Assembly (NCBI RefSeq): GCF_003334335.1
Contig: NZ_QOWQ01000014.1
Source of the DNA: Escherichia coli
GTDB lineage: Bacteria; Pseudomonadota; Gammaproteobacteria; Enterobacterales; Enterobacteriaceae
Direction: 5' to 3' (one strand)
Length of the DNA: 64,000 nt
In this document: one piece after another, positions 1 through 64,000 of the stretch
Numbering within the stretch: position 1 is the first letter of the stretch
How the letters are laid out: every line of letters begins with the position of its first letter
Notes under the pieces: model-generated
What the model saw: the letters and a program-made list of their open reading frames with translations, nothing else
Databases searched by the model: none
What the model was told of the DNA's origin: nothing
Position numbers and translations under genes: made by a program

Positions 1-2622
1 GATCACGTACAAAAAGGCGAGATCAACGTCGGTGCGAAGCTGGTCGTTCTCGGCGGCCCGGCAATGAACATCGGTCTTGGCGGTGGTGCAGCGTCTTCTA
101 TGGCGTCTGGTCAGTCTGATGCCGACCTCGACTTTGCTTCCGTACAGCGCGACAACCCGGAGATGGAGCGTCGCTGCCAGGAAGTGATCGACCGTTGCTG
201 GCAGCTTGGTGATGCCAACCCAATCCTGTTTATCCACGACGTTGGCGCTGGCGGTCTTTCTAACGCCATGCCGGAACTGGTGAGCGACGGCGGGCGCGGC
301 GGTAAATTTGAACTGCGCGAGATTCTAAGCGACGAACCGGGCATGAGCCCGCTGGAAATCTGGTGTAACGAATCCCAGGAACGCTACGTGCTGGCGGTTG
401 CTGCCGATCAATTACCGCTGTTTGACGAACTGTGTAAGCGTGAGCGCGCACCCTACGCGGTGATTGGTGAAGCGACCGAAGAACTGCATCTTTCTCTGCA
501 CGATCGTCATTTTGATAATCAGCCGATCGATCTGCCGCTGGACGTCCTGCTTGGTAAAACGCCGAAGATGACCCGCGATGTACAAACGCTGAAAGCGAAA
601 GGCGACGCGCTGGCCCGTGAAGGGATCACCATTGCAGACGCGGTGAAACGTGTGCTGCATCTGCCGACTGTGGCGGAAAAAACCTTCCTGGTGACCATTG
701 GCGACCGCAGCGTAACCGGCATGGTAGCGCGCGATCAGATGGTGGGGCCGTGGCAGGTGCCGGTCGCTAACTGCGCGGTCACTACCGCCAGCCTCGACAG
801 CTACTACGGTGAAGCGATGGCGATTGGCGAGCGTGCGCCGGTTGCGCTGCTGGATTTCGCCGCCTCTGCCCGTCTGGCGGTCGGTGAAGCGTTAACCAAC
901 ATCGCCGCAACACAAATTGGCGATATCAAACGCATCAAACTTTCCGCCAACTGGATGGCGGCGGCAGGCCACCCTGGTGAAGATGCGGGCCTGTATGAAG
1001 CCGTTAAAGCCGTGGGCGAAGAGCTTTGTCCGGCGCTGGGCCTGACGATCCCGGTGGGTAAAGACTCCATGTCGATGAAAACCCGCTGGCAGGAAGGTAA
1101 CGAAGAGCGCGAAATGACGTCGCCGCTGTCGCTGGTGATTTCTGCATTTGCCCGCGTGGAAGATGTACGTCACACCATCACGCCGCAGCTTTCTACCGAA
1201 GATAACGCACTGCTGCTGATTGATTTGGGCAAAGGCAATAACGCGCTGGGCGCAACGGCGCTGGCGCAGGTTTATCGTCAGCTTGGCGACAAACCGGCAG
1301 ATGTACGCGATGTCGCGCAACTGAAAGGCTTCTATGACGCGATTCAGGCGCTGGTTGCACAGCGTAAGCTGCTGGCGTATCACGACCGCTCTGATGGCGG
1401 CCTGCTGGTAACGCTGGCGGAAATGGCCTTTGCTGGTCATTGTGGCATTGACGCGGATATCGCCACTCTGGGTGACGATCGCCTGGCGGCGTTGTTTAAC
1501 GAAGAACTGGGTGCGGTGATTCAGGTTCGTGCCGCTGACCGTGAAGCGGTCGAGTCCGTACTGGCACAGCATGGGCTTGCTGATTGTGTCCATTATGTAG
1601 GGCAGGCGGTTTCCGGTGACCGTTTTGTGATTACCGCCAACGGGCAGACTGTATTCAGCGAAAGCCGCACCACGTTGCGTGTCTGGTGGGCAGAAACTAC
1701 CTGGCAGATGCAGCGCCTGCGTGACAACCCGGAGTGTGCCGATCAGGAGCATCAGGCGAAATCTAACGACGCCGATCCGGGCCTGAATGTAAAACTGTCG
1801 TTCGATATCAACGAAGATGTGGCAGCACCGTATATTGCCACTGGCGCACGTCCGAAAGTTGCCGTACTGCGTGAGCAGGGCGTGAACTCGCATGTTGAAA
1901 TGGCGGCAGCTTTCCACCGTGCAGGCTTTGATGCTATCGACGTGCATATGAGTGACCTGCTGACCGGACGCACGGGCCTGGAAGATTTCCACGCCCTGGT
2001 CGCGTGCGGTGGTTTCTCCTACGGTGATGTGCTGGGTGCCGGTGAAGGTTGGGCGAAGTCAATCCTGTTCAATGACCGTGTACGCGATGAGTTTGCAACC
2101 TTCTTCCACCGTCCGCAAACGCTGGCGCTGGGGGTATGTAACGGTTGCCAGATGATGTCTAATCTGCGTGAACTGATCCCAGGTAGTGAGTTGTGGCCAC
2201 GTTTTGTGCGCAATACCTCCGATCGCTTTGAAGCGCGTTTCAGCCTGGTTGAAGTAACCCAAAGCCCGTCTCTGCTGTTGCAGGGGATGGTGGGCTCGCA
2301 AATGCCGATTGCTGTCTCTCATGGTGAAGGGCGCGTGGAAGTGCGTGATGCGGCGCATCTGGCGGCACTGGAAAGCAAAGGGCTGGTGGCACTGCGCTAT
2401 GTCGATAACTTCGGCAAAGTCACTGAAACCTACCCGGCTAACCCGAACGGTTCACCGAACGGTATTACGGCAGTCACGACTGAAAGTGGTCGAGTCACCA
2501 TTATGATGCCGCACCCGGAACGTGTTTTCCGTACTGTCAGCAACTCCTGGCATCCGGAAAACTGGGGCGAGGATGGCCCATGGATGCGCATTTTCCGCAA
2601 TGCGCGTAAGCAGTTGGGGTAA
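1..2622 (+). CDS. purL: phosphoribosylformylglycinamidine (FGAM) synthase, C-terminal ~870 codons; 5' end lies upstream of the window
   Basis: Frame 1 is open from nt 1 to TAA at 2620-2622 (ORF track 64..2622); the translation ([28 protein letters not shown]..., C-terminal amidotransferase region with GVCNGCQ) is recognisable as PurL. Confidence 0.95.
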
Positions 2623-2680
2623 GTCGTCAGCCCATTGGTTTTGCAGCCCGGATGCGGCATTAAGCACCAACCACTATCAT

Positions 2681-2706
2681 AAGCTCCCAACTCCGGGAGC
2701 TTTTTT
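2681..2706 (+). terminator. intrinsic terminator downstream of purL
   Basis: GC hairpin gctccc/gggagc (2683-2688 / 2695-2700) followed by T6 at 2701-2706, 59 nt after the purL stop. Confidence 0.65.
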
Positions 2707-2707
2707 G

Positions 2708-2725
2708 TGTCTGTAAATCACGACA
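2708..2725. promoter_or_regulatory. GlrR-type activator binding site (TGTC-N10-GACA), distal
   Basis: tgtc (2708-2711) + 10 nt + gaca (2722-2725); first of three identically spaced inverted repeats upstream of the glmY sigma54 promoter. Confidence 0.6.
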
Positions 2726-2740
2726 ATGGGTGGTTTGCCG

Positions 2741-2758
2741 TGTCGCTTTCTGGCGACA
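2741..2758. promoter_or_regulatory. GlrR-type activator binding site (TGTC-N10-GACA), middle
   Basis: tgtc (2741-2744) + 10 nt + gaca (2755-2758). Confidence 0.6.
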
Positions 2759-2803
2759 CTTAACTCATTGATTTTAATATTATCTAATAAGTTTATCTTA
2801 AGT

Positions 2804-2821
2804 TGTCTCTTTTTAGCGACA
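2804..2821. promoter_or_regulatory. GlrR-type activator binding site (TGTC-N10-GACA), proximal
   Basis: tgtc (2804-2807) + 10 nt + gaca (2818-2821); about 100 nt upstream of the sigma54 -24 element, with an AT-rich stretch between (2761-2800) that could bend DNA. Confidence 0.6.
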
Positions 2822-2910
2822 CAGTGGCTGATTTACATTCAAACAGCGGAGGAGACATAAACCCCTCAAAGCAACGTATAATCAGTACGTTACCAAACTA
2901 TTTTCTTTAT

Positions 2911-2930
2911 TGGCACAGTTACTGCATAAT
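2911..2930 (+). promoter_or_regulatory. sigma54 (-24/-12) promoter of glmY overlapping a sigma70-type -10
   Basis: TGGCAC-N5-CTGCA with GG at 2912-2913 and GC at 2924-2925 (exact GG-N10-GC spacing); tgcataat at 2923-2930 is an overlapping extended -10-like element. Confidence 0.75.
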
Positions 2931-2937
2931 AGTAACC

Positions 2938-3121
2938 AGTGGCTCATTCACCGACTTATGTCAGCCCCTTCGGGACGTGCTACATAAAATACGAATGACG
3001 CACAACAAGGTGCCTGCCGTCCAACTTCTGATATCAGCGTAGCTATATCAACCATCGGGCGAAACGTCGAGTTAGGCACCGCCTTATTCCATAACAAAGC
3101 CGGGTAATTCCCGGCTTTGTT
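2938..3121 (+). ncRNA. glmY: small RNA GlmY (regulator of the GlmZ/glmS cascade)
   Basis: Begins about 12 nt after the sigma54 -12 element (agtggctcattcacc...), ends at intrinsic terminator hairpin aaagccggg/ccggcttt (3096-3118) plus a U-rich tail; contains no plausible ORF; sits directly upstream of glrK as in E. coli. Sequence recognised from memory, not verified by alignment. Confidence 0.8.
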
Positions 3122-3179
3122 GTATCTGAACTTCCCCTCGGTTAGCATCAGGCTATTCGCGTCTGACGAGAGTAACACC

Positions 3180-4607
3180 TTGAAACGCTGGCCCGTTTTT
3201 CCCCGCTCATTACGACAACTGGTAATGCTGGCATTTTTGCTGATTCTGCTGCCCCTGTTGGTGCTGGCATGGCAAGCCTGGCAAAGCCTGAATGCGCTTA
3301 GCGATCAGGCGGCGCTGGTTAACCGCACTACGCTTATTGATGCCCGGCGCAGTGAAGCGATGACCAACGCGGCGCTGGAGATGGAGCGTAGTTACCGTCA
3401 GTATTGCGTGCTGGACGACCCAACCCTGGCGAAGGTTTATCAAAGCCAGCGCAAGCGTTACAGCGAAATGCTCGATGCCCACGCAGGCGTGCTGCCGGAC
3501 GATAAACTCTACCAGGCATTACGTCAGGATTTGCACAATCTGGCTCAACTTCAGTGTAACAACAGCGGTCCCGATGCTGCCGCCGCCGCACGTCTTGAAG
3601 CCTTTGCCAGTGCCAATACCGAAATGGTACAGGCCACGCGCACAGTGGTGTTCTCTCGTGGGCAGCAGCTTCAGCGTGAAATCGCCGAACGTGGGCAATA
3701 TTTTGGTTGGCAATCGCTGGTGCTATTTCTGGTGAGTCTGGTAATGGTACTGCTTTTCACGCGGATGATTATCGGGCCGGTGAAAAATATCGAGCGCATG
3801 ATCAACCGTCTGGGGGAAGGGCGTTCTCTGGGCAATAGCGTCTCGTTCAGTGGACCGAGCGAGTTACGCTCGGTTGGGCAACGTATTCTTTGGTTAAGTG
3901 AGCGCCTGTCATGGCTGGAATCCCAACGCCATCAATTTTTAAGACATTTATCTCATGAATTAAAAACGCCACTGGCGAGTATGCGCGAGGGCACTGAATT
4001 ACTGGCTGACCAGGTTGTCGGGCCGCTTACGCCAGAGCAAAAAGAGGTGGTGAGCATTCTTGATAGCAGCAGCCGCAATTTGCAAAAACTGATCGAACAA
4101 CTGCTTGATTACAACCGTAAACAGGCGGACAGTGCGGTGGAACTGGAGAATGTTGAGTTAGCACCGCTGGTGGAGACAGTGGTTTCTGCTCATAGCCTGC
4201 CCGCACGGGCTAAAATGATGCATACCGACGTCGATCTCAAAGCAACAGCTTGCCTGGCGGAGCCAATGCTGCTGATGAGCGTACTGGATAATCTTTACTC
4301 CAATGCGGTGCACTACGGGGCTGAATCCGGTAACATTTGCCTTCGCAGCAGTTTACATGGTGCGCGGGTTTATATTGATGTCATCAATACAGGCACGCCC
4401 ATTCCGCAAGAGGAACGCGCCATGATCTTCGAACCCTTTTTTCAGGGAAGCCACCAGCGAAAAGGGGCGGTGAAGGGCAGCGGTCTGGGATTAAGCATTG
4501 CCAGGGATTGTATTCGCCGTATGCAAGGGGAACTGTATCTGGTCGACGAGAGCGGGCAAGACGTTTGTTTCCGCATTGAATTACCGTCGTCGAAAAACAC
4601 GAAATAA
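3180..4607 (+). CDS. glrK: sensor histidine kinase of the GlrK/GlrR (QseE/QseF) two-component system
   Basis: ORF track 3117..4607; product has TM segment, HAMP, H-box (LSHELKTPL) and ATPase G-boxes (GSGLGLSIA). Start placed at TTG 3180 (475 codons, clears the glmY terminator); TTG 3117 and ATG 3225 are alternatives. Confidence 0.85.
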   Translation: MKRWPVFPRSLRQLVMLAFLLILLPLLVLAWQAWQSLNALSDQAALVNRTTLIDARRSEAMTNAALEMERSYRQYCVLDDPTLAKVYQSQRKRYSEMLDAHAGVLPDDKLYQALRQDLHNLAQLQCNNSGPDAAAAARLEAFASANTEMVQATRTVVFSRGQQLQREIAERGQYFGWQSLVLFLVSLVMVLLFTRMIIGPVKNIERMINRLGEGRSLGNSVSFSGPSELRSVGQRILWLSERLSWLESQRHQFLRHLSHELKTPLASMREGTELLADQVVGPLTPEQKEVVSILDSSSRNLQKLIEQLLDYNRKQADSAVELENVELAPLVETVVSAHSLPARAKMMHTDVDLKATACLAEPMLLMSVLDNLYSNAVHYGAESGNICLRSSLHGARVYIDVINTGTPIPQEERAMIFEPFFQGSHQRKGAVKGSGLGLSIARDCIRRMQGELYLVDESGQDVCFRIELPSSKNTK

Positions 4608-4771
4608 TGCTAACAGCCTATCCTATCAGGCTATTTTATTTGTCAGTTCGGCCCCGGGCAGTGCTCGAAATCTTCACGTACGATATGTACGCTCCGGTTT
4701 CTCCGCGCTGTCCATGTCCAGACTGTCTGCAACAATTACGCCCACTGGGATAGGCTTTAAGTCTGGTGAAT

Positions 4772-5485
4772 ATGCGACACATTTTTCAACGATTATTGCC
4801 CCGACGGCTGTGGCTGGCAGGGCTGCCATGTCTGGCATTGCTGGGTTGCGTGCAGAATCACAATAAGCCAGCCATTGATACGCCAGCAGAAGAAAAAATT
4901 CCGGTTTATCAACTGGCTGACTATCTTTCTACTGAATGTAGCGACATCTGGGCGCTGCAAGGTAAATCAACCGAAACCAATCCGCTTTACTGGCTGCGGG
5001 CGATGGATTGTGCTGATCGTTTAATGCCTGCGCAGTCGCGTCAGCAAGCTCGCCAATATGACGACGGCAGCTGGCAAAATACCTTTAAACAAGGGATTTT
5101 GCTCGCCGACGCCAAAATTACGCCGTATGAGCGCCGCCAGCTGGTCGCGCGTATTGAAGCGTTAAGTACCGAGATCCCGGCACAGGTTCGCCCACTGTAT
5201 CAACTCTGGCGCGATGGTCAGGCGCTGCAACTGCAACTGGCGGAAGAGCGCCAACGTTACAGTAAACTCCAGCAGTCCAGCGACAGCGAGCTGGATACAT
5301 TGCGCCAGCAACATCACGTTCTACAGCAGCAACTGGAACTCACCACCCGCAAGCTGGAAAACCTGACCGATATTGAACGCCAGCTCTCGACCCGCAAACC
5401 GGCTGGAAATTTCTCGCCGGATACGCCGCACGAGAGTGAAAAGCCCGCGCCATCCACCCATGAGGTCACTCCTGATGAGCCATAA
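4772..5485 (+). CDS. qseG: outer-membrane lipoprotein accessory to the GlrK/GlrR system (YfhG/QseG)
   Basis: ORF track 4766..5485; start taken at ATG 4772; signal peptide with lipobox (LLGC); C-terminal coiled-coil-like Q/L-rich region. Confidence 0.85.
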   Translation: MRHIFQRLLPRRLWLAGLPCLALLGCVQNHNKPAIDTPAEEKIPVYQLADYLSTECSDIWALQGKSTETNPLYWLRAMDCADRLMPAQSRQQARQYDDGSWQNTFKQGILLADAKITPYERRQLVARIEALSTEIPAQVRPLYQLWRDGQALQLQLAEERQRYSKLQQSSDSELDTLRQQHHVLQQQLELTTRKLENLTDIERQLSTRKPAGNFSPDTPHESEKPAPSTHEVTPDEP

Positions 5486-6809
5486 ACCTGCGCATTTATT
5501 ATTGGTCGATGACGATCCGGGATTGCTGAAACTGCTTGGCCTGCGCCTGACCAGCGAAGGCTACAGTGTGGTCACGGCGGAAAGTGGCGCTGAAGGATTA
5601 CGGGTACTGAATCGCGAAAAAGTAGATTTAGTCATCAGCGACCTGCGGATGGATGAAATGGACGGTATGCAGCTGTTTGCTGAAATCCAGAAAGTGCAGC
5701 CGGGAATGCCGGTAATTATTCTTACCGCGCATGGTTCTATTCCCGATGCCGTTGCTGCAACACAGCAGGGCGTTTTTAGTTTCCTCACCAAGCCTGTCGA
5801 CAAAGACGCGCTATATCAGGCAATTGACGATGCGCTGGAGCAATCCGCGCCAGCCACCGATGAACGCTGGCGCGAGGCAATTGTCACCCGCAGCCCGCTG
5901 ATGCTGCGTTTGCTGGAACAGGCGCGGCTGGTGGCGCAATCAGACGTCAGCGTTTTGATTAACGGTCAGAGCGGCACCGGGAAAGAGATTTTCGCCCAGG
6001 CTATCCACAACGCCAGCCCGCGCAACAGCAAACCATTTATTGCTATTAACTGTGGCGCATTGCCCGAGCAATTGCTGGAGTCGGAGCTGTTTGGTCATGC
6101 GCGTGGCGCGTTTACTGGCGCTGTCAGCAATCGCGAAGGTTTATTCCAGGCGGCGGAAGGCGGAACGCTATTTCTCGATGAAATTGGCGATATGCCTGCG
6201 CCGTTACAGGTCAAACTGCTGCGCGTGTTGCAGGAGCGTAAAGTGCGCCCGCTGGGCAGTAACCGCGATATTGATATCAATGTGCGGATTATTTCTGCCA
6301 CTCACCGTGATCTGCCAAAAGCGATGGCGCGCGGGGAATTCCGCGAAGATCTCTATTACCGCCTCAACGTTGTCAGCCTGAAAATTCCGGCACTGGCGGA
6401 GCGCACAGAAGACATTCCGCTACTGGCAAATCACCTGTTGCGCCAGGCGGCAGAGCGACATAAACCGTTTGTCCGCGCGTTCTCTACCGATGCGATGAAA
6501 CGCCTGATGACCGCGAGCTGGCCGGGTAATGTGCGCCAGTTGGTCAACGTGATTGAACAGTGCGTGGCGCTGACCTCATCTCCGGTGATTAGTGATGCGC
6601 TGGTGGAGCAGGCGCTGGAGGGTGAAAATACGGCGCTGCCAACCTTTGTTGAGGCACGTAATCAGTTTGAACTCAACTATTTGCGTAAGCTGCTGCAAAT
6701 CACCAAAGGCAACGTCACCCACGCGGCGAGAATGGCGGGGCGCAACCGGACAGAATTTTATAAACTGCTTTCCCGACACGAGCTGGATGCAAACGATTTC
6801 AAGGAATGA
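5475..6809 (+). CDS. glrR: sigma54-dependent response regulator GlrR (receiver + AAA+ + HTH)
   Basis: ORF track 5373..6809; start taken at ATG 5475 ([14 protein letters not shown]...), overlapping the qseG 3' end by 11 nt; Walker A GQSGTGKE and GAFTGA motif present. Confidence 0.9.
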
Positions 6810-6833
6810 ATTGGCGTTATGTGTTACGTTTAG

Positions 6834-7208
<375 letters not shown>

Positions 7209-7220
7209 ACCGCGTCAAGG

Positions 7221-7246
7221 GTTGCCGGATGTTTCCATCCGGCAAC
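7221..7246. terminator. perfect 11-bp hairpin between convergent glnB and hmp (probable shared terminator)
   Basis: gttgccggatg / catccggcaac with 4-nt loop; sits 12 nt after the glnB stop and 6 nt after the hmp stop; flanking U-tracts are weak. Confidence 0.45.
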
Positions 7247-7252
7247 ATCAAA

Positions 7253-8443
7253 TTACAGCACCTTATGCGGGCCAAAGCATTCGTAATGAATGTTTTCCTG
7301 CTTCACGCCCAGATCCACTAACTGTTTCGCGGTAAACTGCATGAAGCCAACCGGGCCGCAGAGATAGAACTGCATTGTCGGATCGCTGAACGCACCTTCC
7401 AGTTTGCTCAAATCCATCAGACCTTCGCTATCAAACTGACCTTTAGCGCGATCGGCTTCGCTCGGCTGACGATACCAGGTGTGCGCGGTAAAGCGCGGCA
7501 GTGACTGCCCCAGTTCCTTAACTTCATCGGCAAAGGCGTGAACATCGCCATTTTCTGCCGCATGGAACCAGTTCACTTGTGCTGTGTGGCCTGCTTTTGC
7601 CAGCGTGTCGAGCATTGCCAGCATTGGCGTTTGACCAACACCGGCAGAGATTAACGTCACTGGTGTGTCATCTGCGACAGCCATAAAGAAATCACCTGCC
7701 GGAGCGACCAGTTTCACGACATCGCCAACATTGGCGTGATTGTGCAACCAGTTGGATACCTGCCCACCCTCTTCGCGTTTCACCGCAATACGATAGCCTT
7801 TGCCATCCGGTTTGCGAGTCAAAGAGTACTGACGAATTTCCTGATGTGGGAAACCTTCCGGCTTCAGCCAGACGCCGAGATATTGCCCCGGACGGTATTC
7901 TGCCACTGCGCCACCGTCGACCGGCTCCAGTTCGAAGCTGGTGATAAGCGCGCTGCGCGGTGTTTTAGCCACAATGCGGAAATCGCGAGTACCTTCCCAA
8001 CCACCGGCTTTGCTGGCGTTTTCGTTATAGATTTCCGCCTCGCGATTGATAAATACATTAGCCAGTACACCATAGGCTTTACCCCACGCGTCCAGCACTT
8101 CCTGCCCCGGGCTGAACATTTCGTCCAGCGTTGCCAACAGGTGTTCACCGACGATGTTGTACTGTTCCGGTTTGATCTGGAAGCTGGTGTGCTTCTGCGC
8201 GATTTTTTCTACCGCTGGCAGCAGCGCAGGCAGGTTTTCAATATTACTGGCGTAGGCGGCAATAGCGTTAAACAGGGCTTCACGTTGATCGCCATTACGC
8301 TGGTTACTCATGTTAAAAATTTCTTTGAGTTCTGGGTTATGAGTAAACATACGGTCGTAGAAATGGGCGGTTAACTTTGGCCCCGTTTCCACCAGTAAAG
8401 GGATGGTGGCTTTTACTGTAGCGATGGTTTGAGCGTCAAGCAT
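7253..8443 (-). CDS. hmp: flavohemoglobin (NO dioxygenase)
   Basis: ORF track 7253..8464 (-); start taken at the internal ATG giving [17 protein letters not shown]... (396 aa); globin, FAD and NAD domains recognisable. Confidence 0.95.
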
Positions 8444-8460
8444 ATGGTCTTCCTTTTTTT

Positions 8461-8492
8461 GCATCTTAATTGATGTATCTCAAATGCATCTT
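8461..8492 (-). promoter_or_regulatory. NsrR-type operator palindrome in the hmp promoter
   Basis: Minus-strand reading aagatgcatttgagatacatcaattaagatgc: imperfect inverted repeat of AAGATGCATTT-like half-sites immediately upstream of the hmp start. Confidence 0.55.
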
Positions 8493-8770
8493 ATAAAAAA
8501 TAGCCCTGCAATGTAAATGGTTCTTTGGTGTTTTTCAGAAAGAATGTGATGAAGTGAAAAATTTGCATCACAAACCTGAAAAGAAATCCGTTTCCGGTTG
8601 CAAGCTCTTTATTCTCCAAAGCCTTGCGTAGCCTGAAGGTAATCGTTTGCGTAAATTCCTTTGTCAAGACCTGTTATCGCACAATGATTCGGTTATACTG
8701 TTCGCCGTTGTCCAACAGGACCGCCTATAAAGGCCAAAAATTTTATTGTTAGCTGAGTCAGGAGATGCGG

Positions 8771-10024
8771 ATGTTAAAGCGTGAAATGAACATTGCCGAT
8801 TATGATGCCGAACTGTGGCAGGCTATGGAGCAGGAAAAAGTACGTCAGGAAGAGCACATCGAACTGATCGCCTCCGAAAACTACACCAGCCCGCGCGTAA
8901 TGCAGGCGCAGGGTTCTCAGCTGACCAACAAATATGCTGAAGGTTATCCGGGCAAACGCTACTACGGCGGTTGCGAGTATGTTGATATCGTTGAACAACT
9001 GGCGATCGATCGTGCGAAAGAACTGTTCGGCGCTGACTACGCTAACGTCCAGCCGCACTCCGGCTCCCAGGCTAACTTTGCGGTCTACACCGCGCTGCTG
9101 GAACCAGGTGATACCGTTCTGGGTATGAACCTGGCGCATGGCGGTCACCTGACTCACGGTTCTCCGGTTAACTTCTCCGGTAAACTGTACAACATCGTTC
9201 CTTACGGTATCGATGCTACCGGTCATATCGACTACGCCGATCTGGAAAAACAAGCCAAAGAACACAAGCCGAAAATGATTATCGGTGGTTTCTCTGCATA
9301 TTCCGGCGTGGTGGACTGGGCGAAAATGCGTGAAATCGCTGACAGCATCGGTGCTTACCTGTTCGTTGATATGGCGCACGTTGCGGGCCTGGTTGCTGCT
9401 GGCGTCTACCCGAACCCGGTTCCTCATGCTCACGTTGTTACTACCACCACTCACAAAACCCTGGCGGGTCCGCGCGGCGGCCTGATCCTGGCGAAAGGTG
9501 GTAGCGAAGAGCTGTACAAAAAACTGAACTCTGCCGTTTTCCCTGGTGGTCAGGGCGGTCCGTTGATGCACGTAATCGCCGGTAAAGCGGTTGCTCTGAA
9601 AGAAGCGATGGAGCCTGAGTTCAAAACTTACCAGCAGCAGGTCGCTAAAAACGCTAAAGCGATGGTAGAAGTGTTCCTCGAGCGCGGCTACAAAGTGGTT
9701 TCCGGCGGCACTGATAACCACCTGTTCCTGGTTGATCTGGTTGATAAAAACCTGACCGGTAAAGAAGCAGACGCCGCTCTGGGCCGTGCTAACATCACCG
9801 TCAACAAAAACAGCGTACCGAACGATCCGAAGAGCCCGTTTGTGACCTCCGGTATTCGTGTAGGTACTCCGGCGATTACCCGTCGCGGCTTTAAAGAAGC
9901 CGAAGCGAAAGAACTGGCTGGCTGGATGTGTGACGTGCTGGACAGCATCAATGATGAAGCCGTTATCGAGCGCATCAAAGGTAAAGTTCTCGACATCTGC
10001 GCACGTTACCCGGTTTACGCATAA
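8771..10024 (+). CDS. glyA: serine hydroxymethyltransferase
   Basis: ORF track 8765..10024; start ATG 8771 preceded by GGAG (8761-8764); [23 protein letters not shown]...; PLP-lysine motif [14 protein letters not shown]. Confidence 0.95.
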
Positions 10025-10063
10025 GCGAAACGGTGATTTGCTGTCAATGTGCTCGTTGTTCAT

Positions 10064-10161
10064 GCCGGATGCGGCGTGAACGCCTTATCCGGCCTACAAA
10101 ACTTTGCAAATTCAATATATTGCAATCTCCGTGTAGGCCTGATAAGCGTAGCGCATCAGGC
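10064..10161. repeat. BIME (two inverted REP palindromes with spacer)
   Basis: gccggatgcggcgtgaacgccttatccggcctac ... gtaggcctgataagcgtagcgcatcaggc; near-identical to the cluster at 39121-39216. Confidence 0.8.
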
Positions 10162-10221
10162 AATTTTTCGTTTATGATCATCAAGGCTTCCTTCGGGAAG
10201 CCTTTCTACGTTATCGCGCCA

Positions 10222-11415
10222 TCAAATCTGTCGTAACTGCGCCTCAACATACAAATAGCCAATTCCCAGCACCTGTTGTGCGCGGCTTAATTGCCCAAAG
10301 CCAATTTGCGTCGCTTTCACGCTCGGTCCTTCGTCGCGGTCGAACGGGTTAAATCCTGTCTGGCGAATAATAGTATTAAGCCAGTTCTCACCAAAGGCAC
10401 AACTGCGACCGTACAACCAAATCTGATTAATATTGAGGATGTTGAGGAAGTTATACAGACTCAAACCAATGGCATTGGCAGAGCGATCAACCCAGCTGGT
10501 GATCCACGGTTCTCCACTTTGCCAGGCAGCGATTAACTGCGCTGTAGTCAGTTTTTCAGGATCAAGTTGAGTACTAACCGGTTGTGATTTTAGCCATACC
10601 CGCGCCTGTTTTTTTAATGCGCTTAACGAGGCGACGGTTTCCAGGCAGCCATAACGTCCACAGTCGCAGACGACGCCATCCGGATTAACGATGGTGTGAC
10701 CAATCTGTCCGCTACCATACAAACTGCCGCGATAAATTTGCTCGTTAATCACGAACGACGAGCCAATGCCGTAATCAACGTTGATCACGCAGAAATCCCG
10801 TTCCTGCGAATTATTTTGCCATTTCTCCGCCAGCGCCAGCATCACGCAGTCATTATCGACCATCACCCGAATGCCGAGCTTCTCTTCCAGCAGATATTTC
10901 ACCTCCACCGGCGTTGTCCACGGCGCTTGCGGCATGGTTTGCGACACGCCGGTCACAGGATCAACCTGACCGTGGATTGCCAACGCCAGGTTGATGGTAT
11001 GGTCCGGCCACAATTTACGGTGGCGATGCCAGCATTTTTCGATTTCGGACAGCAGCGCCTGCGGCGTCGGTGCATCAATCTGTAAATACTCAAATTCACC
11101 TTTCGGACTTAAACAAGCATTAGCAACCTGACACTCAATACTGGTGGGCGTCACGTTCAGGCACAGCGTCCAGTCACCTTCCGGCGCAATCAGCCATGTA
11201 CCGCTACTATGCCCGCGCGTCTGGCTTTCATCGTCAATATTCACCACCCGTTTTTCGCTTTCCAGTTCCTGCAAAATATTACTGACTGCCGGAATCGAAA
11301 TTTGCGCCAGCCGGGCCAGCGTTGATTTATTGGCGCGCTTTTGCCGGTACAGCAGTTCCAGAATCACGCATTTGTTATGGTGGCGAATCTGTTGATTATT
11401 AATGCAGGCTCTCAT
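10222..11415 (-). CDS. yphH: ROK-family (NagC/Mlc-like) transcriptional regulator, probable regulator of the divergent yph cluster
   Basis: ORF track 10222..11421 (-); first ATG is codon 3 (11413-11415); N-terminal HTH and C-terminal sugar-kinase-like ROK fold with Zn-binding C..C.C motif (CDCGRYGC). Confidence 0.85.
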   Translation of the reverse strand: MRACINNQQIRHHNKCVILELLYRQKRANKSTLARLAQISIPAVSNILQELESEKRVVNIDDESQTRGHSSGTWLIAPEGDWTLCLNVTPTSIECQVANACLSPKGEFEYLQIDAPTPQALLSEIEKCWHRHRKLWPDHTINLALAIHGQVDPVTGVSQTMPQAPWTTPVEVKYLLEEKLGIRVMVDNDCVMLALAEKWQNNSQERDFCVINVDYGIGSSFVINEQIYRGSLYGSGQIGHTIVNPDGVVCDCGRYGCLETVASLSALKKQARVWLKSQPVSTQLDPEKLTTAQLIAAWQSGEPWITSWVDRSANAIGLSLYNFLNILNINQIWLYGRSCAFGENWLNTIIRQTGFNPFDRDEGPSVKATQIGFGQLSRAQQVLGIGYLYVEAQLRQI

Positions 11416-11532
11416 CTTCACTAAACCTTGTTTAGTTAATTGCGTGATTATTCCGCGAAAACATTGCCAGATTGTTCAATACACTGCCACAAATCTTTTA
11501 ATTCAGTATGTCTTGTTAATATTGAGGGCACC

Positions 11533-14500
11533 ATGACTCCAGTAAAAGTGTGGCAAGAGCGCGTTGAGATCCCGACCTATGAAACCGGGCCGCAGGATAT
11601 ACATCCCATGTTCCTGGAAAATCGCGTTTATCAGGGATCGTCCGGCGCGGTTTATCCCTACGGCGTGACCGATACGCTGAGCGAGCAGAAAACCCTGAAA
11701 TCCTGGCAGGCGGTGTGGCTGGAAAACGACTACATCAAAGTGATGATCCTGCCGGAACTGGGCGGTCGGGTGCATCGCGCGTGGGATAAAGTGAAACAGC
11801 GCGATTTTGTTTATCACAATGAAGTCATTAAACCTGCGCTGGTGGGGCTGCTGGGGCCGTGGATTTCCGGTGGGATTGAGTTTAACTGGCCGCAACATCA
11901 TCGCCCGACCACCTTTATGCCCGTTGATTTCACCCTCGAAGCCCATGAAGACGGTGCACAGACGGTGTGGGTAGGCGAAACGGAGCCGATGCATGGTTTA
12001 CAGGTGATGACAGGTTTCACCCTGCGCCCTGACCGGGCGGCGCTGGAAATCGCCAGCCGCGTCTATAACGGGAACGCCACGCCGCGTCATTTCTTGTGGT
12101 GGGCCAACCCGGCAGTGAAAGGGGGGGAAGGGCATCAGAGCGTCTTCCCGCCGGATGTAACGGCGGTGTTTGATCACGGCAAACGGGCCGTCTCCGCTTT
12201 CCCCATCGCTACCGGCACTTACTACAAAGTGGACTACTCCGCTGGAGTGGACATTTCTCGCTATAAAAATGTGCCTGTTCCAACCTCATATATGGCCGAA
12301 AAATCGCAGTACGATTTTGTCGGCGCGTGGTGTCACGATGAAGATGGCGGTTTGCTGCACGTTGCCAACCACCATATTGCGCCAGGTAAAAAACAGTGGA
12401 GTTGGGGACACAGTGAATTTGGCCAGGCGTGGGATAAGAGTCTGACCGACAATAACGGCCCGTATATCGAACTGATGACCGGTATTTTTGCCGATAACCA
12501 GCCCGATTTTACCTGGCTTGATGCTTACGAAGAGAAGCGTTTTGAGCAGTATTTCCTGCCTTATCATTCTTTGGGCATGGTGCAAAATGCCTCCCGCGAT
12601 GCGGTGATAAAACTCCAGCGTAGTAAGCGGGGGATTGAGTGGGGGCTGTATGCCATCTCTCCGTTGAACGGATACCGCCTGGCGATCCGCGAAATCGGTA
12701 AATGCAACGCGTTACTTGATGATGCCGTGGCACTGATGCCTGCGACCGCCATCCAGGGCGTGTTGCACGGTATCAATCCTGAAAGGCTGACCATTGAGCT
12801 CTCCGATGCCGACGGCAATATTGTACTGAGTTATCAGGAACATCAGCCGCAAGCGTTGCCGTTACCGGACGTCGCCAAAGCGCCACTGGCAGCACAAGAC
12901 ATTACCAGTACAGATGAAGCCTGGTTTATCGGTCAGCATCTGGAGCAATATCATCACGCCAGCCGTTCACCGTTCGATTACTACCTGCGCGGCGTGGCGC
13001 TGGACCCGCTGGATTATCGCTGTAACCTGGCGCTGGCGATGCTGGAATATAACCGCGCAGATTTCCCGCAAGCGGTGGCGTATGCCACTCAGGCTCTGAA
13101 ACGCGCACATTCGCTGAACAAAAATCCGCAGTGCGGACAGGCGAGTTTGATTCGCGCCAGTGCTTACGAACGTCAGGGACAATATCAACAAGCCGAAGAG
13201 GATTTCTGGCGTGCGGTCTGGAGCGGCAACAGCAAAGCCGGTGGCTATTATGGCCTGGCACGACTGGCGGCGCGTAATGGTAACTTCGACGCTGGTCTGG
13301 ATTTTTGCCAACAAAGTCTTCGCGCCTGCCCAACCAATCAGGAAGTGCTTTGCCTGCATAATCTGCTGCTGGTGTTAAGTGGTCGTCAGGACAACGCGCG
13401 TGTGCAGCGCGAGAAACTGCTGCGCGATTATCCGCTGAACGCCACTCTGTGGTGGCTGAACTGGTTCGATGGTCGTAGCGAATCAGCTCTCGCGCAGTGG
13501 CGCGGTCTGTGTCAGGGACGCGACGTTAACGCCCTGATGACCGCCGGGCAACTGATTAACTGGGGAATGCCCACCCTGGCGGCAGAGATGCTGAACGCAC
13601 TGGACTGCCAGCGCACGCTGCCGCTTTACCTGCAAGCCAGCTTGCTGCCGAAAGCCGAACGTGGCGAACTGGTCGCAAAAGCCATTGATGTCTTCCCGCA
13701 GTTTGTCCGTTTCCCGAATACGCTGGAAGAAGTGGCGGCGCTGGAGAGTATTGAAGAGTGCTGGTTTGCTCGCCATTTACTAGCTTGCTTCTACTACAAC
13801 AAACGTAGCTACAACAAAGCCATTGCCTTTTGGCAACGTTGCGTAGAGATGTCGCCGGAGTTTGCCGACGGCTGGCGCGGGTTAGCGATCCATGCGTGGA
13901 ATAAGCAACACGATTATGAGCTGGCCGCGCGTTATCTTGATAATGCTTATCAGCTTGCGCCGCAGGATGCACGTCTGCTTTTCGAACGGGATTTGCTGGA
14001 TAAGTTAAGTGGAGCCACACCGGAGAAACGACTGGCGCGTCTGGAAAATAATCTGGAAATTGCGCTGAAACGCGACGACATGACCGCAGAACTGCTCAAT
14101 TTGTGGCATCTCACGGGTCAGGCAGACAAAGCGGCGGACATTCTCGCCACGCGCAAATTCCACCCGTGGGAAGGCGGGGAAGGGAAGGTCACCAGTCAGT
14201 TTATCCTCAACCAGTTATTACGCGCCTGGCAGCATCTTGATGCCAGACAGCCGCAGCAGGCCTGCGAACTGCTTCATGCCGCGCTGCATTATCCGGAGAA
14301 TTTAAGCGAAGGCCGTTTACCGGGGCAAACTGATAACGACATCTGGTTCTGGCAGGCGATATGCGCCAACGCGCAGGGCGATGAAACTGAAGCGACGCGT
14401 TGTTTACGTCTGGCGGCGACCGGCGATCGCACTATTAACATTCACAGTTATTACAACGATCAGCCGGTTGATTATCTCTTCTGGCAAGGGATGGCGCTGC

Positions 14501-14814
14501 GACTGCTGGGCGAACAACAAACCGCACAGCAACTGTTTAGTGAAATGAAACAGTGGGCGCAAGAGATGGCGAAAACCAGTATCGAAGCGGATTTCTTTGC
14601 CGTCTCGCAACCTGACTTGTTGTCGCTGTATGGCGATTTACAACAGCAGCATAAAGAAAAATGCCTGATGGTGGCGATGCTGGCGTCCGCGGGACTCGGG
14701 GAGGTTGCGCAATATGAGTCTGCTCGCGCTGAATTGACGGCGATTAATCCGGCTTGGCCGAAAGCGGCATTATTCACCACCGTGATGCCTTTTATTTTTA
14801 ACCGCGTTCACTAA
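11533..14814 (+). CDS. yphG: large (1093-aa) protein of unknown function, N-terminal beta-rich domain plus C-terminal TPR-like helical repeats
   Basis: ORF track 11440..14814; start taken at ATG 11533 (MTPVKVWQER...); divergent from yphH and followed by the ABC transporter genes. Confidence 0.85.
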   Translation: MTPVKVWQERVEIPTYETGPQDIHPMFLENRVYQGSSGAVYPYGVTDTLSEQKTLKSWQAVWLENDYIKVMILPELGGRVHRAWDKVKQRDFVYHNEVIKPALVGLLGPWISGGIEFNWPQHHRPTTFMPVDFTLEAHEDGAQTVWVGETEPMHGLQVMTGFTLRPDRAALEIASRVYNGNATPRHFLWWANPAVKGGEGHQSVFPPDVTAVFDHGKRAVSAFPIATGTYYKVDYSAGVDISRYKNVPVPTSYMAEKSQYDFVGAWCHDEDGGLLHVANHHIAPGKKQWSWGHSEFGQAWDKSLTDNNGPYIELMTGIFADNQPDFTWLDAYEEKRFEQYFLPYHSLGMVQNASRDAVIKLQRSKRGIEWGLYAISPLNGYRLAIREIGKCNALLDDAVALMPATAIQGVLHGINPERLTIELSDADGNIVLSYQEHQPQALPLPDVAKAPLAAQDITSTDEAWFIGQHLEQYHHASRSPFDYYLRGVALDPLDYRCNLALAMLEYNRADFPQAVAYATQALKRAHSLNKNPQCGQASLIRASAYERQGQYQQAEEDFWRAVWSGNSKAGGYYGLARLAARNGNFDAGLDFCQQSLRACPTNQEVLCLHNLLLVLSGRQDNARVQREKLLRDYPLNATLWWLNWFDGRSESALAQWRGLCQGRDVNALMTAGQLINWGMPTLAAEMLNALDCQRTLPLYLQASLLPKAERGELVAKAIDVFPQFVRFPNTLEEVAALESIEECWFARHLLACFYYNKRSYNKAIAFWQRCVEMSPEFADGWRGLAIHAWNKQHDYELAARYLDNAYQLAPQDARLLFERDLLDKLSGATPEKRLARLENNLEIALKRDDMTAELLNLWHLTGQADKAADILATRKFHPWEGGEGKVTSQFILNQLLRAWQHLDARQPQQACELLHAALHYPENLSEGRLPGQTDNDIWFWQAICANAQGDETEATRCLRLAATGDRTINIHSYYNDQPVDYLFWQGMALRLLGEQQTAQQLFSEMKQWAQEMAKTSIEADFFAVSQPDLLSLYGDLQQQHKEKCLMVAMLASAGLGEVAQYESARAELTAINPAWPKAALFTTVMPFIFNRVH

Positions 14815-14910
14815 ACCCTATTAACTGTAATATTTGAGCGGCACGCGCTGCCGCTCATCACAAAATAATTAGAATAAGCCGTTGTTAATAAAAACCCTAC
14901 AGGAGGCTCT

Positions 14911-15894
14911 ATGCCTACAAAAATGAGAACAACCCGTAATCTATTATTAATGGCTACGCTATTAGGTAGCGCACTATTTGCCAGGGCTGCGGAAAAAGAA
15001 ATGACCATTGGCGCAATATACCTTGATACTCAGGGATACTACGCTGGAGTGCGTCAGGGCGTTCAGGATGCGGCAAAAGATTCCTCAGTACAAGTTCAGT
15101 TAATAGAAACTAACGCCCAGGGTGATATTTCGAAAGAAAGTACCTTTGTTGATACCCTCGTGGCGCGTAATGTCGATGCCATTATTTTATCGGCAGTGTC
15201 TGAAAATGGCAGTAGCCGTACCGTTCGTCGCGCCAGTGAAGCGGGCATTCCGGTGATTTGCTACAACACCTGTATTAATCAAAAGGGGGTCGATAAATAT
15301 GTCTCGGCGTATCTGGTCGGCGATCCGCTGGAATTTGGTAAAAAACTGGGTAACGCTGCCGCTGATTATTTTATTGCCAATAAAATTGACCAGCCGAAAA
15401 TTGCCGTCATCAATTGCGAAGCCTTTGAAGTTTGTGTGCAGCGACGTAAAGGATTTGAAGAAGTTTTAAAATCCCGCGTTCCCGGCGCGCAAATTGTCGC
15501 TAATCAGGAAGGGACTGTTTTAGATAAAGCGATTTCCGTTGGTGAAAAACTAATTATCTCCACGCCGGATCTCAACGCCATTATGGGGGAATCGGGCGGT
15601 GCGACACTCGGCGCGGTAAAAGCGGTACGTAATCAAAATCAGGCCGGAAAAATTGCTGTTTTCGGTTCGGATATGACAACCGAAATTGCTCAGGAGCTGG
15701 AAAACAATCAGGTGCTGAAAGCGGTAGTGGATATTTCCGGTAAGAAAATGGGCAATGCTGTTTTCGCGCAAACATTGAAGGTTATCAATAAACAAGCCGA
15801 CGGTGAAAAAGTGATTCAGGTGCCTATCGATCTCTATACCAAAACGGAAGACGGTAAACAGTGGCTGGCAACGCACGTTGATGGTCTGCCCTAA
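14911..15894 (+). CDS. yphF: periplasmic sugar-binding protein of an ABC transporter
   Basis: AGGAGG RBS at 14901-14906; cleavable signal peptide; ribose-binding-protein-like fold by sequence character. Confidence 0.9.
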   Translation: MPTKMRTTRNLLLMATLLGSALFARAAEKEMTIGAIYLDTQGYYAGVRQGVQDAAKDSSVQVQLIETNAQGDISKESTFVDTLVARNVDAIILSAVSENGSSRTVRRASEAGIPVICYNTCINQKGVDKYVSAYLVGDPLEFGKKLGNAAADYFIANKIDQPKIAVINCEAFEVCVQRRKGFEEVLKSRVPGAQIVANQEGTVLDKAISVGEKLIISTPDLNAIMGESGGATLGAVKAVRNQNQAGKIAVFGSDMTTEIAQELENNQVLKAVVDISGKKMGNAVFAQTLKVINKQADGEKVIQVPIDLYTKTEDGKQWLATHVDGLP

Positions 15895-15916
15895 TCGCTG
15901 ATTCGCAGAGGTCCCT

Positions 15917-17428
15917 ATGTTCACGGCAACAGAGGCAGTCCCGGTAGCAAAAGTGGTGGCAGGAAATAAGCGTTATCCCGGCGTCGTTGCGCTGGATAAC
16001 GTTAACTTCACGCTCAATAAAGGCGAAGTTCGTGCGCTGTTAGGTAAAAACGGCGCGGGCAAATCGACTCTCATTCGAATGCTTACCGGCAGCGAACGCC
16101 CGGATAGCGGTGATATCTGGATTGGCGAGACGCGACTGGAAGGTGACGAAGCTACGCTGACTCGCCGTGCCGCTGAACTGGGGGTGCGCGCGGTTTATCA
16201 GGAGTTAAGTCTGGTGGAAGGGCTGACAGTGGCGGAAAACCTCTGCCTCGGTCAGTGGCCCCGCCGCAACGGCATGATTGATTACCTGCAAATGGCGCAG
16301 GATGCCCAACGTTGCTTACAGGCGCTGGGCGTTGACGTTAGTCCTGAACAACTTGTTTCAACGCTAAGCCCGGCGCAAAAGCAGCTGGTGGAAATTGCGC
16401 GGGTGATGAAGGGCGAGCCGCGCGTGGTCATTCTTGATGAACCTACCAGTTCGCTTGCGAGTGCGGAAGTTGAACTGGTGATCAGCGCGGTGAAAAAGAT
16501 GTCGGCACTGGGCGTGGCGGTGATTTATGTCAGCCACCGGATGGAAGAAATTCGCCGCATTGCCTCCTGTGCCACCGTTATGCGCGATGGTCAGGTGGCG
16601 GGCGATGTGATGCTCGAAAACACCTCCACGCATCATATTGTGTCGCTGATGCTCGGGCGCGATCACGTTGATATTGCGCCGGTAGCCCCTCAGGAAATTG
16701 TGGATCAGGCCGTGCTGGAAGTCCGTGCGTTACGCCATAAGCCCAAGCTGGAGGATATCAGTTTTACGCTACGTCGTGGCGAAGTGCTCGGCATTGCTGG
16801 TCTGCTGGGGGCAGGGCGCAGTGAATTGCTGAAGGCGATTGTTGGGCTGGAGGAGTATGAACAGGGCGAAATTGTTATCAACGGCGAGAAAATCACGCGC
16901 CCCGATTACGGCGACATGCTGAAACGCGGCATTGGCTATACGCCAGAAAACCGCAAAGAAGCGGGGATCATTCCCTGGTTGGGCGTTGACGAAAATACAG
17001 TGCTGACCAATCGGCAAAAAATCAGCGCCAACGGTGTGCTGCAATGGTCCACCATCCGCCGCCTGACCGAAGAGGTGATGCAGCGGATGACGGTCAAGGC
17101 CGCCAGTAGCGAAACACCCATCGGCACGCTTTCTGGTGGCAATCAGCAAAAAGTGGTGATCGGTCGTTGGGTCTATGCTGCCAGCCAGATTTTGTTGCTC
17201 GACGAGCCAACGCGCGGCGTCGATATCGAAGCCAAACAGCAGATTTACCGTATTGTCCGTGAGCTGGCTGCCGAAGGAAAAAGCGTGGTGTTTATCTCCA
17301 GTGAAGTGGAGGAGTTGCCGCTGGTGTGTGACCGCATCCTGTTATTACAGCACGGCACGTTCTCGCAGGAGTTTCACGCTCCGGTCAATGTGGATGAGCT
17401 GATGTCCGCCATTCTGTCTGTGCACTGA
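15917..17428 (+). CDS. yphE: ABC transporter ATP-binding protein with two fused nucleotide-binding domains
   Basis: Two Walker A motifs (GKNGAGKST and GLLGAGRSEL) and two signature motifs (LSPAQKQL, LSGGNQQK). Confidence 0.9.
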   Translation: MFTATEAVPVAKVVAGNKRYPGVVALDNVNFTLNKGEVRALLGKNGAGKSTLIRMLTGSERPDSGDIWIGETRLEGDEATLTRRAAELGVRAVYQELSLVEGLTVAENLCLGQWPRRNGMIDYLQMAQDAQRCLQALGVDVSPEQLVSTLSPAQKQLVEIARVMKGEPRVVILDEPTSSLASAEVELVISAVKKMSALGVAVIYVSHRMEEIRRIASCATVMRDGQVAGDVMLENTSTHHIVSLMLGRDHVDIAPVAPQEIVDQAVLEVRALRHKPKLEDISFTLRRGEVLGIAGLLGAGRSELLKAIVGLEEYEQGEIVINGEKITRPDYGDMLKRGIGYTPENRKEAGIIPWLGVDENTVLTNRQKISANGVLQWSTIRRLTEEVMQRMTVKAASSETPIGTLSGGNQQKVVIGRWVYAASQILLLDEPTRGVDIEAKQQIYRIVRELAAEGKSVVFISSEVEELPLVCDRILLLQHGTFSQEFHAPVNVDELMSAILSVH

Positions 17429-17452
17429 TGAATTTTACCGAGGAACCTGAAG

Positions 17453-18451
17453 ATGTCTGCTTCGTCATTACCATTGCCGCAGGGCAAGAGCGTCTCGCTC
17501 AAACAATTTGTCAGTCGCCATATTAATGAGATCGGTTTGCTGGTGGTGATTGCCATTCTTTATCTGGTCTTCTCCCTGAACGCGCCTGGCTTTATCTCAT
17601 TGAATAACCAGATGAACGTGCTGCGCGATGCCGCCACCATTGGGATTGCCGCCTGGGCGATGACGCTGATTATTATCTCCGGTGAAATTGATGTCAGCGT
17701 TGGGCCGATGGTGGCTTTTGTCTCGGTGTGCCTGGCATTTTTGCTGCAATTTGAAGTTCCGCTGGCGGTGGCGTGCCTGCTGGTGTTGCTGTTAGGCGCG
17801 CTGATGGGAACGCTGGCCGGGGTGCTGCGCGGCGTGTTTAATGTACCAAGTTTCGTTGCCACACTGGGGCTGTGGAGCGCCCTGCGCGGAATGGGGCTGT
17901 TTATGACGAACGCACTGCCAGTGCCGATTGATGAAAACGAGGTGCTGGACTGGCTGGGCGGACAATTTCTCGGTGTGCCGGTATCCGCGCTGATCATGAT
18001 TGTGTTGTTTGCGCTGTTTGTGTTCATCAGCCGCAAAACCGCCTTCGGGCGCTCGGTTTTTGCCGTTGGCGGTAATGCTACGGCGGCGCAGTTGTGCGGC
18101 ATCAACGTTCGTCGGGTGCGCATTCTTATCTTTACCCTTTCGGGATTATTAGCGGCGGTGACCGGCATTTTGTTGGCGGCGCGCCTCAGTTCTGGTAACG
18201 CAGGTGCCGCAAACGGTCTGGAGTTTGACGTCATCGCCGCGGTCGTGGTCGGCGGTACGGCACTTTCCGGCGGTCGCGGTTCCCTGTTCGGTACATTGCT
18301 TGGTGTGCTGGTGATTACGCTAATCGGTAACGGTCTGGTGCTGCTCGGTATTAACTCCTTTTTCCAGCAGGTGGTACGCGGCGTCATCATCGTGGTGGCG
18401 GTGCTGGCGAATATCTTGCTGACCCAGCGAAGCAGTAAAGCGAAACGCTAA
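17453..18451 (+). CDS. yphD: ABC transporter permease (ribose/monosaccharide-type)
   Basis: 332-aa polytopic hydrophobic protein directly downstream of yphE. Confidence 0.9.
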   Translation: MSASSLPLPQGKSVSLKQFVSRHINEIGLLVVIAILYLVFSLNAPGFISLNNQMNVLRDAATIGIAAWAMTLIIISGEIDVSVGPMVAFVSVCLAFLLQFEVPLAVACLLVLLLGALMGTLAGVLRGVFNVPSFVATLGLWSALRGMGLFMTNALPVPIDENEVLDWLGGQFLGVPVSALIMIVLFALFVFISRKTAFGRSVFAVGGNATAAQLCGINVRRVRILIFTLSGLLAAVTGILLAARLSSGNAGAANGLEFDVIAAVVVGGTALSGGRGSLFGTLLGVLVITLIGNGLVLLGINSFFQQVVRGVIIVVAVLANILLTQRSSKAKR

Positions 18452-18516
18452 ACCTTAACGCCCCTGGCGCGGGTGCGGCAGGGATGAAAATTAATCGTAT
18501 TGTTAATGAGGGATTT

Positions 18517-19578
18517 ATGAAAACGATGCTGGCAGCTTATTTACCAGGAAATTCGACCGTCGATCTGCGGGAAGTTGCGGTGCCGACGCCGGGGATTAAC
18601 CAGGTACTGATCAAAATGAAATCCTCCGGGATTTGCGGAAGCGATGTCCACTATATCTATCATCAACACCGTGCCACAGCGGCGGCACCCGATAAACCGT
18701 TATACCAGGGCTTTATCAACGGTCATGAACCGTGCGGGCAGATTGTGGCGATGGGGCAAGGCTGCCGCCATTTTAAAGAGGGCGACCGCGTGCTGGTGTA
18801 TCACATTTCTGGCTGTGGTTTTTGCCCGAACTGCCGTCGCGGTTTTCCTATTTCTTGTACTGGCGAAGGAAAAGCGGCTTACGGCTGGCAGCGTGACGGC
18901 GGTCATGCCGAATACTTGCTGGCGGAAGAAAAAGATCTGATCCTCCTGCCGGATGCGCTGAGCTACGAAGATGGTGCGTTTATCAGTTGCGGCGTTGGTA
19001 CAGCGTATGAAGGAATTTTGCGCGGCGAAGTTTCCGGCAGTGATAACGTGCTGGTGGTCGGTCTGGGGCCAGTCGGCATGATGGCGATGATGCTGGCGAA
19101 AGGTCGCGGTGCAAAACGGATCATCGGCGTTGATATGCTGCCGGAACGTCTGGCGATGGCAAAACAGTTAGGGGTGATGGATCACGGCTATTTAGCAACC
19201 ACCGAAGGTCTGCCGCAGATTATCGCCGAACTCACCCACGGTGGCGCGGATGTTGCGCTCGATTGTTCCGGTAATGCCGCAGGTCGCTTGCTGGCACTGC
19301 AATCCACCGCTGACTGGGGACGGGTGGTTTACATTGGTGAAACCGGAAAAGTGGAATTCGAGGTCAGCGCCGATCTGATGCACCATCAACGGCGGATTAT
19401 CGGCTCCTGGGTGACCAGTCTGTTCCATATGGAAAAATGCGCCCATGATCTGACGGACTGGAAGCTGTGGCCGCGTAACGCCATTACCCATCGCTTCTCG
19501 CTGGAACAGGCAGGTGATGCCTATGCGCTGATGGCGAGCGGCAAATGCGGGAAAGTTGTGATTAACTTCCCGGATTAA
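18517..19578 (+). CDS. yphC: Zn-dependent alcohol/polyol dehydrogenase (MDR family)
   Basis: ORF track 18484..19578; start ATG 18517 after GAGGG; catalytic Zn motif GHEPCGQIV and structural Zn cysteines CGFCPNCRRG. Confidence 0.85.
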   Translation: MKTMLAAYLPGNSTVDLREVAVPTPGINQVLIKMKSSGICGSDVHYIYHQHRATAAAPDKPLYQGFINGHEPCGQIVAMGQGCRHFKEGDRVLVYHISGCGFCPNCRRGFPISCTGEGKAAYGWQRDGGHAEYLLAEEKDLILLPDALSYEDGAFISCGVGTAYEGILRGEVSGSDNVLVVGLGPVGMMAMMLAKGRGAKRIIGVDMLPERLAMAKQLGVMDHGYLATTEGLPQIIAELTHGGADVALDCSGNAAGRLLALQSTADWGRVVYIGETGKVEFEVSADLMHHQRRIIGSWVTSLFHMEKCAHDLTDWKLWPRNAITHRFSLEQAGDAYALMASGKCGKVVINFPD

Positions 19579-19589
19579 GGAGTTAGCGG

Positions 19590-20462
19590 ATGACCATCTA
19601 TACCTTATCCCACGGGTCGCTAAAGCTGGACGTTTCTGACCAGGGCGGCGTAATCGAAGGCTTCTGGCGCGATACGACGCCGCTCTTACGTCCTGGTAAA
19701 AAAAGCGGTGTGGCAACCGATGCCTCATGTTTTCCGCTGGTGCCATTTGCAAACCGGGTGAGCGGCAATCGTTTTGTCTGGCAGGGGCGTGAGTATCAAC
19801 TGCAACCGAATGTTGAGTGGGATGCGCACTATCTACACGGCGATGGCTGGCTGGGCGAGTGGCAATGTGTCTCGCACAGCGATGATAGTTTGTGTCTGGT
19901 GTATGAACATCGCAGCGGTGTCTATCACTATCGGGTAAGTCAGGCGTTTCATTTAACGGCGGATACGCTGACGGTGACGCTCTCTGTCACCAATCAAGGG
20001 GCAGAGACGCTGCCATTTGGTACCGGCTGGCATCCTTATTTTCCGTTGTCGCCGCAAACGCGGATTCAGGCACAGGCGAGCGGTTACTGGCTGGAGCGGG
20101 AGCAGTGGCTGGCGGGTGAGTTTTGCGAGCAGCTACCGCAGGAACTGGATTTTAACCAGCCCGCGCCGTTGCCGCGCCAGTGGGTGAACAATGGTTTTGC
20201 CGGATGGAATGGTCAGGCCCGCATCGAGCAGCCGCAGGAAGGTTATGCCATCATCATGGAAACGACGCCACCTGCACCGTGTTATTTCATCTTTGTTTCC
20301 GACCCTGCGTTTGATAAAGGATATGCGTTTGATTTCTTCTGTCTGGAACCGATGAGCCATGCGCCGGATGATCATCATCGCCCGGAAGGGGGTGATCTCA
20401 TTGCGCTAGCACCAGGGGAATCAACAACTTCAGAGATGTCGTTGCGGGTAGAGTGGCTGTAA
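19590..20462 (+). CDS. yphB: aldose 1-epimerase (mutarotase)-like protein
   Basis: 290-aa ORF 12 nt after yphC; family assignment is from recognition of the YphB product, not from motif analysis. Confidence 0.85.
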   Translation: MTIYTLSHGSLKLDVSDQGGVIEGFWRDTTPLLRPGKKSGVATDASCFPLVPFANRVSGNRFVWQGREYQLQPNVEWDAHYLHGDGWLGEWQCVSHSDDSLCLVYEHRSGVYHYRVSQAFHLTADTLTVTLSVTNQGAETLPFGTGWHPYFPLSPQTRIQAQASGYWLEREQWLAGEFCEQLPQELDFNQPAPLPRQWVNNGFAGWNGQARIEQPQEGYAIIMETTPPAPCYFIFVSDPAFDKGYAFDFFCLEPMSHAPDDHHRPEGGDLIALAPGESTTSEMSLRVEWL

Positions 20463-20471
20463 TTTATTAAA

Positions 20472-20503
20472 TGCCGGATAAGGCGTTCACGCCGCATCCG
20501 GCA
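20472..20503. repeat. single REP palindrome
   Basis: tgccggataaggcgttcacgccgcatccggca between convergent yphB and yphA. Confidence 0.7.
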
Positions 20504-20509
20504 TCTTTC

Positions 20510-20932
20510 CTAACGCCGATCGAGAGAAATTGCCCCCGGCCCGGTAATTGCCAATAGCAAGAACGCGCCAGCGATACTGACATTCTTCCAGAAATTAATC
20601 ATATTTGGCCCAACCGCATCGCCGGTCATATCCCAGTAATGGTGACCAATCACCGCCGTACCCAGCGTGTAGAAAATAAACAGCACCGCCAGCGGACGGG
20701 TGAAAAAGCCAAGCACGATTAATATCGCGGCGGGCACTTCCATAACTACCGCAATAATCGCTGCCAGCATCGGCATTGGCGCGCCCAACGAGGCCATATA
20801 TTGGACCGTACCGTCAAAGCCCATCATTTTGGGAAAACCAAAAATAATGAAAATTAAGACCACGGCGATACGGGCAATTAATAACAAAACGGGGCGGGCA
20901 GCTCCAAAATCAAAATAACGTAGTGTGTTCAT
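20510..20932 (-). CDS. yphA: DoxX-family inner membrane protein
   Basis: ORF track 20510..21004 (-); start taken at the internal ATG 20930-20932 (MNTLRYFDF..., 140 aa); four predicted TM helices. Confidence 0.8.
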
Positions 20933-21028
20933 AACCAATCCCTTTGCAAGATAATGTGATTTAAACGTAATACACACTCTTGCACCTCGCCACGCCCCAG
21001 GCATTGAGATATTCGCTAATTATCCTGG

Positions 21029-22240
<1,212 letters not shown>

Positions 22241-23053
22241 TTAAAGATCCAGCCCAGCCGCTACGTGGCGAATGCCGCGAATCGCTAAACCCGCATCAGC
22301 GTTGATCATCACACCGCTTAATGCGCGATTATTGCGCCGCGATGTCAACATCACATACGGCCCCGTAAAATCCGCCGGTTGCGGGAAAAATTGCAGCGGT
22401 AAAATGGCGGCAATTTTCTCCGGCGTCAGAGACTGCATTATCGAGGTTTCACTTTGCCCGAGCGCCTGTGGGCCGCGCAGGTCGCTGGCCATACCACACG
22501 GGCCGACGCCATTCACCCGCACTTTCGGTGCCAGTTCATAAGCCAGTTGGCGAATAAGTCCGGTTGCGGCATGTTTACTGGCGGTGTACAGCGGGCCACC
22601 GCCGCCAGGATACCAGGCGGCATTTGACAGTGTGAAAATCATGCTGCCTTCACTGGCGATTAACGCCGGAGCGCAGGCTTTTGCGCCCAGCAGGTAACCG
22701 AGAACATTGACGTTAAACAGCTCGTGGAAGCCGGTTTCGAGCGTCTCTGCGGGAGTATTAACCAGTGAGGCATTGTGATCCCAGATGCCTGCATTGCCGA
22801 TAAAACAATCCAGCTTGCCGGAACGAGTCAGGATCTGATCGACCGCGCGTTGATAATCGGCATAACAGGTCACGTTACCTTCCACCGCCAGAATATGTTC
22901 GCCAAATCGCTGACGCAGACTGGCGACTTTTGCCGCCGACAGTTCCAGCGTGGCAACCTGCGCGCCTTCTTCGATAAATCGCTCGACCAGCGCCAGCCCT
23001 AATCCCGATCCGCCGCCGGTAATAAAAATGGACTCGTTATGCAGATCGCTCAT
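22241..23053 (-). CDS. hcaB: cis-dihydrodiol dehydrogenase (short-chain dehydrogenase family)
   Basis: SDR motifs TGGGSGLG and YTASK; overlaps hcaC by 4 nt. Confidence 0.9.
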
Positions 23054-23369
23054 GGCTGCGCCTCCGGTAAGTCGATGAAAATGTCACCACCTTCAACGTG
23101 TACTGGATAAGTGGTGAGCGGATCGGTGGCGGGCAGGCATAACGCTTTCCCCGTTTTCAGGCAAAAACTGGCGGCGTGTAGCGGGCACTCCACCGTGGCG
23201 TCATCTTCCAGATACCCTTCTGACATTGACGCATTACCATGGCTGCAACGATCGTTAATGGCATAAAACTCGCCGCCAACGTTGAACAGGGCGATGACGG
23301 GCGAGGTATCGATCCGGAGAGCCTCACCCTCCGGCACATCCGCAACGGGACACGCATAAATTCGATTCA

Positions 23370-23370
<1 letters not shown>
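23050..23370 (-). CDS. hcaC: Rieske [2Fe-2S] ferredoxin component
   Basis: [11 protein letters not shown]...CPLHAASF Rieske ligands in a 106-aa product. Confidence 0.9.
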
Positions 23371-25282
<1,912 letters not shown>

Positions 25283-25381
25283 CTATTTTTGTGCCATAAG
25301 GATGTTGCTGGTTGGTTGCTAATATGTGAAATAGTTAATTTCTACCAGCTGAGACGTTTTTTCGATAACAAGGGGAAGGTG

Positions 25382-26272
25382 ATGGAACTACGGCATTTAC
25401 GCTATTTCGTCGCAGTGGCGCAGGCACTGAACTTTACCCGTGCGGCGGAAAAACTGCATACCTCACAGCCTTCGTTAAGCAGCCAGATCCGCGATCTTGA
25501 AAACTGTGTCGGTGTTCCGTTACTGGTGAGGGATAAGCGCAAAGTCGCGTTGACGGCGGCGGGAGAATGTTTTCTCCAGGACGCGCTGGCAATCCTCGAA
25601 CAAGCGGAAAATGCCAAATTACGGGCGCGGAAAATTGTTCAGGAAGACAGACAATTAACCATTGGCTTTGTGCCATCGGCGGAAGTGAATTTACTGCCAA
25701 AAGTATTACCGATGTTTCGTCTCAGACAGCCAGACACCTTGATTGAGCTGGTGAGTTTAATCACCACGCAACAGGAGGAAAAAATTCGCCGTGGTGAACT
25801 CGACGTCGGCTTAATGCGCCATCCTGTTTATAGCCCGGAGATTGATTATCTGGAGCTTTTTGACGAACCATTAGTGGTTGTGTTACCGGTTGATCACCCT
25901 TTAGCACATGAAAAAGAGATCACCGCCGCGCAACTGGATGGCGTGAATTTCGTCAGTACCGATCCGGTGTATTCCGGTTCGCTTGCGCCGATCGTTAAAG
26001 CGTGGTTTGCGCAAGAAAACAGCCAGCCAAATATCGTCCAGGTGGCAACGAATATTCTGGTGACCATGAATCTGGTGGGCATGGGGCTGGGCGTCACTTT
26101 GATACCCGGTTATATGAATAATTTTAATACCGGACAGGTTGTTTTTCGTCCCATTGCCGGAAATGTGCCTTCCATTGCTTTACTGATGGCGTGGAAGAAA
26201 GGGGAGATGAAGCCGGCATTACGCGATTTCATCGCCATTGTGCAGGAACGTTTGGCAAGCGTAACGGCATAA
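25382..26272 (+). CDS. hcaR: LysR-type activator of the hca operon
   Basis: ORF track 25289..26272; start ATG 25382 (MELRHLRYFVAVAQALNFTRAAEKLH...), divergent from hcaE. Confidence 0.9.
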   Translation: MELRHLRYFVAVAQALNFTRAAEKLHTSQPSLSSQIRDLENCVGVPLLVRDKRKVALTAAGECFLQDALAILEQAENAKLRARKIVQEDRQLTIGFVPSAEVNLLPKVLPMFRLRQPDTLIELVSLITTQQEEKIRRGELDVGLMRHPVYSPEIDYLELFDEPLVVVLPVDHPLAHEKEITAAQLDGVNFVSTDPVYSGSLAPIVKAWFAQENSQPNIVQVATNILVTMNLVGMGLGVTLIPGYMNNFNTGQVVFRPIAGNVPSIALLMAWKKGEMKPALRDFIAIVQERLASVTA

Positions 26273-26431
26273 TTACGCATTATTTTTGCAACATGCGTCG
26301 CGGATCTCAGTTTTTTAGTGCTTGTGAACTGGCGTTACAGACATCGGGAAGCAGGCTCGAATATTCTTATTTTTCAACTTGCACCAACATTCGATTAACC
26401 CCAGACTAACGCCTCCTGACGGGAGGGACTC

Positions 26432-27571
26432 ATGGTTTTGCAATCCACGCGCTGGTTGGCGCTCGGCTATTTCACATACTTTTTTAGTTACGGCATTTTT
26501 CTACCTTTCTGGAGCGTCTGGCTTAAAGGGATTGGTTTAACGCCAGAAACCATCGGCCTGTTATTGGGGGCAGGTCTGGTTGCCCGTTTCCTCGGGAGTT
26601 TGCTCATCGCGCCCCGCGTCAGCGATCCTTCCCGCCTGATTTCCGCCTTGCGCGTGCTGGCACTGCTGACACTTCTCTTTGCTGTCGCCTTCTGGGCGGG
26701 GGCGCACGTAGCGTGGCTGATGCTGGTGATGATTGGCTTTAACCTCTTTTTCTCACCACTGGTACCGTTGACCGATGCACTGGCGAATACGTGGCAAAAG
26801 CAGTTCCCGCTTGATTACGGCAAAGTGCGACTGTGGGGCTCGGTGGCGTTTGTCATTGGCTCGGCGCTGACGGGCAAACTGGTCACTATGTTTGATTATC
26901 GGGTGATCCTCGCGCTGTTGACGTTGGGCGTGGCATCCATGCTGCTCGGCTTTCTCATCCGTCCGACGATTCAGCCACAAGGGGCAAGTCGCCAGCAGGA
27001 GAGCACCGGTTGGTCTGCGTGGTTGGCGCTGGTTCGCCAGAACTGGCGCTTTCTGGCCTGCGTTTGTTTATTGCAGGGGGCACATGCGGCCTATTACGGT
27101 TTTAGCGCCATTTACTGGCAGGCAGCTGGCTACTCGGCCTCGGCGGTGGGGTATTTGTGGTCGCTGGGCGTGGTGGCGGAAGTCATTATCTTTGCGCTGA
27201 GTAATAAACTTTTCCGCCGTTGTAGTGCACGCGATATGCTGTTGATCTCGGCGATTTGCGGCGTAGTGCGCTGGGGCATTATGGGAGCAACTACGGCGTT
27301 GCCGTGGTTGATAGTGGTGCAAATTCTGCATTGCGGCACCTTCACGGTCTGCCACCTGGCCGCCATGCGTTATATTGCTGCTCGCCAGGGTAGCGAAGTC
27401 ATCCGTTTACAGGCGGTTTACTCTGCCGTCGCGATGGGCGGCAGTATCGCTATCATGACCGTTTTCGCCGGTTTCCTGTATCAATATCTGGGCCACGGCG
27501 TGTTCTGGGTAATGGCGCTGGTGGCGCTTCCGGCAATGTTTTTGCGCCCGAAAGTTGTTCCCTCATGCTGA
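26432..27571 (+). CDS. hcaT: MFS transporter (probable phenylpropionate permease)
   Basis: 379-aa 12-TM protein; its 3' end overlaps the 3' end of convergent csiE by 9 nt. Confidence 0.9.
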   Translation: MVLQSTRWLALGYFTYFFSYGIFLPFWSVWLKGIGLTPETIGLLLGAGLVARFLGSLLIAPRVSDPSRLISALRVLALLTLLFAVAFWAGAHVAWLMLVMIGFNLFFSPLVPLTDALANTWQKQFPLDYGKVRLWGSVAFVIGSALTGKLVTMFDYRVILALLTLGVASMLLGFLIRPTIQPQGASRQQESTGWSAWLALVRQNWRFLACVCLLQGAHAAYYGFSAIYWQAAGYSASAVGYLWSLGVVAEVIIFALSNKLFRRCSARDMLLISAICGVVRWGIMGATTALPWLIVVQILHCGTFTVCHLAAMRYIAARQGSEVIRLQAVYSAVAMGGSIAIMTVFAGFLYQYLGHGVFWVMALVALPAMFLRPKVVPSC

Positions 27572-28843
27572 TTCGAGCATTTTGCGGATCTGCTCCTGTT
27601 GATGTGTTGTCAGCGTCAGGTCCGTATAGATCAGCGGTGGTGAAAAGAGCGGTAATGGCATGGTATAAGGCGCAATAATCAGTGCCGCGCCACGCGGAGC
27701 GCCTGTCTGCAAAAATGCCTTTACCGACATATGCTTAATGTTGAGCGGCAGTAACGTTAGTTCGCGTAACTGCTGCTCAATCTGCGCTTCTCGCTCGCTA
27801 TCATTCCCGGTAAGAAGAATAATCTGTTTTTCATGCAGATCGTTTTCCTGCATTAGCCAGGCACCGAAAATCACCGCGACCAGACCACTTTCCTCATCAG
27901 AAAGATGGACGCCGTATTCACTTTCAAATCCGGCCAGCGCCGCGCGGGTGGTGCGCACCAGGCGTGGGTACAGTCTGGCGAACTCTTCCGGCAGGGTATT
28001 ATCAATACCGATGGCAAACAAACTGCGATTTAACGCCTGGGCGAGGTGGGTATAAAGCTGATCACATAACCCCTGTTCATCATAAAAACGAACATTTCCC
28101 AGCTCACGAAAATGGTTTACCAGACGTTTGATAGACTGACGCAATTGTCTGTCCCGCTGATGCGCATCCCGCAATGGATCGGGAACCCGCAACATGGAAA
28201 AAAGTAGTGCCATAAACAGTGGCTCATCAGGTGGTACAGGCTGGAGCGCCCGACGCTGCCAGTGGCGTCCAATTTCCTGCGCTACCTGAAATTCAAGGCA
28301 GGATTCCGCCCAGCGACGTTGGAGCGGATTAAACTGAGGCGTAATTCCAGCGTGGTGCTGCAGCAAACAATATTGCAGATACAGACACAGGAAATGAATA
28401 TCGCGCGATTCAAAGCGTTTTTGCAGCCGTCGGGAGCAGAGATTCACTAACGCTTGTAGATTGGTATCGTCGTAAAAGTTACGCGCAATTCCGCGCCGCT
28501 TCAGTTCACTCTTCAGGGCGGGGGTGAATTGGCTGGTAATAAATGACGGACACAGACGGAAACCACGTCGTAGCCAGTGAAATAAACACAAACGTTGGTT
28601 AAGCACTGTACCTTCAACCCGGTAGCTACCGTCATAACCAGTCGTCAGTGTGAGTTGATGATAGCGCAGGATCTCCCGTCCTGTTTCGCTGATATCAAGA
28701 CTGGCAATATCATCATCCACACCATTAAGCTCGCTGAAGGTTGCCATGGTGGCGGTCAACCCCGGCTGAAAGAGCGTCAGCAAGATCTGGCAGCGGCGCT
28801 GGGGAGCCGAAAGGACAGATGGTGGAGCAAGCGTAGGCATCAT
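27563..28843 (-). CDS. csiE: stationary-phase-inducible protein CsiE (PRD-domain protein)
   Basis: ORF track 27563..28864 (-); start taken at the internal ATG 28841-28843 (MMPTLAPP..., 426 aa). Confidence 0.8.
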   Translation of the reverse strand: MMPTLAPPSVLSAPQRRCQILLTLFQPGLTATMATFSELNGVDDDIASLDISETGREILRYHQLTLTTGYDGSYRVEGTVLNQRLCLFHWLRRGFRLCPSFITSQFTPALKSELKRRGIARNFYDDTNLQALVNLCSRRLQKRFESRDIHFLCLYLQYCLLQHHAGITPQFNPLQRRWAESCLEFQVAQEIGRHWQRRALQPVPPDEPLFMALLFSMLRVPDPLRDAHQRDRQLRQSIKRLVNHFRELGNVRFYDEQGLCDQLYTHLAQALNRSLFAIGIDNTLPEEFARLYPRLVRTTRAALAGFESEYGVHLSDEESGLVAVIFGAWLMQENDLHEKQIILLTGNDSEREAQIEQQLRELTLLPLNIKHMSVKAFLQTGAPRGAALIIAPYTMPLPLFSPPLIYTDLTLTTHQQEQIRKMLESA

Positions 28844-29033
28844 CTGTAGATCTCCCATAAGCATAATTGATAAGAATAGCTAAAGTTTGCTCAAGGAAAT
28901 GGCGAAGGGAATGCTAATCATCAGAAATGTTGGCAAGCGTCACAGAATTTTTCTCATCTTAAACTGTTCTGACCAGTGGATTAGCATGTCTTAAGGTGGT
29001 TTTGTGAATGATTATCGTGCTAGCGATCATGGG

Positions 29034-29888
29034 TTAGTTCTGCGGATTCAACGCGCTAAGGATAAAGTCCACCATCTGTTCGCGATAAACATCGCCGTGA
29101 CGATCGGAAAAAGCATCAATGTGTTCGCCATCCGGGATTAGGATCAACCGTTTTGGCTCTTTTGCCAGGCTATACAACTTTTCGCTGTGCTGCCATGGGA
29201 TAACGTGATCAGCTTTACCGTGAATGAGTAAAAGCGGGATCGGGCTGACGCTGGCGATATAATTTTCGCCGCTGTAACTCTCATCAAGTAAGTAGCCACT
29301 GCCGGGGATCATCTGGTTGGCGATGGTTGCATAAGAGGCAAATGTGGAGTCGAGGATCACCGCACGTATGCCTTCACGATCACCCCGACCAATAACATCC
29401 AGAATATTCGCCCCGCCAATACTCTGCCCGAACAGCACCAGACGTTGTGGGTTTACATCACTGCGATGGCGCACCACATTGATGGCACTTTGCGTATCGT
29501 CCAGCAATCCGGCCTGGGACGGCGTGCCTTTTGATTTACCAAACCCGCGATAATCAAACATAAAAACGTTGAAATTACGCTCGGGTAACCAACTGACCAG
29601 CGGCCAGTGGGCGGACATATTTCCGGCATTGCCGTGAGCATGAATGATGGTTGCGATGGCGTTGTCAGCAGGGCCCGTCGAAGAAGGGATAAACCAGCCT
29701 TGCAGACGAGTACCGTCCTTAGCCGTAAATTCGACGGATTCCGCCGACCAGGGATCGGGACCGTAAATTTTATCGTCGGGATAATAGAAGAAGTTGATGG
29801 CAACGCGCGGCACTAAATAAACGCAGAAGGCAACAACAAAGAGAATAAACAGAATTTTGGGAACGCGTTTGTTCACTGGCAGTGCCAT
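29034..29888 (-). CDS. yfhR: alpha/beta-hydrolase family protein (probable peptidase/esterase), membrane-anchored
   Basis: ORF track 29034..29915 (-); start taken at ATG 29886-29888; N-terminal TM anchor, nucleophile elbow GQSIGG. Confidence 0.8.
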   Translation of the reverse strand: MALPVNKRVPKILFILFVVAFCVYLVPRVAINFFYYPDDKIYGPDPWSAESVEFTAKDGTRLQGWFIPSSTGPADNAIATIIHAHGNAGNMSAHWPLVSWLPERNFNVFMFDYRGFGKSKGTPSQAGLLDDTQSAINVVRHRSDVNPQRLVLFGQSIGGANILDVIGRGDREGIRAVILDSTFASYATIANQMIPGSGYLLDESYSGENYIASVSPIPLLLIHGKADHVIPWQHSEKLYSLAKEPKRLILIPDGEHIDAFSDRHGDVYREQMVDFILSALNPQN

Positions 29889-30032
29889 AACCTTTCCTTG
29901 CGACTTCTTTATCATCCATTAATCGGGGAAAGATGGTGGGAGAGTGACGAAAGAAAGTAAAGCAGTGAGGAAGTATTTCGGAATAGCGCCTGAAAGGCGA
30001 GGGCGGGTGAGTGATATCACCCGCCTGAGTCA

Positions 30033-30836
30033 TTAACGCTTCAGAGCGTCGCTTAACTCGTCACGCATGTTCGCCAGCATGGCTTTAACAACGCGCGGGT
30101 TACCAGCAACGATGTTACCGGTCAGCATGTAGTTATGACCACCGGTGAAGTCGCTGACGATGCCGCCCGCTTCACGAACCAGCAGCTCGCCTGCGGCGAA
30201 GTCCCACGGGCGCAGACCGATTTCAAAGAAACCGTCAACACGACCCGCAGCGACGTAAGCCAGATCCAGCGCCGCAGAACCGGTACGACGGAAGTCTGCA
30301 CATTCGTTGAACAGTTTGCCGACGATGTTGATGTAGGTAGTGGCGTACTGTTTTGCTTTGAACGGGAAGCCGGTCGCCAGAATAGTACCGTCGAGATCGC
30401 GAGCGGTGCTGCCGCGCAGTCGGTAGCCGTTCAGCTGTGCGCCCTGACCGCGAGTGGCGGTGAACAGTTCGTTACGCATAGGATCGTATACCACAGCAAC
30501 TTCGGTGCGGCCTTTGATACGAACAGCGATAGATACCGCGAAGTGCGGCAGACGTTTGATAAAGTTGGTAGTGCCATCCAGTGGATCGATAACCCATTGA
30601 ACATCCTGATCAGTACCTTCAAGTTCACCGCTTTCTTCGGTGATGATGGTGTGCTGTGGGTAAGATTTACGAATCGTGTCGATAATCACCGCTTCGGCAG
30701 CTTTATCTACGTTGGTCACGAAATCGTTACTGCCTTTCTGGCTCGCTTCTACAGCGTCCGGGGTTTCATAGTTTTTGGCAATTAAATTACCCGCCTTGCG
30801 CGCTGCGCGCACGGCGATGTTCAGCATCGGATGCAT
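30033..30836 (-). CDS. suhB: inositol monophosphatase family protein SuhB
   Basis: 267-aa product with IMPase motifs (DPLDGT, WDFAAG). Confidence 0.95.
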   Translation of the reverse strand: MHPMLNIAVRAARKAGNLIAKNYETPDAVEASQKGSNDFVTNVDKAAEAVIIDTIRKSYPQHTIITEESGELEGTDQDVQWVIDPLDGTTNFIKRLPHFAVSIAVRIKGRTEVAVVYDPMRNELFTATRGQGAQLNGYRLRGSTARDLDGTILATGFPFKAKQYATTYINIVGKLFNECADFRRTGSAALDLAYVAAGRVDGFFEIGLRPWDFAAGELLVREAGGIVSDFTGGHNYMLTGNIVAGNPRVVKAMLANMRDELSDALKR

Positions 30837-30954
30837 CGGTCTCTCTCACTGGATGTTAAAGAACGGGAAAACGGCGCAGAGTATAGCAGCGAGATCGGCA
30901 TCTGTCTTCGTTTTATGATAAGATGCGTGAATAATCTTTAGATGAAGAAAGACA

Positions 30955-31695
30955 ATGCTGCAAAATATTCGAATTGTGCTGGTGGAGACGTCACACACCG
31001 GCAATATGGGTTCTGTTGCCCGTGCCATGAAAACAATGGGATTAACCAATCTGTGGCTGGTTAATCCACTGGTGAAACCCGACTCCCAGGCGATTGCCCT
31101 GGCAGCAGGGGCCAGCGATGTGATTGGTAATGCTCACATCGTCGATACGCTCGACGAAGCGTTAGCCGGTTGTAGCCTGGTGGTGGGCACCAGCGCACGT
31201 TCCCGCACGCTGCCATGGCCGATGCTCGACCCGCGCGAATGCGGCCTGAAAAGCGTCGCTGAAGCGGCAAATACCCCGGTGGCGCTGGTGTTTGGTCGCG
31301 AGCGCGTCGGCTTGACCAATGAAGAGTTGCAGAAATGCCATTATCATGTCGCGATTGCGGCTAACCCGGAATACAGCTCGCTGAACCTGGCGATGGCGGT
31401 TCAGGTTATTGCCTATGAAGTGCGCATGGCCTGGCTGGCAACTCAGGAAAACGGCGAGCAGGTCGAGCATGAAGAGACGCCGTATCCGCTGGTCGATGAT
31501 CTGGAGCGTTTTTATGGTCATCTGGAACAAACGCTGCTGGCAACCGGTTTTATCCGTGAAAACCATCCGGGGCAGGTGATGAATAAATTGCGCCGTCTGT
31601 TTACCCGTGCGCGCCCGGAAAGCCAGGAGTTGAATATCCTGCGCGGGATTCTGGCTTCTATTGAGCAGCAGAATAAAGGTAACAAGGCCGAATAA
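30955..31695 (+). CDS. trmJ: tRNA (cytidine/uridine-2'-O-)-methyltransferase (SpoU/TrmH family)
   Basis: 246-aa ORF, first gene ahead of iscR; methyltransferase motifs not individually checked. Confidence 0.9.
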
Positions 31696-31880
<185 letters not shown>

Positions 31881-31939
31881 CAGGTACAAACGCCACGATA
31901 AAAAAATGGCACTGAAGGTTAAATACCCGACTAAATCAG

Positions 31940-32030
31940 TCAAGTAAATAGTTGACCAATTTACTCGGGAATGTCAGACTTGACCCTGCTATGCAATACC
32001 CCCACTTTTACAATAAAAAACCCCGGGCAG
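31940..32030 (+). promoter_or_regulatory. iscR promoter / probable IscR autoregulatory operator region
   Basis: Two ttgacc motifs (31952-31957, 31980-31985) and a tacaat -10-like hexamer (32009-32014) in the AT-rich leader; exact sites not resolved. Confidence 0.4.
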
Positions 32031-32055
32031 GGGCGAGTTTGAGGTGAAGTAAGAC

Positions 32056-32544
32056 ATGAGACTGACATCTAAAGGGCGCTATGCCGTGACCGCAATGCTT
32101 GACGTTGCGCTCAACTCTGAAGCGGGCCCGGTACCGTTGGCTGATATTTCCGAACGTCAGGGAATTTCCCTTTCTTATCTGGAACAACTGTTTTCCCGTC
32201 TGCGTAAAAATGGTCTGGTTTCCAGCGTACGTGGACCAGGCGGTGGTTATCTGTTAGGCAAAGATGCCAGCAGCATCGCCGTTGGCGAAGTAATTAGCGC
32301 CGTTGACGAATCTGTAGATGCCACCCGTTGTCAGGGTAAAGGCGGCTGCCAGGGCGGCGATAAATGCCTGACCCACGCGCTGTGGCGTGATTTGAGCGAC
32401 CGTCTCACCGGTTTTCTCAACAACATTACTTTAGGCGAACTGGTTAATAACCAGGAAGTGCTGGATGTGTCTGGTCGTCAGCATACTCACGACGCGCCAC
32501 GCACCCGCACACAAGACGCGATCGACGTTAAGTTACGCGCTTAA
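32056..32544 (+). CDS. iscR: Fe-S cluster-containing Rrf2-family regulator IscR
   Basis: 162-aa product with N-terminal HTH and cluster-ligand cysteines ([13 protein letters not shown]). Confidence 0.95.
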
Positions 32545-32655
32545 TAAAAAGAATTCAGAATCAGGCCGGAGTGCTAAATACTCCGTAAACACGGTCGTAC
32601 ATCCAGCCGGTAGCCTGATTCCTTGCATTGAGTGATGTACGGAGTTTATAGAGCA

Positions 32656-33870
32656 ATGAAATTACCGATTTATCTCGACTACTCCGCAACCACGCCGGTG
32701 GACCCGCGTGTTGCCGAGAAAATGATGCAGTTTATGACGATGGACGGAACCTTTGGTAACCCGGCCTCCCGTTCTCACCGTTTCGGCTGGCAGGCTGAAG
32801 AAGCGGTAGATATCGCCCGTAATCAGATTGCCGATCTGGTCGGCGCTGATCCGCGTGAAATCGTCTTTACCTCTGGTGCAACCGAATCTGACAACCTGGC
32901 GATCAAAGGTGCAGCCAACTTTTATCAGAAAAAAGGCAAGCACATCATCACCAGCAAAACCGAACACAAAGCGGTACTGGATACCTGCCGTCAGCTGGAG
33001 CGCGAAGGTTTTGAAGTCACCTACCTGGCACCGCAGCGTAACGGCATTATCGACCTGAAAGAACTTGAAGCAGCGATGCGTGACGACACCATCCTCGTGT
33101 CCATCATGCACGTAAATAACGAAATCGGCGTGGTGCAGGATATCGCGGCTATCGGCGAAATGTGCCGTGCTCGTGGCATTATCTATCACGTTGATGCAAC
33201 CCAGAGCGTGGGTAAACTGCCTATCGACCTGAGCCAGTTGAAAGTTGACCTGATGTCTTTCTCCGGTCACAAAATCTATGGCCCGAAAGGTATCGGTGCG
33301 CTGTATGTACGTCGTAAACCGCGCGTACGCATCGAAGCGCAAATGCACGGCGGCGGTCACGAGCGCGGTATGCGTTCCGGCACTCTGCCTGTTCACCAGA
33401 TCGTCGGAATGGGCGAGGCCTATCGCATCGCAAAAGAAGAGATGGCGACCGAGATGGAACGTCTGCGCGGCCTGCGTAACCGTCTGTGGAACGGCATCAA
33501 AGATATCGAAGAAGTTTACCTGAACGGTGACCTGGAACACGGTGCGCCGAACATTCTCAACGTCAGCTTCAACTACGTTGAAGGTGAGTCGCTGATTATG
33601 GCGCTGAAAGACCTCGCAGTTTCTTCAGGTTCCGCCTGTACGTCAGCAAGCCTCGAACCGTCCTACGTGCTGCGCGCGCTGGGGCTGAACGACGAGCTGG
33701 CACATAGCTCTATCCGTTTCTCTTTAGGTCGTTTTACTACTGAAGAAGAGATCGACTACACCATCGAGTTAGTTCGTAAATCCATCGGTCGTCTGCGTGA
33801 CCTTTCTCCGCTGTGGGAAATGTACAAGCAGGGCGTGGATCTGAACAGCATCGAATGGGCTCATCATTAA
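32656..33870 (+). CDS. iscS: cysteine desulfurase
   Basis: ORF track 32632..33870; start ATG 32656 ([16 protein letters not shown]...); PLP-lysine motif [12 protein letters not shown] and active-site SSGSACTS. Confidence 0.95.
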
Positions 33871-33897
33871 TCGGTATCGGAATCAGGAGAATTTATA

Positions 33898-34284
33898 ATG
33901 GCTTACAGCGAAAAAGTTATCGACCATTACGAGAATCCGCGTAACGTGGGTTCCTTTGACAACAACGACGAGAACGTCGGCAGCGGCATGGTGGGGGCAC
34001 CGGCCTGTGGCGACGTGATGAAGTTGCAGATTAAAGTCAACGATGAAGGTATCATTGAAGACGCGCGTTTTAAAACTTACGGCTGCGGTTCCGCTATCGC
34101 TTCCAGCTCCCTGGTCACCGAATGGGTGAAAGGGAAGTCTCTCGACGAAGCGCAGGCGATCAAAAACACCGATATTGCTGAAGAACTTGAACTGCCGCCG
34201 GTGAAAATTCACTGTTCTATTCTGGCAGAAGACGCGATCAAAGCCGCCATTGCGGACTATAAAAGCAAACGTGAAGCAAAATAA
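33898..34284 (+). CDS. iscU: Fe-S cluster assembly scaffold
   Basis: 128 aa with the three scaffold cysteines and LPPVK motif. Confidence 0.95.
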   Translation: MAYSEKVIDHYENPRNVGSFDNNDENVGSGMVGAPACGDVMKLQIKVNDEGIIEDARFKTYGCGSAIASSSLVTEWVKGKSLDEAQAIKNTDIAEELELPPVKIHCSILAEDAIKAAIADYKSKREAK

Positions 34285-34300
34285 GAGTTGAGGTTTGGTT

Positions 34301-34624
34301 ATGTCGATTACACTGAGCGACAGTGCAGCAGCGCGAGTAAATACCTTTCTGGCTAACCGCGGTAAAGGGTTTGGCCTGCGTCTGGGCGTGAGAACCTCCG
34401 GGTGTTCAGGTATGGCTTATGTACTGGAATTTGTTGACGAACCGACGCCGGAAGACATCGTGTTTGAAGACAAAGGCGTGAAAGTCGTGGTCGATGGCAA
34501 GAGCCTGCAATTTCTGGACGGTACGCAGCTGGACTTCGTAAAAGAAGGCCTGAACGAAGGGTTTAAATTCACCAACCCGAACGTCAAAGATGAGTGTGGT
34601 TGCGGCGAAAGCTTCCACGTTTGA
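34301..34624 (+). CDS. iscA: A-type Fe-S carrier
   Basis: ORF track 34295..34624; start ATG 34301; C-terminal CGCGESF. Confidence 0.95.
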
Positions 34625-34719
34625 TGCGCATACCGATAACCCCACCGTGGTCGCCTGCGCGTGGGGTTTGTTTTACCTGATTCGCCGTTATCGCGGCGGA
34701 TCGCAGCCCTGAGAATGTT

Positions 34720-35235
34720 ATGGATTACTTCACCCTCTTTGGCTTGCCTGCCCGCTATCAACTCGATACCCAGGCGCTGAGCCTGCGTTTTCAGGATCTA
34801 CAACGTCAGTATCATCCTGATAAATTCGCCAGCGGAAGCCAGGCGGAACAACTCGCCGCCGTACAGCAATCTGCAACCATTAACCAGGCCTGGCAAACGC
34901 TGCGTCATCCGTTAATGCGCGCGGAATATTTGCTTTCTTTGCACGGCTTTGATCTCGCCAGCGAGCAGCATACTGTGCGCGACACCGCGTTCCTGATGGA
35001 ACAGTTGGAGCTGCGCGAAGAGCTGGACGAGATCGAACAGGCGAAAGATGAAGCGCGGCTGGAAAGCTTTATCAAACGTGTGAAAAAGATGTTTGATACC
35101 CGCCATCAGTTGATGGTTGAACAGTTAGACAACGAGACGTGGGACGCGGCGGCGGATACCGTGCGTAAGCTGCGTTTTCTCGATAAACTGCGAAGCAGTG
35201 CCGAACAACTCGAAGAAAAACTGCTCGATTTTTAA
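34720..35235 (+). CDS. hscB: J-domain co-chaperone for Fe-S assembly
   Basis: 171 aa with HPD tripeptide (QRQYHPDKF). Confidence 0.95.
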
Positions 35236-35251
35236 TTTCTGGAAGCTAAAC

Positions 35252-37102
35252 ATGGCCTTATTACAAATTAGTGAACCTGGTTTGAGTGCTGCGCCGCATC
35301 AGCGTCGTCTGGCGGCCGGTATTGACCTGGGCACAACCAACTCGCTGGTGGCGACAGTGCGCAGCGGTCAGGCCGAAACGTTAGCCGATCATGAAGGCCG
35401 TCACCTGCTGCCATCTGTTGTTCACTATCAACAGCAAGGGCATTCGGTGGGTTATGACGCGCGTACTAATGCAGCGCTCGATACCGCCAACACAATTAGT
35501 TCTGTTAAACGCCTGATGGGACGCTCGCTGGCTGATATCCAGCAACGCTATCCGCATCTGCCTTATCAATTCCAGGCCAGCGAAAACGGCCTGCCGATGA
35601 TTGAAACGGCGGCGGGGCTGCTGAACCCGGTGCGCGTTTCTGCGGACATCCTCAAAGCACTGGCGGCGCGGGCAACTGAAGCCCTGGCAGGCGAGCTGGA
35701 TGGTGTAGTTATCACCGTTCCGGCGTACTTTGACGATGCCCAGCGTCAGGGCACCAAAGACGCGGCGCGTCTGGCGGGCCTTCACGTCCTGCGCTTACTT
35801 AACGAACCGACCGCTGCGGCTATCGCCTACGGGCTGGATTCCGGTCAGGAAGGCGTGATCGCCGTTTATGACCTCGGTGGCGGGACGTTTGATATTTCCA
35901 TTCTGCGCTTAAGTCGCGGCGTGTTTGAAGTGCTGGCAACCGGCGGTGATTCCGCGCTCGGCGGCGATGATTTCGACCATCTGCTGGCGGATTACATTCG
36001 CGAGCAGGCGGGCATTCCTGATCGTAGCGATAACCGCGTTCAGCGTGAACTGCTGGATGCCGCCATTGCAGCCAAAATCGCGCTGAGCGATGCGGACTCC
36101 GTGACCGTTAACGTTGCGGGCTGGCAGGGCGAAATCAGCCGTGAACAATTCAATGAACTGATCGCGCCACTGGTAAAACGAACCTTACTGGCTTGTCGTC
36201 GCGCGCTGAAAGACGCGGGTGTAGAAGCTGATGAAGTGCTGGAAGTGGTGATGGTGGGCGGTTCTACTCGCGTGCCGCTGGTGCGTGAACGGGTAGGCGA
36301 ATTTTTCGGTCGTCCACCGCTGACTTCCATCGACCCGGATAAAGTCGTCGCTATTGGCGCGGCGATTCAGGCGGATATTCTGGTGGGTAACAAGCCAGAC
36401 AGCGAAATGCTGTTGCTTGATGTGATCCCACTGTCGCTGGGCCTCGAAACGATGGGCGGCCTGGTGGAGAAAGTGATTCCGCGTAATACCACTATTCCGG
36501 TGGCCCGCGCTCAGGATTTCACCACCTTTAAAGATGGTCAGACGGCGATGTCTATCCATGTAATGCAGGGTGAGCGCGAACTGGTGCAGGACTGCCGCTC
36601 ACTGGCGCGTTTTGCGCTGCGTGGTATTCCGGCGCTACCGGCTGGCGGTGCGCATATTCGCGTGACGTTCCAGGTCGATGCCGACGGTCTTTTGAGCGTG
36701 ACGGCGATGGAGAAATCCACCGGCGTTGAGGCGTCTATTCAGGTCAAACCGTCTTACGGTCTGACCGATAGCGAAATCGCTTCGATGATCAAAGACTCAA
36801 TGAGCTATGCCGAGCAGGACGTAAAAGCCCGAATGCTGGCAGAACAAAAAGTAGAAGCGGCGCGTGTGCTGGAAAGTCTGCACGGCGCGCTGGCTGCTGA
36901 TGCCGCGCTGTTAAGCGCCGCAGAACGTCAGGTCATTGACGATGCTGCCGCTCACCTGAGTGAAGTGGCGCAGGGCGATGATGTTGACGCCATCGAACAA
37001 GCGATTAAAAACGTAGACAAACAAACCCAGGATTTCGCCGCTCGCCGCATGGACCAGTCGGTTCGTCGTGCGCTGAAAGGCCATTCCGTGGACGAGGTTT
37101 AA
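35252..37102 (+). CDS. hscA: Hsp70-type chaperone for Fe-S assembly
   Basis: ORF track 35198..37102; start ATG 35252 ([10 protein letters not shown]...); Hsp70 signatures [16 protein letters not shown]. Confidence 0.95.
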
Positions 37103-37103
37103 T

Positions 37104-37439
37104 ATGCCAAAGATTGTTATTTTGCCTCATCAGGATCTCTGCCCTGATGGCGCTGTTCTGGAAGCTAATAGCGGTGAAACCATTCTCGACGCAGCTCTGC
37201 GTAACGGTATCGAGATTGAACACGCCTGTGAAAAATCCTGTGCTTGCACCACCTGCCACTGCATCGTTCGTGAAGGTTTTGACTCACTGCCGGAAAGCTC
37301 AGAGCAGGAAGACGACATGCTGGACAAAGCCTGGGGACTGGAGCCGGAAAGCCGTTTAAGCTGCCAGGCGCGCGTTACCGACGAAGATTTAGTAGTCGAA
37401 ATCCCGCGTTACACTATCAACCATGCGCGTGAGCATTAA
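37104..37439 (+). CDS. fdx: [2Fe-2S] ferredoxin (adrenodoxin-type)
   Basis: 111 aa with cluster cysteines ([12 protein letters not shown]); start 1 nt after the hscA stop. Confidence 0.95.
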
Positions 37440-37450
37440 CAGAGGTTAGT

Positions 37451-37651
37451 ATGGGACTTAAGTGGACCGATAGCCGCGAAATTGGCGAAGCACTGTACGA
37501 TGCGTATCCCGATCTTGATCCGAAAACGGTTCGATTCACCGATATGCATCAGTGGATTTGCGATCTGGAAGATTTCGACGACGACCCGCAGGCATCCAAC
37601 GAGAAAATCCTCGAAGCGATTTTGTTAGTCTGGCTGGACGAGGCCGAATAA
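37451..37651 (+). CDS. iscX: small acidic Fe-S assembly protein IscX (YfhJ)
   Basis: 66-aa acidic ORF directly after fdx. Confidence 0.9.
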
Positions 37652-37828
37652 TTTCCGCGTCATGCTTCACGCCGCAGATGCGTTGGCTGCGCTCGTTCAC
37701 CCCAGTCACATAGTTATCTATGCTCCTGGGGCTTCACTCACTTGCCGCCTTCCTGCAACGCGAATCATTTAGCGGAAAAATCCTGGGGCTGCCAACTGGC
37801 GGCCCTTTTACAAAGAAGGATAACTAAA

Positions 37829-39112
37829 ATGACAGAAGCGATGAAGATTACCCTCTCTACCCAACCTGCCGACGCGCGCTGGGGAGAAAAAGCAACTTAC
37901 AGCATTAATAATGACGGCATTACCCTGCATTTGAACGGGGCAGACGATCTGGGGCTGATCCAGCGTGCGGCGCGCAAGATTGACGGTCTGGGCATCAAGC
38001 ATGTTCAGTTAAGCGGTGAAGGCTGGGATGCGGATCGCTGCTGGGCATTCTGGCAAGGTTACAAAGCCCCGAAAGGCACGCGTAAAGTGGTGTGGCCGGA
38101 TCTGGACGATGCCCAGCGCCAGGAACTGGATAACCGCCTGATGATCATCGACTGGGTGCGTGACACCATCAACGCACCGGCAGAAGAATTGGGACCATCG
38201 CAACTGGCACAGCGTGCTGTTGATCTGATCAGCAACGTCGCGGGCGATCGTGTGACTTATCGGATCACCAAAGGCGAAGATCTGCGTGAGCAAGGTTATA
38301 TGGGGCTGCACACAGTCGGACGCGGTTCAGAACGTTCTCCGGTATTGCTGGCGCTGGATTACAACCCAACTGGCGATAAAGAAGCGCCAGTGTACGCGTG
38401 CCTGGTAGGTAAAGGTATCACTTTTGACTCCGGCGGCTACAGCATCAAACAGACTGCGTTTATGGACTCGATGAAGTCGGACATGGGCGGCGCGGCAACG
38501 GTTACCGGGGCGCTGGCATTTGCCATTACGCGCGGACTGAACAAGCGCGTGAAGCTGTTCCTCTGCTGTGCGGATAACCTGATTAGCGGCAATGCGTTCA
38601 AGCTGGGCGATATCATCACCTATCGCAACGGTAAAAAAGTTGAAGTGATGAACACTGATGCCGAAGGGCGTCTGGTGCTTGCCGATGGTCTGATTGATGC
38701 CAGTGCGCAGAAACCGGAAATGATCATTGATGCGGCGACCCTCACCGGGGTGGCGAAAACTGCGCTGGGTAATGATTATCACGCGCTGTTCAGTTTTGAC
38801 GATGCGCTGGCCGGTCGCTTGCTGGCGAGTGCCGCGCAGGAGAACGAACCGTTCTGGCGTCTGCCGCTGGCGGAGTTCCACCGCAGCCAGCTGCCGTCTA
38901 ACTTTGCCGAACTGAACAATACCGGAAGCGCGGCGTATCCGGCAGGCGCGAGCACGGCGGCGGGCTTCCTGTCGCACTTTGTTGAGAACTATCAGCAAGG
39001 CTGGCTGCATATCGACTGCTCGGCGACTTACCGTAAAGCGCCGGTTGAACAGTGGTCTGCGGGCGCTACGGGACTTGGTGTGCGCACGATAGCTAATCTG
39101 TTAACGGCGTAA
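37829..39112 (+). CDS. pepB: aminopeptidase B (M17 leucyl aminopeptidase family)
   Basis: ORF track 37742..39112; start ATG 37829 after an AAGGA-like RBS; M17 motif NTDAEGRL. Confidence 0.9.
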
Positions 39113-39120
39113 ACTAATAT

Positions 39121-39216
<96 letters not shown>

Positions 39217-39253
39217 CATTTGCGCCCCGAACGTTGAATGAATTGTGGTTCTT

Positions 39254-40030
39254 ATGTCCGAAACAAAAAACGAACTTGAAGACCTGCTGGAAAAAGCAGC
39301 AACTGAACCGGCGCACCGCCCGGCCTTTTTCCGTACTCTACTGGAATCCACCGTCTGGGTGCCTGGTACGGCGGCGCAGGGCGAGGCTGTGGTTGAAGAT
39401 AGCGCGCTTGATTTACAGCACTGGGAAAAAGAAGACGGCACCAGCGTCATTCCTTTTTTCACCTCGTTAGAAGCACTTCAACAGGCGGTTGAAGACGAAC
39501 AGGCATTTGTCGTAATGCCCGTTCGCACGCTGTTTGAGATGACACTTGGCGAAACGCTCTTCCTTAATGCCAAAATGCCAACCGGTAAAGAATTTATGCC
39601 GCGTGAAATCAGTTTGTTGATTGGTGAAGAGGGAAATCCGCTGAGCAGCCAGGAAATCCTGGAAGGCGGTGAATCGCTGATATTATCGGAAGTCGCAGAG
39701 CCGCCAGCACAAATGATTGATTCACTCACCACCTTATTTAAAACCATTAAGCCGGTGAAGCGTGCTTTTATTTGTTCAATTAAAGAGAACGAAGAGGCAC
39801 AGCCTAATTTACTTATTGGCATTGAAGCCGATGGTGATATCGAAGAAATTATTCAGGCGACGGGAAGTGTAGCGACCGATACATTACCTGGCGATGAACC
39901 AATCGATATTTGTCAGGTGAAAAAAGGGGAAAAAGGAATTAGCCACTTTATTACCGAACATATTGCGCCATTCTATGAACGTCGCTGGGGTGGTTTTTTG
40001 CGTGACTTTAAACAGAATCGGATAATCTAA
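39254..40030 (+). CDS. sseB: SseB (acidic protein of unknown function, DUF-type)
   Basis: ORF track 39245..40030; start ATG 39254 (MSETKNELEDLL...). Confidence 0.85.
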   Translation: MSETKNELEDLLEKAATEPAHRPAFFRTLLESTVWVPGTAAQGEAVVEDSALDLQHWEKEDGTSVIPFFTSLEALQQAVEDEQAFVVMPVRTLFEMTLGETLFLNAKMPTGKEFMPREISLLIGEEGNPLSSQEILEGGESLILSEVAEPPAQMIDSLTTLFKTIKPVKRAFICSIKENEEAQPNLLIGIEADGDIEEIIQATGSVATDTLPGDEPIDICQVKKGEKGISHFITEHIAPFYERRWGGFLRDFKQNRII

Positions 40031-40054
40031 AATATGCCGCCCAAAGGGCGGCAT
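40027..40054 (-). terminator. intrinsic terminator oriented for a minus-strand transcript ending next to the sseB stop
   Basis: 9-bp GC hairpin atgccgccc/gggcggcat (40034-40054) followed on the minus strand by AUUUUA (plus coordinates 40028-40033); no U-tract on the plus strand. Confidence 0.55.
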
Positions 40055-40060
40055 TCGGGC

Positions 40061-40186
40061 TTACTTGCTGCTCTGAAGGTTGTTAACCACCAGTAAATTG
40101 TCGCCGGAGAGACTCCGGTTATTATTTACCTCGGTTAACAGCGCACCAGAAACAATAAGTACGATACAAAAGCACCGTATCTTCAT
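40061..40186 (-). CDS. candidate small protein (41 aa) with hydrophobic N-terminal segment
   Basis: Minus-strand ATG at 40184-40186, TAA at 40061-40063; MKIRCFCIVLIVSGALLTEVNNNRSLSGDNLLVVNNLQSSK; stop lies 6 nt before the terminator hairpin; weak SD; below the 60-aa cutoff of the ORF track. Confidence 0.35.
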   Translation of the reverse strand: MKIRCFCIVLIVSGALLTEVNNNRSLSGDNLLVVNNLQSSK

Positions 40187-40210
40187 TGTGCGGTCCATGC
40201 GAAGACCGCA

Positions 40211-40285
40211 TCACGACAGCACCACTGGCGATATTGCCGCGATAGCAAGCGCTGTGAAACACCTGCATTTACGGCCACGGAACAT
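40211..40285 (-). CDS. candidate small protein (24 aa) with basic N-terminus and hydrophobic C-terminus
   Basis: Minus-strand ATG at 40283-40285 preceded by AGGAAAGG Shine-Dalgarno, TGA at 40211-40213; MFRGRKCRCFTALAIAAISPVVLS. Confidence 0.3.
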   Translation of the reverse strand: MFRGRKCRCFTALAIAAISPVVLS

Positions 40286-40317
40286 CCTTTCCTAAAGCCA
40301 GCGCCCGTTTGCGAGAC

Positions 40318-40513
40318 GGCGGAAAGGGCCGCAGTGGATAATACACTAACAGAACAATAATAACTCTCTTTTGCTTGACAAAAAGAGAGTTACTGGCGAG
40401 TATTGTCTCCGCTGAGACGCGCTTGCATTACTACGGTAATACAACCTGCTGGAAAGGCCGCGAACCGGACCAGCAACAAAAAACCGCCTGATTTTGGCGG
40501 TTTTTTGTTTTTT
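40318..40513. repeat. tandem module copy 1 (palindrome with promoter hexamers + bidirectional terminator)
   Basis: ggcggaaagggcc...taactctcttttgcttgacaaaaagagagtta (perfect 12-bp stem 40361-40372 / 40381-40392) ...ctgctggaaaggccgcgaacc...aaaaaaccgcctgattttggcggtttttt; about 80-85 percent identical to copy 2. Confidence 0.85.
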
Positions 40514-40668
40514 AAAGGAAAGTGAATTTACATGTTTAAGTAATATCTTTTACCGGTTAGAATTTTTAATTTTGAGCAGGATTTGTTTATATTTGTCTGA
40601 ATTCGGACTAATAAGCCAGGTTATTTTATTACCGAACACGGCGGAAAGGGCCGGTGTCGATAATACGC
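40478..40668 (-). ncRNA. predicted second (sibling) minus-strand transcript driven by module copy 2
   Basis: Same TTGTCA-16-TATTGT hexamers conserved in copy 2 (plus 40698-40703 and 40676-40681); would terminate at the copy-1 terminator (40478-40506); no ORF longer than a few codons; AT-rich body. Confidence 0.3.
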
Positions 40669-40831
40669 TAAATAAACAATAATTACTCTCTTTTGCTTGA
40701 CAAAAAGAGAGTTACTGGTGAGTATTGTTTTGCTGTGAAGCACCTGCGTTGCTCATGTAACACAAGTCAACCTGCTGGAAAGGCCGCGAACCAGACTAGC
40801 AATAAAAAACCGCCAAATTCGGCGGTTTTTT
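40640..40831. repeat. tandem module copy 2; its terminator also serves sseA
   Basis: ggcggaaagggccggtgtcgataatacgctaaataaacaataattactctcttttgcttgacaaaaagagagtta...aaaaaaccgccaaattcggcggtttttt; terminator stem conserved but loop differs from copy 1; period between copies 322 bp. Confidence 0.85.
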
Positions 40832-40847
40832 ATTGCCTGTAAAATAC

Positions 40848-41693
40848 TTATTTCACTGGCTCAACCGGTAAATCTGCCCGCGCGCCCCATTCACTCCATG
40901 CGCCGTCGTACAGTTTCACGTTTGGCACATCCAGCGTCGCGAGTGCTAACAAAACCACGGCTGCCGTTACACCAGAGCCGCAGCTGACGATAATTGGTTT
41001 GTCGTAGCTGACGCCGCGACCAAAAAATATCGCATCCAGTTCATCGGTCGTTTTTAGTTCGCCTTCGCGCACCAGTTCCGTCCACGGAACATTCAGTGCT
41101 CCGGGAATATGTCCGCGACGTAAACCTGGGCGAGGTTCATCAACTTCTGCGTTAAAACGTGCAGCCGGGCGGGCATCAATAATTTGCGCCGTATTTTCAT
41201 GGCTTGCCAATAATACATCGGTTACTTTCACCACGGCTTCAGGATTAAACGCGGCGTTAAACTCTCCTTCCGGCAGCTCTACTGCACCTTCTTCTAACAG
41301 CAGATCATCGCGCTGCCAGCCTGCAAGTCCACCCCCCAGAATCGACACTTTCTCTACACCAAAGGTGCGCAGCATCCACCATGCTCGTGGGGCTGAGAAA
41401 AGATTACCTTCGTCATAGACAATCAGGTGCTTATCCTGGTTAACGCCTAATTCACGCATCGCCACGGCGAACGTTTCCGGGCGCGGCAGCATGTGCGGAA
41501 GCGGGGAAGTGTGATCAGAAAGCGCTTCGATATCAAAAAACACTGCGCCGGGAATATGTCCATTCAGATACTCCTGAGCAACGTTACGATCCTCCTGTCC
41601 AGGCGACGCCATGCGGGCATCGATAATCTGAATTTCCGGGTCATCAATATGTTCGGCGAGCCAGTCGGCTCCTACAAACCATGTCGTGGACAT
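40848..41693 (-). CDS. sseA: 3-mercaptopyruvate sulfurtransferase (tandem rhodanese domains)
   Basis: ORF track 40848..41852 (-); start taken at ATG 41691-41693 (MSTTWFVGADWL..., 281 aa); active-site cysteine motif CGSGVTA. Confidence 0.9.
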   Translation of the reverse strand: MSTTWFVGADWLAEHIDDPEIQIIDARMASPGQEDRNVAQEYLNGHIPGAVFFDIEALSDHTSPLPHMLPRPETFAVAMRELGVNQDKHLIVYDEGNLFSAPRAWWMLRTFGVEKVSILGGGLAGWQRDDLLLEEGAVELPEGEFNAAFNPEAVVKVTDVLLASHENTAQIIDARPAARFNAEVDEPRPGLRRGHIPGALNVPWTELVREGELKTTDELDAIFFGRGVSYDKPIIVSCGSGVTAAVVLLALATLDVPNVKLYDGAWSEWGARADLPVEPVK

Positions 41694-41899
41694 AGGCATC
41701 TCCATTTTTGCCGGGGTTAGGCTAAATTGTCGGATGTTTAGTGAAAAGCGACAAGCAAAAGAGGCTGATTTGGCTGTCTGAGCCACAATTCTCACTAAAA
41801 TTCGGATTGTATGGGCGTGATACTGAATTACATAACGTAAATTCTCACGCATAATAATTATTCGACGTTGCTAACGGGCCATTGTGGCAGGGATGAAAA

Positions 41900-44800
41900 A
41901 TGAAAAAGTTACGCGTAGCCGCCTGCATGCTAATGCTGGCGCTGGCAGGGTGCGACAACAACGATAACGCGCCAACAGCGGTGAAAAAAGATGCGCCTTC
42001 TGAAGTTACTAAAGCGGCCTCTTCAGAAAACGCGAGTTCAGCAAAACTCTCCGTGCCGGAGAGACAAAAACTGGCCCAACAGAGTGCCGGTAAGGTGCTG
42101 ACATTGCTGGATCTCTCTGAAGTCCAACTTGATGGTGCAGCCACGCTGGTGCTGACGTTCTCCATCCCTCTCGACCCGGATCAGGATTTCTCACGCGTTA
42201 TTCATGTCGTCGATAAAAAAAGCGGCAAAGTGGATGGTGCCTGGGAGCTGTCAGATAATCTTAAAGAGTTACGTTTACGCCACCTCGAACCGAAACGTGA
42301 TTTGATCGTTACTATTGGCAAGGAGGTCAAAGCACTCAACAACGCAACCTTCAGTAAAGATTACGAAAAAACTATAACTACCCGCGACATCCAACCCAGC
42401 GTCGGTTTTGCCAGCCGTGGTTCGCTGCTGCCTGGCAAAGTCGTTGAAGGGCTGCCGGTAATGGCGCTCAACGTTAATAATGTCGATGTTAACTTCTTCC
42501 GCGTTAAGCCAGAATCTCTGCCAGCATTCATTAGCCAATGGGAATACCGCAATTCGCTGGCGAACTGGCAGTCAGACAAACTGCTGCAGATGGCGGATCT
42601 GGTCTACACCGGACGGTTTGATCTCAATCCTGCGCGTAACACCCGTGAAAAATTATTGCTGCCGCTGGGCGATATCAAACCGCTTCAGCAGGCGGGCGTG
42701 TATCTGGCTGTGATGAATCAGGCTGGACGTTACGATTACAGTAATCCCGCGACGCTGTTTACGTTAAGTGATATCGGCGTTTCAGCTCACCGTTATCACA
42801 ATCGTCTGGATATCTTTACCCAAAGTCTGGAAAACGGCGCGGCCCAGCAAGGAATTGAAGTCTCTTTATTAAATGAGAAAGGGCAGACTCTGACTCAGGC
42901 AACCAGTGACGCTCAGGGGCATGTGCAGCTGGAAAATGATAAAAACGCGGCATTACTGTTGGCGCGTAAAGACGGTCAGACAACGCTACTCGATTTAAAA
43001 CTTCCGGCGCTGGACTTAGCAGAATTTAACATTGCTGGCGCGCCAGGCTATAGCAAACAGTTTTTCATGTTTGGCCCACGCGATCTTTATCGCCCAGGTG
43101 AAACGGTAATCCTCAATGGTTTGCTGCGTGATGCAGACGGTAAAGCGTTGCCCAATCAACCCATCAAGTTAGACGTGATTAAACCCGATGGGCAGGTACT
43201 CAGGAGCGTCGTTAGTCAGCCGGAGAATGGCCTCTACCACTTTACCTGGCCACTCGATAGCAATGCGGCAACCGGTATGTGGCATATTCGCGCTAACACG
43301 GGCGATAATCAGTATCGGATGTGGGATTTCCACGTCGAAGATTTTATGCCAGAGCGCATGGCGCTGAATCTGACCGGTGAGAAAACCCCGCTAACGCCGA
43401 AAGATGAAGTGAAATTCTCCGTGGTGGGGTACTACCTGTATGGTGCACCTGCTAATGGTAATACTTTGCAAGGGCAACTTTTCCTGCGCCCACTGCGTGA
43501 AGCTGTGTCAGCCTTACCTGGTTTTGAATTCGGCGATATAGCTGCCGAAAATCTTTCCCGCACGCTGGATGAAGTTCAGTTGACGCTGGATGATAAAGGG
43601 CGCGGCGAAGTTTCTACAGAAAGCCAGTGGAAGGAAACGCATTCCCCATTACAGGTTATTTTCCAGGGTAGTTTGCTGGAATCGGGCGGTCGCCCGGTGA
43701 CGCGCCGCGCTGAGCAGGCTATCTGGCCTGCCGATGCATTGCCGGGGATCCGTCCGCAGTTCGCCTCGAAATCGGTTTACGATTATCGTACTGACAGCAC
43801 GGTGAAACAGCCCATTGTTGATGAAGGCAGTAACGCCGCTTTTGACATCGTTTATAGCGATGCGCAAGGCGTGAAAAAAGCCGTGTCGGGCTTGCAGGTG
43901 CGCCTGATTCGCGAACGCCGCGATTACTACTGGAACTGGTCAGAAGATGAAGGCTGGCAGTCACAGTTTGATCAAAAAGATCTGATCGAAAATGAACAAA
44001 CTCTGGATCTGAAAGCGGACGAAACCGGCAAGGTCAGTTTTCCGGTAGAGTGGGGCGCTTATCGTCTGGAAGTCAAAGCGCCGAATGAAGCGGTCAGTAG
44101 TGTTCGTTTCTGGGCTGGCTATAGCTGGCAGGACAACAGCGACGGTAGCGGCGCAGTGCGACCCGACCGTGTCACGCTGAAACTGGATAAAGCCAGTTAT
44201 CGCCCTGGCGACACCATTAAGTTGCATATCGCCGCGCCAACGGCGGGTAAAGGTTATGCGATGGTCGAGTCCAGTGAAGGGCCGCTGTGGTGGCAAGAGA
44301 TTGATGTTCGGGCTCAAGGGCTGGATCTGACGATTCCGGTCGATAAAACCTGGAATCGTCATGATCTGTATTTAAGTACGCTGGTGGTACGTCCTGGCGA
44401 TAAATCTCGCTCCGCGACGCCAAAACGCGCGGTTGGTGTGTTGCATCTGCCGCTTGGCGATGAAAACCGTCGCCTCGATCTGGCGCTGGAAACACCAGCA
44501 AAAATGCGTCCCAATCAACCATTAACCGTGAAAATTAAAGCCAGCACTAAAAATGGCGAGAAGCCTAAACAGGTGAATGTGCTGGTGTCTGCCGTTGATA
44601 GTGGTGTGCTGAATATTACTGACTACGTCACGCCAGATCCGTGGCAGGCGTTCTTTGGTCAGAAACGCTATGGCGCAGACATTTACGATATTTACGGTCA
44701 GGTTATTGAAGGTCAGGGGCGTCTGGCAGCTCTGCGTTTCGGTGGCGATGGTGATGAGCTGAAACGTGGTGGTAAACCGCCGGTCAATCACGTCAATATT

Positions 44801-64000: not shown

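Follow-up and report, generated by a model that had tools for sequence, protein, structure and literature searches.

The locus between purL and glrK in the window (the whole 64-kb stretch of DNA that was analysed) is almost certainly that of the Escherichia coli small RNA gene glmY, together with its GlrR/IHF/sigma-54 control region, identical to that of strain K-12 MG1655 and operating by the mechanism published for it (Table 1). Indeed, comparison of positions 1-7778 of the window with the MG1655 sequence (NC_000913.3) yielded 0 mismatches (100% identity), and the 557-bp spacer between purL and glrK was 100% identical to its MG1655 counterpart. The K-12 glmY gene (b4441; Rfam family RF00128) maps exactly onto the segment 2938-3121; over the 7.8 kb of shared sequence, the boundaries, the motifs and the neighbouring genes are the same, without any difference at the locus. 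Nothing substantive speaks against this identification. A first-pass annotation of the sequence had already named the segment glmY and had proposed its boundaries and neighbours, all of which match the reference annotation of the identical sequence as well as the Rfam model; its interpretation is essentially correct, with only omissions and minor errors. It had further described the locus as not novel but a good positive control, which is in keeping with a locus that is base-for-base K-12 glmY. The glmY locus is textbook knowledge; its description is no discovery, and its use is that of a positive control.

Identity with K-12, coordinates, motif uniqueness, RNA family, structure, synteny and site conservation were derived from the present sequence; for the binding of proteins, the activity of the promoters, the processing of the RNA and the steps involving RapZ, GlmZ and glmS, the source is the literature on the identical sequence.

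Table 1. Features of the glmY locus and its surroundings. Promoter coordinates are counted from +1 = 2938.
Feature	Position	Promoter coordinates	Strand	Remarks
purL 3' end	to 2622			RefSeq mapping from MG1655
purL terminator-like hairpin	2681-2702		+	8-bp stem, then TTTTGTGT; upstream boundary of the unit
ABS1, TGTCTGTAAATCACGACA	2708-2725	-230 to -213		TGTC-N10-GACA; strict motif in 72/76 relatives
ABS2, TGTCGCTTTCTGGCGACA	2741-2758	-197 to -180		TGTC-N10-GACA; strict motif in 64/76 relatives
Distal IHF-like site, AATCAATGAGTTA	2761-2773	-177 to -165	-	Exact match to consensus WATCARNNNNTTR
ABS3, TGTCTCTTTTTAGCGACA	2804-2821	-134 to -117		TGTC-N10-GACA; strict motif in 12/76 relatives
Proximal IHF-like site, AATCAGTACGTTA	2880-2892	-58 to -46	+	Exact match to consensus WATCARNNNNTTR
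Sigma-54 promoter	2911-2926		+	-24 TGGCAC (2911-2916), -12 CTGCA (2922-2926)
Sigma-70 -10 hexamer CATAAT	2925-2930	-13 to -8	+	Published -10; overlaps the -12 element
glmY ncRNA (b4441), primary transcript	2938-3121		+	184 nt; exact RefSeq mapping; 2938 regarded as the +1 common to both promoters
Processed, abundant GlmY form	2938-3085		+	~148 nt; stem-loop 1 (2939-3003) and stem-loop 2 (3009-3081)
glmY intrinsic terminator	3093-3121		+	12-bp stem AACAAAGCCGGG/CCCGGCTTTGTT, loop TAATT
qseEGF sigma-70 promoter region	3117-3155		+	Published start at ~3155, 25 bp ahead of the start codon
glrK (qseE, yfhK)	3180-4607		+	Sensor histidine kinase; TTG start; identical to b2556
qseG	4772-5485		+	Outer-membrane lipoprotein; RefSeq mapping
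glrR (qseF, yfhA)	5475-6809		+	Sigma-54-dependent response regulator; RefSeq mapping
glnB	6870-7208			RefSeq mapping and NCBIfam equivalog

Genomic context of glmY

The gene glmY is located between purL and the glrK-qseG-glrR genes. The GlrR and QseG proteins were recognized by NCBIfam equivalog models (NF011695, 982 bits versus a cut-off of 763, and NF007997, 359 bits versus a cut-off of 234, respectively), and GlrK matched generic histidine-kinase models only, all below the curated equivalog cut-offs. A cognate enhancer-binding response regulator is thus present, as the gene coding for the GlrR equivalog is found 2.4 kb downstream. QseG is required for the activity of QseE/QseF (PMC6075780). 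The coding regions of qseG and glrR overlap by 11 nt (5475-5485), which suggests translational coupling of both genes.

Within the species, the 557-bp purL-glrK spacer was retrieved from 5426/5426 complete E. coli genomes, in one piece each and always on the chromosome, with a second copy in 2 of these 5426 genomes. A search for disruption of the glmY locus across the same 5426 complete genomes found none, the locus being whole in all of them. At the upstream boundary, only 5 nt separate the hairpin behind purL from ABS1; between genera, this hairpin shows little conservation (0.29), unlike the adjacent ABS half-sites.

Activator-binding sites and IHF-like sites

The three inverted repeats TGTC-N10-GACA that had been read from the sequence at 2708, 2741 and 2804 were confirmed both by reading of positions 2400-3400, where every element listed in the first-pass annotation was present, and by a pattern search, the latter retrieving exactly three matches on both strands of the 64 kb, namely ABS1, ABS2 and ABS3. 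About 0.77 such matches are expected per 64-kb window, and three matches anywhere were reached in 2/100 shuffles; all three are situated within 114 bp, for which an expectation of ~0.003 per 250 bp gives a probability near 5e-9. Centre-to-centre distances amount to 33 and 63 bp, corresponding to ~3 and ~6 helical turns, and the sites, with conserved half-sites, lie more than 100 bp upstream of the promoter. According to Göpel et al. (PMC3045617), the glmY promoter is preceded, at a distance of over 100 bp, by three TGTCN10GACA sites that GlrR binds, of which ABS2 and ABS3 are essential for the sigma-54 promoter and ABS1 is dispensable. A shift of the 2700-2830 fragment by GlrR has been reported for K-12. 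The activation of glmY from these sites by the GlrR protein encoded downstream, as claimed by the first-pass annotation, has likewise been published for the identical sequence (PMC3045617).

ABS3 is flanked by two predicted IHF sites that match the IHF consensus exactly and were absent from the first-pass annotation. The distal one displays a conserved TAA...ATTGATT (mean identity 0.84) and the proximal one a conserved TCA...TTA core in the alignment of related loci. The glmY sigma-54 promoter needs IHF, and two IHF-like sites flanking ABS3 have been described, the distal one being essential (PMC3045617). The site at 2761-2773 is probably the published 'IHF site 1', and the site at 2880-2892 would correspond to the second IHF-like site of that study (PMC3045617).

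With regard to ABS3, 64/76 relatives retain the relaxed form TGT-N12-ACA, and the perfect TGTC left half found in E. coli is a minority state, TGTT occurring in 56/76 relatives. In Escherichia albertii, no exact TGTC-N10-GACA was found between -260 and -1 of glmY, with a GlmY that is 96% identical and a -24 element reading TGGCAT.

Conservation of the control region in the Enterobacteriaceae

The comparative set consisted of 80 loci from Enterobacteriaceae genomes, anchored on the GlrK protein without use of any promoter motif. A glmY homologue was present at the same upstream distance in 79/80 of these loci, the 80th being cut off at its 5' end. The alignment comprised 77 distinct sequences (the window and 76 relatives), and identity was measured to the window. 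Conservation peaked at the ABS half-sites, the IHF cores, the -24, -12 and -10 elements, and the RNA, with the spacers drifting. Mean identity amounted to 0.99 for the ABS1 half-sites, 0.96 for the -24 element, 0.90 for the -12/-10 region, 0.84 for the distal IHF site, and 0.87-0.89 for the RNA, compared with 0.35-0.49 for the spacers between the elements. A 39-genome comparison published earlier (PMC3045617) is in agreement with the present counts.

Some conserved positions fell outside the assigned sites. Just 3' of ABS3, the G at 2826, which is part of none of the assigned sites, was shared by at least 95% of the 77 sequences in the alignment. Positions 2868-2869 were conserved in at least 80% of the sequences, and the T-run at 2901-2903 was conserved too, both outside the assigned sites. 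Furthermore, two conserved blocks were found in the region of the 58-nt glmY-glrK spacer, at 3117-3129 and 3141-3149 (TTGTTGTATCTGA and GTTAGCATC), a short distance upstream of the published qseEGF start (~3155). These blocks probably belong to the qseEGF promoter, presumably as its -35 and -10 elements. That G2826, 2868-2869, 2901-2903 and both blocks reflect the input of an undescribed regulator, or that the glmY terminator is coupled to the qseEGF promoter, is improbable.

Termination of glmY and transcription of glrK-qseG-glrR

The fold of the transcript placed the terminator stem at 3093-3104/3110-3121, with its loop at 3105-3109, and 10 of the 12 terminator pairs displayed two-sided compensatory changes in at least one of 25 relatives. 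Hence, the strong intrinsic terminator that had been placed at 3096-3121 is a real hairpin ending at 3121, with a stem that starts at 3093 instead. A simple terminator scan of the region did not call the glmY terminator, because its T-run is short and interrupted. This miss was rejected as evidence against the terminator, as the fold, the covariation and the literature (PMC6075780) explain it.

The two-component genes adjoin glmY, although not 'immediately', as had been stated, since the TTG start codon of glrK is located 58 nt downstream of the RNA. The complete regulatory unit described there adjoins glrK-qseG-glrR but does not form a single transcription unit with these genes in K-12 (PMC6075780). 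Alternatively, glmY, glrK, qseG and glrR could constitute one operon, in which read-through of the glmY terminator would lead to positive autoregulation of the two-component system by GlrR. The genes are indeed adjacent and co-oriented, with a gap of only 58 nt, the interrupted T-run of the terminator went uncalled by the scan, and a glmY-qseE-qseG-qseF operon has been reported for Proteus mirabilis (PMC8745638). In K-12, however, qseEGF has its own sigma-70 promoter, with a transcription start 25 bp upstream of qseE, read-through from glmY into qseE is reported to be practically nil, and autoregulation does not occur (PMC6075780). Moreover, deletion of qseF or qseG had no effect on qseE'-lacZ fusions, irrespective of whether these contained the whole glmY locus (PMC6075780). 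A single operon is therefore very unlikely, and separate transcription of glmY and glrK-qseG-glrR is the preferred reading. Both the separate qseEGF promoter and the absence of read-through were missing from the first-pass annotation. The 3' arm of the glmY terminator would share sequence with the likely -35 element of qseEGF.

Sigma-54 promoter and overlapping sigma-70 promoter

The pattern TGGCAC-N5-YTGCW occurred once in the 64-kb window, at 2911-2926, at least one occurrence being reached in 18/100 shuffles. This sole match coincides with the sigma-54 element TGGCAC-N5-CTGCA recognized in the first-pass annotation and contains the -24 GG and -12 GC at canonical spacing. The RpoN -24/-12 spacing turned out to be invariant among related loci: in the 30-nt upstream strings, TGGCA[CT]-N5-NTGCA was found at the same offset (-27) in 79/79 loci with a glmY match, and it was kept in the same register in 76/76 aligned relatives. 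Sigma-54 ChIP-seq assigns the motif TTGGCACAGTTACTGCA to glmY (site OS24; PMC4591121), and this motif equals the window sequence 2910-2926. Both the sigma-54 occupancy (PMC4591121) and the reporter genetics demonstrating GlrR dependence (PMC3045617) concern the identical sequence.

The near-consensus -10 hexamer CATAAT was kept in 60/76 relatives. A sigma-70 consensus scan found nothing at the glmY sigma-70 promoter, which displays neither a consensus-like -35 element nor a TGn extended -10 element. The TG directly abuts CATAAT (tgcataat, 2923-2930) and is out of the TGnTATAAT register, so that from the earlier reading of an 'extended -10-like tgcataat' the overlapping -10 CATAAT, which is published, stands but the extended register does not. 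The overlapping sigma-70 promoter, with -10 CATAAT and the same start site as the sigma-54 promoter, has been described (PMC3045617) and has been called 'weak' (PMC6075780). The dual sigma-54/sigma-70 promoter that had been claimed is thereby published for the identical sequence (PMC3045617). The consensus scan missed the sigma-70 promoter because its -35 region is poor; this miss was rejected as evidence against it, the literature describing a weak promoter without a -35 element (PMC3045617, PMC6075780).

Both the lack of a recognizable -35 element, with the consensus scan finding no sigma-70 promoter, and the loss of CATAAT in 16/76 relatives, with the sigma-54 elements kept in all, would fit a purely sigma-54-dependent promoter, in which CATAAT is a by-product of sigma-54 sequence constraints. 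This is, however, extremely improbable, as residual activity of glmY'-lacZ in an rpoN mutant, abolished by mutation of the -10 hexamer, has already been reported. The K-12 literature also agrees on a start at 2938 and on a loss of promoter activity upon mutation of GG(-24)/GC(-12) or CATAAT; in K-12 carrying the -10 mutation, glmY expression is changed in rpoN, glrR or ihf mutants, according to the same literature.

GlmY RNA

The Rfam family GlmY_tke1 (RF00128) matched 2938-3085 with 146 bits versus a gathering threshold of 33 (E = 1.5e-32; model positions 1-163 of 163). The segment proposed as GlmY thus passed comparison with the covariance model. The span of the match (148 nt) equals the processed GlmY form, the 3' ends of which were located by 3'-RACE at 147-149 nt (PMC2377431). 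The first 12 nt of glmY, AGTGGCTCATTC, were unchanged in 76/76 relatives.

The 184-nt transcript was predicted to fold into two large stem-loops and a 12-bp terminator stem, with a minimum free energy of -64.2 kcal/mol (z = -4.8). This corresponds to the described structure of two imperfect stem-loops followed by a 3' terminator stem-loop (PMC2377431). The consensus fold of 25 relatives from different genera contained 53 pairs, 11 of which displayed compensatory double changes; 10 of these 11 pairs are located in the terminator stem.

The segment had been characterized as a ~184-nt stretch free of open reading frames. This is correct insofar as the K-12 annotation contains no CDS there, but mechanical open reading frames at 2803-3042 (+) and 2948-3178 (-) do overlap it. 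The chance that one of these frames, both present in the mechanical list, encodes a small protein instead of or besides the ncRNA is vanishingly small, and this reading was rejected, given the absence of an annotated K-12 CDS, their TTG or GTG start codons, their crossing of promoter or terminator elements, a conservation that tracks RNA stems with compensatory changes and not codons, and the strong GlmY_tke1 match.

Remainder of the window

Compared with MG1655, the region 14001-63909 contained 17 SNPs and one 91-bp repeat unit fewer, indicating that the strain is very closely related to K-12 without being MG1655 itself. A position-by-position comparison of 14001-64000 with MG1655 gave 24,207 mismatches; these result from the register shift due to the difference in 91-bp copies and do not represent divergence. 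At 31695-31879, a 91-bp REP-like unit is present twice in tandem (94% matches), MG1655 having one more copy, and an Rfam naRNA4 match (31757-31828) lies inside this repeat.

Rfam also retrieved ryfA at 40029-40332 (-) beside IS128 at 40464-40672 (-). A direct repeat of ~195 nt (82.7% identity) is found at 40316-40506 and 40638-40831, and the K-12 annotation of the region of 40029-40831 lists timR, ryfA and timP, a small toxic protein. In addition, the iscRS stability element and sroE were recovered (32545-32654 and 53501-53592), the latter being annotated in K-12 between hisS and ispG.

Comparison with GlmZ and other sigma-54-dependent systems

The small RNA GlmZ (Rfam GlmZ_SraJ, belonging like GlmY to clan CL00011) is homologous to GlmY in sequence and resembles it in its three-stem-loop shape (PMC2377431). 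Confusion with GlmZ was nevertheless rejected by Rfam clan competition, which assigned the present locus to GlmY, and by synteny, as glmZ is located between hemY and aslA and the present gene between purL and glrK. The glmZ genes of Yersinia and Salmonella have the same layout of three ABS, IHF sites and a sigma-54 promoter (PMC3045617). In contrast to glmY, glmZ of E. coli has a sigma-70 promoter only and is not bound by GlrR (PMC3045617). Functionally, GlmY acts as a decoy for RapZ, whereas GlmZ pairs with glmS (PMC4152352, PMC7073468).

Like other IHF-assisted sigma-54 promoters, the glmY promoter combines -24/-12 elements with activator sites located over 100 bp upstream and with bending by IHF in between. 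Transcription from glnAp2 with NtrC is an example of such an IHF-assisted promoter dependent on an enhancer-binding protein. The glmY promoter differs from the others in its activator GlrR, with the TGTC-N10-GACA motif, in its small RNA product, and in the perfect overlap with a sigma-70 promoter that has its start site in common with the sigma-54 promoter.

Published mechanism and significance

In the mechanism published for the identical sequence, GlrK/QseG drive the phosphorylation of GlrR (QseF), which in its phosphorylated form binds to ABS1, ABS2 and ABS3 (-230, -197 and -134, respectively). IHF, occupying the sites that flank ABS3, bends the intervening DNA, which allows GlrR to activate sigma-54 RNA polymerase at TGGCAC-N5-CTGCA (-27 to -12). 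The weak sigma-70 promoter, with CATAAT over the -12 element, provides basal expression from the same start nucleotide. The resulting 184-nt transcript ends at the intrinsic terminator and is subsequently trimmed to ~148 nt, a processing step known from the literature (PMC2377431). GlmY then sequesters RapZ, an RNase adaptor, as a decoy, sparing GlmZ, which base-pairs with the glmS mRNA and activates glmS. The glrK-qseG-glrR genes have a sigma-70 promoter of their own within the 58-nt spacer and are transcribed independently of glmY. The action of GlmY on glmS via GlmZ and RapZ, as invoked by the first-pass annotation, has been published (PMC4152352, PMC7073468); the genes glmS, glmZ and rapZ themselves lie beyond the window.

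The value of this locus lies in calibration, as both the boundaries and the logic of a complex small RNA control region were recovered from the letters of the DNA alone, and each claim that could be checked held. The biology concerned is already established, namely the control of glmS and of cell-envelope precursor synthesis by GlmY/GlmZ/RapZ, and QseE/QseF signalling in virulence.

Follow-up and report, generated by a model that had tools for sequence, protein, structure and literature searches.

The stretch of Escherichia coli DNA analysed here, 64 kb in length and referred to below as the window, maps in reverse orientation to positions 2694277–2630187 of the E. coli MG1655 chromosome and shares 99.97% identity with it. 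In a direct comparison, with the repeat region left out, the two sequences differ by 14 single bases. Two divergent genes lie at the locus of interest. The hmp gene, which encodes the flavohaemoglobin (NO dioxygenase), occupies positions 7253–8443 on the minus strand; glyA, which encodes serine hydroxymethyltransferase, occupies positions 8771–10024 on the plus strand. Both ranges include the stop codon, and the two open reading frames are 100% identical to MG1655 b2552 and b2551, respectively. The true ATG of hmp is represented by the CAT at 8441–8443, corresponding to the annotated start MLDAQ; the program-listed open reading frame begins seven codons further upstream. The genes glrK, qseG, glrR and glnB are found on one side of the locus, and yphH and yphG on the other side.

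The intergenic control region between hmp and glyA (8444–8770) is 327 bp in length. The open reading frame coordinates define its ends, and its GC content is 38.8%, compared to ∼53% in the flanks; the description of the region as an AT-rich divergent spacer in the first-pass annotation was therefore correct. Like the two coding sequences, the spacer is 100% identical to that of MG1655. It is present in exactly one copy in 5426 of 5426 complete E. coli genomes (at least 95% identity), and its identity reaches at least 99% in 5385 of these 5426 genomes. No RNA family was found in the spacer by the Rfam scan.

Several other elements of the window were noted during the analysis. One REP-like element of ∼105 bp is located downstream of glyA (10062–10166) and recurs at 39119–39221 with 90% identity. 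The trmJ-iscR intergenic region contains one tandem repeat (31695–31879) with a 91-bp unit; it is present in 2.0 copies, whereas the alignment implies three copies in MG1655. Owing to this one missing copy, the window falls 91 bp short of its MG1655 counterpart, and the copy difference is the sole indel relative to K-12 in the 64 kb. The repeat contains an Rfam naRNA4 match at 31757–31828, a REP325-type element. The iscR gene itself, an Rrf2-family paralogue of nsrR, lies at ∼32.06–32.54 kb (mapped from MG1655), and the Rfam iscRS stability element is located at 32545–32654. The segment 40029–40834, in which the ryfA and IS128 sRNA families are found, includes one internal duplication, 40316–40509 versus 40638–40834, of 82% identity.

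The hmp promoter and its NsrR operator

The consensus scan predicted one sigma-70 promoter for hmp on the minus strand (8488–8517). It is composed of the −35 hexamer TTTACA (8517–8512), an 18-nt spacer and the −10 hexamer TAAGAT (8493–8488); an alternative −10 hexamer, TATAAG (8495–8490, minus strand), overlaps TAAGAT. In the alignment of 79 hmp promoter sequences, the −35 and −10 hexamers both fall into near-invariant columns. The NsrR operator, which was assigned by identity to the published site, matrix score and conservation, is located at 8470–8492 on the minus strand. It is an 11-1-11 inverted repeat in nature, with the sequence AAGATGCATTT-G-AGATACATCAA in the hmp sense. The conserved left arm covers the predicted −10 hexamer, in either its TAAGAT or its TATAAG form, and the overlap between operator and hmp promoter that had been proposed earlier is thus upheld. 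Beyond the left arm, the operator spans the probable hmp transcription start. On the promoter as predicted, this placement over the −10 hexamer and the start is the geometry of a repressor. One FNR site is reportedly located at −2 to +11 of hmp; this position would presumably put +1 near G8481, in agreement with the predicted promoter.

The window contains a single copy of the 21-mer quoted in the first-pass annotation, aagatgcatttgagatacatc, at 8472–8492 of the minus strand. The annotation had assigned the repeat to 8461–8492; the repeat is indeed present on the hmp side, but this range is 11 nt too long at its low end. The symmetric unit is the 23-mer 8470–8492, with its axis at G8481, and 7 of its 11 position pairs are complementary; when the quoted 21-mer is read as a 10-1-10 repeat, the number drops to just 3 of 10. 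The term imperfect inverted repeat is thus acceptable in the 23-mer frame, but the strength of the repeat was overstated, as its symmetry is at chance level. The spacer has 305 23-mers, of which 6 reach the value of 7/11; for the 23-mers of the window as a whole, the proportion is 1.0%. The inverted-repeat search, performed with a 6-nt seed, reported none, and the two arms of the operator share only 4-nt exact runs. The bare palindrome does not rise above chance; the signal is carried by the match to the NsrR motif.

To score this match, we turned Table 4 of Mehta 2015 (PMC5320621), which has 27 rows of 11-1-11 sites, into a position weight matrix (PWM). The identical rows c0118 and c0233 were counted once and hmp was omitted, leaving 25 sites, which were symmetrised. 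With a score of 18.1 bits, the hmp site ranks first among the ∼64,000 positions of the window; the runner-up scores 15.9 bits. In first-order Markov simulations of the window, only 0.06 matches of at least 18.1 bits are expected by chance per 64 kb, and only 5.5% of the simulations attained the score of the hmp site anywhere. The motif scan thus places the hmp site above the threshold for an NsrR match.

The runner-up, TCATTTTATTTTAAAAAAATGTT, is located at 49204–49226 in the pbpC-ndk intergenic region, immediately upstream of TAGTCA-17-TATAAT (49238–49266), the promoter predicted for ndk. Mehta 2015 (PMC5320621) reported a 201-fold increase of ndk in the nitrate-grown CFT073 triple mutant and no NsrR ChIP peak at this position. 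We rejected the match as a probable false positive, AT-rich and UP-element-like in nature; its coincidence with the ndk induction remains.

The window site, TTGATGTATCTCAAATGCATCTT, is identical, letter for letter, to the hmp entry in Table 4 of Mehta 2015 (PMC5320621). In that study, the hmp site was ChIP-seq positive in CFT073, with a PatSer ln(P) of −18.22 against a threshold of −14.28, and Table 2 lists one NsrR peak between glyA and hmp with 3.79-fold enrichment. This enrichment is modest beside those of ytfE, hcp and grxD (Mehta 2015, PMC5320621). The same paper notes that hmp was also bound in an earlier ChIP-chip study of K-12. Rodionov 2005 had predicted the same conserved NsrR site at hmp, and in reviews NsrR figures as the main repressor of this gene that responds to NO.

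In addition to the operator, the hmp 5′ leader contains one weak half-site-like element, AAGATGCAAAA (8457–8467, minus strand), which scores 7.4 bits. It forms a direct repeat with the operator, as TGCATCTTA is present in both elements with 25-nt spacing. The 11-mers named at hmp by Mehta 2015 (PMC5320621) are AAGATGCATTT (score 10.92) and AAGATGCAAAA (score 5.00), the latter being the hmp(19) entry with a PatSer score of 5.0. This extra copy is probably the reason why the coordinates of the repeat had been stretched. In the 79-sequence alignment, the half-site is not conserved outside Escherichia.

Conservation of the operator and the nested FNR box

For comparison, we scanned for the Hmp protein in one genome per species. 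The scan yielded 80 enterobacterial loci, 78 of which had usable upstream sequence. In 78 of 78 loci from other Enterobacteriaceae, the orthologous site gives the best PWM match within the 400 nt that precede hmp, with scores of 17–30 bits; the NsrR site is thus found in every aligned hmp promoter. The centre of the operator lies 37–39 nt (∼38 nt) before the hmp ATG in most of these loci. Hardly any variation is seen in the alignment at the left arm of the operator, at the TATAA next to it or at TTTACA in the −35 region. The conserved cores of the operator read GATGCAT and ATACATC. Taken together, the identity to a published ChIP-positive operator, the PWM score and this conservation support the statement of the first-pass annotation that NsrR represses hmp at such a site.

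Among the 5426 complete E. coli genomes, 5220 contain an exact match to the 30-mer centred on the operator. The remaining 206 genomes (∼4%) do not contain the exact 30-mer. One divergent sequence, that of strain K_EC180, was compared with positions 8415–8539 of the window. Its 23-bp operator is unaltered; it has one A fewer in the run between the −35 and −10 hexamers of hmp, one T fewer in the 5′ leader, and one C>T change in the second half-site.

The operator described here is located at the same locus as the hmp NsrR operator of E. coli K-12 and CFT073 (Rodionov 2005; Bodenmiller & Spiro 2006; Partridge 2009; Mehta 2015), and the 23 bp, the glyA-hmp context and the second half-site AAGATGCAAAA are all identical. 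The ytfE operator, AAGATGCATTTAAAATGCATCTT, is a near-perfect 11-1-11 palindrome; it shares the left arm AAGATGCATTT and the repressor with hmp. Different from ytfE, whose right arm is AAATGCATCTT, the right arm of hmp, AGATACATCAA, is degenerate, and the two operators score 32 and 18 bits, respectively. The ChIP enrichments are 9.7 for ytfE and 3.8 for hmp (Mehta 2015, PMC5320621), and the hmp right arm also serves as an FNR box.

The E. coli copy has the lowest NsrR score of the 79 sequences, 17.2 bits. Among the other Escherichia loci, three of four score 17.2 bits, the same as the window, and the fourth, from a cryptic-clade Escherichia, reaches 22.9 bits; outside Escherichia, the scores range from 20 to 30 bits. 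The hmp operators of Citrobacter, Enterobacter, Klebsiella, Raoultella, Kluyvera and other genera are similar to that of E. coli in position, flanking TATAA and left arm. However, their right halves are of TTTAAAATACATCAT type; the Enterobacter-type right arm, for instance, is AAAATACATCAT, unlike that of E. coli hmp. These operators score 20–30 bits and contain poorer FNR boxes (3–8 of 10). Two Escherichia-specific bases, G8479 and A8470, lower the fit to the NsrR motif and at the same time fill out the FNR box.

This FNR box, TTGAG-ATAC-ATCAA, is located inside the right arm of the NsrR operator (8470–8483, minus strand) and matches the consensus TTGAT-N4-ATCAA at 9 of 10 positions. Could the operator primarily be an FNR site, at which [4Fe-4S] FNR binds TTGAG-N4-ATCAA at the transcription start under anaerobic conditions and represses hmp until NO inactivates FNR? 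The close consensus match favours this explanation, and the FNR boxes of Escherichia are the best among the genera compared. Moreover, Myers 2013 reported that hmp expression is FNR-dependent and that hmp has a PWM-predicted FNR site, citing Cruz-Ramos 2002 for binding. However, no FNR ChIP-seq peak was detected at hmp in vivo in the same study (Myers 2013). The specificity of the pattern is also low: with one mismatch allowed, 2.1 matches would be expected in the window and six are present. Furthermore, the bases that define the NsrR site are conserved, whereas those that define the FNR site are not. Boxes matching at 9–10 of 10 positions are confined to Escherichia and some Citrobacter, and the commonest scores are 6–7 of 10. 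In the orthologous promoters beyond Escherichia and Citrobacter, G8479 is kept in 0% and A8470 in ∼10%, and Rodionov 2005 likewise found the FNR site of hmp conserved solely in close relatives. Considering all these data, we regard a primary role of FNR at this operator as rather unlikely. Across the 79 sequences, the NsrR and FNR scores are anticorrelated (Spearman rho −0.44, a value not corrected for phylogeny).

The glyA side of the spacer

The part of the spacer further away from hmp contains several conserved blocks. One of them (8555–8592, plus strand), recognised in the alignment, carries two MetR-like repeats, TGAAAAATTTGCA at 8555–8567 and TGAAAAGAAATCC at 8577–8589, which are spaced by 22 nt and match the consensus with one and two mismatches; binding of MetR to the spacer is known from the literature. 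A third, weaker match is located at 8599. When two mismatches are allowed, the MetR consensus TGAA-N5-TTCA has 297 matches in the window versus 272 expected. Because such a degenerate pattern occurs at chance frequency, the MetR assignment rests on the cited literature.

The PurR box, AGGTAATCGTTTGCGT (8637–8652, plus strand), matches the ideal palindrome at 13 of 16 positions and is the sole match in the window. With three mismatches allowed, 0.65 matches are expected in the window, so that the pattern is at chance level by itself. The box falls into the near-invariant block 8640–8664 of the alignment. RegulonDB rates the evidence for the PurR site of glyA as 'confirmed', and control of glyA by PurR and MetR is described in the cited work of Stauffer and colleagues. 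The PurR and MetR assignments on the glyA side are thus supported by conservation, the cited work and RegulonDB; the patterns alone are not significant.

Downstream of the PurR box, the promoter scan predicted one glyA core promoter, TTGTCA-16-AATGAT (8661–8688, plus strand), in a conserved block, and an alternative predicted −10 hexamer, TATACT (8694–8699, plus strand), is conserved as well. The last ∼35 nt before the glyA ATG (AAAATTTTATTGTTAGCTGAGTCAGGAGATGCGG; leader 8735–8770) are near-invariant across genera. This conservation exceeds what a Shine-Dalgarno sequence would need and suggests a post-transcriptional element.

In published reviews, hmp is described as strongly repressed by NsrR, repressed by FNR, weakly repressed by Fur and activated by MetR. 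The conserved blocks and the literature support the earlier view that glyA is controlled by MetR and PurR, but the control is not fully separate, as MetR has been reported to act at hmp too. For Fur, the best match in the spacer reaches 11 of 19 positions and none is convincing. The 7-2-7 pattern of NarL/NarP has no match in the spacer, and its count in the window is at chance.

One may also consider that the NO induction of hmp proceeds mainly via MetR bound in the spacer, through depletion of homocysteine by S-nitrosoglutathione, with the palindrome at the hmp promoter being incidental. The conserved 8555–8592 block, with its repeats 22 nt apart, is in line with such a role. However, the consensus matches occur at the chance frequency given above, the reviews ascribe the strong repression to NsrR and treat MetR as a further input, and there is separate evidence for the operator in its conservation and in its occupancy by NsrR in vivo (Mehta 2015, PMC5320621). 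According to the reviews, the NsrR literature also implies that NO induction stays complete when metR is deleted. This explanation is therefore improbable. As for a chance AT-rich pseudo-palindrome with no regulatory role, the mere 7/11 symmetry, shared by six 23-mers of the spacer, and the empty inverted-repeat search would fit, but the first rank in the PWM scan (0.06 expected), the presence of the site in 78 of 78 relatives at a fixed distance from the ATG and the published ChIP occupancy (Mehta 2015, PMC5320621) speak against it, and this reading is effectively refuted by the conservation and the ChIP data.

Control of hmp by NsrR and implications

Based on these observations, we conclude that NsrR almost certainly has its operator in the E. 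coli hmp promoter at positions 8470–8492 of the window. The computations made here show that the site is identical to the published one, that its PWM score is significant, where it lies with respect to the predicted promoter and how well it is conserved; the in vivo occupancy by NsrR and the response to NO are taken from the literature. According to the literature, holo-NsrR is an Rrf2-family homodimer with an NO-sensitive Fe-S cluster and binds 11-1-11 inverted repeats; nitrosylation of the cluster by NO lowers its DNA affinity, hmp is derepressed and the NO dioxygenase is made.

Applied to the window, one holo-NsrR dimer would occupy 8470–8492. Since the repeat extends over the −10 hexamer and the probable start of hmp, the bound dimer would block RNA polymerase, presumably by steric hindrance. 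Nitrosylation of the Fe-S cluster by NO would then release NsrR and derepress hmp. FNR may add anaerobic repression through its nested box, in which case FNR and NsrR would be competitors for one stretch of DNA. Further upstream, the MetR-type repeats and the PurR box, common to the divergent glyA, would act. A similar arrangement is known from the IscR type-1 operators, where an Rrf2-family Fe-S repressor binds an AT-rich imperfect palindrome overlapping the target promoter, as NsrR does at hmp. The motif of IscR is different and so is its signal, Fe-S status instead of NO.

The operator had also been suggested as a marker of intact NO-responsive regulation. This claim goes further than the operator alone can show. 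The nsrR gene is not among the genes of the window (MG1655 2630187–2694277), in which iscR is the sole Rrf2 gene; because nsrR lies outside, intact NO regulation cannot be concluded from the window. For annotation, the value of the result is that the hmp promoter carries the canonical NO-responsive operator, the same as in K-12. All aspects of the feature have been described before; it is ordinary and conserved, and the hmp operator opens no new question.

How the weak right arm of the Escherichia operator arose is a matter for a more tentative proposal. The operator might have been remodelled so that two Fe-S sensors compete for it, which we offer as a possibility and not as the expected outcome. 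The substitutions G8479 and A8470 (plus-strand coordinates) may be part of this remodelling, as may the Escherichia-specific half-site at 8457–8467, 25 nt downstream. All of the components are published; only the evolutionary trade-off and the masking link were inferred by us. As to the latter, it is plausible that NsrR occludes the bases common to the two sites and that this explains the silence of hmp in FNR ChIP-seq.

The E. coli site represents an unusually weak, dual-use NsrR/FNR form of an operator that is strongly conserved in enterobacteria. If the remodelling took place, NsrR occupancy would account for a good FNR site at hmp that is silent in FNR ChIP-seq, and the weak operator would free hmp from repression earlier than ytfE or hcp.

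Follow-up and report, generated by a model that had tools for sequence, protein, structure and literature searches.

The closest described systems to the yph locus are the CUT2 operons of E. coli (araFGH, mglBAC, rbsDACBK, alsBAC, and ytfQRT-yjfF), with which it shares a Peripla_BP-type binding protein, a fused two-domain ATPase, an RbsC/AraH-type permease, and changes that run in parallel under glucose limitation or when glucose transporters are lost. The sulfoquinovose operon, in which the YihR mutarotase feeds the YihS isomerase after the YihQ glycosidase, is likewise an E. coli y-gene sugar cluster with a dedicated mutarotase and an anomer-specific cofactor-free enzyme, and serves here as a 'works like' comparison only. 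The window that we analyzed is a 64,000-nucleotide stretch of the E. coli chromosome, whose yph part is 100% identical to that of E. coli NZ_AP022105, where RefSeq names the identical gene set. It carries the following features.

10222..11415, minus strand: yphH, ROK-family transcription regulator of 397 aa, divergent to the operon (ORF and RefSeq annotation)
11416..11532, no strand: yphH-yphG control region (alignment of intergenic regions)
11533..14814, plus strand: yphG, 1093-aa cytoplasmic protein with DUF5107 and TPR
14835..14857, plus strand: hairpin in the yphG-yphF spacer (sequence and fold)
14911..15894, plus strand: yphF, substrate-binding protein (periplasmic, signal peptide present) of an ABC importer for sugars of the CUT2 type
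15917..17428, plus strand: yphE, two-domain ABC ATPase (NCBIfam)
17453..18451, plus strand: yphD, single RbsC/AraH-type permease (NCBIfam)
18484..19578, plus strand: yphC, Zn-dependent medium-chain dehydrogenase (motifs, NCBIfam, and PDB)
19590..20462, plus strand: yphB, stand-alone aldose-1-epimerase-family protein (PDB 3NRE)
20510..20932, minus strand: yphA, DoxX-family membrane protein, a convergent neighbor (RefSeq annotation)

The ORFs and the RefSeq annotation place the minus-strand yphH opposite yphG-F-E-D-C-B within 10222-20462, as a preliminary description had proposed, and its protein families (ROK, sugar-binding protein, ABC ATPase, permease, Zn dehydrogenase, and mutarotase-like) are borne out by NCBIfam, Pfam, and PDB matches, as is the carbohydrate-type uptake locus by NCBIfam and PDB. 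The gaps of 12-32 nt that it gave for the whole cluster do not hold for yphG-yphF, which are 96 nt apart with a stable hairpin between them; those of yphF-E-D-C-B are 22, 24, 32, and 11 nt, in order. This hairpin has a 9-bp GC-rich stem (UGAGCGGCA-CGCGC-UGCCGCUCA, 14835-14857) and a fold of -22.1 kcal/mol (z -2.5); the sequence downstream of it has no U tract, and an Rfam search of it returned no match. Conceivably, it acts in partial termination or mRNA stability. yphG starts at the ATG at 11533 with a GAGG ribosome site, within a longest ORF that opens at a TTG at 11440, and the K-12 annotation uses an alternative start for yphC at 18517. It is doubtful that yphA belongs to the system; the gene accompanies the locus but stands outside the operon, and its orthologue in Klebsiella, Cedecea, and Enterobacter Ag1 lies on the opposite side, between glyA and the ROK gene.

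Of 5426 complete genomes, 5371 contain the yph locus, and its genes are under purifying selection and not decaying, with dN/dS values against E. albertii of 0.003-0.066 (YphC, the most constrained, 0.003; YphG, 0.054). In published work, the YphF protein has been detected, and YphF together with yphEF/yphF/yphG transcripts shifts along with other catabolite-derepressed sugar systems; upon glucose limitation or transporter loss, yph expression moves together with that of galP, galS, mglBAC, araFGH, rbs, and xyl. A silent operon with disrupted genes, named in the preliminary description as an outcome that would count against it, is at odds with these expression changes and selection values.

YphFED has the parts of a CUT2 sugar importer, namely a periplasmic type-I binding protein with a signal peptide (signal-like N-terminus MPTKMRTTRNLLLMATLLGSALFARA), a two-domain ATPase, and one permease. 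The top PDB match of YphF is 5hsg (1e-24), followed by ribose, allose, and galactofuranose binders, and these matches rule out an AraF-like or MglB-like protein. Its NCBIfam matches (AlsB, MglB, LsrB, RbsB, and YtfQ) are all far under their cut-offs, the best being AlsB at 64 versus 335. YphE aligns over its whole length with AraG, XylG, and RbsA, its NCBIfam order being AraG (456 bits versus a cut-off of 689), then XylG, AlsA, and MglA; YphD scores 229 bits for RbsC (cut-off 398) and 223 bits for AraH, also under its cut-off. Assignment to a CUT2 system of established substrate (Ara, Xyl, Mgl, Rbs, Als, Ytf, Lsr, or Rha) was rejected with every score below the equivalog cut-off. The G+C content of yphF (~0.47) is below that of neighboring genes, and among the loci studied, E. 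albertii and Enterobacter sp. BIGb0383 alone have orthologues of it.

YphC carries the hallmarks of a Zn-dependent medium-chain dehydrogenase, with catalytic zinc ligands (C-x-H-E), a structural-zinc Cys4, and a Rossmann GxGxxG, read from the motifs GICGSD, GHEPCG, CGFCPNC...C, GLGPVG, and GVD, and is probably NAD-dependent. Its PDB matches (1e-37 to 1e-28) are alcohol, xylitol, sorbitol, and threonine dehydrogenases. As a specific enzyme of the Tdh, IolM, GatD, IdnD, or YdjJ type it was rejected on the curated equivalog cut-offs; its best NCBIfam matches are Tdh (171 bits versus 380) and the scyllo-inosose 3-dehydrogenase IolM (169 versus 450), with GatD at 108 versus 550 and IdnD at 89 versus 469. 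YphB matches PDB 3NRE over its full length (E 5e-210) and, from its fold and the catalytic His/His/Glu motifs in LHGDGW, WHPYF, and LEP, classes as a PF01263 aldose 1-epimerase family protein. No yph gene product reaches a curated NCBIfam equivalog cut-off, and our full-text literature search found no substrate assigned to the yph genes or published for their proteins; a 2023 review still enters yphFED as 'Sugar / putative ABC transporter', in line with the earlier statement that the locus has no assigned substrate.

YphH has the ROK architecture (~400 aa) in NCBIfam and Pfam, in which an N-terminal DNA-binding domain is joined to a sugar-binding/kinase-like domain. It is a NagC/Mlc-like ROK protein that matches the NCBIfam Mlc model (residues 9-334) and NagC model (118-342) partially and far under the cut-offs, and it is a putative repressor that would leave an operator in the divergent promoter region upon binding a sugar. 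Its orthologues, 54-83% identical and carrying Pfam ROK with a weak MarR-type HTH, are divergent from an adjoining yphG in MFS-type and ABC-type loci alike. Aligning 13 intergenic regions from Escherichia to Aeromonas revealed an imperfect palindrome (ACTAAAC-CTT-GTTTAGT, 11420-11436), an invariant 9-mer (ATTGCGTGA, 11439-11447), and a conserved hexamer (TAnACT, 11480-11485) upstream of yphG. These are putative operator/promoter elements, the hexamer being a candidate -10 for yphG; a generic promoter scan of the control region gave no match and no overall enrichment.

YphG is the signature component of the module. Its gene is the first of the operon and adjoins this conserved control region. 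The protein begins with the DUF5107 domain, of mutarotase fold (1-345), which is followed by another beta domain (357-435) and by a solenoid of TPRs (460-1092). The structure model is confident, and its high pTM suggests that the solenoid packs in a fixed, intramolecular manner against the beta domains. The N-terminal domain, which Pfam places in DUF5107 and not in Aldose_epim, has the galactose-mutarotase-like beta supersandwich fold and resembles true mutarotases far more than it does the supersandwiches of GH or PL enzymes; profiles give no sequence-level link (hhalign DUF5107 versus PF01263, E 0.03-0.35). Polar residues are invariant or near-invariant both in the beta domain (E116, N118, H122, H123, R124, H215, K286, K287, D306, E313, N322, Q323, and D325) and in the TPR part (Q472, D491, R782, E818, and E880), and H122/H123, H215, and E313 are candidates for the mutarotase His/His/Glu. 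By sequence and by fold, we recognized no GH or PL catalytic domain, and the helices wind into a TPR superhelix instead of an (alpha/alpha)6 toroid. Signal peptides occur in ~22 of 111 full-length cluster representatives of the family, and such exported relatives retain the same conserved residues; two of them lie in SusC/SusD loci beside GH16 enzymes, one also beside sulfatases, and one relative bears a C-terminal CBM9 domain. The confident model, the conserved polar residues, and the exported, PUL-borne, and CBM9-fused relatives argue for a cofactor-independent carbohydrate-active role.

We compared the 5 kb neighborhoods of 83 YphG loci (17 gammaproteobacterial, 38 Bacteroidota, and 28 Bacillota), many of them contig fragments and 80 of them those closest to E. 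coli YphG. A transporter lies within this distance in 16/17, 31/38, and 6/28 of them, respectively, and an AraC or ROK regulator adjoins YphG in 62 of the 83. This comparison shows that what is conserved across three phyla is YphG together with a regulator and a transporter of monosaccharide type, the last varying between an MFS sugar porter, MelB, and an ABC system of the CUT2 class. The co-occurrence analysis suggested in the preliminary description came out in two parts: YphB accompanies YphG in Gammaproteobacteria, and only there (orthologues downstream of yphG or of the MFS porter in 15/17 loci), but YphFED and YphC are lineage-specific, being confined to E. coli, E. albertii, and one Enterobacter among the loci studied. 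In Aeromonas, Klebsiella oxytoca, Serratia, Rahnella, Citrobacter, Cedecea, and Hafnia, a ROK gene is divergent from YphG, followed by an MFS sugar porter and YphB, and these loci lack the ABC system and the dehydrogenase. The porter resembles XylE and is accepted by the model of the sugar-porter subfamily, and the K. oxytoca module occupies the same glyA-side position as the E. coli locus.

The neighbors of YphG are also indicative of the sugar class. AraF-like binding proteins adjoin it in locus L008 and three Bacillota loci (PDB 4kzk, 2e-95; E. coli arabinose-binding protein, 2e-79), an MglB-like one occurs in a Lachnospiraceae locus, and Citrobacter FP75 and Photobacterium carry a MelB equivalog (564 bits; cut-off, 456) accompanied by a GH36 or GH2 enzyme. 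In 32 of the 83 loci, the 5 kb neighborhood of YphG includes a GH2 (BT4151-like), GH35, GH36, or GH97 enzyme, and GH95, GH53, and GalM were also seen. The family is widespread, and in bacteria of gut and soil it adjoins galactosidases and transporters of the galactose/arabinose type. This evidence points to galacto-configured aldoses or galactosides, the galactosidase neighbors being an association and not the identity of the transported molecule. Since YphF is neither AraF-like nor MglB-like, E. coli may handle another substrate than the MFS-type loci do; a sugar alcohol is possible for the E. coli cassette but has no indication in the family-wide evidence.

The explanation that we favor, at somewhat less than an even chance, is that a catabolite-sensitive operon under ROK control takes up a small carbohydrate of galacto configuration and starts to process it in the cytoplasm, with YphG as key catalyst. 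The candidate substrates are monosaccharides of the L-arabinose/D-galactose/D-fucose type and very small galactosides. The evolutionary core of the operon would be YphH, YphG, YphB, and a monosaccharide-type transporter. The active center of YphG would lie in the mutarotase-fold domain, capped by conserved residues of the long TPR solenoid, and its chemistry would most likely start with ring opening at the anomeric (reducing-end) carbon; our guess at the outcome is an anomer/ring-form interconversion or an aldose-ketose or epimer conversion, for which YphB may provide or withdraw the required anomer. As a plain anomerase, YphG would be redundant, since the organisms that carry it possess GalM along with complete pathways for galactose and arabinose. 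In the lineage of E. coli and E. albertii, a cassette of YphFED and the NAD-dependent Zn dehydrogenase YphC may have replaced an ancestral XylE-like proton symporter, adding an oxidation/reduction step or widening entry to a related polyol.

The preliminary description had instead proposed that YphFED takes up, YphB epimerizes, and YphC oxidizes a sugar or sugar alcohol, which would leave YphG as an accessory or unrelated passenger. The tight yphF-E-D-C-B spacing after the hairpin gap would allow such a sub-unit, a Lachnospiraceae genome carries a similar cassette near YphG (binding protein, ATPase, permease, and Zn dehydrogenase(s)), and YphC is the most constrained gene. Nevertheless, most loci that keep YphH, YphG, and YphB do so without YphFED and YphC, the partner of YphB across Gammaproteobacteria is YphG and not YphC, and YphG is itself under purifying selection at the head of the operon; carbohydrate uptake stands, but the gene context speaks against YphC as the core step and YphG as a bystander, and we consider this pathway improbable. 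Even less probable is YphG as a non-enzymatic sugar-sensing scaffold, whose mutarotase-like domain would bind sugar and whose solenoid would bind the regulator or transporter, tuning induction or uptake: about one-fifth of the family representatives are exported, some in PULs or with CBM9, beyond the reach of any cytoplasmic regulator, the regulator switches between ROK and AraC as YphG stays constant, the conserved His, Glu, Asp, Arg, and Lys clusters are typical of catalysis, and the high pTM suggests a solenoid fixed within the molecule.

More serious, yet still unlikely, is that YphG is a new cytoplasmic glycoside-cleaving hydrolase or lyase acting on an imported small galactose-containing glycoside or disaccharide, with YphB or GalM mutarotating the freed aldose and, in E. 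coli, YphC oxidizing a polyol-type aglycone. The exported PUL members and the CBM9 fusion suit a glycan-cleaving enzyme at least equally well. However, the three transporter types and the AraF-like and MglB-like binders belong to monosaccharide classes, YphG matches no GH or PL catalytic domain, its N-terminal domain is nearer to true mutarotases, and its helices form a TPR superhelix instead of the toroid. Beyond the operon, we also put forward, with rather less than even confidence, that DUF5107-TPR proteins are a new carbohydrate-active enzyme family with a TPR-capped mutarotase-type site and a chemistry new to the fold, be it reducing-end isomerization/epimerization, furanose-pyranose conversion, reducing-end elimination, or a new glycoside cleavage, on galactan- or arabinogalactan-derived sugars. 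If true, the family would supply a step that has been missing from the use of galactosides by Bacteroidota, Bacillota, and Enterobacterales of the gut. E. coli YphG, its tractable representative, is the part of the locus most worth pursuing.

Set against the known systems, the E. coli CUT2 operons lack counterparts of YphG, YphC, and YphB, the yph components fall under their equivalog cut-offs, and the yph transporter is swapped for an MFS porter in sister lineages. In comparison with the PF01263 proteins GalM, YeaD, and YphB, YphG shows no detectable sequence-level membership, is 3-4x larger, has an extra beta domain and ~630 TPR residues with conserved polar residues, and co-occurs with bona fide mutarotases without replacing them. 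PDB 5CD6 (BDI_1685 of Parabacteroides distasonis, a structural-genomics 'TPR-domain containing protein') comprises only 575-580 residues and hence lacks the distal half of the solenoid; its entry carries no functional annotation. In the sulfoquinovose operon, YihS is an (alpha/alpha)6 isomerase and YihQ a GH31 enzyme, and YphG is unlike both. The supersandwich polysaccharide lyases (PL4, PL26, and PL40) have the mutarotase-like beta supersandwich in common with YphG and the PUL setting in common with the exported DUF5107 proteins.

The yph locus consists of yphH, which encodes a ROK-family regulator, and the divergent genes yphG to yphB. Its open reading frames were found where the preliminary description had placed them and match RefSeq genes, and its family labels for YphH to YphB are borne out by family and structure matches. 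The ORFs of the segment are as follows, with the convergent yphA and then the hca genes lying beyond yphB:

8765-10024, plus strand, glyA
10222-11415, minus strand, yphH
11533-14814, plus strand, yphG (ATG start with a GAGG ribosome site)
14911-15894, plus strand, yphF
15917-17428, plus strand, yphE
17453-18451, plus strand, yphD
18484-19578, plus strand, yphC
19590-20462, plus strand, yphB

Positions 10000-20700 of the window are 100% identical to E. coli strain WP5-S17-ESBL-10; the window is E. coli chromosome, and 5371 of 5426 complete E. coli genomes (99%) hold at least 80% of this segment in one place. From yphG to yphB the intergenic gaps are 96, 22, 24, 32, and 11 nt; the yphG-yphF spacer, which carries a hairpin, falls outside the 12-32 nt described at first. 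The dN/dS values against E. albertii range from 0.003 (yphC) to 0.066 (yphB), with 0.054 for yphG, so that selection on the genes is strongly purifying and a cryptic, decaying locus of pseudogenes is rejected. In E. coli SCPM-O-B-8794 (locus L010, 2379-5657), yphG is interrupted by a premature stop in codon 811. Two shorter YphG clusters of the protein collection (900 aa and 692 aa, more than 1000 members each) were drawn from fragmentary read assemblies, and contig truncation may account for their length. Among the neighboring genes, the mechanical ORF list alone gave a candidate 429-aa ORF antisense to all of glyA (8774-10063, minus strand). In the window, hcaD reads through intact over 400 aa (21029-22231); in WP5-S17-ESBL-10 (locus L001, 14030-15237), which otherwise looks identical, its annotation gives a frameshift and an internal stop, in a region outside the 10000-20700 covered by the strain comparison.

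None of the eight proteins of the locus reached an NCBIfam curated equivalog cut-off. Our full-text search of open-access papers (subscription journals could be missed) returned no functional study, and a 2023 review enters yphFED as "Sugar / putative ABC transporter", which agrees with the initial statement that no substrate has been assigned. YphB is the protein of structural-genomics entry 3NRE, and the only solved relative of YphG, 5CD6, is likewise a structural-genomics entry. In a microarray study, yphF and yphG change alongside galP, galS, mglABC, lamB, and rbs; in glucose-transporter mutants, yphEF are up with araFGH, xylFGH, rbsA, and ytfQRT; and YphF protein is 3-4.6-fold up on levoglucosan versus fructose, with XylF, MalE, MglA, and UgpB up too. 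Levoglucosan was considered as a specific inducer and set aside, because other binding-protein and transport systems rise likewise, and in our reading all three datasets reflect catabolite derepression and not a specific induction. The locus is expressed and, given these changes and the low dN/dS values, neither silent nor decaying.

Comparison with relatives separates a conserved core from a variable cassette. Full-length homologues close to YphG (54-60% identity) are encoded in Aeromonas, Klebsiella oxytoca, Serratia, and a Sodalis-like genome, and in all four the module is a ROK gene divergent from the genes for YphG, an MFS sugar porter, and a YphB-like epimerase; in K. oxytoca, as in E. 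coli, its position is on the glyA side. The MFS protein resembles XylE and satisfies the model for the sugar-porter subfamily. Among the loci studied, only those of E. coli, E. albertii, and Enterobacter sp. BIGb0383 combine YphG with YphFED and YphC, and therefore the E. coli lineage carries an ABC-plus-dehydrogenase cassette in the place of the proton symporter. One Lachnospiraceae genome has a comparable cassette a few kb away from YphG, with genes for an MglB-like binding protein, an ATPase, a permease, and two Zn dehydrogenases. The co-occurrence analysis thus displaces the ABC transporter and dehydrogenase from the core, since these are lineage-limited and YphG is kept. Of the proposed logic of uptake, epimerization, and oxidation, the carbohydrate character stands; what had been missed is YphG as the conserved, defining, and truly unknown part. 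Separately, in Klebsiella, Citrobacter, Cedecea, and Enterobacter, genes for a LacY-like MFS protein and a PRD-domain protein follow the YphB-like gene (L004/L005 15697-18104; also L015, L016, L020, and L022), a pair absent from E. coli.

The unusually long yphG-yphF spacer (96 nt) contains a 9-bp GC-rich hairpin (14835-14857, -22 kcal/mol, z -2.5) with no U run after it, and the G+C content of yphF is about 0.47 versus about 0.55 for its neighbors. These hints would fit a separate origin of the yphFEDC cassette. The yphH-yphG spacer (11416-11532) keeps three features from Escherichia to Aeromonas in an alignment of 13 genomes:

11420-11436, imperfect palindrome ACTAAAC-CTT-GTTTAGT
11439-11447, invariant 9-mer ATTGCGTGA
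11480-11485, hexamer TAnACT

The 9-mer resembles one half-site of a CRP site; the other half matches in none of the aligned species, and hence ATTGCGTGA is not called a CRP site. The promoter scan gave 9 promoter-like sites against 10 expected, hence no enrichment, and none in the control region; its terminator-like matches were all intragenic, and an Rfam search of 10000-21100 gave no match.

An exhaustive search of 1.84 billion representatives placed 1152 clusters at 50% identity in the YphG family (E < 1e-30), mostly of about 1100 aa with full-length matches. In a one-genome-per-species scan with at least about 600 YphG places, the best 80, which were analyzed, belong to Enterobacterales, Aeromonas, Photobacterium, many Bacteroidota (Mucilaginibacter, Sphingobacterium, Flavobacterium, Prevotella, Bacteroides, Muribaculaceae, and Zobellia), and Bacillota (Paenibacillus, Lachnospiraceae, and Oscillospiraceae). 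ORFs were called in every locus, clustered, and tallied.

Neighbors of YphG, by number of loci (lower value, within 5 kb of YphG; higher value, anywhere in the fetched locus)
AraC-type regulator, 46-48
ROK regulator, 16, Gammaproteobacteria only
XylE-like sugar porter, 43-44, in Bacteroidota directly upstream of YphG
CUT2 ABC ATPase, 10
MelB equivalog, 2
GH2 related to exo-beta-1,4-galactosidase BT4151, 23-25
GH35-like, 8
GH36-like, 6-8
GH97, 3-4
GH95, 4
GalM, 8
YphB, 15-16, Gammaproteobacteria only

Further neighbors include GH53, SGNH esterases, and, in marine Flavobacteriia, sulfatases; the pooled Pfam scan of unrelated neighbor proteins lists families without the carrier protein and shows their occurrence near YphG. 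In Bacteroidota loci, lipoprotein signal peptides are found on the GH2 enzymes and not on YphG or GalM. The binding protein adjoining ROK/YphG in L008 falls in the same cluster as the binding proteins adjoining AraC/YphG in three Bacillota loci, and is closely related to L-arabinose-binding protein (4kzk, 2e-95; E. coli ABP, 2e-79). An AraF-like binding protein of a Bacillota locus is encoded at 7772-8848 of L023. L-arabinose-binding protein also binds D-galactose and D-fucose. Together, these data make YphG the cytoplasmic partner of monosaccharide-type importers, in loci for the release or uptake of galacto-configured sugars. Three Bacteroidota loci of Mucilaginibacter and Chitinophaga (L024/L091 6350-8578, L067, and L070) encode, immediately upstream of MFS-YphG-GalM, a protein of about 740 aa that matches neither Pfam nor NCBIfam and may be a further uncharacterized component of the YphG system.

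YphG has no signal peptide. Its AlphaFold2 model (80-sequence alignment; pLDDT 95, pTM 0.93) has a beta sandwich over residues 1-345, another beta domain over 357-435, and 33 helices over 460-1092. Conserved polar positions of the beta domain are GGIEFNWPQHHRP (113-125), H215, K286-K287, W291, D306, E313, and NQPD (322-325), and those of the solenoid are Q472, D491, R782 (invariant), E818, and F-x-PWEGGEG (876-881); this pattern and the high pTM suggest that beta domain and solenoid may form one pocket. A profile comparison of the YphG family with the PF01263 families (YphB, GalM) gave nothing significant, and therefore the link to mutarotases is a structural one only. By a crude hydrophobicity rule, about 22 of 111 full-length cluster representatives have signal-peptide-like N-termini. 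Two of these belong to SusC/SusD loci with GH16 neighbors, joined in one case by sulfatases, and the distant exported proteins P0198 and P0258 carry an extra C-terminal domain, of the endonuclease/exonuclease/phosphatase (EEP) family in one and CBM9-like in the other; the contigs of P0258 and P0222, among the exported or fused homologues, are too short or unannotated for gene context. The residues conserved in YphG recur in the exported forms. An equation of GH173, the capybara-microbiome beta-galactosidase family, with DUF5107 proved wrong, as GH173 belongs to clan GH-A.

Most simply, YphG is a cofactor-independent carbohydrate-active enzyme, since the family has cytoplasmic and exported forms, occurs in glycan-degradation loci, and once carries a CBM9. 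The same facts speak against a purely regulatory scaffold, as the family acts inside and outside the cytoplasm. We tentatively favor ring opening at the anomeric carbon, leading to interconversion of anomers or ring forms or to isomerization or epimerization, because of the fold, the monosaccharide-type transporters, and the pairing with a conventional mutarotase; CBM9 modules bind reducing ends, which fits this chemistry. Cleavage of a small glycoside is somewhat less likely; in its favor are the PUL setting of the exported members and host organisms already equipped with GalM and with full pathways for galactose and arabinose. YphG may found a new class of carbohydrate-active enzyme, at somewhat less than an even chance.

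In a working model of the E. coli operon, YphH would probably repress the divergent promoters, and with glucose scarce and an inducer present YphFED would import the sugar, on whose anomeric centre YphB and YphG would work. YphC could perform an NAD-linked oxidation or reduction, a step that the MFS-type species do without, or alternatively admit a related polyol to the same route. The hairpin downstream of yphG could set unequal levels of YphG and the downstream proteins.

Among the E. coli core genes that still lack an assigned role, the yph cluster forms one of the larger blocks, and the comparison shifts attention from a generic transporter and dehydrogenase to YphG, whose family, with no member of known function, is frequent among gut and soil bacteria that degrade plant glycans. 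Should YphG prove to be an enzyme, its activity would close a gap in models of how galactan, arabinogalactan, or galactosides are broken down, and a new CAZy-type family might be defined; if it is a redundant mutarotase, the locus is ordinary. E. coli genetics offers the means to identify its function. In essence, the yph operon is of a familiar type, and the enzyme family of YphG is not.

Follow-up and report, generated by a model that had tools for sequence, protein, structure and literature searches.

The yphG gene of Escherichia coli encodes a protein that is likely to act on sugars. Because relatives in three other phyla are usually encoded next to sugar importers, galactosidases and mutarotases, the most probable role of YphG is that of a sugar-processing enzyme not yet described. 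We tentatively propose that it is a cytoplasmic, cofactor-independent carbohydrate-processing enzyme with a site common to both of its domains, and that it probably cleaves a small galactoside. The data are best explained if YphG is neither a transport component nor a generic scaffold. The features discussed below are collected in Table 1, where positions refer to the window, the whole analysed stretch of 64,000 nucleotides.

Table 1. Features of the yphG locus and of the encoded protein
Feature	Position	Strand	Description
yphH	10222..11421	-	divergent ROK-family regulator
yphH-yphG control region	11422..11532	.	divergent; TTGCGTGA box 11440-11447 and inverted repeat ACACTG-N17-CAGTAT 11481-11509
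yphG	11533..14814	+	1093 codons and stop; ORF identical to RefSeq WP_001311033.1
Residues 1-345	11533..12567	+	DUF5107 beta-supersandwich, aldose-1-epimerase-type fold; putative sugar-binding and catalytic domain
GPWISGGIEFNWPQHHRP, residues 108-125	11854..11907	+	invariant or nearly so; most conserved stretch of the family
CHDEDGGLLHVANHH, residues 267-281	12331..12375	+	originally predicted candidate site; family alignment
GPYIELMTGIFADNQPDF, residues 309-326	12457..12510	+	invariant E313, N322, Q323, D325
Residues 357-435	12601..12837	+	small variable beta-sandwich linker domain; seven strands
Residues 460-1093	12910..14811	+	TPR-type helical solenoid; 35 helices, ~17 hairpins; TPR sequence matches
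FHPWEGGEG loop, residues 876-884	14158..14184	+	joins two solenoid helices; column conservation
yphF-yphE-yphD	14911..18451	+	CUT2-type monosaccharide ABC importer: weakly RbsB/AlsB/MglB-like binding protein, AraG-like ATPase, RbsC-like permease
yphC	18484..19578	+	zinc-dependent polyol/sugar dehydrogenase family
yphB	19590..20462	+	aldose 1-epimerase family (PDB 3nre)

yphG is an intact core gene

Translation of yphG gives a single stop at the end of the frame, and the opposite strand contains many stops. The ATG at 11533 is preceded by a GAGGG Shine-Dalgarno sequence (11524-11528). RefSeq uses the same start and names the product "DUF5107 domain-containing protein". A longer ORF of 1124 aa from the TTG at 11440 would leave just 18 bp to the divergent yphH, and this extension is unsupported by homologue alignments, which begin at residue 1-4. 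At a coverage of at least 80%, yphG was found in 5420 of 5426 complete E. coli genomes. The dN/dS of the whole gene is 0.05-0.10 and that of the N-domain 0.007-0.04, so the gene is under strong purifying selection. Thus, yphG is an intact and strongly conserved core gene of E. coli. According to the original prediction, evidence of a fusion artefact or a pseudogene would have spoken against it; neither turned out to be the case. The genome count and dN/dS rule out a pseudogene. Fusion is ruled out by the length of the family proteins (225 of the 269 counted have at least 900 aa) and by the solved homologue 5cd6, which has both parts and superposes on the YphG model over 546 of 575 residues. 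A TAG was seen at codon 811 in one divergent Escherichia strain. Rfam detected no structured RNA within 10000-21500, and promoter and terminator scans near yphG gave nothing exceeding the shuffled expectation.

YphG has a three-part architecture

The AlphaFold model of YphG is of high confidence (pLDDT 95) and has three parts, with residues 1-435 predicted as all-beta and the 35 helices spread across 460-1092. This architecture, as it appears in the model, is described here for the first time. The N-terminal ~380 aa had been expected to be beta-rich and enzyme-like, and the composition of residues 1-380 (W 3.9, Y 4.7, G 8.7, H 4.2%) and the predicted fold agree with this. They do not form a single unit of ~380 aa, but two domains, 1-345 and 357-435. 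The second of these has a mean column conservation of 0.34 and the highest dN/dS among the three parts (0.09-0.24). The expected TPR-type C-terminal part is borne out by the helices and by the Pfam match to TPR_16 (499-560, E 9e-7); residues 471-1093 contain 13.3% A and 13.5% L, as described earlier. TPR profile matches coincide here with helical hairpin repeats forming a superhelix, whose structural matches are CTPR, PilF, OGT/SPY and APC subunits. When the N-domain was modelled on its own, the confidence dropped, which the shallower alignment (51 sequences versus 75) could partly account for.

As anticipated, YphG has neither a signal peptide nor transmembrane segments. The maximal Kyte-Doolittle mean over 19 residues is 1.36 and the N-terminus, MTPVKVWQERVEIPTYE, is polar; by these features the protein is cytoplasmic. 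Domain search assigned no well-characterised family. Pfam reports only the TPR match and DUF5107 (PF17128; 39-324, E 3.1e-55, model positions 5-281 of 310). Full-text literature searches found no functional study of yphG, DUF5107, 5CD6/BDI_1685/PF17128 or the yph genes; yphG occurred only as a PCR marker for Klebsiella pneumoniae and in a list of expression responses to ethanol. By sequence, a single relative has a solved structure, BDI_1685 of Parabacteroides distasonis (PDB 5cd6), a structural-genomics "TPR-domain containing protein" with no reported or assigned function. It is 21-23% identical to YphG and about half as long (575-580 aa), lacks the distal ~500 solenoid residues, and has Q121, H122 and R124 of the PQHHR motif replaced.

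Conserved residues of the mutarotase-like domain and the solenoid

In the model, residues 1-345 adopt the aldose-1-epimerase supersandwich fold of the galactose-mutarotase type. The likeness is structural: GalM, YeaD/hexose-6-phosphate mutarotase and YphB (PF01263) are 8-15% identical to YphG and give no sequence or profile match. Aldose_epim (PF01263) does not match YphG even at E <= 10, and hhalign of the DUF5107 core against the GalM and YphB alignments gave a probability of <1% in both local and global modes. YphG also differs from aldose 1-epimerases in an extra N-terminal strand, a second beta-sandwich and the 640-residue solenoid, and a true member of that family, YphB, is encoded in its own operon.

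The catalytic set of Lactococcus lactis GalM comprises His96, His170, Asp243 and Glu304. The residues kept universally in the N-domain of the YphG family are E64, N65, K86, K100, E116, H122, H123, R124, N179, N192, H215, K287, E313, N322, Q323 and D325. E116, H122, H123 and R124 are found in 71-74 of 75 family sequences, including the secreted clade, and E313 in all 75 and also in 5cd6. By the order of the motifs, R124 and E313 may match the mutarotase Arg and Glu, with N192 in place of His170; E313 would then be the equivalent of the catalytic Glu. A metal or catalytic site had been proposed at HDEDGGLLHVANHH. This stretch is conserved only in part. Across the family, 59 of 75 sequences retain H276 and 47 retain H280; the YphG clade shows no variation at G273, H276, A278 and H280, but H268, D269, E270 and D271 vary even in close relatives. 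In the solenoid, eight polar residues are near-invariant (Q472, Y483, D491, W563, R782, E818, R833 and E880). The FHPWEGGEG loop lies where the helical part reaches its highest windowed conservation, with column values of 0.93 for F876, 0.99 for E880, 0.89 for G881, 0.81 for G882 and 0.80 for E883.

Operon and gene neighbourhoods

yphG is co-directional with yphF-E-D-C-B, with successive gaps of 96, 22, 24, 32 and 11 nt. The divergent YphH is described as an uncharacterised ROK repressor (PMC4288165), and in 11 of 12 gammaproteobacterial loci its homologues adjoin that of yphG. In the control region, the TTGCGTGA box and the inverted repeat both recur in Enterobacterales loci with a full-length spacer; two loci with a spacer of ~52 bp keep the repeat and have no box. 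The repeat is a candidate YphH operator. YphG contains no ABC, permease or periplasmic-binding-protein domain and no membrane or export segment that would mark a component of a CUT2 transporter. It is a neighbour of the transporter and no part of YphDEF. Outside the close relatives of E. coli, yphG is not accompanied by yphFEDC, and E. coli may therefore use a pathway that departs from the family norm. In the literature, a yphC knockout grew slightly less well on myo-inositol in a marginal assay.

Hundreds of homologues of ~1,050-1,150 aa, with identity down to ~35%, have the full-length DUF5107-TPR architecture. The ~1,100-aa form is seen in Gammaproteobacteria, Bacteroidota, Firmicutes and Bifidobacterium, and the family comprises ~3,900 clusters at 50% identity. 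Its members are frequent among gut Bacteroidales, Lachnospiraceae, Paenibacillus and marine Flavobacteriia, where they lie within loci degrading galactans and galactosides. A homologue search seeded with a Bacteroidales protein returned only gut-metagenome matches and "Phocaeicola sp.".

We surveyed 5 kb around each of 78 yphG homologues. The original prediction considered a protein such as YphG unusual beside a sugar importer; it is instead the family norm, since a monosaccharide-type transporter lies within this distance in 53 loci. An AraC or ROK regulator, often divergent, was found in 52, galactosidase-type glycoside hydrolases in 43, and an aldose epimerase (YphB-like or GalM) in 20. The importer is YphDEF in E. 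coli and a sugar-porter MFS protein in most other bacteria. YphD/E-like importers also stand beside yphG homologues in four Firmicutes loci (L015, L028, L061 and L072), the last two of which also encode a YphF-like binding protein. The regulator is of the ROK type in Gammaproteobacteria and of the AraC type elsewhere. A subclade bearing signal peptides sits in SusC/D polysaccharide-utilisation loci and has identical core residues. Little was learned from the unannotated neighbours (an upstream ORF in Aeromonas, c30, c32 and two proteins of L050).

Which reaction would YphG carry out?

An enzymatic or scaffolding step rather than transport had been suggested for YphG. The domains agree with a non-transport role. 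Scaffolding is the weaker option, because the solenoid has its eight near-invariant polar residues and the exported subclade keeps the core residues. Another reading is a non-catalytic sugar-binding adaptor, with a mutarotase-like domain that senses a sugar and a TPR solenoid that docks onto the AraC/ROK regulator, the transporter or another protein. In its favour, contacts between proteins are the usual task of TPR solenoids, and a regulator gene is frequently adjacent. However, the signal-peptide members cannot reach cytoplasmic regulators, the surface motifs of YphG stay invariant while the regulator partner changes, and the AraC partners already carry an AraC_binding sensor domain of their own. 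Invariant His, Glu, Asp, Arg and Lys residues at this density, together with the low dN/dS of the N-domain, are more typical of an active site. We regard the adaptor as improbable.

In the enzymatic reading that we prefer, the working part of YphG would be the divergent supersandwich of residues 1-345. Its conserved loops are predicted to pack against the solenoid, whose near-invariant polar residues would take part in building or closing the sugar site; that the active site is shared by both domains seems reasonably probable. The substrate would be a small sugar delivered by the co-encoded importer, most likely galactose-configured and monosaccharide-sized, such as a short galactoside. The reaction would preferably be a glycosidase-type cleavage at the anomeric carbon, although we hold this particular step to be somewhat doubtful: the closest folds are true mutarotases and not glycosidases, and there is no sequence-level match to CAZy-related Pfam families, nor any Pfam or NCBIfam match to known GH or PL families. 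YphB, the mutarotase, would then receive the freed aldose, possibly followed in E. coli by the dehydrogenase YphC, and in the absence of the sugar the cluster would be kept repressed by YphH.

The usual cargo of both importer types is a monosaccharide, a point in favour of non-hydrolytic chemistry on a free sugar. In the main rival reading, YphG could be a ring-opening enzyme on the mutarotase scaffold (a specialised mutarotase, a pyranose/furanose interconverter, or an aldose-ketose or C2 isomerase) that would bring galactose or a related aldose, once imported, into a form suited to standard catabolism. We consider this rather unlikely. A plain mutarotase looks redundant where a canonical epimerase is co-encoded, and the exported members of SusC/D loci fit an isomerase or mutarotase poorly. 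The profile comparison with the GalM and YphB families is not significant, and, by motif order, the two catalytic His of GalM appear to lack a clear conserved equivalent. No kinase or aldolase for an unusual ketose product occurs in the clusters recurring among the loci, and the long solenoid with its conserved polar residues is left unexplained.

Mutarotase, dehydrogenase and lactonase together make a known design. E. coli YphG, YphB and YphC could likewise form an oxidative aldose route (mutarotase, then aldose dehydrogenase, then lactone or aldonate processing), with YphG possibly a sugar-lactonase feeding galactonate/tagaturonate pathways. YphC belongs to the Zn-dependent sugar/polyol dehydrogenases, and at locus L050 a yphG homologue heads a run with a weakly glucose-dehydrogenase-like protein, a Zn-ADH, tagaturonate reductase and an altronate-dehydratase-like protein. 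This arrangement was seen once, however; a YphC-like Zn-ADH gene occurs in only 8 of the 78 loci (within 5 kb in 6), the common module is without a dehydrogenase, and a lactonase would not be exported to the periplasm of SusC/D loci. Such a route is very improbable. Uronate isomerase, galactofuranose pyranase, an L-galactose route, and cyclitol or pyruvylated-galactose processing were also considered but lack support, each having at most one locus in its favour.

Comparison with other carbohydrate-active proteins

The beta-1,2-glucanases OpgG/OpgD (GH186) resemble YphG in structure far more weakly than mutarotases do; unlike YphG, they are periplasmic and lack the TPR part, and they have no motifs in common with it. 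O-GlcNAc transferase and SPINDLY, the top structural matches for residues 460-1093, also combine a long TPR superhelix and a carbohydrate-active domain in one chain, but in the reverse order and with a GT-B catalytic fold instead of a supersandwich. In those enzymes, the TPR binds protein substrates. Heparinase II/III-like proteins, PL15/PL17 alginate lyases and dermatan-sulfate epimerase join a helical toroid to a beta-sandwich in the opposite domain order to YphG. The helical part is an (alpha/alpha) toroid and not TPR, and these enzymes act on uronic-acid polymers, which the neighbourhoods of YphG do not suggest. It is conceivable, though we think it unlikely, that DUF5107-TPR proteins are a new carbohydrate-active family, in which an epimerase-derived supersandwich has turned hydrolytic or otherwise bond-cleaving and the active site is partly contributed by the TPR solenoid. 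If so, YphG would be the first TPR-capped glycosidase.

YphG is among the larger E. coli core proteins that lack a function. The question is now directly testable, as the chemical class of the substrate, the residues to mutate, the likely YphH operator and tractable organisms can be named. If YphG proves to be an enzyme, its reaction would be a cofactor-free step, so far missing, that links the uptake of sugar to the mutarotase/Leloir stage, and a mutarotase fold with a TPR lid would be a new way to build a sugar active site. Should DUF5107-TPR proteins be such a new family, E. coli would have a cryptic pathway for a small galactoside (glyceryl- or methyl-galactosides or short galactobioses, for example), and the relatives of YphG would fill an unrecognised galactan/galactoside step in gut and soil Bacteroidota and Firmicutes.

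yphG is an intact gene under selection

The window is E. coli chromosome, with the gene order qseE-qseG-glrR-glnB / hmpA / glyA / yphH / yphG-yphF-yphE-yphD-yphC-yphB / yphA / hca. The yphG ATG is preceded by a GAGGG ribosome-binding site. A longer frame of 1124 aa, starting from TTG at 11440, is unsupported: it would shrink the spacer to the divergent yphH to 18 bp, and homologues from other phyla begin aligning at residue 1-4. Of 5426 complete E. coli genomes, 5420 carry yphG at a coverage of at least 80%, chromosomal in every case. When compared to other Escherichia and Enterobacter alleles, its dN/dS is 0.05-0.10 over the whole gene and 0.007-0.04 over the first 345 codons. A nonsense codon (811, CAG to TAG) occurs in one divergent Escherichia strain, SCPM-O-B-8794 (L002:2379-5657), whose allele differs from that of the window by a dS of 0.36; the inactivation is an isolated case. 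On this evidence, the reading frame is real, intact and under selection. yphG is neither a pseudogene nor a fusion artefact, and its product belongs to no well-characterised family, as the original prediction supposed.

Elsewhere in the window, an open reading frame fully antisense to glyA probably results from codon usage alone. For strain WP5-S17-ESBL-10 (L001:18630-19837), the annotation of hcaD gives a frameshift and an internal stop; the equivalent position in the window holds an intact frame.

Coordinates of features in the window (nucleotides) and in YphG (residues)
Feature	Position	Strand	Description
glyA	8765-10024	+	
ORF antisense to glyA	8774-10063	-	429 codons
TTGCGTGA box	11440-11447		yphH-yphG intergenic; possible CRP-like half-site
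ACACTG-N17-CAGTAT	11481-11509		inverted repeat; candidate YphH operator
yphG	11533-14814	+	exact match to RefSeq CDS, 'DUF5107 domain-containing protein', 1093 aa
yphG-yphF spacer	14815-14910		
Spacer hairpin	14835-14857		9 bp, G+C-rich, 20 nt past yphG stop
yphF	14911-15894		46.1% G+C, GC3 43%
Region for comparison with MFS gene after yphB	20462-20510		
hcaD position	21029-22231		400-codon ORF
Pfam DUF5107 match	residues 39-324		E 3e-55
Beta-supersandwich	residues 1-345		AlphaFold2 model
Linker	residues 357-435		small seven-stranded beta-sandwich, AlphaFold2 model
Solenoid	residues 460-1092		35 helices, ~17 hairpins, AlphaFold2 model

Domain structure and conserved residues of YphG

YphG has neither a signal peptide nor a hydrophobic segment (highest 19-residue hydropathy mean 1.36), in agreement with the original prediction. 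By composition, Trp, Tyr, Gly and His are abundant in the front third, Ala and Leu in the rear part. The profile search and structure prediction that had been proposed were carried out. Besides DUF5107, Pfam matched TPR repeats, and NCBIfam gave sub-threshold TPR matches only. The AlphaFold2 model, built from an alignment of 75 full-length relatives, reached a pLDDT of 95.1 and a pTM of 0.93. It turned out that YphG fails the sequence test for the mutarotase family: the Pfam search gave no mutarotase match, and profile-profile alignment of its DUF5107 with mutarotases was not significant. Therefore, DUF5107 is a very divergent branch of the mutarotase fold. The gene and the family were already catalogued and one homologue structure was solved (5cd6, from Parabacteroides distasonis), none with a function; the firm assignment of the fold to the aldose-1-epimerase superfamily, sequence membership failing, is new.

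Constraint on the supersandwich is unusually strong: that of E. coli is 52-57% identical to those of Bacteroidota, Firmicutes or Bifidobacterium, and about 120 of its columns are invariant (51 sequences). Among 75 sequences, the N-domain core consists of E64, N65, K86, K100, E116, H122, H123, R124, N179, W190, N192, H215, K287, E313, N322, Q323 and D325, of which 5cd6 retains E64, N65, K100, E116, H123, N192, H215, K287 and E313. A metal or catalytic role had been suggested for HDEDGG...HVANHH; its histidines H276 and H280 are kept in 59 and 47 of the 75 sequences, and the HDED part is variable, so the motif is conserved only in part. The linker varies, and the solenoid, of moderate conservation overall, nevertheless carries near-invariant polar residues (Q472, Y483, D491, W563, R782, E818, R833 and E880, the last inside an FHPWEGGEG loop), which is new evidence for functional constraint on the TPR part.

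When residues 1-450 were modelled alone, the strands were still confident and the most conserved loops (28-42, 103-126, 216-234, 246-251, 283-296 and 318-325) lost confidence, the two models being built from alignments of unequal depth. We infer that these loops pack against the solenoid, and this reading suggests a predicted active site common to both parts. It is reasonably likely that the site lies in the mutarotase-type cleft, where the solenoid would probably complete it.

The gene neighbourhood is conserved across phyla

Searching with the N-domain gave about 3,900 clusters, formed at 50% identity and mostly of ~1,100 aa. A genome scan gave 80 loci: 12 in Gammaproteobacteria, about 42 in Bacteroidota, 25 in Firmicutes and one in Bifidobacterium. 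ORFs were called and clustered, and cluster representatives were annotated; the homologue was called in 78 loci, and neighbours were counted within 5 kb of it. A XylE-like sugar-porter MFS gene is present in 44 of the 78 (immediately adjoining in 36), a monosaccharide-type importer of any kind (MFS or CUT2 ABC) in 53, an AraC (non-gamma) or ROK (gamma) regulator in 52, galactosidase-type glycosidases in 43 and an aldose 1-epimerase (GalM or YphB-like) in 20. The glycosidases include GH2 enzymes (BT4151 exo-beta-1,4-galactosidase-related, beta-glucuronidase-like and LacZ-type), GH35, GH97 alpha-galactosidase and GH27/36-like enzymes. Signal-like N-termini were found in 0/78 homologues, and in the neighbours GH2 (25/35), GH35 (7/12) and GH97 (6/7). 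Independent Bacteroidales gene calls with precomputed Pfam agree with this picture, giving AraC / Sugar_tr-DUF5107-Aldose_epim in gut species with GH36, GH2 and SASA esterases close by. Marine Flavobacteriia loci have sulfatases and an SGNH esterase in addition. In Firmicutes, GH35 and GH2 genes adjoin the homologue, as do YphD/E-like CUT2 importers in four loci (L015, L028, L061 and L072), the last two with a YphF-like binding protein. This conserved module is new; from the neighbourhoods, the substrate of YphG would be galactose-configured and of monosaccharide size.

In a Ruminococcaceae MAG (L050:9929-20585), the homologue is first in a same-strand run with a weakly glucose-dehydrogenase-like protein, a YphC-related Zn-ADH, tagaturonate reductase and an altronate-dehydratase-like protein. 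The run resembles an oxidative galactose/galactonate route.

Probable origin and possible control of the E. coli locus

In E. coli and E. albertii, as in a few relatives, the order is yphH / yphG-yphFEDC-yphB. Citrobacter, Cedecea, Budvicia aquatica, Aeromonas and Photobacterium have yphH-like / yphG-MFS-yphB-like, the Enterobacteriaceae examples at the same chromosomal position and the Enterobacterales ones lacking an ABC importer and yphC. Based on this comparison, the recurrent module is regulator, YphG, importer and mutarotase. Enterobacter sp. BIGb0383 and Budvicia diplopodorum (L004, L006) combine the ABC/YphC block with a sugar-porter MFS gene after yphB; the E. coli locus has no MFS gene. 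The ABC importer and YphC are confined to close relatives of E. coli, and appear to be a lineage-specific addition, the MFS having been lost from E. coli. The composition of yphF, set against yphG, E, D, C and B (G+C 54-56%, GC3 58-67%), suggests another origin or other codon selection for the binding-protein gene.

The intergenic box recurs in Enterobacterales loci with a full-length spacer, and the inverted repeat also in two short-spacer (~52-bp) loci; loci with the ABC importer and loci with the MFS importer are both represented. The hairpin behind yphG (stem GAGCGGCAC GCG.. GUGCCGCUC-type, TGAGCGGCACGCGCTGCCGCTCA) has no U-tract after it; folding of the 101-nt spacer gives -22.1 kcal/mol (z = -2.5 vs shuffles). 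The hairpin may act as a partial terminator or as an mRNA-stability element fixing the ratio of yphG to transporter expression.

A subclade bearing signal peptides limits the possible functions

Clear signal peptides are present in about 19 of 225 full-length family members, relatives at 35-47% identity; by its sequences, this appears to be a secreted subclade, new for the family. Of six whose gene context was examined, two adjoin SusC/D genes: P0246, which has two GH16 genes nearby, and P0249, near which GH16, sulfatases and beta-helix proteins are encoded. The others have no SusC/D: P0244 (a PfkB kinase gene as the only neighbour), P0264 (SASA and AXE1 esterases), P0239 (oxidoreductase and xylose-isomerase-like TIM-barrel protein) and P0252 (short-chain dehydrogenase and aldose epimerase). 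On metagenome contigs L083/L084 and L086, signal-peptide members are flanked by GH16 genes within SusC/D loci, in L083/L084 with sulfatases and beta-helix proteins besides; the loci resemble ones for the utilisation of (sulfated) glycans that include a DUF5107-TPR component.

Since the subclade retains the N-domain core and solenoid residues, the common chemistry must serve a purpose in the periplasm as well as in the cytoplasm. This counts against ATP- or NAD-dependent steps and against a cytoplasmic co-regulator. It is improbable that YphG is a non-catalytic sensor or adaptor. YphG is very probably an uncharacterised sugar-acting enzyme. Our tentative choice of reaction is cleavage of a small galactoside, which YphG would attack at the anomeric carbon; it is favoured by the secreted members, the many invariant carboxylates, GH186 as precedent for a catalytic supersandwich, and the fit of the yph module to the classical transporter-glycosidase-mutarotase design. 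Small galactosides can be CUT2 cargo, and PDB relatives of YphF include 3ga5, MglB with glyceryl-galactoside. The main rival, a non-hydrolytic ring-opening enzyme for free galactose or a related aldose, is favoured by the monosaccharide-type importers and a fold close to true mutarotases; the secreted subclade speaks somewhat against a mutarotase or isomerase. We consider this rival somewhat less likely than cleavage. A lactonase-type step with YphC is least probable of all. YphG is a well-defined, testable gap, not a startling one, in the sugar metabolism of E. coli and gut bacteria.

Follow-up and report, generated by a model that had tools for sequence, protein, structure and literature searches.

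Between sseB and sseA, the Escherichia coli chromosome carries an imperfect direct repeat, which raises the question of what the duplicated sequence encodes and why it is there. This question was addressed in a 64,000-nucleotide window of E. coli DNA (contig NZ_QOWQ01000014.1 of assembly GCF_003334335.1), the sseB-sseA intergenic region of which is of the K-12 type, with 1 mismatch in 821 nt relative to MG1655. A first-pass annotation of the sequence had proposed two tandem modules producing sibling minus-strand sRNAs. The analysis described here indicates that the window, from the chromosome of a K-12-like E. coli, very probably holds a timPR type I toxin-antitoxin locus comprising one and a half modules. 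The toxin gene timP is present once and the gene for its repressor, TimR, twice, one of the two copies being unannotated. The direct repeat exists because timR is present twice; its unit would consist of a timR gene, the adjoining timP promoter, and the first 16 nt of the timP mRNA. The timPR system itself was already known, and modest new detail is added to it.

Architecture of the Repeat

The features of the locus are collected in Table 1. Two imperfect direct repeats with a period of 322 bp had been described in the first-pass annotation and were recovered as a 91-nt part (40316-40406 / 40638-40728, 90% identity, spacing 322) and a 64-nt part (40442-40505 / 40768-40831, 84% identity, spacing 326), separated in a gapped alignment by a diverged middle at about 40407-40441 / 40729-40767. 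This pattern is far beyond chance, and about 1500-1600 E. coli genomes share the architecture at 99% identity or more. Each copy contains a GC hairpin between an A-run and a T-run, as initially noted, with arms at 40475-40488 / 40496-40509 in copy 1 and at 40799-40817 / 40818-40836 in copy 2. The stems are identical between the copies and the loops differ (TGATTTT vs AAATTC), a difference that had been attributed to selection on RNA structure. The loop versions follow the position in the array (spacer-proximal vs sseA-proximal) and not the sRNA type, which would point to recombination history rather than to selection on the loops.

The 12-bp palindrome reported for each copy is found with its full 12-nt arms in copy 1, where it surrounds GCTTGACA and spans the shared -35 region of the divergent promoters, and as a 10-nt version in copy 2. 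It is confined to seed types A and B and to E. whittamii; a role of this inverted repeat as an essential operator is improbable, because type C and other genera are devoid of it. The minus-strand sequence TTGTCA-16-TATTGT, which had been read as a promoter, does occur in both copies (40381..40354 and 40703..40676 in a consensus scan); its TTGTCA is the timR -35 read on the opposite strand. On the sseA side, the ORF list contains a longer ORF (40848-41852) that encloses the annotated sseA.

Table 1. Features of the sseB-sseA locus, with coordinates in the analysed window.
Feature	Position	Strand	Basis
sseB CDS	39245..40030	+	ORF list and RefSeq annotation; 3′ end adjoins the locus
ryfA RNA = timP mRNA	40029..40332	-	Rfam RF00126, 314.9 bits vs gathering score 80; MG1655 b4440
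ryfA/timP intrinsic terminator	40034..40054	-	Terminator scan: 9-bp stem with 7 GC pairs, then T-run
timP CDS, 41 aa (MKIRCFCIVLIVSGALLTEVNNNRSLSGDNLLVVNNLQSSK)	40061..40186	-	NCBIfam NF040796 toxic_TimP; RefSeq timP / b4812; ORF intact
Predicted TimR-binding site, type B, in timP 5′UTR (about +63..+82)	40251..40270	-	Repeat family and seed duplexes
Probable ryfA/timP -10, TATTAT (inferred)	40338..40343	-	Hexamer conserved across genera
Promoter-like TTGTCA-16-TATTGT, possible secondary promoter	40354..40381	-	Consensus scan
Inverted repeat, 12-nt arms	40361-40372 / 40381-40392		Arms 100% complementary
timR-1 promoter, TTGACA-17-GAGTAT	40375..40403	+	Conservation; sequenced ECS011 5′ end 6 nt downstream
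timR-1, unannotated TimR paralog, seed type A = ECS011/IS129	about 40409-40509	+	ECS011 sequence, Northern blot, TimR structure
IS128, transcript unit, probably the relic of a second, truncated timP module	40464..40672	-	Rfam RF00125, 262.1 bits vs 80, full length
AT-rich spacer, tandem-array junction	40510..40624		Lies between modules in full two-/three-module arrays
14-nt remnant of duplicated sseB 3′ end (TTTATTACCGAACA)	40625..40638	+	Exact copy of 39947-39960
First 16 nt of lost second ryfA	40639..40654	-	Alignment of the two copies
timR-2 promoter, TTGACA-17-GAGTAT	40697..40725	+	Architecture as in copy 1; annotated timR start 7 nt downstream
timR-2 = annotated TimR b4811 (40732-40831), seed type B	40732..40836	+	MG1655 annotation mapped; RNA fold
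sseA CDS, 846 nt	40848..41693	-	RefSeq annotation; adjoins the locus

The Toxin Transcript

The minus-strand RNA of copy 1 had been taken for RyfA, and this identification is borne out. A search with the Rfam RyfA model returned one match in the window, covering the full model (1-296) and coinciding with the MG1655 annotation and with the transcript predicted earlier at ~40346->40027. This RNA is the timP mRNA. The connection with TimP and TimR also holds: the encoded peptide matches the toxic_TimP family at 86.8 bits (cut-off 45), and both timP and timR are annotated in MG1655. By analogy, TimP in this E. coli would be a 41-aa membrane toxin repressed by TimR. Overexpression of RyfA slowed the growth of MG1655. 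The ryfA phenotypes described in work on UPEC and APEC were independent of the ORF, and deletion of timR had little effect in these studies, which question a role for the peptide.

The first-pass annotation had placed the -10 element of ryfA at TATTGT. The hexamer conserved in all genera is instead TATTAT, which keeps a fixed distance from the start of ryfA: in 13 loci representing 6 genera, a -10-like element precedes the ryfA 5′ end by about 5-6 nt. The E. coli timP ATG at Rfam model position 147 and the Salmonella ORF at +145 are consistent with this TATTAT serving as the -10. In other taxa the complement of the timR -35 (TTGTCA) lies 19-35 nt from the conserved ryfA -10. The predicted TimR-binding site falls at the 5′UTR position where the SL2 site has been placed in Salmonella (PMC11228461).

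Identification of Two Antitoxin Genes

What is conserved in the repeat, and across six genera, is a gene on the plus strand that was missed at first reading and encodes the antitoxin sRNA TimR; the terminators in the repeat are mainly TimR terminators. Both timR copies lie upstream of timP and divergent to it; each begins behind a promoter-like TTGACA-17-GAGTAT and has a terminator hairpin. All E. coli types and every genus examined retain the pattern TTGAC(A/T)-17-nAnnAT. Consensus scans of the window missed both promoters, because GAGTAT matches only 3/6 positions, and both terminators, because the A/T-extended stem consumes the T-run; the assignments rest on conservation across types and genera, a sequenced 5′ end, and RNA folds. 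The MG1655 annotation has no feature at the position of timR-1. The published ECS011 sequence is identical to window positions 40409-40479, and a seed-specific Northern probe mapping to 40411-40445 revealed bands of about 95 and 100 nt in K-12, with 46.5 mean reads for ECS011 in deep sequencing (PMC3175480). In common with TimR homologs, timR-1 carries the conserved 3′ core GCUGGAAAGGCCGC..ACC.GACCAGC, the SL1 stem-loop, and the terminator.

The second copy has an intact terminator and a fold z-score of -4.7; a C-to-T change turns one pair of its invariant stem into G-U. It is absent from the deep-sequencing candidates of Shinhara et al. 2011, among which timR-1 is listed (PMC3175480), and therefore the better-pairing copy may be less expressed than timR-1. 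Covariation analysis, suggested in the first-pass annotation for the two modules, found the plus-strand TimR unit to be structured. Across 15 aligned sequences representing 6 genera, 97% of the cells in the named TimR structure pair, whereas slid controls reach 30-55%; compensatory changes affect four pairs, located in SL1 and the terminator. The cross-genus set consisted of the 13 usable enterobacterial ryfA loci among the matches listed, Salmonella not included; in 12 of these 13, one TimR-like element is situated 59-81 nt upstream, with a seed complementary to the 5′UTR of its own locus. Rfam 15 holds no curated TimR family, and the matches obtained with it were sub-threshold and terminator-driven.

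Seed Pairing and Specificity

The divergence of the repeat middle noted in the first-pass annotation is real, but decay does not describe it: this segment appears to be the TimR seed, co-varying with the binding site in the timP 5′UTR. Duplexes were computed with 5′ seeds against 5′UTR windows; full-length RNAs (RNAduplex) over-extended and gave meaningless duplexes. On this scale, which ignores the accessibility of stem-loop 2, cognate seed-site pairs reach -41.5 to -44 kcal/mol with 16-20 contiguous pairs, compared with -17 to -34 kcal/mol for non-cognate ones. The timP site of the window pairs with timR-2 over 20 contiguous bp (-42.5 kcal/mol) and with timR-1 over 11 contiguous bp with two mismatches (-33.4 kcal/mol); the timR-1 seed is predicted to match the timP allele of other E. 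coli lineages. Because of its full 20-pair match, timR-2 is probably the main repressor of timP here, with timR-1 weaker or redundant, a ranking that we infer from predicted pairing. The B-type site pairs with its cognate seed through three G-U wobbles and also appreciably with A and C seeds, which suggests that specificity may be leaky.

Mechanistically, the 5′ end of TimR would pair with stem-loop 2 of timP and block a structure needed for translation, in analogy to Salmonella, where the pairing of TimR with the 5′UTR was shown by compensatory mutations and in vitro translation (PMC7667032) and where the SL2 site and a pseudoknot have been described in the timP 5′UTR (PMC11228461).

A Probable Stub of a Second Module

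The second minus-strand transcript predicted earlier (~40668->40478) coincides with the Rfam family IS128 at 40672..40464. Its sequence is a patchwork in which 16 nt come from ryfA and 14 nt are antisense to an sseB fragment; it further includes the AT-rich spacer and the antisense of the timR-1 terminator. From these sequence relations, IS128 appears to be the stub of a second timP module lost through a 357-bp deletion. Relative to strain GF131, 357 bp are missing, with the breakpoint, set by exact anchors, located after TTTATTACCGAACA. In full duplicates, an 87-bp sseB fragment starts at the position of the 14-nt remnant; the lost second ryfA keeps its -10 TATTAT at 40660-40665; and a type-B module shares 95.6% identity with the collapsed window. 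Equivalently, the K-12 form may have originated when a 322-bp block with a type-A promoter, a timR gene, and the spacer inserted into a type-B module. If active, the remaining promoter of module 2 would give IS128 as an ORF-free junction transcript that enters the timR-1 terminator from its back.

The suggested relation of copy 2 to the sibling ryfA copies of Shigella holds. A sibling RyfA1/RyfA2 pair in the window itself was rejected, given the single RF00126 match and the 16 nt of ryfA kept by copy 2. The AT-rich spacer was also considered as a decayed ryfA and rejected, as it shows no similarity beyond the 14-nt sseB fragment. No conserved ORF was found in IS128 or the spacer, which contain just a 29-aa GTG ORF and a 62-aa TTG ORF, the frame of the latter being broken by a 1-bp indel in GF131.

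Distribution and Array Types

E. coli strains carry one to three timPR modules. The truncated K-12-type form is found in about 30% of E. coli genomes and the AT-rich spacer in 2158/5426 complete genomes (about 40%); full two-/three-module arrays, with the 87-bp sseB fragment and an intact second timP, are found in 156/5426. At least five TimR seed types (A to E) can be distinguished, with matching timP sites for four of them (A to D). In four sampled E. coli configurations the neighbouring timR is non-cognate and the distal one cognate; in the three besides this window, the distal timR pairs at -34 to -43 kcal/mol and the neighbour at -18 to -22 kcal/mol. Antitoxins without a cognate toxin are also present; examples are timR-1 of K-12, the type D antitoxin of strains 2900 and PKF11, and the type E antitoxin of P276M.

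It is possible, though doubtful, that the sseB-sseA locus acts as a recombining array of specificity-typed toxin/antitoxin cassettes. Recombination in the conserved stretches would then split a toxin from its own antitoxin, and the cognate TimR would often be found one module away. The retention of orphan TimRs could reflect selection, if no timP can do without a matching TimR in its array; they might instead guard against timP alleles arriving by recombination, or have targets in trans. In APEC, deletion of ryfA was harmful only with timR present, a result that hints at such trans targets.

Alternative Readings

The roles of the two antitoxin genes could be the reverse of those proposed above, with timR-1 as the working timP repressor in K-12 through wobble-tolerant pairing and timR-2 as a silent or decaying leftover. 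This would fit the detection of timR-1 by sequencing and Northern blotting, the place of timR-2 off the candidate list, the just two mismatches of timR-1 with the B-type site, and the G-U pair in the otherwise invariant stem of timR-2. Absence from a candidate list is, however, weak evidence, and timR-2 has promoter hexamers and spacing equal to those of timR-1 in addition to its intact terminator, its stable fold, and nearly twice as many contiguous pairs with the timP site. The distal copy alone is able to pair in the three other configurations, and RyfB1 of Shigella left the level of the non-cognate RyfA2 undiminished (PMC5333039), all of which makes timR-1 an unlikely main repressor and favours timR-2 in that role.

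The original proposal of two minus-strand sibling sRNAs, RyfA and a functional AT-rich IS128 of about 190-210 nt, each transcribed from TTGTCA-16-TATTGT, draws on the status of IS128 as an Rfam family with a strong match in the window, on the promoter-like site and conserved TATTAT retained by copy 2, and on a fold better than that of shuffles (z = -4.1). Much of this fold, however, comes from the timR-1 terminator within a patchwork sequence, the defining spacer and the K-12 form are limited to the fractions of E. coli genomes given above, and no IS128 match was found in the 13 other enterobacterial ryfA loci. In K-12, IS128 had zero deep-sequencing reads and a strand-specific Northern probe was silent (PMC3175480), and its overexpression caused no phenotype in four assays. 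One RNA-seq study reported its down-regulation in transition and stationary phase, and IS128 may be made under some conditions; an independent sRNA is nevertheless improbable, and the stub of a lost timP module remains the preferred reading. An anti-antitoxin that could titrate or destabilise TimR-1, or disturb timR-1 transcription, is more improbable still. The 3′ end of IS128 and the final 46 nt of timR-1 are perfect antisense partners (40464-40509, -85 kcal/mol) and the convergent units have one common bidirectional terminator, but IS128 was undetectable when timR-1 was readily detected, there is no conservation outside the K-12-type form, and nothing requires such a role, which is pure inference. 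Finally, the first-pass annotation had itself raised a mere duplication of the sseA-proximal terminator region, devoid of conserved function. Polymorphism of the duplication within E. coli and terminator loops that follow position rather than type could be read this way; the unit is, however, a gene complete from its promoter through seed and conserved core to its terminator, and this gene is conserved across genera, both copies are kept in the many near-identical genomes noted above, and one copy is annotated and the other experimentally detected, so that a meaningless duplication is barely conceivable.

Implications for Annotation and Genetics

The K-12 reference annotation omits the second TimR gene, although it was detected in 2011 as ECS011/IS129. 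A timR knockout of b4811 alone leaves a partly complementary sRNA in place, which could mask phenotypes, and the leftover timR-1 may be relevant to the weak timR phenotypes described for E. coli. IS128, still an Rfam family and included in sRNA lists and overexpression libraries, is best read as a deleted-toxin stub. The seed and site types with their non-cognate neighbours constitute natural specificity swaps for gauging the pairing that TimR needs, and the persistence of orphan antitoxins becomes a testable question.

Comparison with Known Systems

Multi-copy type I toxin-antitoxin loci of E. coli with small hydrophobic toxins under sRNA control include ibs/sib, ldr/rdl, and zorO-orzO with zorP-orzP. 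These occur as tandem or dispersed paralogs that discriminate their cognates via short variable pairing regions, and the antitoxin normally adjoins or overlaps its own toxin. Unlike these systems, timPR has several strain types with a non-cognate neighbour and a distal cognate, as well as antitoxins devoid of a cognate toxin.

The closest parallels come from timP/TimR of Salmonella Typhimurium (PMC7667032; PMC11228461; PMC13000454), which shares with the window the homologous ryfA mRNA and TimP family, an sRNA of about 100 nt that is encoded upstream in divergent orientation and ends in an intrinsic terminator, and an sRNA 5′ seed complementary to a site at a conserved 5′UTR position. Salmonella is described with one timP and one timR, whereas the window contains two timR genes with different seeds, a cognate that is not the neighbour, and a truncated second module. 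TimP toxicity and TimR repression have been demonstrated in Salmonella, whereas the E. coli window is read from sequence and published expression. The published IS128 and IS129/ECS011 (RF00125; PMC3175480) coincide in sequence and coordinates with 40464-40672 (-) and 40409-40479 (+), and were presented as an unexplained cis-antisense pair or intergenic sRNA (PMC3175480); in the literature searched, no link was found of ECS011/IS129 to a TimR paralog or of IS128 to a timP stub. RyfA1/RyfB1 and RyfA2/RyfB2 of Shigella dysenteriae likewise lie in tandem at this locus; each module includes a divergently transcribed sRNA of about 100 nt, and a short variable region decides which RyfB acts on which RyfA (PMC5333039). 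Shigella has kept two full-length ryfA copies, whereas the second ryfA of the window is down to 16 nt.

Identity and organization of the locus

The 821-bp region between sseB and sseA differs from that of MG1655 at one base and is 100% identical to that of several other strains; the window is K-12-like E. coli. The region carries ryfA, now known as the mRNA of the small toxin TimP, and b4811, the only timR ncRNA in the MG1655 record. The first-pass annotation, which described two terminator-promoter modules here, was correct in its observation of a system that is already known. Its two imperfect direct repeats were recovered by a repeat search as two segments flanking a stretch in which the aligned copies diverge. 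Likewise present in both copies are the palindrome, a closing CCGCC/GGCGG hairpin flanked by an A-run and a T-run, and the minus-strand motif TTGTCA-16-TATTGT. The Rfam RyfA model, proposed there as a check, matched as RF00126, and the two predicted minus-strand transcripts correspond to ryfA and IS128. Further plus-strand Rfam matches in the window, namely GlmY (2938-3085, 146 bits), naRNA4 (31757-31828, 72.2), the iscR stability element (32545-32654, 138.1), and SroE (53501-53592, 116.6), are all expected in this part of the K-12 chromosome.

Features of the sseB-sseA region (window coordinates)
Feature	Position	Strand	Basis or remark
ryfA, RF00126	40332..40029	minus	Rfam at gathering thresholds, 314.9 bits
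IS128, RF00125	40672..40464	minus	Rfam at gathering thresholds, 262.1 bits
timP ORF, 41 aa	40186..40061	minus	NCBIfam NF040796, 86.8 bits (cut-off 45); RefSeq timP
timP TimR-pairing site, type B (predicted)	40251-40270		only timP of the window
timR-1	~40409-40509	plus	no feature in MG1655 record
ECS011	40409-40479	plus	Northern probe at 40411-40445
timR-2 (b4811), ncRNA	40732-40831	plus	MG1655 record; within repeat copy 2, adjoins sseA
Putative ryfA -10, TATTAT	40343..40338	minus	-10-like hexamer at this place in all 13 loci
TATTAT retained in copy 2	40665..40660	minus	
Inverted repeat around GCTTGACA	40361-40372 / 40381-40392		12-nt arms; in both copies
Repeat segment 1	40316-40406 / 40638-40728		91 nt, 90% identical, spacing 322
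Repeat segment 2	40442-40505 / 40768-40831		64 nt, 84% identical, spacing 326
AT-rich spacer	40506-40624		

TimR as the conserved repeat unit

What is conserved in the repeat is a plus-strand gene, TimR (RyfB in Shigella), and the diverged middle is the TimR seed. Both copies have the order TTGACA, 17-nt spacer, GAGTAT, variable 5′ region, conserved core, and terminator. This promoter geometry and the core GCUGGAAAGGCCGC…ACC.GACCAGC precede ryfA in 12 of the 13 loci sampled from Escherichia, Citrobacter, Superficieibacter, Yersinia, Rahnella, and Erwinia, and in those 12 the variable region is complementary to the 5′UTR of its own ryfA at a conserved position (-36.6 to -44.3 kcal/mol). Across 15 aligned TimR sequences, 97% of the cells of a three-stem structure are paired, versus 30-55% with slid partners, and compensatory changes occur at four pairs; the central stem does not vary and is therefore uninformative. 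TimR is not represented by a family in Rfam. In Salmonella, the TimR 5′ end pairs with the 5′UTR and represses timP translation (Andresen et al., PMC7667032); the pairing site is stem-loop 2, where pairing blocks a pseudoknot needed for translation (PMC11228461).

At 40797, timR-2 reads CUAGC, against CCAGC in all 14 other TimR sequences; one invariant-stem pair becomes G-U, and the predicted minimum-energy fold lacks that stem. In Citrobacter amalonaticus (comparison locus L075), the ryfA match is shorter (8069-8340, 272 nt), the sequence beyond its 5′ end begins inside a TimR-like 3′ end and terminator, and no complementary seed was found; the locus may be rearranged or reflect a boundary artefact.

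All 13 loci have a -10-like hexamer (TATTAT, TATGAT, TACACT, TACAAT, or TAAAAT) ~5-6 nt before the ryfA 5′ end, and the position of TATTAT in the window fits the annotated end. The E. coli timP ATG falls at Rfam model position 147, in agreement with the Salmonella ORF start at +145. The minus-strand promoter proposed earlier, TTGTCA-16-TATTGT, holds as a motif, but its TTGTCA is the timR -35 read in reverse complement, at 19 to 35 nt from the conserved -10 in different taxa, and in the window that -10 reads TATTAT. The complete motif occurs only in Escherichia types A and B, with related TATTCA motifs in type C and Citrobacter, and may represent a secondary promoter. The terminator hairpins of the two copies have the same stems and different loops, a pattern previously ascribed to selection on RNA structure. 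The spacer-proximal loop is always CUGAUUUUGG and the sseA-proximal loop CAAAUUCGG, whatever seed lies upstream; loop version therefore goes with position rather than with the type of sRNA, which points to recombination inside the conserved TimR core instead.

A second timR in K-12

The timR-1 sequence matches exactly that of ECS011, a 71-nt contig from deep sequencing that gave Northern bands of ~95 and 100 nt and was equated with IS129 (Shinhara et al. 2011, PMC3175480); the Northern probe maps to the copy-specific 5′ region. Because this identical RNA was both sequenced and detected by Northern, timR-1 is expressed in K-12. In the papers searched, ECS011/IS129 is nowhere tied to TimR and a second K-12 timR is nowhere mentioned, and the identification of ECS011/IS129 as a second, unannotated K-12 TimR paralog is new, if modest. 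A third old candidate name here, C0614 (old K-12 coordinates 2651474-2651560, same strand as ECS011), corresponds to 40649-40735 (+), which covers the promoter of module 2 and the initial bases of timR-2; it probably reflects timR-2 picked up imprecisely in early array work.

Cognate and neighbouring TimR

The E. coli loci fetched contain at least five seed types.

TimR seed types in E. coli
Type	Seed	Occurrence
A	GCUGAGACGCGCUUGC	window timR-1; strain 442/2
B	GCUGUGAAGCACCUGC	window timR-2; GF131 module 1
C	CUGUGGGGUGCCUG	O157:H7
D	GACGAGAUACACUUGC	PKF11, GPEC874
E	UUCGAGACAGCACAU (part)	one strain, P276M

For types A to D, the seed and the ryfA 5′UTR site co-vary; the E. coli loci fetched showed no E-type site. 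Cognate combinations form 16-20 contiguous pairs (-34 to -44 kcal/mol) and non-cognate ones 4-11 (-17 to -34 kcal/mol), except for the wobble-rich B-site and C-seed combination (18 contiguous pairs, 6 G-U). The window timP carries a B-type site and therefore matches the distal timR-2 (20 pairs, three G-U, -42.5 kcal/mol), and its fit to the neighbouring timR-1 is poorer (11 contiguous pairs, two mismatches, -33.4 kcal/mol). As the U-rich B site accommodates A and C seeds via wobble pairs, some cross-repression of timP by TimR-1 would be plausible. By analogy with the Salmonella experiments, pairing would lead to repression, and TimP to toxicity, in E. coli as well; the work published on UPEC and APEC does not settle what the peptide and TimR do.

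In a small, non-random sample of strains (typeable E. coli loci and E. whittamii, with 06-00048 left out), a cognate timR is found within the same locus for every ryfA. In four configurations, the adjacent timR is non-cognate and the distal one cognate. Strains 2900 and PKF11 carry a cognate A pair and an orphan type-D timR. That adjacency and cognate pairing do not coincide is a second new, modest element in a known system.

Configurations with a non-cognate adjacent timR
Strain	ryfA site	Adjacent timR	Distal cognate
K-12 / window	B	A	B
P276M	B	E	B
GPEC874, 19AR0646	D	B′	D
19KM1831 module 1	C	A	C (module 3)

Strain 19KM1831 (L006, 1200-3100) has a three-module array with three intact timP, sites C, B, and C′, and seeds A, B, and C, so its A-type TimR lacks a cognate toxin. 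In GPEC874 and 19AR0646 (L129 and L132), an IS200/IS605 tnpA is inserted between the distal type-D timR and sseA. P276M (L133, 700-900 and 1048) has a frameshifted sseB and a timP ORF that diverges past codon 7 owing to replacement of the 3′ part of ryfA; two timR remain, with the unique type-E seed and type B, and the toxin appears lost with the antitoxins kept. In 06-00048 (L130, 1340-1600), the ryfA body runs straight into timR; the fusion falls at the site/seed sequence, a plus-strand direct repeat, and has removed the 5′UTR-proximal part together with both promoters, an IS3-family element lies inside the timR terminator, and an intact 41-aa timP ORF persists without a promoter.

Origin of IS128

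The locus is present in all 5426 complete E. coli genomes, with variable length and mostly as a single module of ~496 bp. The AT-rich spacer occurs in 2158 of them (1615 at >=99% identity), and a complete second, sometimes third, module in 156; each extra module opens with 87 bp copied from the sseB 3′ end and holds an intact 41-aa timP. The window is identical to these full arrays through …TTTATTACCGAACA (40625-40638), an exact copy of 39947-39960 within sseB, and then jumps directly to CGGCGGAAAGGGCC, the ryfA 5′ end. Exactly 357 bp are absent relative to full arrays, comprising the remainder of the sseB fragment, the terminator of ryfA, timP, and ryfA beyond its first 16 nt. On sequence comparison, the K-12 form can be described as having lost these 357 bp from an array with a full second module. 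Removal of 40317-40638 (322 bp) leaves a 499-bp locus with 95.6% identity to a type-B and 88.8% to a type-A single module, so the K-12 form can equally be viewed as a type-B module into which, at ryfA +16, a block comprising a type-A promoter, timR-A, the spacer, and 14 nt of sseB would have been inserted.

Under either history, IS128 would be the transcript of an orphaned module-2 timP promoter, running through 16 nt of ryfA and the antisense of the sseB remnant, the spacer, and the antisense of the timR-1 terminator. IS128 contains no conserved ORF, and none of 13 other enterobacterial loci gave a match to it. In K-12, zero reads and no strand-specific probe signal were obtained, and an artefact or expression under specific conditions only was suggested (Shinhara et al. 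2011, PMC3175480); overexpression gave no phenotype. IS128 may be expressed under some conditions, since one RNA-seq study lists it as growth-phase regulated. Its reading as a putative deletion relic is likewise new and modest. A 62-aa TTG-start ORF across the AT-rich spacer (40494-40682, +) is probably spurious, because a 1-bp indel in GF131 breaks its frame.

Follow-up and report, generated by a model that had tools for sequence, protein, structure and literature searches.

Two short reading frames in the ryfA RNA of Escherichia coli: the toxin gene timP and a second frame that is most likely a by-product of RNA structure

The window, a stretch of 64,000 nt from an Escherichia coli genome (RefSeq assembly GCF_003334335.1, contig NZ_QOWQ01000014.1), carries on its minus strand a full-length copy of the ryfA RNA, which spans both of the short hydrophobic reading frames, here called ORF A and ORF B, that the original prediction had placed inside a ryfA-like transcript (Table 1). 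The Salmonella in-vitro template starts with GGCCCTTTCCGCCGTC, and by homology with the published Salmonella transcript, +1 is probably located at 40330 (GGCCC...). The timP mRNA has a 5′ UTR of 146 nt, followed by ORF B at nt 147-272. The single-sequence fold of the whole RNA has a minimum free energy z-score of -5.39, and a ryfA match was found in all of the complete E. coli genomes (5,426/5,426). The neighboring gene sseB is encoded on the plus strand, convergent with ryfA, and ends at 40030.

Table 1 Genes and RNA elements of the ryfA region in window coordinates.
Feature	Position	Strand	Basis or detail
ryfA RNA (timP mRNA)	40029..40332	minus	Rfam RF00126, 314.9 bits, full length 1-296
timP CDS (ORF B), 41 aa and stop	40061..40186	minus	RefSeq CDS timP WP_001380605.1, identical coordinates
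Intrinsic terminator of the timP mRNA	40034..40054	minus	9-pair stem (7 G-C), 3-nt loop, tail ATTTTAG
ORF A, 24 codons in the timP 5′ UTR	40211..40285	minus	ATG 40285-40283, TGA 40213-40211
SL1 (RNA nt 6-47)	40286..40327	minus	14-sequence consensus fold
Pseudoknot site 1, CUGGC	40301-40297	minus	within SL1
Site 2, GGCCGU (RNA nt 57-62, ORF A codons 4-5)	40271..40276	minus	from Salmonella C57-G59, +2 offset
TimR target in SL2 (RNA nt 64-83, ORF A codons 6-12)	40250..40269	minus	antisense complementarity
SL3 (RNA nt 90-112, within ORF A codons 15-22)	40221..40243	minus	consensus fold
Pseudoknot site 3, GCCAG	40229-40225	minus	in SL3
SL4, GC hairpin	40189..40210	minus	stem UGCGGUCU/UGGACCGCA; single-sequence fold and 14-sequence consensus
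Proximal TimR-like (RyfB-like) antisense gene, putative	40412..40509, ends approximate	plus	seed CGCUGAGACGCGCUUGCAUUA, CGCGT type
Distal TimR-like antisense gene, putative	40734..40836, ends approximate	plus	seed UGCUGUGAAGCACCUGCGUU
Rfam 'IS128' RNA	40464..40672	minus	RF00125, 262.1 bits

ORF B extends from an ATG at 40186-40184 to a TAA at 40063-40061 and encodes the peptide MKIRCFCIVLIVSGALLTEVNNNRSLSGDNLLVVNNLQSSK; the frame and its 41 residues had been predicted correctly, but the start had been given as 40184, which is the G of the ATG and lies 2 nt short of the first base. The NCBIfam profile NF040796 (toxic_TimP) scored 86.8 bits against this peptide (cutoff 45), aligning residues 1-40 over a profile of 40 positions. 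By sequence, ORF B is TimP, a member of a family of small inner-membrane toxins, and we infer that the E. coli allele, too, would be translated and toxic. The frame is encoded in the 3′ half of the RF00126 RNA and ends just before its terminator: the spacer between the stop codon and the hairpin is GCCCGA, the 6 nt that had been predicted, and the same spacing was found in 16 of 16 homologs and likewise in four added Salmonella sequences, with the hairpin kept in all homologs. In the Salmonella timP mRNA, mutations in the terminator stem lead to loss of function.

As a measure for both frames, the original prediction had named conservation at the amino-acid level in related genomes, with tolerated stops or frameshifts speaking against a gene. 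Our comparison set consisted of 20 homologous sequences; it is shallow, because among the 80 loci of an sseB-anchored genome scan only 10 had ryfA beside sseB, and the Serratia, Hafnia and Rahnella homologs named in papers lie outside it. The search of protein databases with TimP returned Escherichia and Shigella clusters only, without distant relatives because it was limited to shared words, and Salmonella was added by exact-sequence lookup. Measured in this way, ORF B behaves as a gene. Its ATG and full-length frame were present in 20/20 homologs (38-41 aa), every indel was a multiple of three, and no in-frame stop occurred in any of the 20, whereas each of the other frames contained at least one stop in all 20. 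The pooled pN/pS, a figure that combines non-independent pairs from a shallow alignment, was 0.32 for codons 1-17 versus 0.66 and 1.01 in the other frames. A plasmid-borne homolog of about 70% identity also encodes a TimP-like ORF of 40 aa.

The TimP N-terminus is basic and hydrophobic, with MK.R followed by CFCIVLIVSGALL and a maximum Kyte-Doolittle value of 2.9 at residue 7 (11-aa window), which bears out the predicted hydrophobic segment. These first 17 codons align unambiguously across genera and are better conserved than the C-termini, which diverge. The N-terminal 17-20 residues would form a hydrophobic segment resembling a Sec signal; SignalP and Phobius signal predictions have been published for the Salmonella and CFT073 versions of TimP. 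A 45-aa TimP starting at the upstream in-frame ATG 40198, the start used in the UPEC paper, was rejected as the likely form because this codon is AAG in all Salmonella alleles, because of its position in the SL4 loop, and because the family profile begins at the second Met. Scattered truncated TimP variants exist, and rare variants carry in-frame deletions.

Upstream of timP, the RNA contains the helices of a structural switch, which we followed in a consensus of 14 sequences; the stem-loops SL1, SL2, SL3 and SL4 are all part of the consensus fold. The GC hairpin that had been noticed before ORF B, and suspected of occluding ribosome access, is SL4 of the published structure: it sequesters the timP Shine-Dalgarno (SD) sequence (GGA 40196-40194), its pairs 123-130/137-144 form in 99% of the cells of the comparison, and probing of the Salmonella RNA showed that SL4 traps the timP SD. 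The pairs between sites 1 and 3 (32-36/104-108) and those between sites 2 and 4 (57-62/124-129) form in 100% of cells across the 14 sequences, and a pairing of sites 1 and 2 is possible in 91%. In Salmonella, the SL1-SL3 pseudoknot is essential for timP translation, as is an intact lower SL1 (M7/M7′). The lower part of SL1 pairs CCUUUCC (nt 6-12) with GGAAAGG (nt 41-47, 40292-40286) in 13-14 of the 14 sequences, and two of its pairs are changed on both sides in a compensatory manner. Taken over lower SL1, SL2 and the 1-3 and 2-4 pairings, 98.4% of cells form, versus 38-57% when the partners are slid against each other. All helices of the switch are formable in K-12, including the SD-trapping SL4, the pseudoknot and the alternative pairings of site 2. 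Across the 14 sequences the switch helices are conserved, with most pairs invariant, which is conservation rather than covariation, and their function is known only from Salmonella.

The opposite strand upstream of ryfA contains, in 14 of 14 canonical loci, a complement of 16-23 nt to ryfA nt 62-86 that tracks each allele. It was detected by an ungapped complementarity scan, which replaced a sliding-window RNAduplex analysis whose long, loop-ridden duplexes had hidden the core. The variable region of the target occurs in four versions (TGTTT, CGCGT, CCCCC and CACCC), the pairing position is identical in all 14 loci and in the plasmid homolog, and TimR protects the SL2 loop in Salmonella. A divergent upstream sRNA with a terminator and with a 5′ part complementary to the toxin 5′ UTR is therefore found here as in other timPR loci, and two such genes are predicted in the window. 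The distal one belongs to a duplicated module (repeats D1 and D2) and provides the best complement of the K-12 target: its seed, at 40731-40750, pairs at 20 of 20 positions with nt 64-83, including 3 G-U pairs, and a terminator palindrome is located at 40799-40836. The proximal one has a -10-like TATTGT at 40401-40406 and, at 40475-40509, an inverted repeat with a T run behind it; its complement to ryfA (~40410-40430) is imperfect in K-12, and its seed pairs without mismatch with ryfA of the JJ1886 type. The duplex energies with K-12 ryfA are -33.1 kcal/mol, with internal mismatches, for the proximal and -36.1 kcal/mol for the distal copy, and by these values both copies could pair with the K-12 RNA. 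The IS128 RNA annotated by Rfam falls inside the tandem repeat found in the promoter region, and its 5′ end (CCGGCCCUUUCCGCCGU) matches ryfA nt 2-17; it is a truncated ryfA-like transcript of the distal module that retains only the ryfA-like 5′ end.

ORF A has a different standing. A frame of 24 codons encoding MFRGRKCRCFTALAIAAISPVVLS is indeed present, with AGGAAAGG immediately upstream (40293-40286), although its start had been placed at 40283, the G of the ATG, 2 nt short of 40285. The AUG frame of 24 codons was found in 8 of the 20 homologs; the frame is cut to 5 codons in another 4, and the AUG is absent from the remaining 8. The TAG at codon 6 defines an allele class that comprises 2,983 of the 5,426 complete E. 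coli genomes (~55%), and it was retained in all TAG-allele samples inspected at 100%, 98% and 96% identity. The AUG is missing in Citrobacter and is AUA in the Salmonella Typhimurium-type allele, and in the plasmid homolog the frame is disrupted by indels that are not multiples of three. Because stops and the loss of the start are tolerated, ORF A fails as a coding sequence by the measure that the original prediction itself had set out. The substitution pattern points in the same direction: variable columns at codon positions 1, 2 and 3 number 13, 13 and 6, so that the third position varies least, and the pN/pS, pooled in the same way as for ORF B, reaches 2.73 in frame versus 0.56 and 0.63 out of frame. 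Frames of this size are also easily found in such an RNA: the ryfA sense strand has five that begin with ATG and run for 24 codons or more. When ryfA was shuffled with its dinucleotides preserved, 61% of all shuffles contained an ATG ORF of this minimum length, and 10% of all shuffles contained one preceded by an SD-like 4-mer. The AUG at ryfA nt 122 also opens a frame, of 27-34 codons, in 18 of the 20 homologs.

One might read ORF A as a second small membrane-active peptide, which would make the transcript one with two toxins. In K-12 the N-terminus of the peptide is basic, 16 consecutive residues are neither charged nor strongly polar, and an SD-like sequence precedes the AUG. However, most lineages have a premature stop or lack the start, the apolar stretch of 13-16 residues is broken by S-P and is short for a membrane span, the search of the NCBIfam profiles with ORF A gave no match, and the substitutions show the reverse of a coding pattern. 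An intact frame with a similar peptide does recur in lineages as distant as K-12, S. diarizonae and Superficieibacter, a likeness that we attribute to nucleotide conservation in SL2 and SL3, which is not strictly separable there from conservation of the peptide; the conserved half of the peptide is encoded by just these nucleotides, which are constrained as RNA. We regard a two-toxin transcript as extremely unlikely.

From its supposed SD to its stop codon, ORF A coincides throughout with mapped RNA elements. The SD that had been called strong is formed by the 3′ arm of lower SL1, so that the predicted motif exists but is base-paired in a conserved stem and inaccessible; codons 4-5 correspond to site 2, codons 6-12 to the TimR target and codons 13-24 to the 3′ arm of SL2 together with SL3, and the UGA abuts the foot of SL4. 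ORF A thus has neither a conserved start and frame, nor purifying selection, nor an accessible ribosome-binding site, and it is most likely an untranslated, non-conserved by-product of constraint on the RNA sequence. Its basic N-terminus and hydrophobic C-terminus are an artefact of translating a structured RNA.

The same arrangement could also be read as a case of translational coupling, in which ORF A would be a leader ORF, specific to certain alleles, that activates timP in the way that mok activates hok. Ribosomes would enter at AUG 48 when lower SL1 breathes, read through SL2 and SL3, stop at UGA 120-122 and melt SL4, exposing the timP SD, and TimR bound over codons 6-12 would block them. 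The position of the AUG immediately 3′ of SL1, the stop next to SL4 in K-12 and the TimR site inside the frame are in line with such coupling, as is the recurrence of the 24-codon form in K-12-type, O157/L003-type, S. diarizonae-type and Superficieibacter alleles. The published knock-out of a Salmonella uORF (M1, AUG 53-55 in Salmonella numbering) does not address ORF A because it hit another frame: mapping of the authors' oligos showed that this uORF begins 7 nt further downstream and is read in the +1 frame, which ruled it out as the counterpart of ORF A. On the other side, in 55% of E. coli genomes the frame already ends at codon 6, a long way before SL4; Citrobacter and Typhimurium-type alleles lack the AUG, and the Typhimurium mRNA is still translated via the pseudoknot switch; the SD-like element belongs to the very stem whose pairing translation requires (M7/M7′); and codon-level constraint is absent. 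A leader of the mok type is conserved with its toxin and required for the toxin's translation, and ORF A does not have this profile. We therefore hold coupling through ORF A to be very unlikely, and we give equally little credence to its narrower form, in which ORF A would be an allele-specific bypass of the pseudoknot switch in the 24-codon alleles (the K-12/TGTTT, O157/CACCC and S. diarizonae types). If such a bypass did operate, the common allele with TAG at codon 6 would be a form of the same toxin gene under tighter silencing.

With ORF A set aside as a by-product of the RNA, it may be asked whether TimP itself matters in E. coli. Translation, membrane localization, toxicity, repression by TimR and the switch are documented for the Salmonella allele only (Andresen et al. 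2020, PMC7667032; Eleftheraki & Holmqvist 2024, PMC11228461; Eleftheraki et al. 2026, PMC13000454), and the Salmonella protein, when produced in E. coli, is likewise toxic and found in the inner membrane. For E. coli ryfA, an APEC paper of 2026 stated that it is still undetermined whether the RNA encodes a toxic peptide; our literature search returned no indexed paper linking ribosome profiling to ryfA, and ryfA and TimP are not mentioned in the text of a census of Enterobacteriaceae smORFs. Escherichia ryfA could be an essentially non-coding regulatory RNA with the TimP frame an unexpressed relic, so that neither ORF matters. In line with this, ryfA alleles of UPEC CFT073 in which the TimP ORF was destroyed still complement all ryfA phenotypes, the APEC phenotypes were attributed to the RNA, and Shigella RyfA1 overproduced 100-fold did not slow growth (PMC5333039); detection of the peptide has not been reported, and the truncated TimP variants also fit a relic. 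However, TimP is intact in every allele class examined, PGAP annotates timP under the ryfA match in every chromosomal row among the matches listed, the frame carries a signature of purifying selection, and the rare variants are in-frame deletions. Furthermore, E. coli has kept an SD-sequestering switch together with a co-evolving antisense RNA, which would be sensible only if translation is controlled; the full-length RNA is expected to be non-toxic if translation is held low by the native 5′ UTR and TimR, and a dual-function RNA fits both data sets. A purely non-coding ryfA therefore appears improbable to us, though less so than the readings that assign a function to ORF A.

Taken together, it is very likely that the region represents timP/timR, the enterobacterial type I toxin-antitoxin locus, in its E. 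coli K-12-type version and that ORF A is not a gene; what had been predicted as a type I locus of the TimP/TimR kind would actually be timP/timR itself. By analogy, we infer that the K-12 allele works like that of Salmonella. ryfA would be the timP mRNA, with a 5′ UTR acting as a structural switch in which SL4 hides the timP SD. Translation would need the SL1-SL3 pseudoknot formed by sites 1 and 3 together with pairing of site 2 to the 5′ arm of SL4 (site 4), and the alternative pairing of sites 1 and 2 would lock the inactive state. The divergent antisense RNA TimR (RyfB), about 100 nt long, would pair with the SL2 loop region, destabilize the pseudoknot and block translation, and ORF A would be a frame that chances to stay open over site 2, the TimR target, SL3 and the SL4 foot. 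The timP/timR locus is already known and published, and the observation is real yet ordinary. A reading from sequence alone recovered a gene that annotation had missed for about 20 years and that RefSeq now annotates, adding nothing new, and ORF B alone deserves to be carried forward as a gene. ORF A illustrates how the conserved structure of a 5′ UTR can pass for a small ORF, down to the SD-like motif, the AUG and the hydrophobic tail.

The closest known system is timP/timR of Salmonella Typhimurium, which occupies the same locus between sseA and sseB and belongs to the same Rfam family. Both have the TimP N-terminus MKIRCFC.VL.VSG.L, four stem-loops with identical or compatible sites 1-4, the SD in SL4, a stop 6 nt before the terminator and a divergent ~100-nt antisense RNA directed at the SL2 region. 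They differ in the length of TimP (41 aa in K-12, 38 in Salmonella), with unrelated C-terminal halves, and in the sequences of the TimR seed and its target. Unlike Salmonella Typhimurium, K-12 is without an STM2534-like gene and has a duplicated TimR module with the IS128 remnant, and it has the 24-codon AUG frame where Typhimurium-type alleles have AUA and an 8-codon uORF in the +1 frame. The Typhimurium-type timP mRNA is translated in vitro and in vivo through the pseudoknot switch alone, is toxic and is regulated by TimR.

The RNAs RyfA1/RyfA2 and RyfB1/RyfB2 of Shigella dysenteriae are the same RNAs under older names (Fris et al. 2017, PMC5333039), and RyfA was treated as non-coding in that study. 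Its 'five-nucleotide variable region' lies within the TimR target, reads TGTTT (RNA UGUUU) in K-12 and falls there in ORF A codons 8-10, and the S. dysenteriae RyfB RNAs are divergent ~100-nt transcripts that pair across it. S. dysenteriae has two complete ryfA copies in tandem, whereas K-12 has one complete copy and the truncated IS128, with two RyfB/TimR-like genes.

The geometry of ORF A in K-12 superficially resembles that of hok/mok/sok. In that type I system, the toxin mRNA has a sequestered SD and an upstream frame that overlaps the antisense target. However, hok translation depends on mok, which is conserved, and ORF A lacks such conservation. Whereas hok mRNA has to be processed at its 3′ end, refolding activates the timP mRNA, with no processing step and, in the Salmonella allele, no uORF involved. 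In tisB/istR-1, shoB/ohsC and zorO/orzO, the antitoxin RNA is transcribed divergently from a neighboring promoter and has short complementarity with the toxin 5′ UTR, and the toxin mRNAs become active through processing at the 5′ end and rely on standby or direct sites. The toxins of these three systems have a central transmembrane helix, whereas TimP has a signal-peptide-like N-terminus.

The original prediction had placed two short hydrophobic ORFs, ORF A and ORF B, within a ryfA-like transcript and read them as possible membrane-active peptides of a type I toxin-antitoxin-like locus. The observation stood, whereas the interpretation held for ORF B and failed for ORF A. Both ORFs are present on the minus strand with exactly the predicted peptides, although their starts had been placed at the G of the ATG, 2 nt short, and the hairpins described on either side of ORF B are there. 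Both the literature and RefSeq already cover the entire locus, in which ryfA is the timP mRNA. We numbered ryfA by the oligonucleotides of the Salmonella authors, such that Salmonella position + 2 equals ryfA nt n and the window coordinate equals 40333 - n.

Features of the timP/ryfA locus and of the adjoining tandem modules
Feature	Window coordinates	Strand	Description
ryfA (timP mRNA)	40029-40332	-	Rfam RF00126, full-length match, 314.9 bits
ORF A	ATG 40285-40283 to TGA 40213-40211	-	24 aa
ORF B (TimP)	ATG 40186-40184 to TAA 40063-40061	-	41 aa
Terminator hairpin	40054-40034	-	9 pairs, G+C-rich, short T tail; six bases 3' of ORF B stop
G+C hairpin (stem-loop SL4)	40210-40189	-	upstream of ORF B start
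Module repeat pair	40316-40406 / 40638-40728		91 nt, 90% identity
Module repeat pair	40442-40505 / 40768-40831		64 nt, 84% identity
Rfam "IS128" sRNA	40464-40672	-	RF00125, 262 bits; between the two TimR-like copies

ORF B is TimP. Its peptide matched NCBIfam NF040796 over the whole profile (86.8 bits, cutoff 45), and a timP annotation lies under the ryfA match in every chromosomal match listed for the complete E. coli genomes (n = 5,426). We compared 20 ryfA homologs (the K-12 type, six other E. coli/E. whittamii alleles, five Citrobacter, six Salmonella and one Superficieibacter). The ATG and a frame of 38-41 aa were intact in all 20, all indels within the frame were multiples of three, and the two alternative frames carried stops in every homolog. 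Of the 20, 16 were checked for stop position, and in each the stop preceded the terminator by 6 nt; the other four, all Salmonella, had the same layout. Over the first 17 codons, which align unambiguously, 6, 4 and 9 columns varied at codon positions 1, 2 and 3, and pooled pN/pS was 0.32, while the alternative frames gave 0.66 and 1.01; ORF B evolves as a protein. Among rare E. coli/Shigella TimP variants (P0039, P0043, P0044, P0046 and P0068), three have lost 4-6 residues from the C-terminal half in frame, one S. sonnei form is without the first seven residues and one is frameshifted; the C-terminus thus seems to tolerate change. An in-frame ATG four codons upstream (40196-40198, minus strand; MDRT-MKIR..., 45 aa), used in the UPEC study, is probably not the timP start because it lies in the SL4 loop, reads AAG in all Salmonella alleles and falls outside the NCBIfam profile.

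ORF A had no family match in the NCBIfam profile search. Among the 20 homologs, the AUG and the 24-codon frame were retained in eight, a TAG cut the frame to five codons in four, and the AUG was absent from the other eight. With a 50-nt allele-specific query at an identity of at least 95%, the TAG allele was found in 2,983 of the 5,426 complete E. coli genomes, and the TAG was kept in all sampled members at 100%, 98% and 96% identity to the query; the remaining genomes belong to the K-12-type and O157/L003-type classes. Variable columns at codon positions 1, 2 and 3 numbered 13, 13 and 6, the opposite of a coding pattern, with a pN/pS of 2.73 in frame vs about 0.6 out of frame. Premature stops and start loss are tolerated and the substitution pattern is reversed; ORF A fails the check that the original prediction had set against itself, conservation at the amino-acid level. 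A Shine-Dalgarno-preceded ATG frame of this length arose in about 10% of ryfA dinucleotide shuffles, and ATG frames of 24 codons or more number five in the RNA; the one whose AUG lies at nt 122, within the SL4 arm, is present in 18 of the 20 homologs purely because the RNA is conserved.

ORF A overlies, in all its parts, RNA elements that were mapped by experiment in Salmonella and are conserved here. The supposed strong Shine-Dalgarno, GGAAAGG (nt 41-47), forms the 3' side of the lower stem of stem-loop SL1, opposite CCUUUCC (nt 6-12); the two sides pair in 13-14 of the 14 sequences compared, and two of the base pairs show compensatory change. In Salmonella this stem is needed for timP translation (mutants M7/M7'; PMC11228461). 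Codons 4-5 are switch pairing site 2 (GGCCGU), which in the Salmonella work must pair with the SL4 5' arm to free the timP Shine-Dalgarno. Codons 6-12 are the SL2 target of the divergent antisense RNA TimR (RyfB): in every canonical locus, ryfA nt 62-86 are complemented over 16-23 nt by the opposite strand upstream, and seed and target change together from allele to allele. This target corresponds to what Fris et al. (PMC5333039) called the "variable region", with versions TGTTT, CGCGT, CCCCC and CACCC, and it accounts for the high non-synonymous change and the TAG in ORF A. Codons 13-24 correspond to the SL2 3' arm and SL3 with pseudoknot site 3, whose nearly invariant nucleotides make the hydrophobic C-terminus look conserved, and the UGA stop lies at the SL4 foot.

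A different frame has been examined in Salmonella, where mutation of a putative uORF (AUG 53-55, stop 77-79) left timP translation unaffected (Eleftheraki & Holmqvist, PMC11228461). In the Typhimurium-type allele (L088, L093), which matches the authors' oligonucleotides, this uORF encodes MAVSAGTP; it lies in the +1 frame relative to ORF A, and its start is 7 nt 3' of where ORF A would begin. [quoted passage not shown] The uORF frame corresponds here to 31 codons (40183-40278, minus strand) that begin with GUG at nt 55 in K-12 and AUG in many alleles, and end in a UGA overlapping the timP start (AUGA). Its occurrence is patchy too, as K-12 and the TAG-type alleles lack the AUG, and a UAG in the TimR site cuts the Typhimurium-type version to eight codons.

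The switch steps, TimR repression and TimP membrane action were shown in Salmonella (Andresen et al. 2020, PMC7667032; PMC11228461; Eleftheraki et al. 2026, PMC13000454), and from the conserved anatomy we infer the same mechanism for the K-12 allele. The primary timP mRNA would fold with its Shine-Dalgarno trapped in SL4 and be kept inactive by site 1-2 pairing; after refolding, an SL1-SL3 pseudoknot and site 2-4 pairing would expose it. TimR would bind the SL2 region of the active form, destabilising the pseudoknot and blocking initiation. TimP would enter the inner membrane via an uncleaved signal-like N-terminus and, when overproduced, cause leakage. In UPEC, ryfA phenotypes were independent of the TimP frame, and RyfA1 overproduction was harmless in Shigella (PMC5333039); an RNA with two functions would square these findings with TimP's clear coding constraint.

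Two tandem modules occupy 40316-40836, each consisting of a divergent promoter region and a TimR/RyfB-like gene. The distal RNA, adjoining sseA, is the best complement of the K-12 TGTTT-type target (20 of 20 positions, 3 G-U; -36.1 kcal/mol). The seed of the proximal one is of the CGCGT type and matches the JJ1886/CFT073-type ryfA, the other allele common in E. coli, yet its duplex with K-12 ryfA still reaches -33.1 kcal/mol. After a ryfA-like 5' end (CCGGCCCUUUCCGCCGU), IS128 diverges, and it ends back to back with the proximal TimR terminator; rather than a separate sRNA family, it looks to be what remains of a truncated ryfA in a second timPR module. A perfect palindrome, CTCTCTTTTGCTTGACAAAAAGAGAG, at 40364-40389 and 40686-40711, sits between the divergent ryfA/TimR promoters of both modules; it may serve the two promoters as a common operator, or may just reflect -35 regions that overlap.

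Elsewhere, ryfA lies beside sseB in only 10 of 80 enterobacterial species with conserved sseB, and its presence is patchy even among Citrobacter, as would be expected of a toxin-antitoxin module that is mobile or often lost. A complete, unannotated timPR-like module adjoins the ParA gene of a 48 kb plasmid of E. coli NE88 (unnamed1, NZ_JBRUTH010000002.1; L087:1500-1800). Its ryfA-like RNA is only ~70% identical to ryfA, its 40-aa TimP-like ORF (MKKYYMCIFIVVTGALF...ISSK) scores 22 bits against NF040796, below the cutoff, and a 21-nt TimR-like complement 167-187 nt upstream pairs at ryfA nt 64-84; a search found this homolog in 18 plasmid places. Two loci, from C. amalonaticus and S. enterica subsp. 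arizonae (L017:3290-3561, L019:3290-3561), lack the ~60 nt that normally open ryfA (SL1, site 2) and have sense-strand sequence of the TimR gene (GGTTCGCGGCCTTTCCAGC...) in their place. This looks to be the outcome of a deletion from TimR seed to target, with loss of both promoters; even so, the TimP frame is intact. E. coli isolate 648 (L082:1-1004) carries two complete tandem timP genes with a partial sseB pseudogene between them, an arrangement resembling the RyfA1/RyfA2 pair of Shigella dysenteriae.
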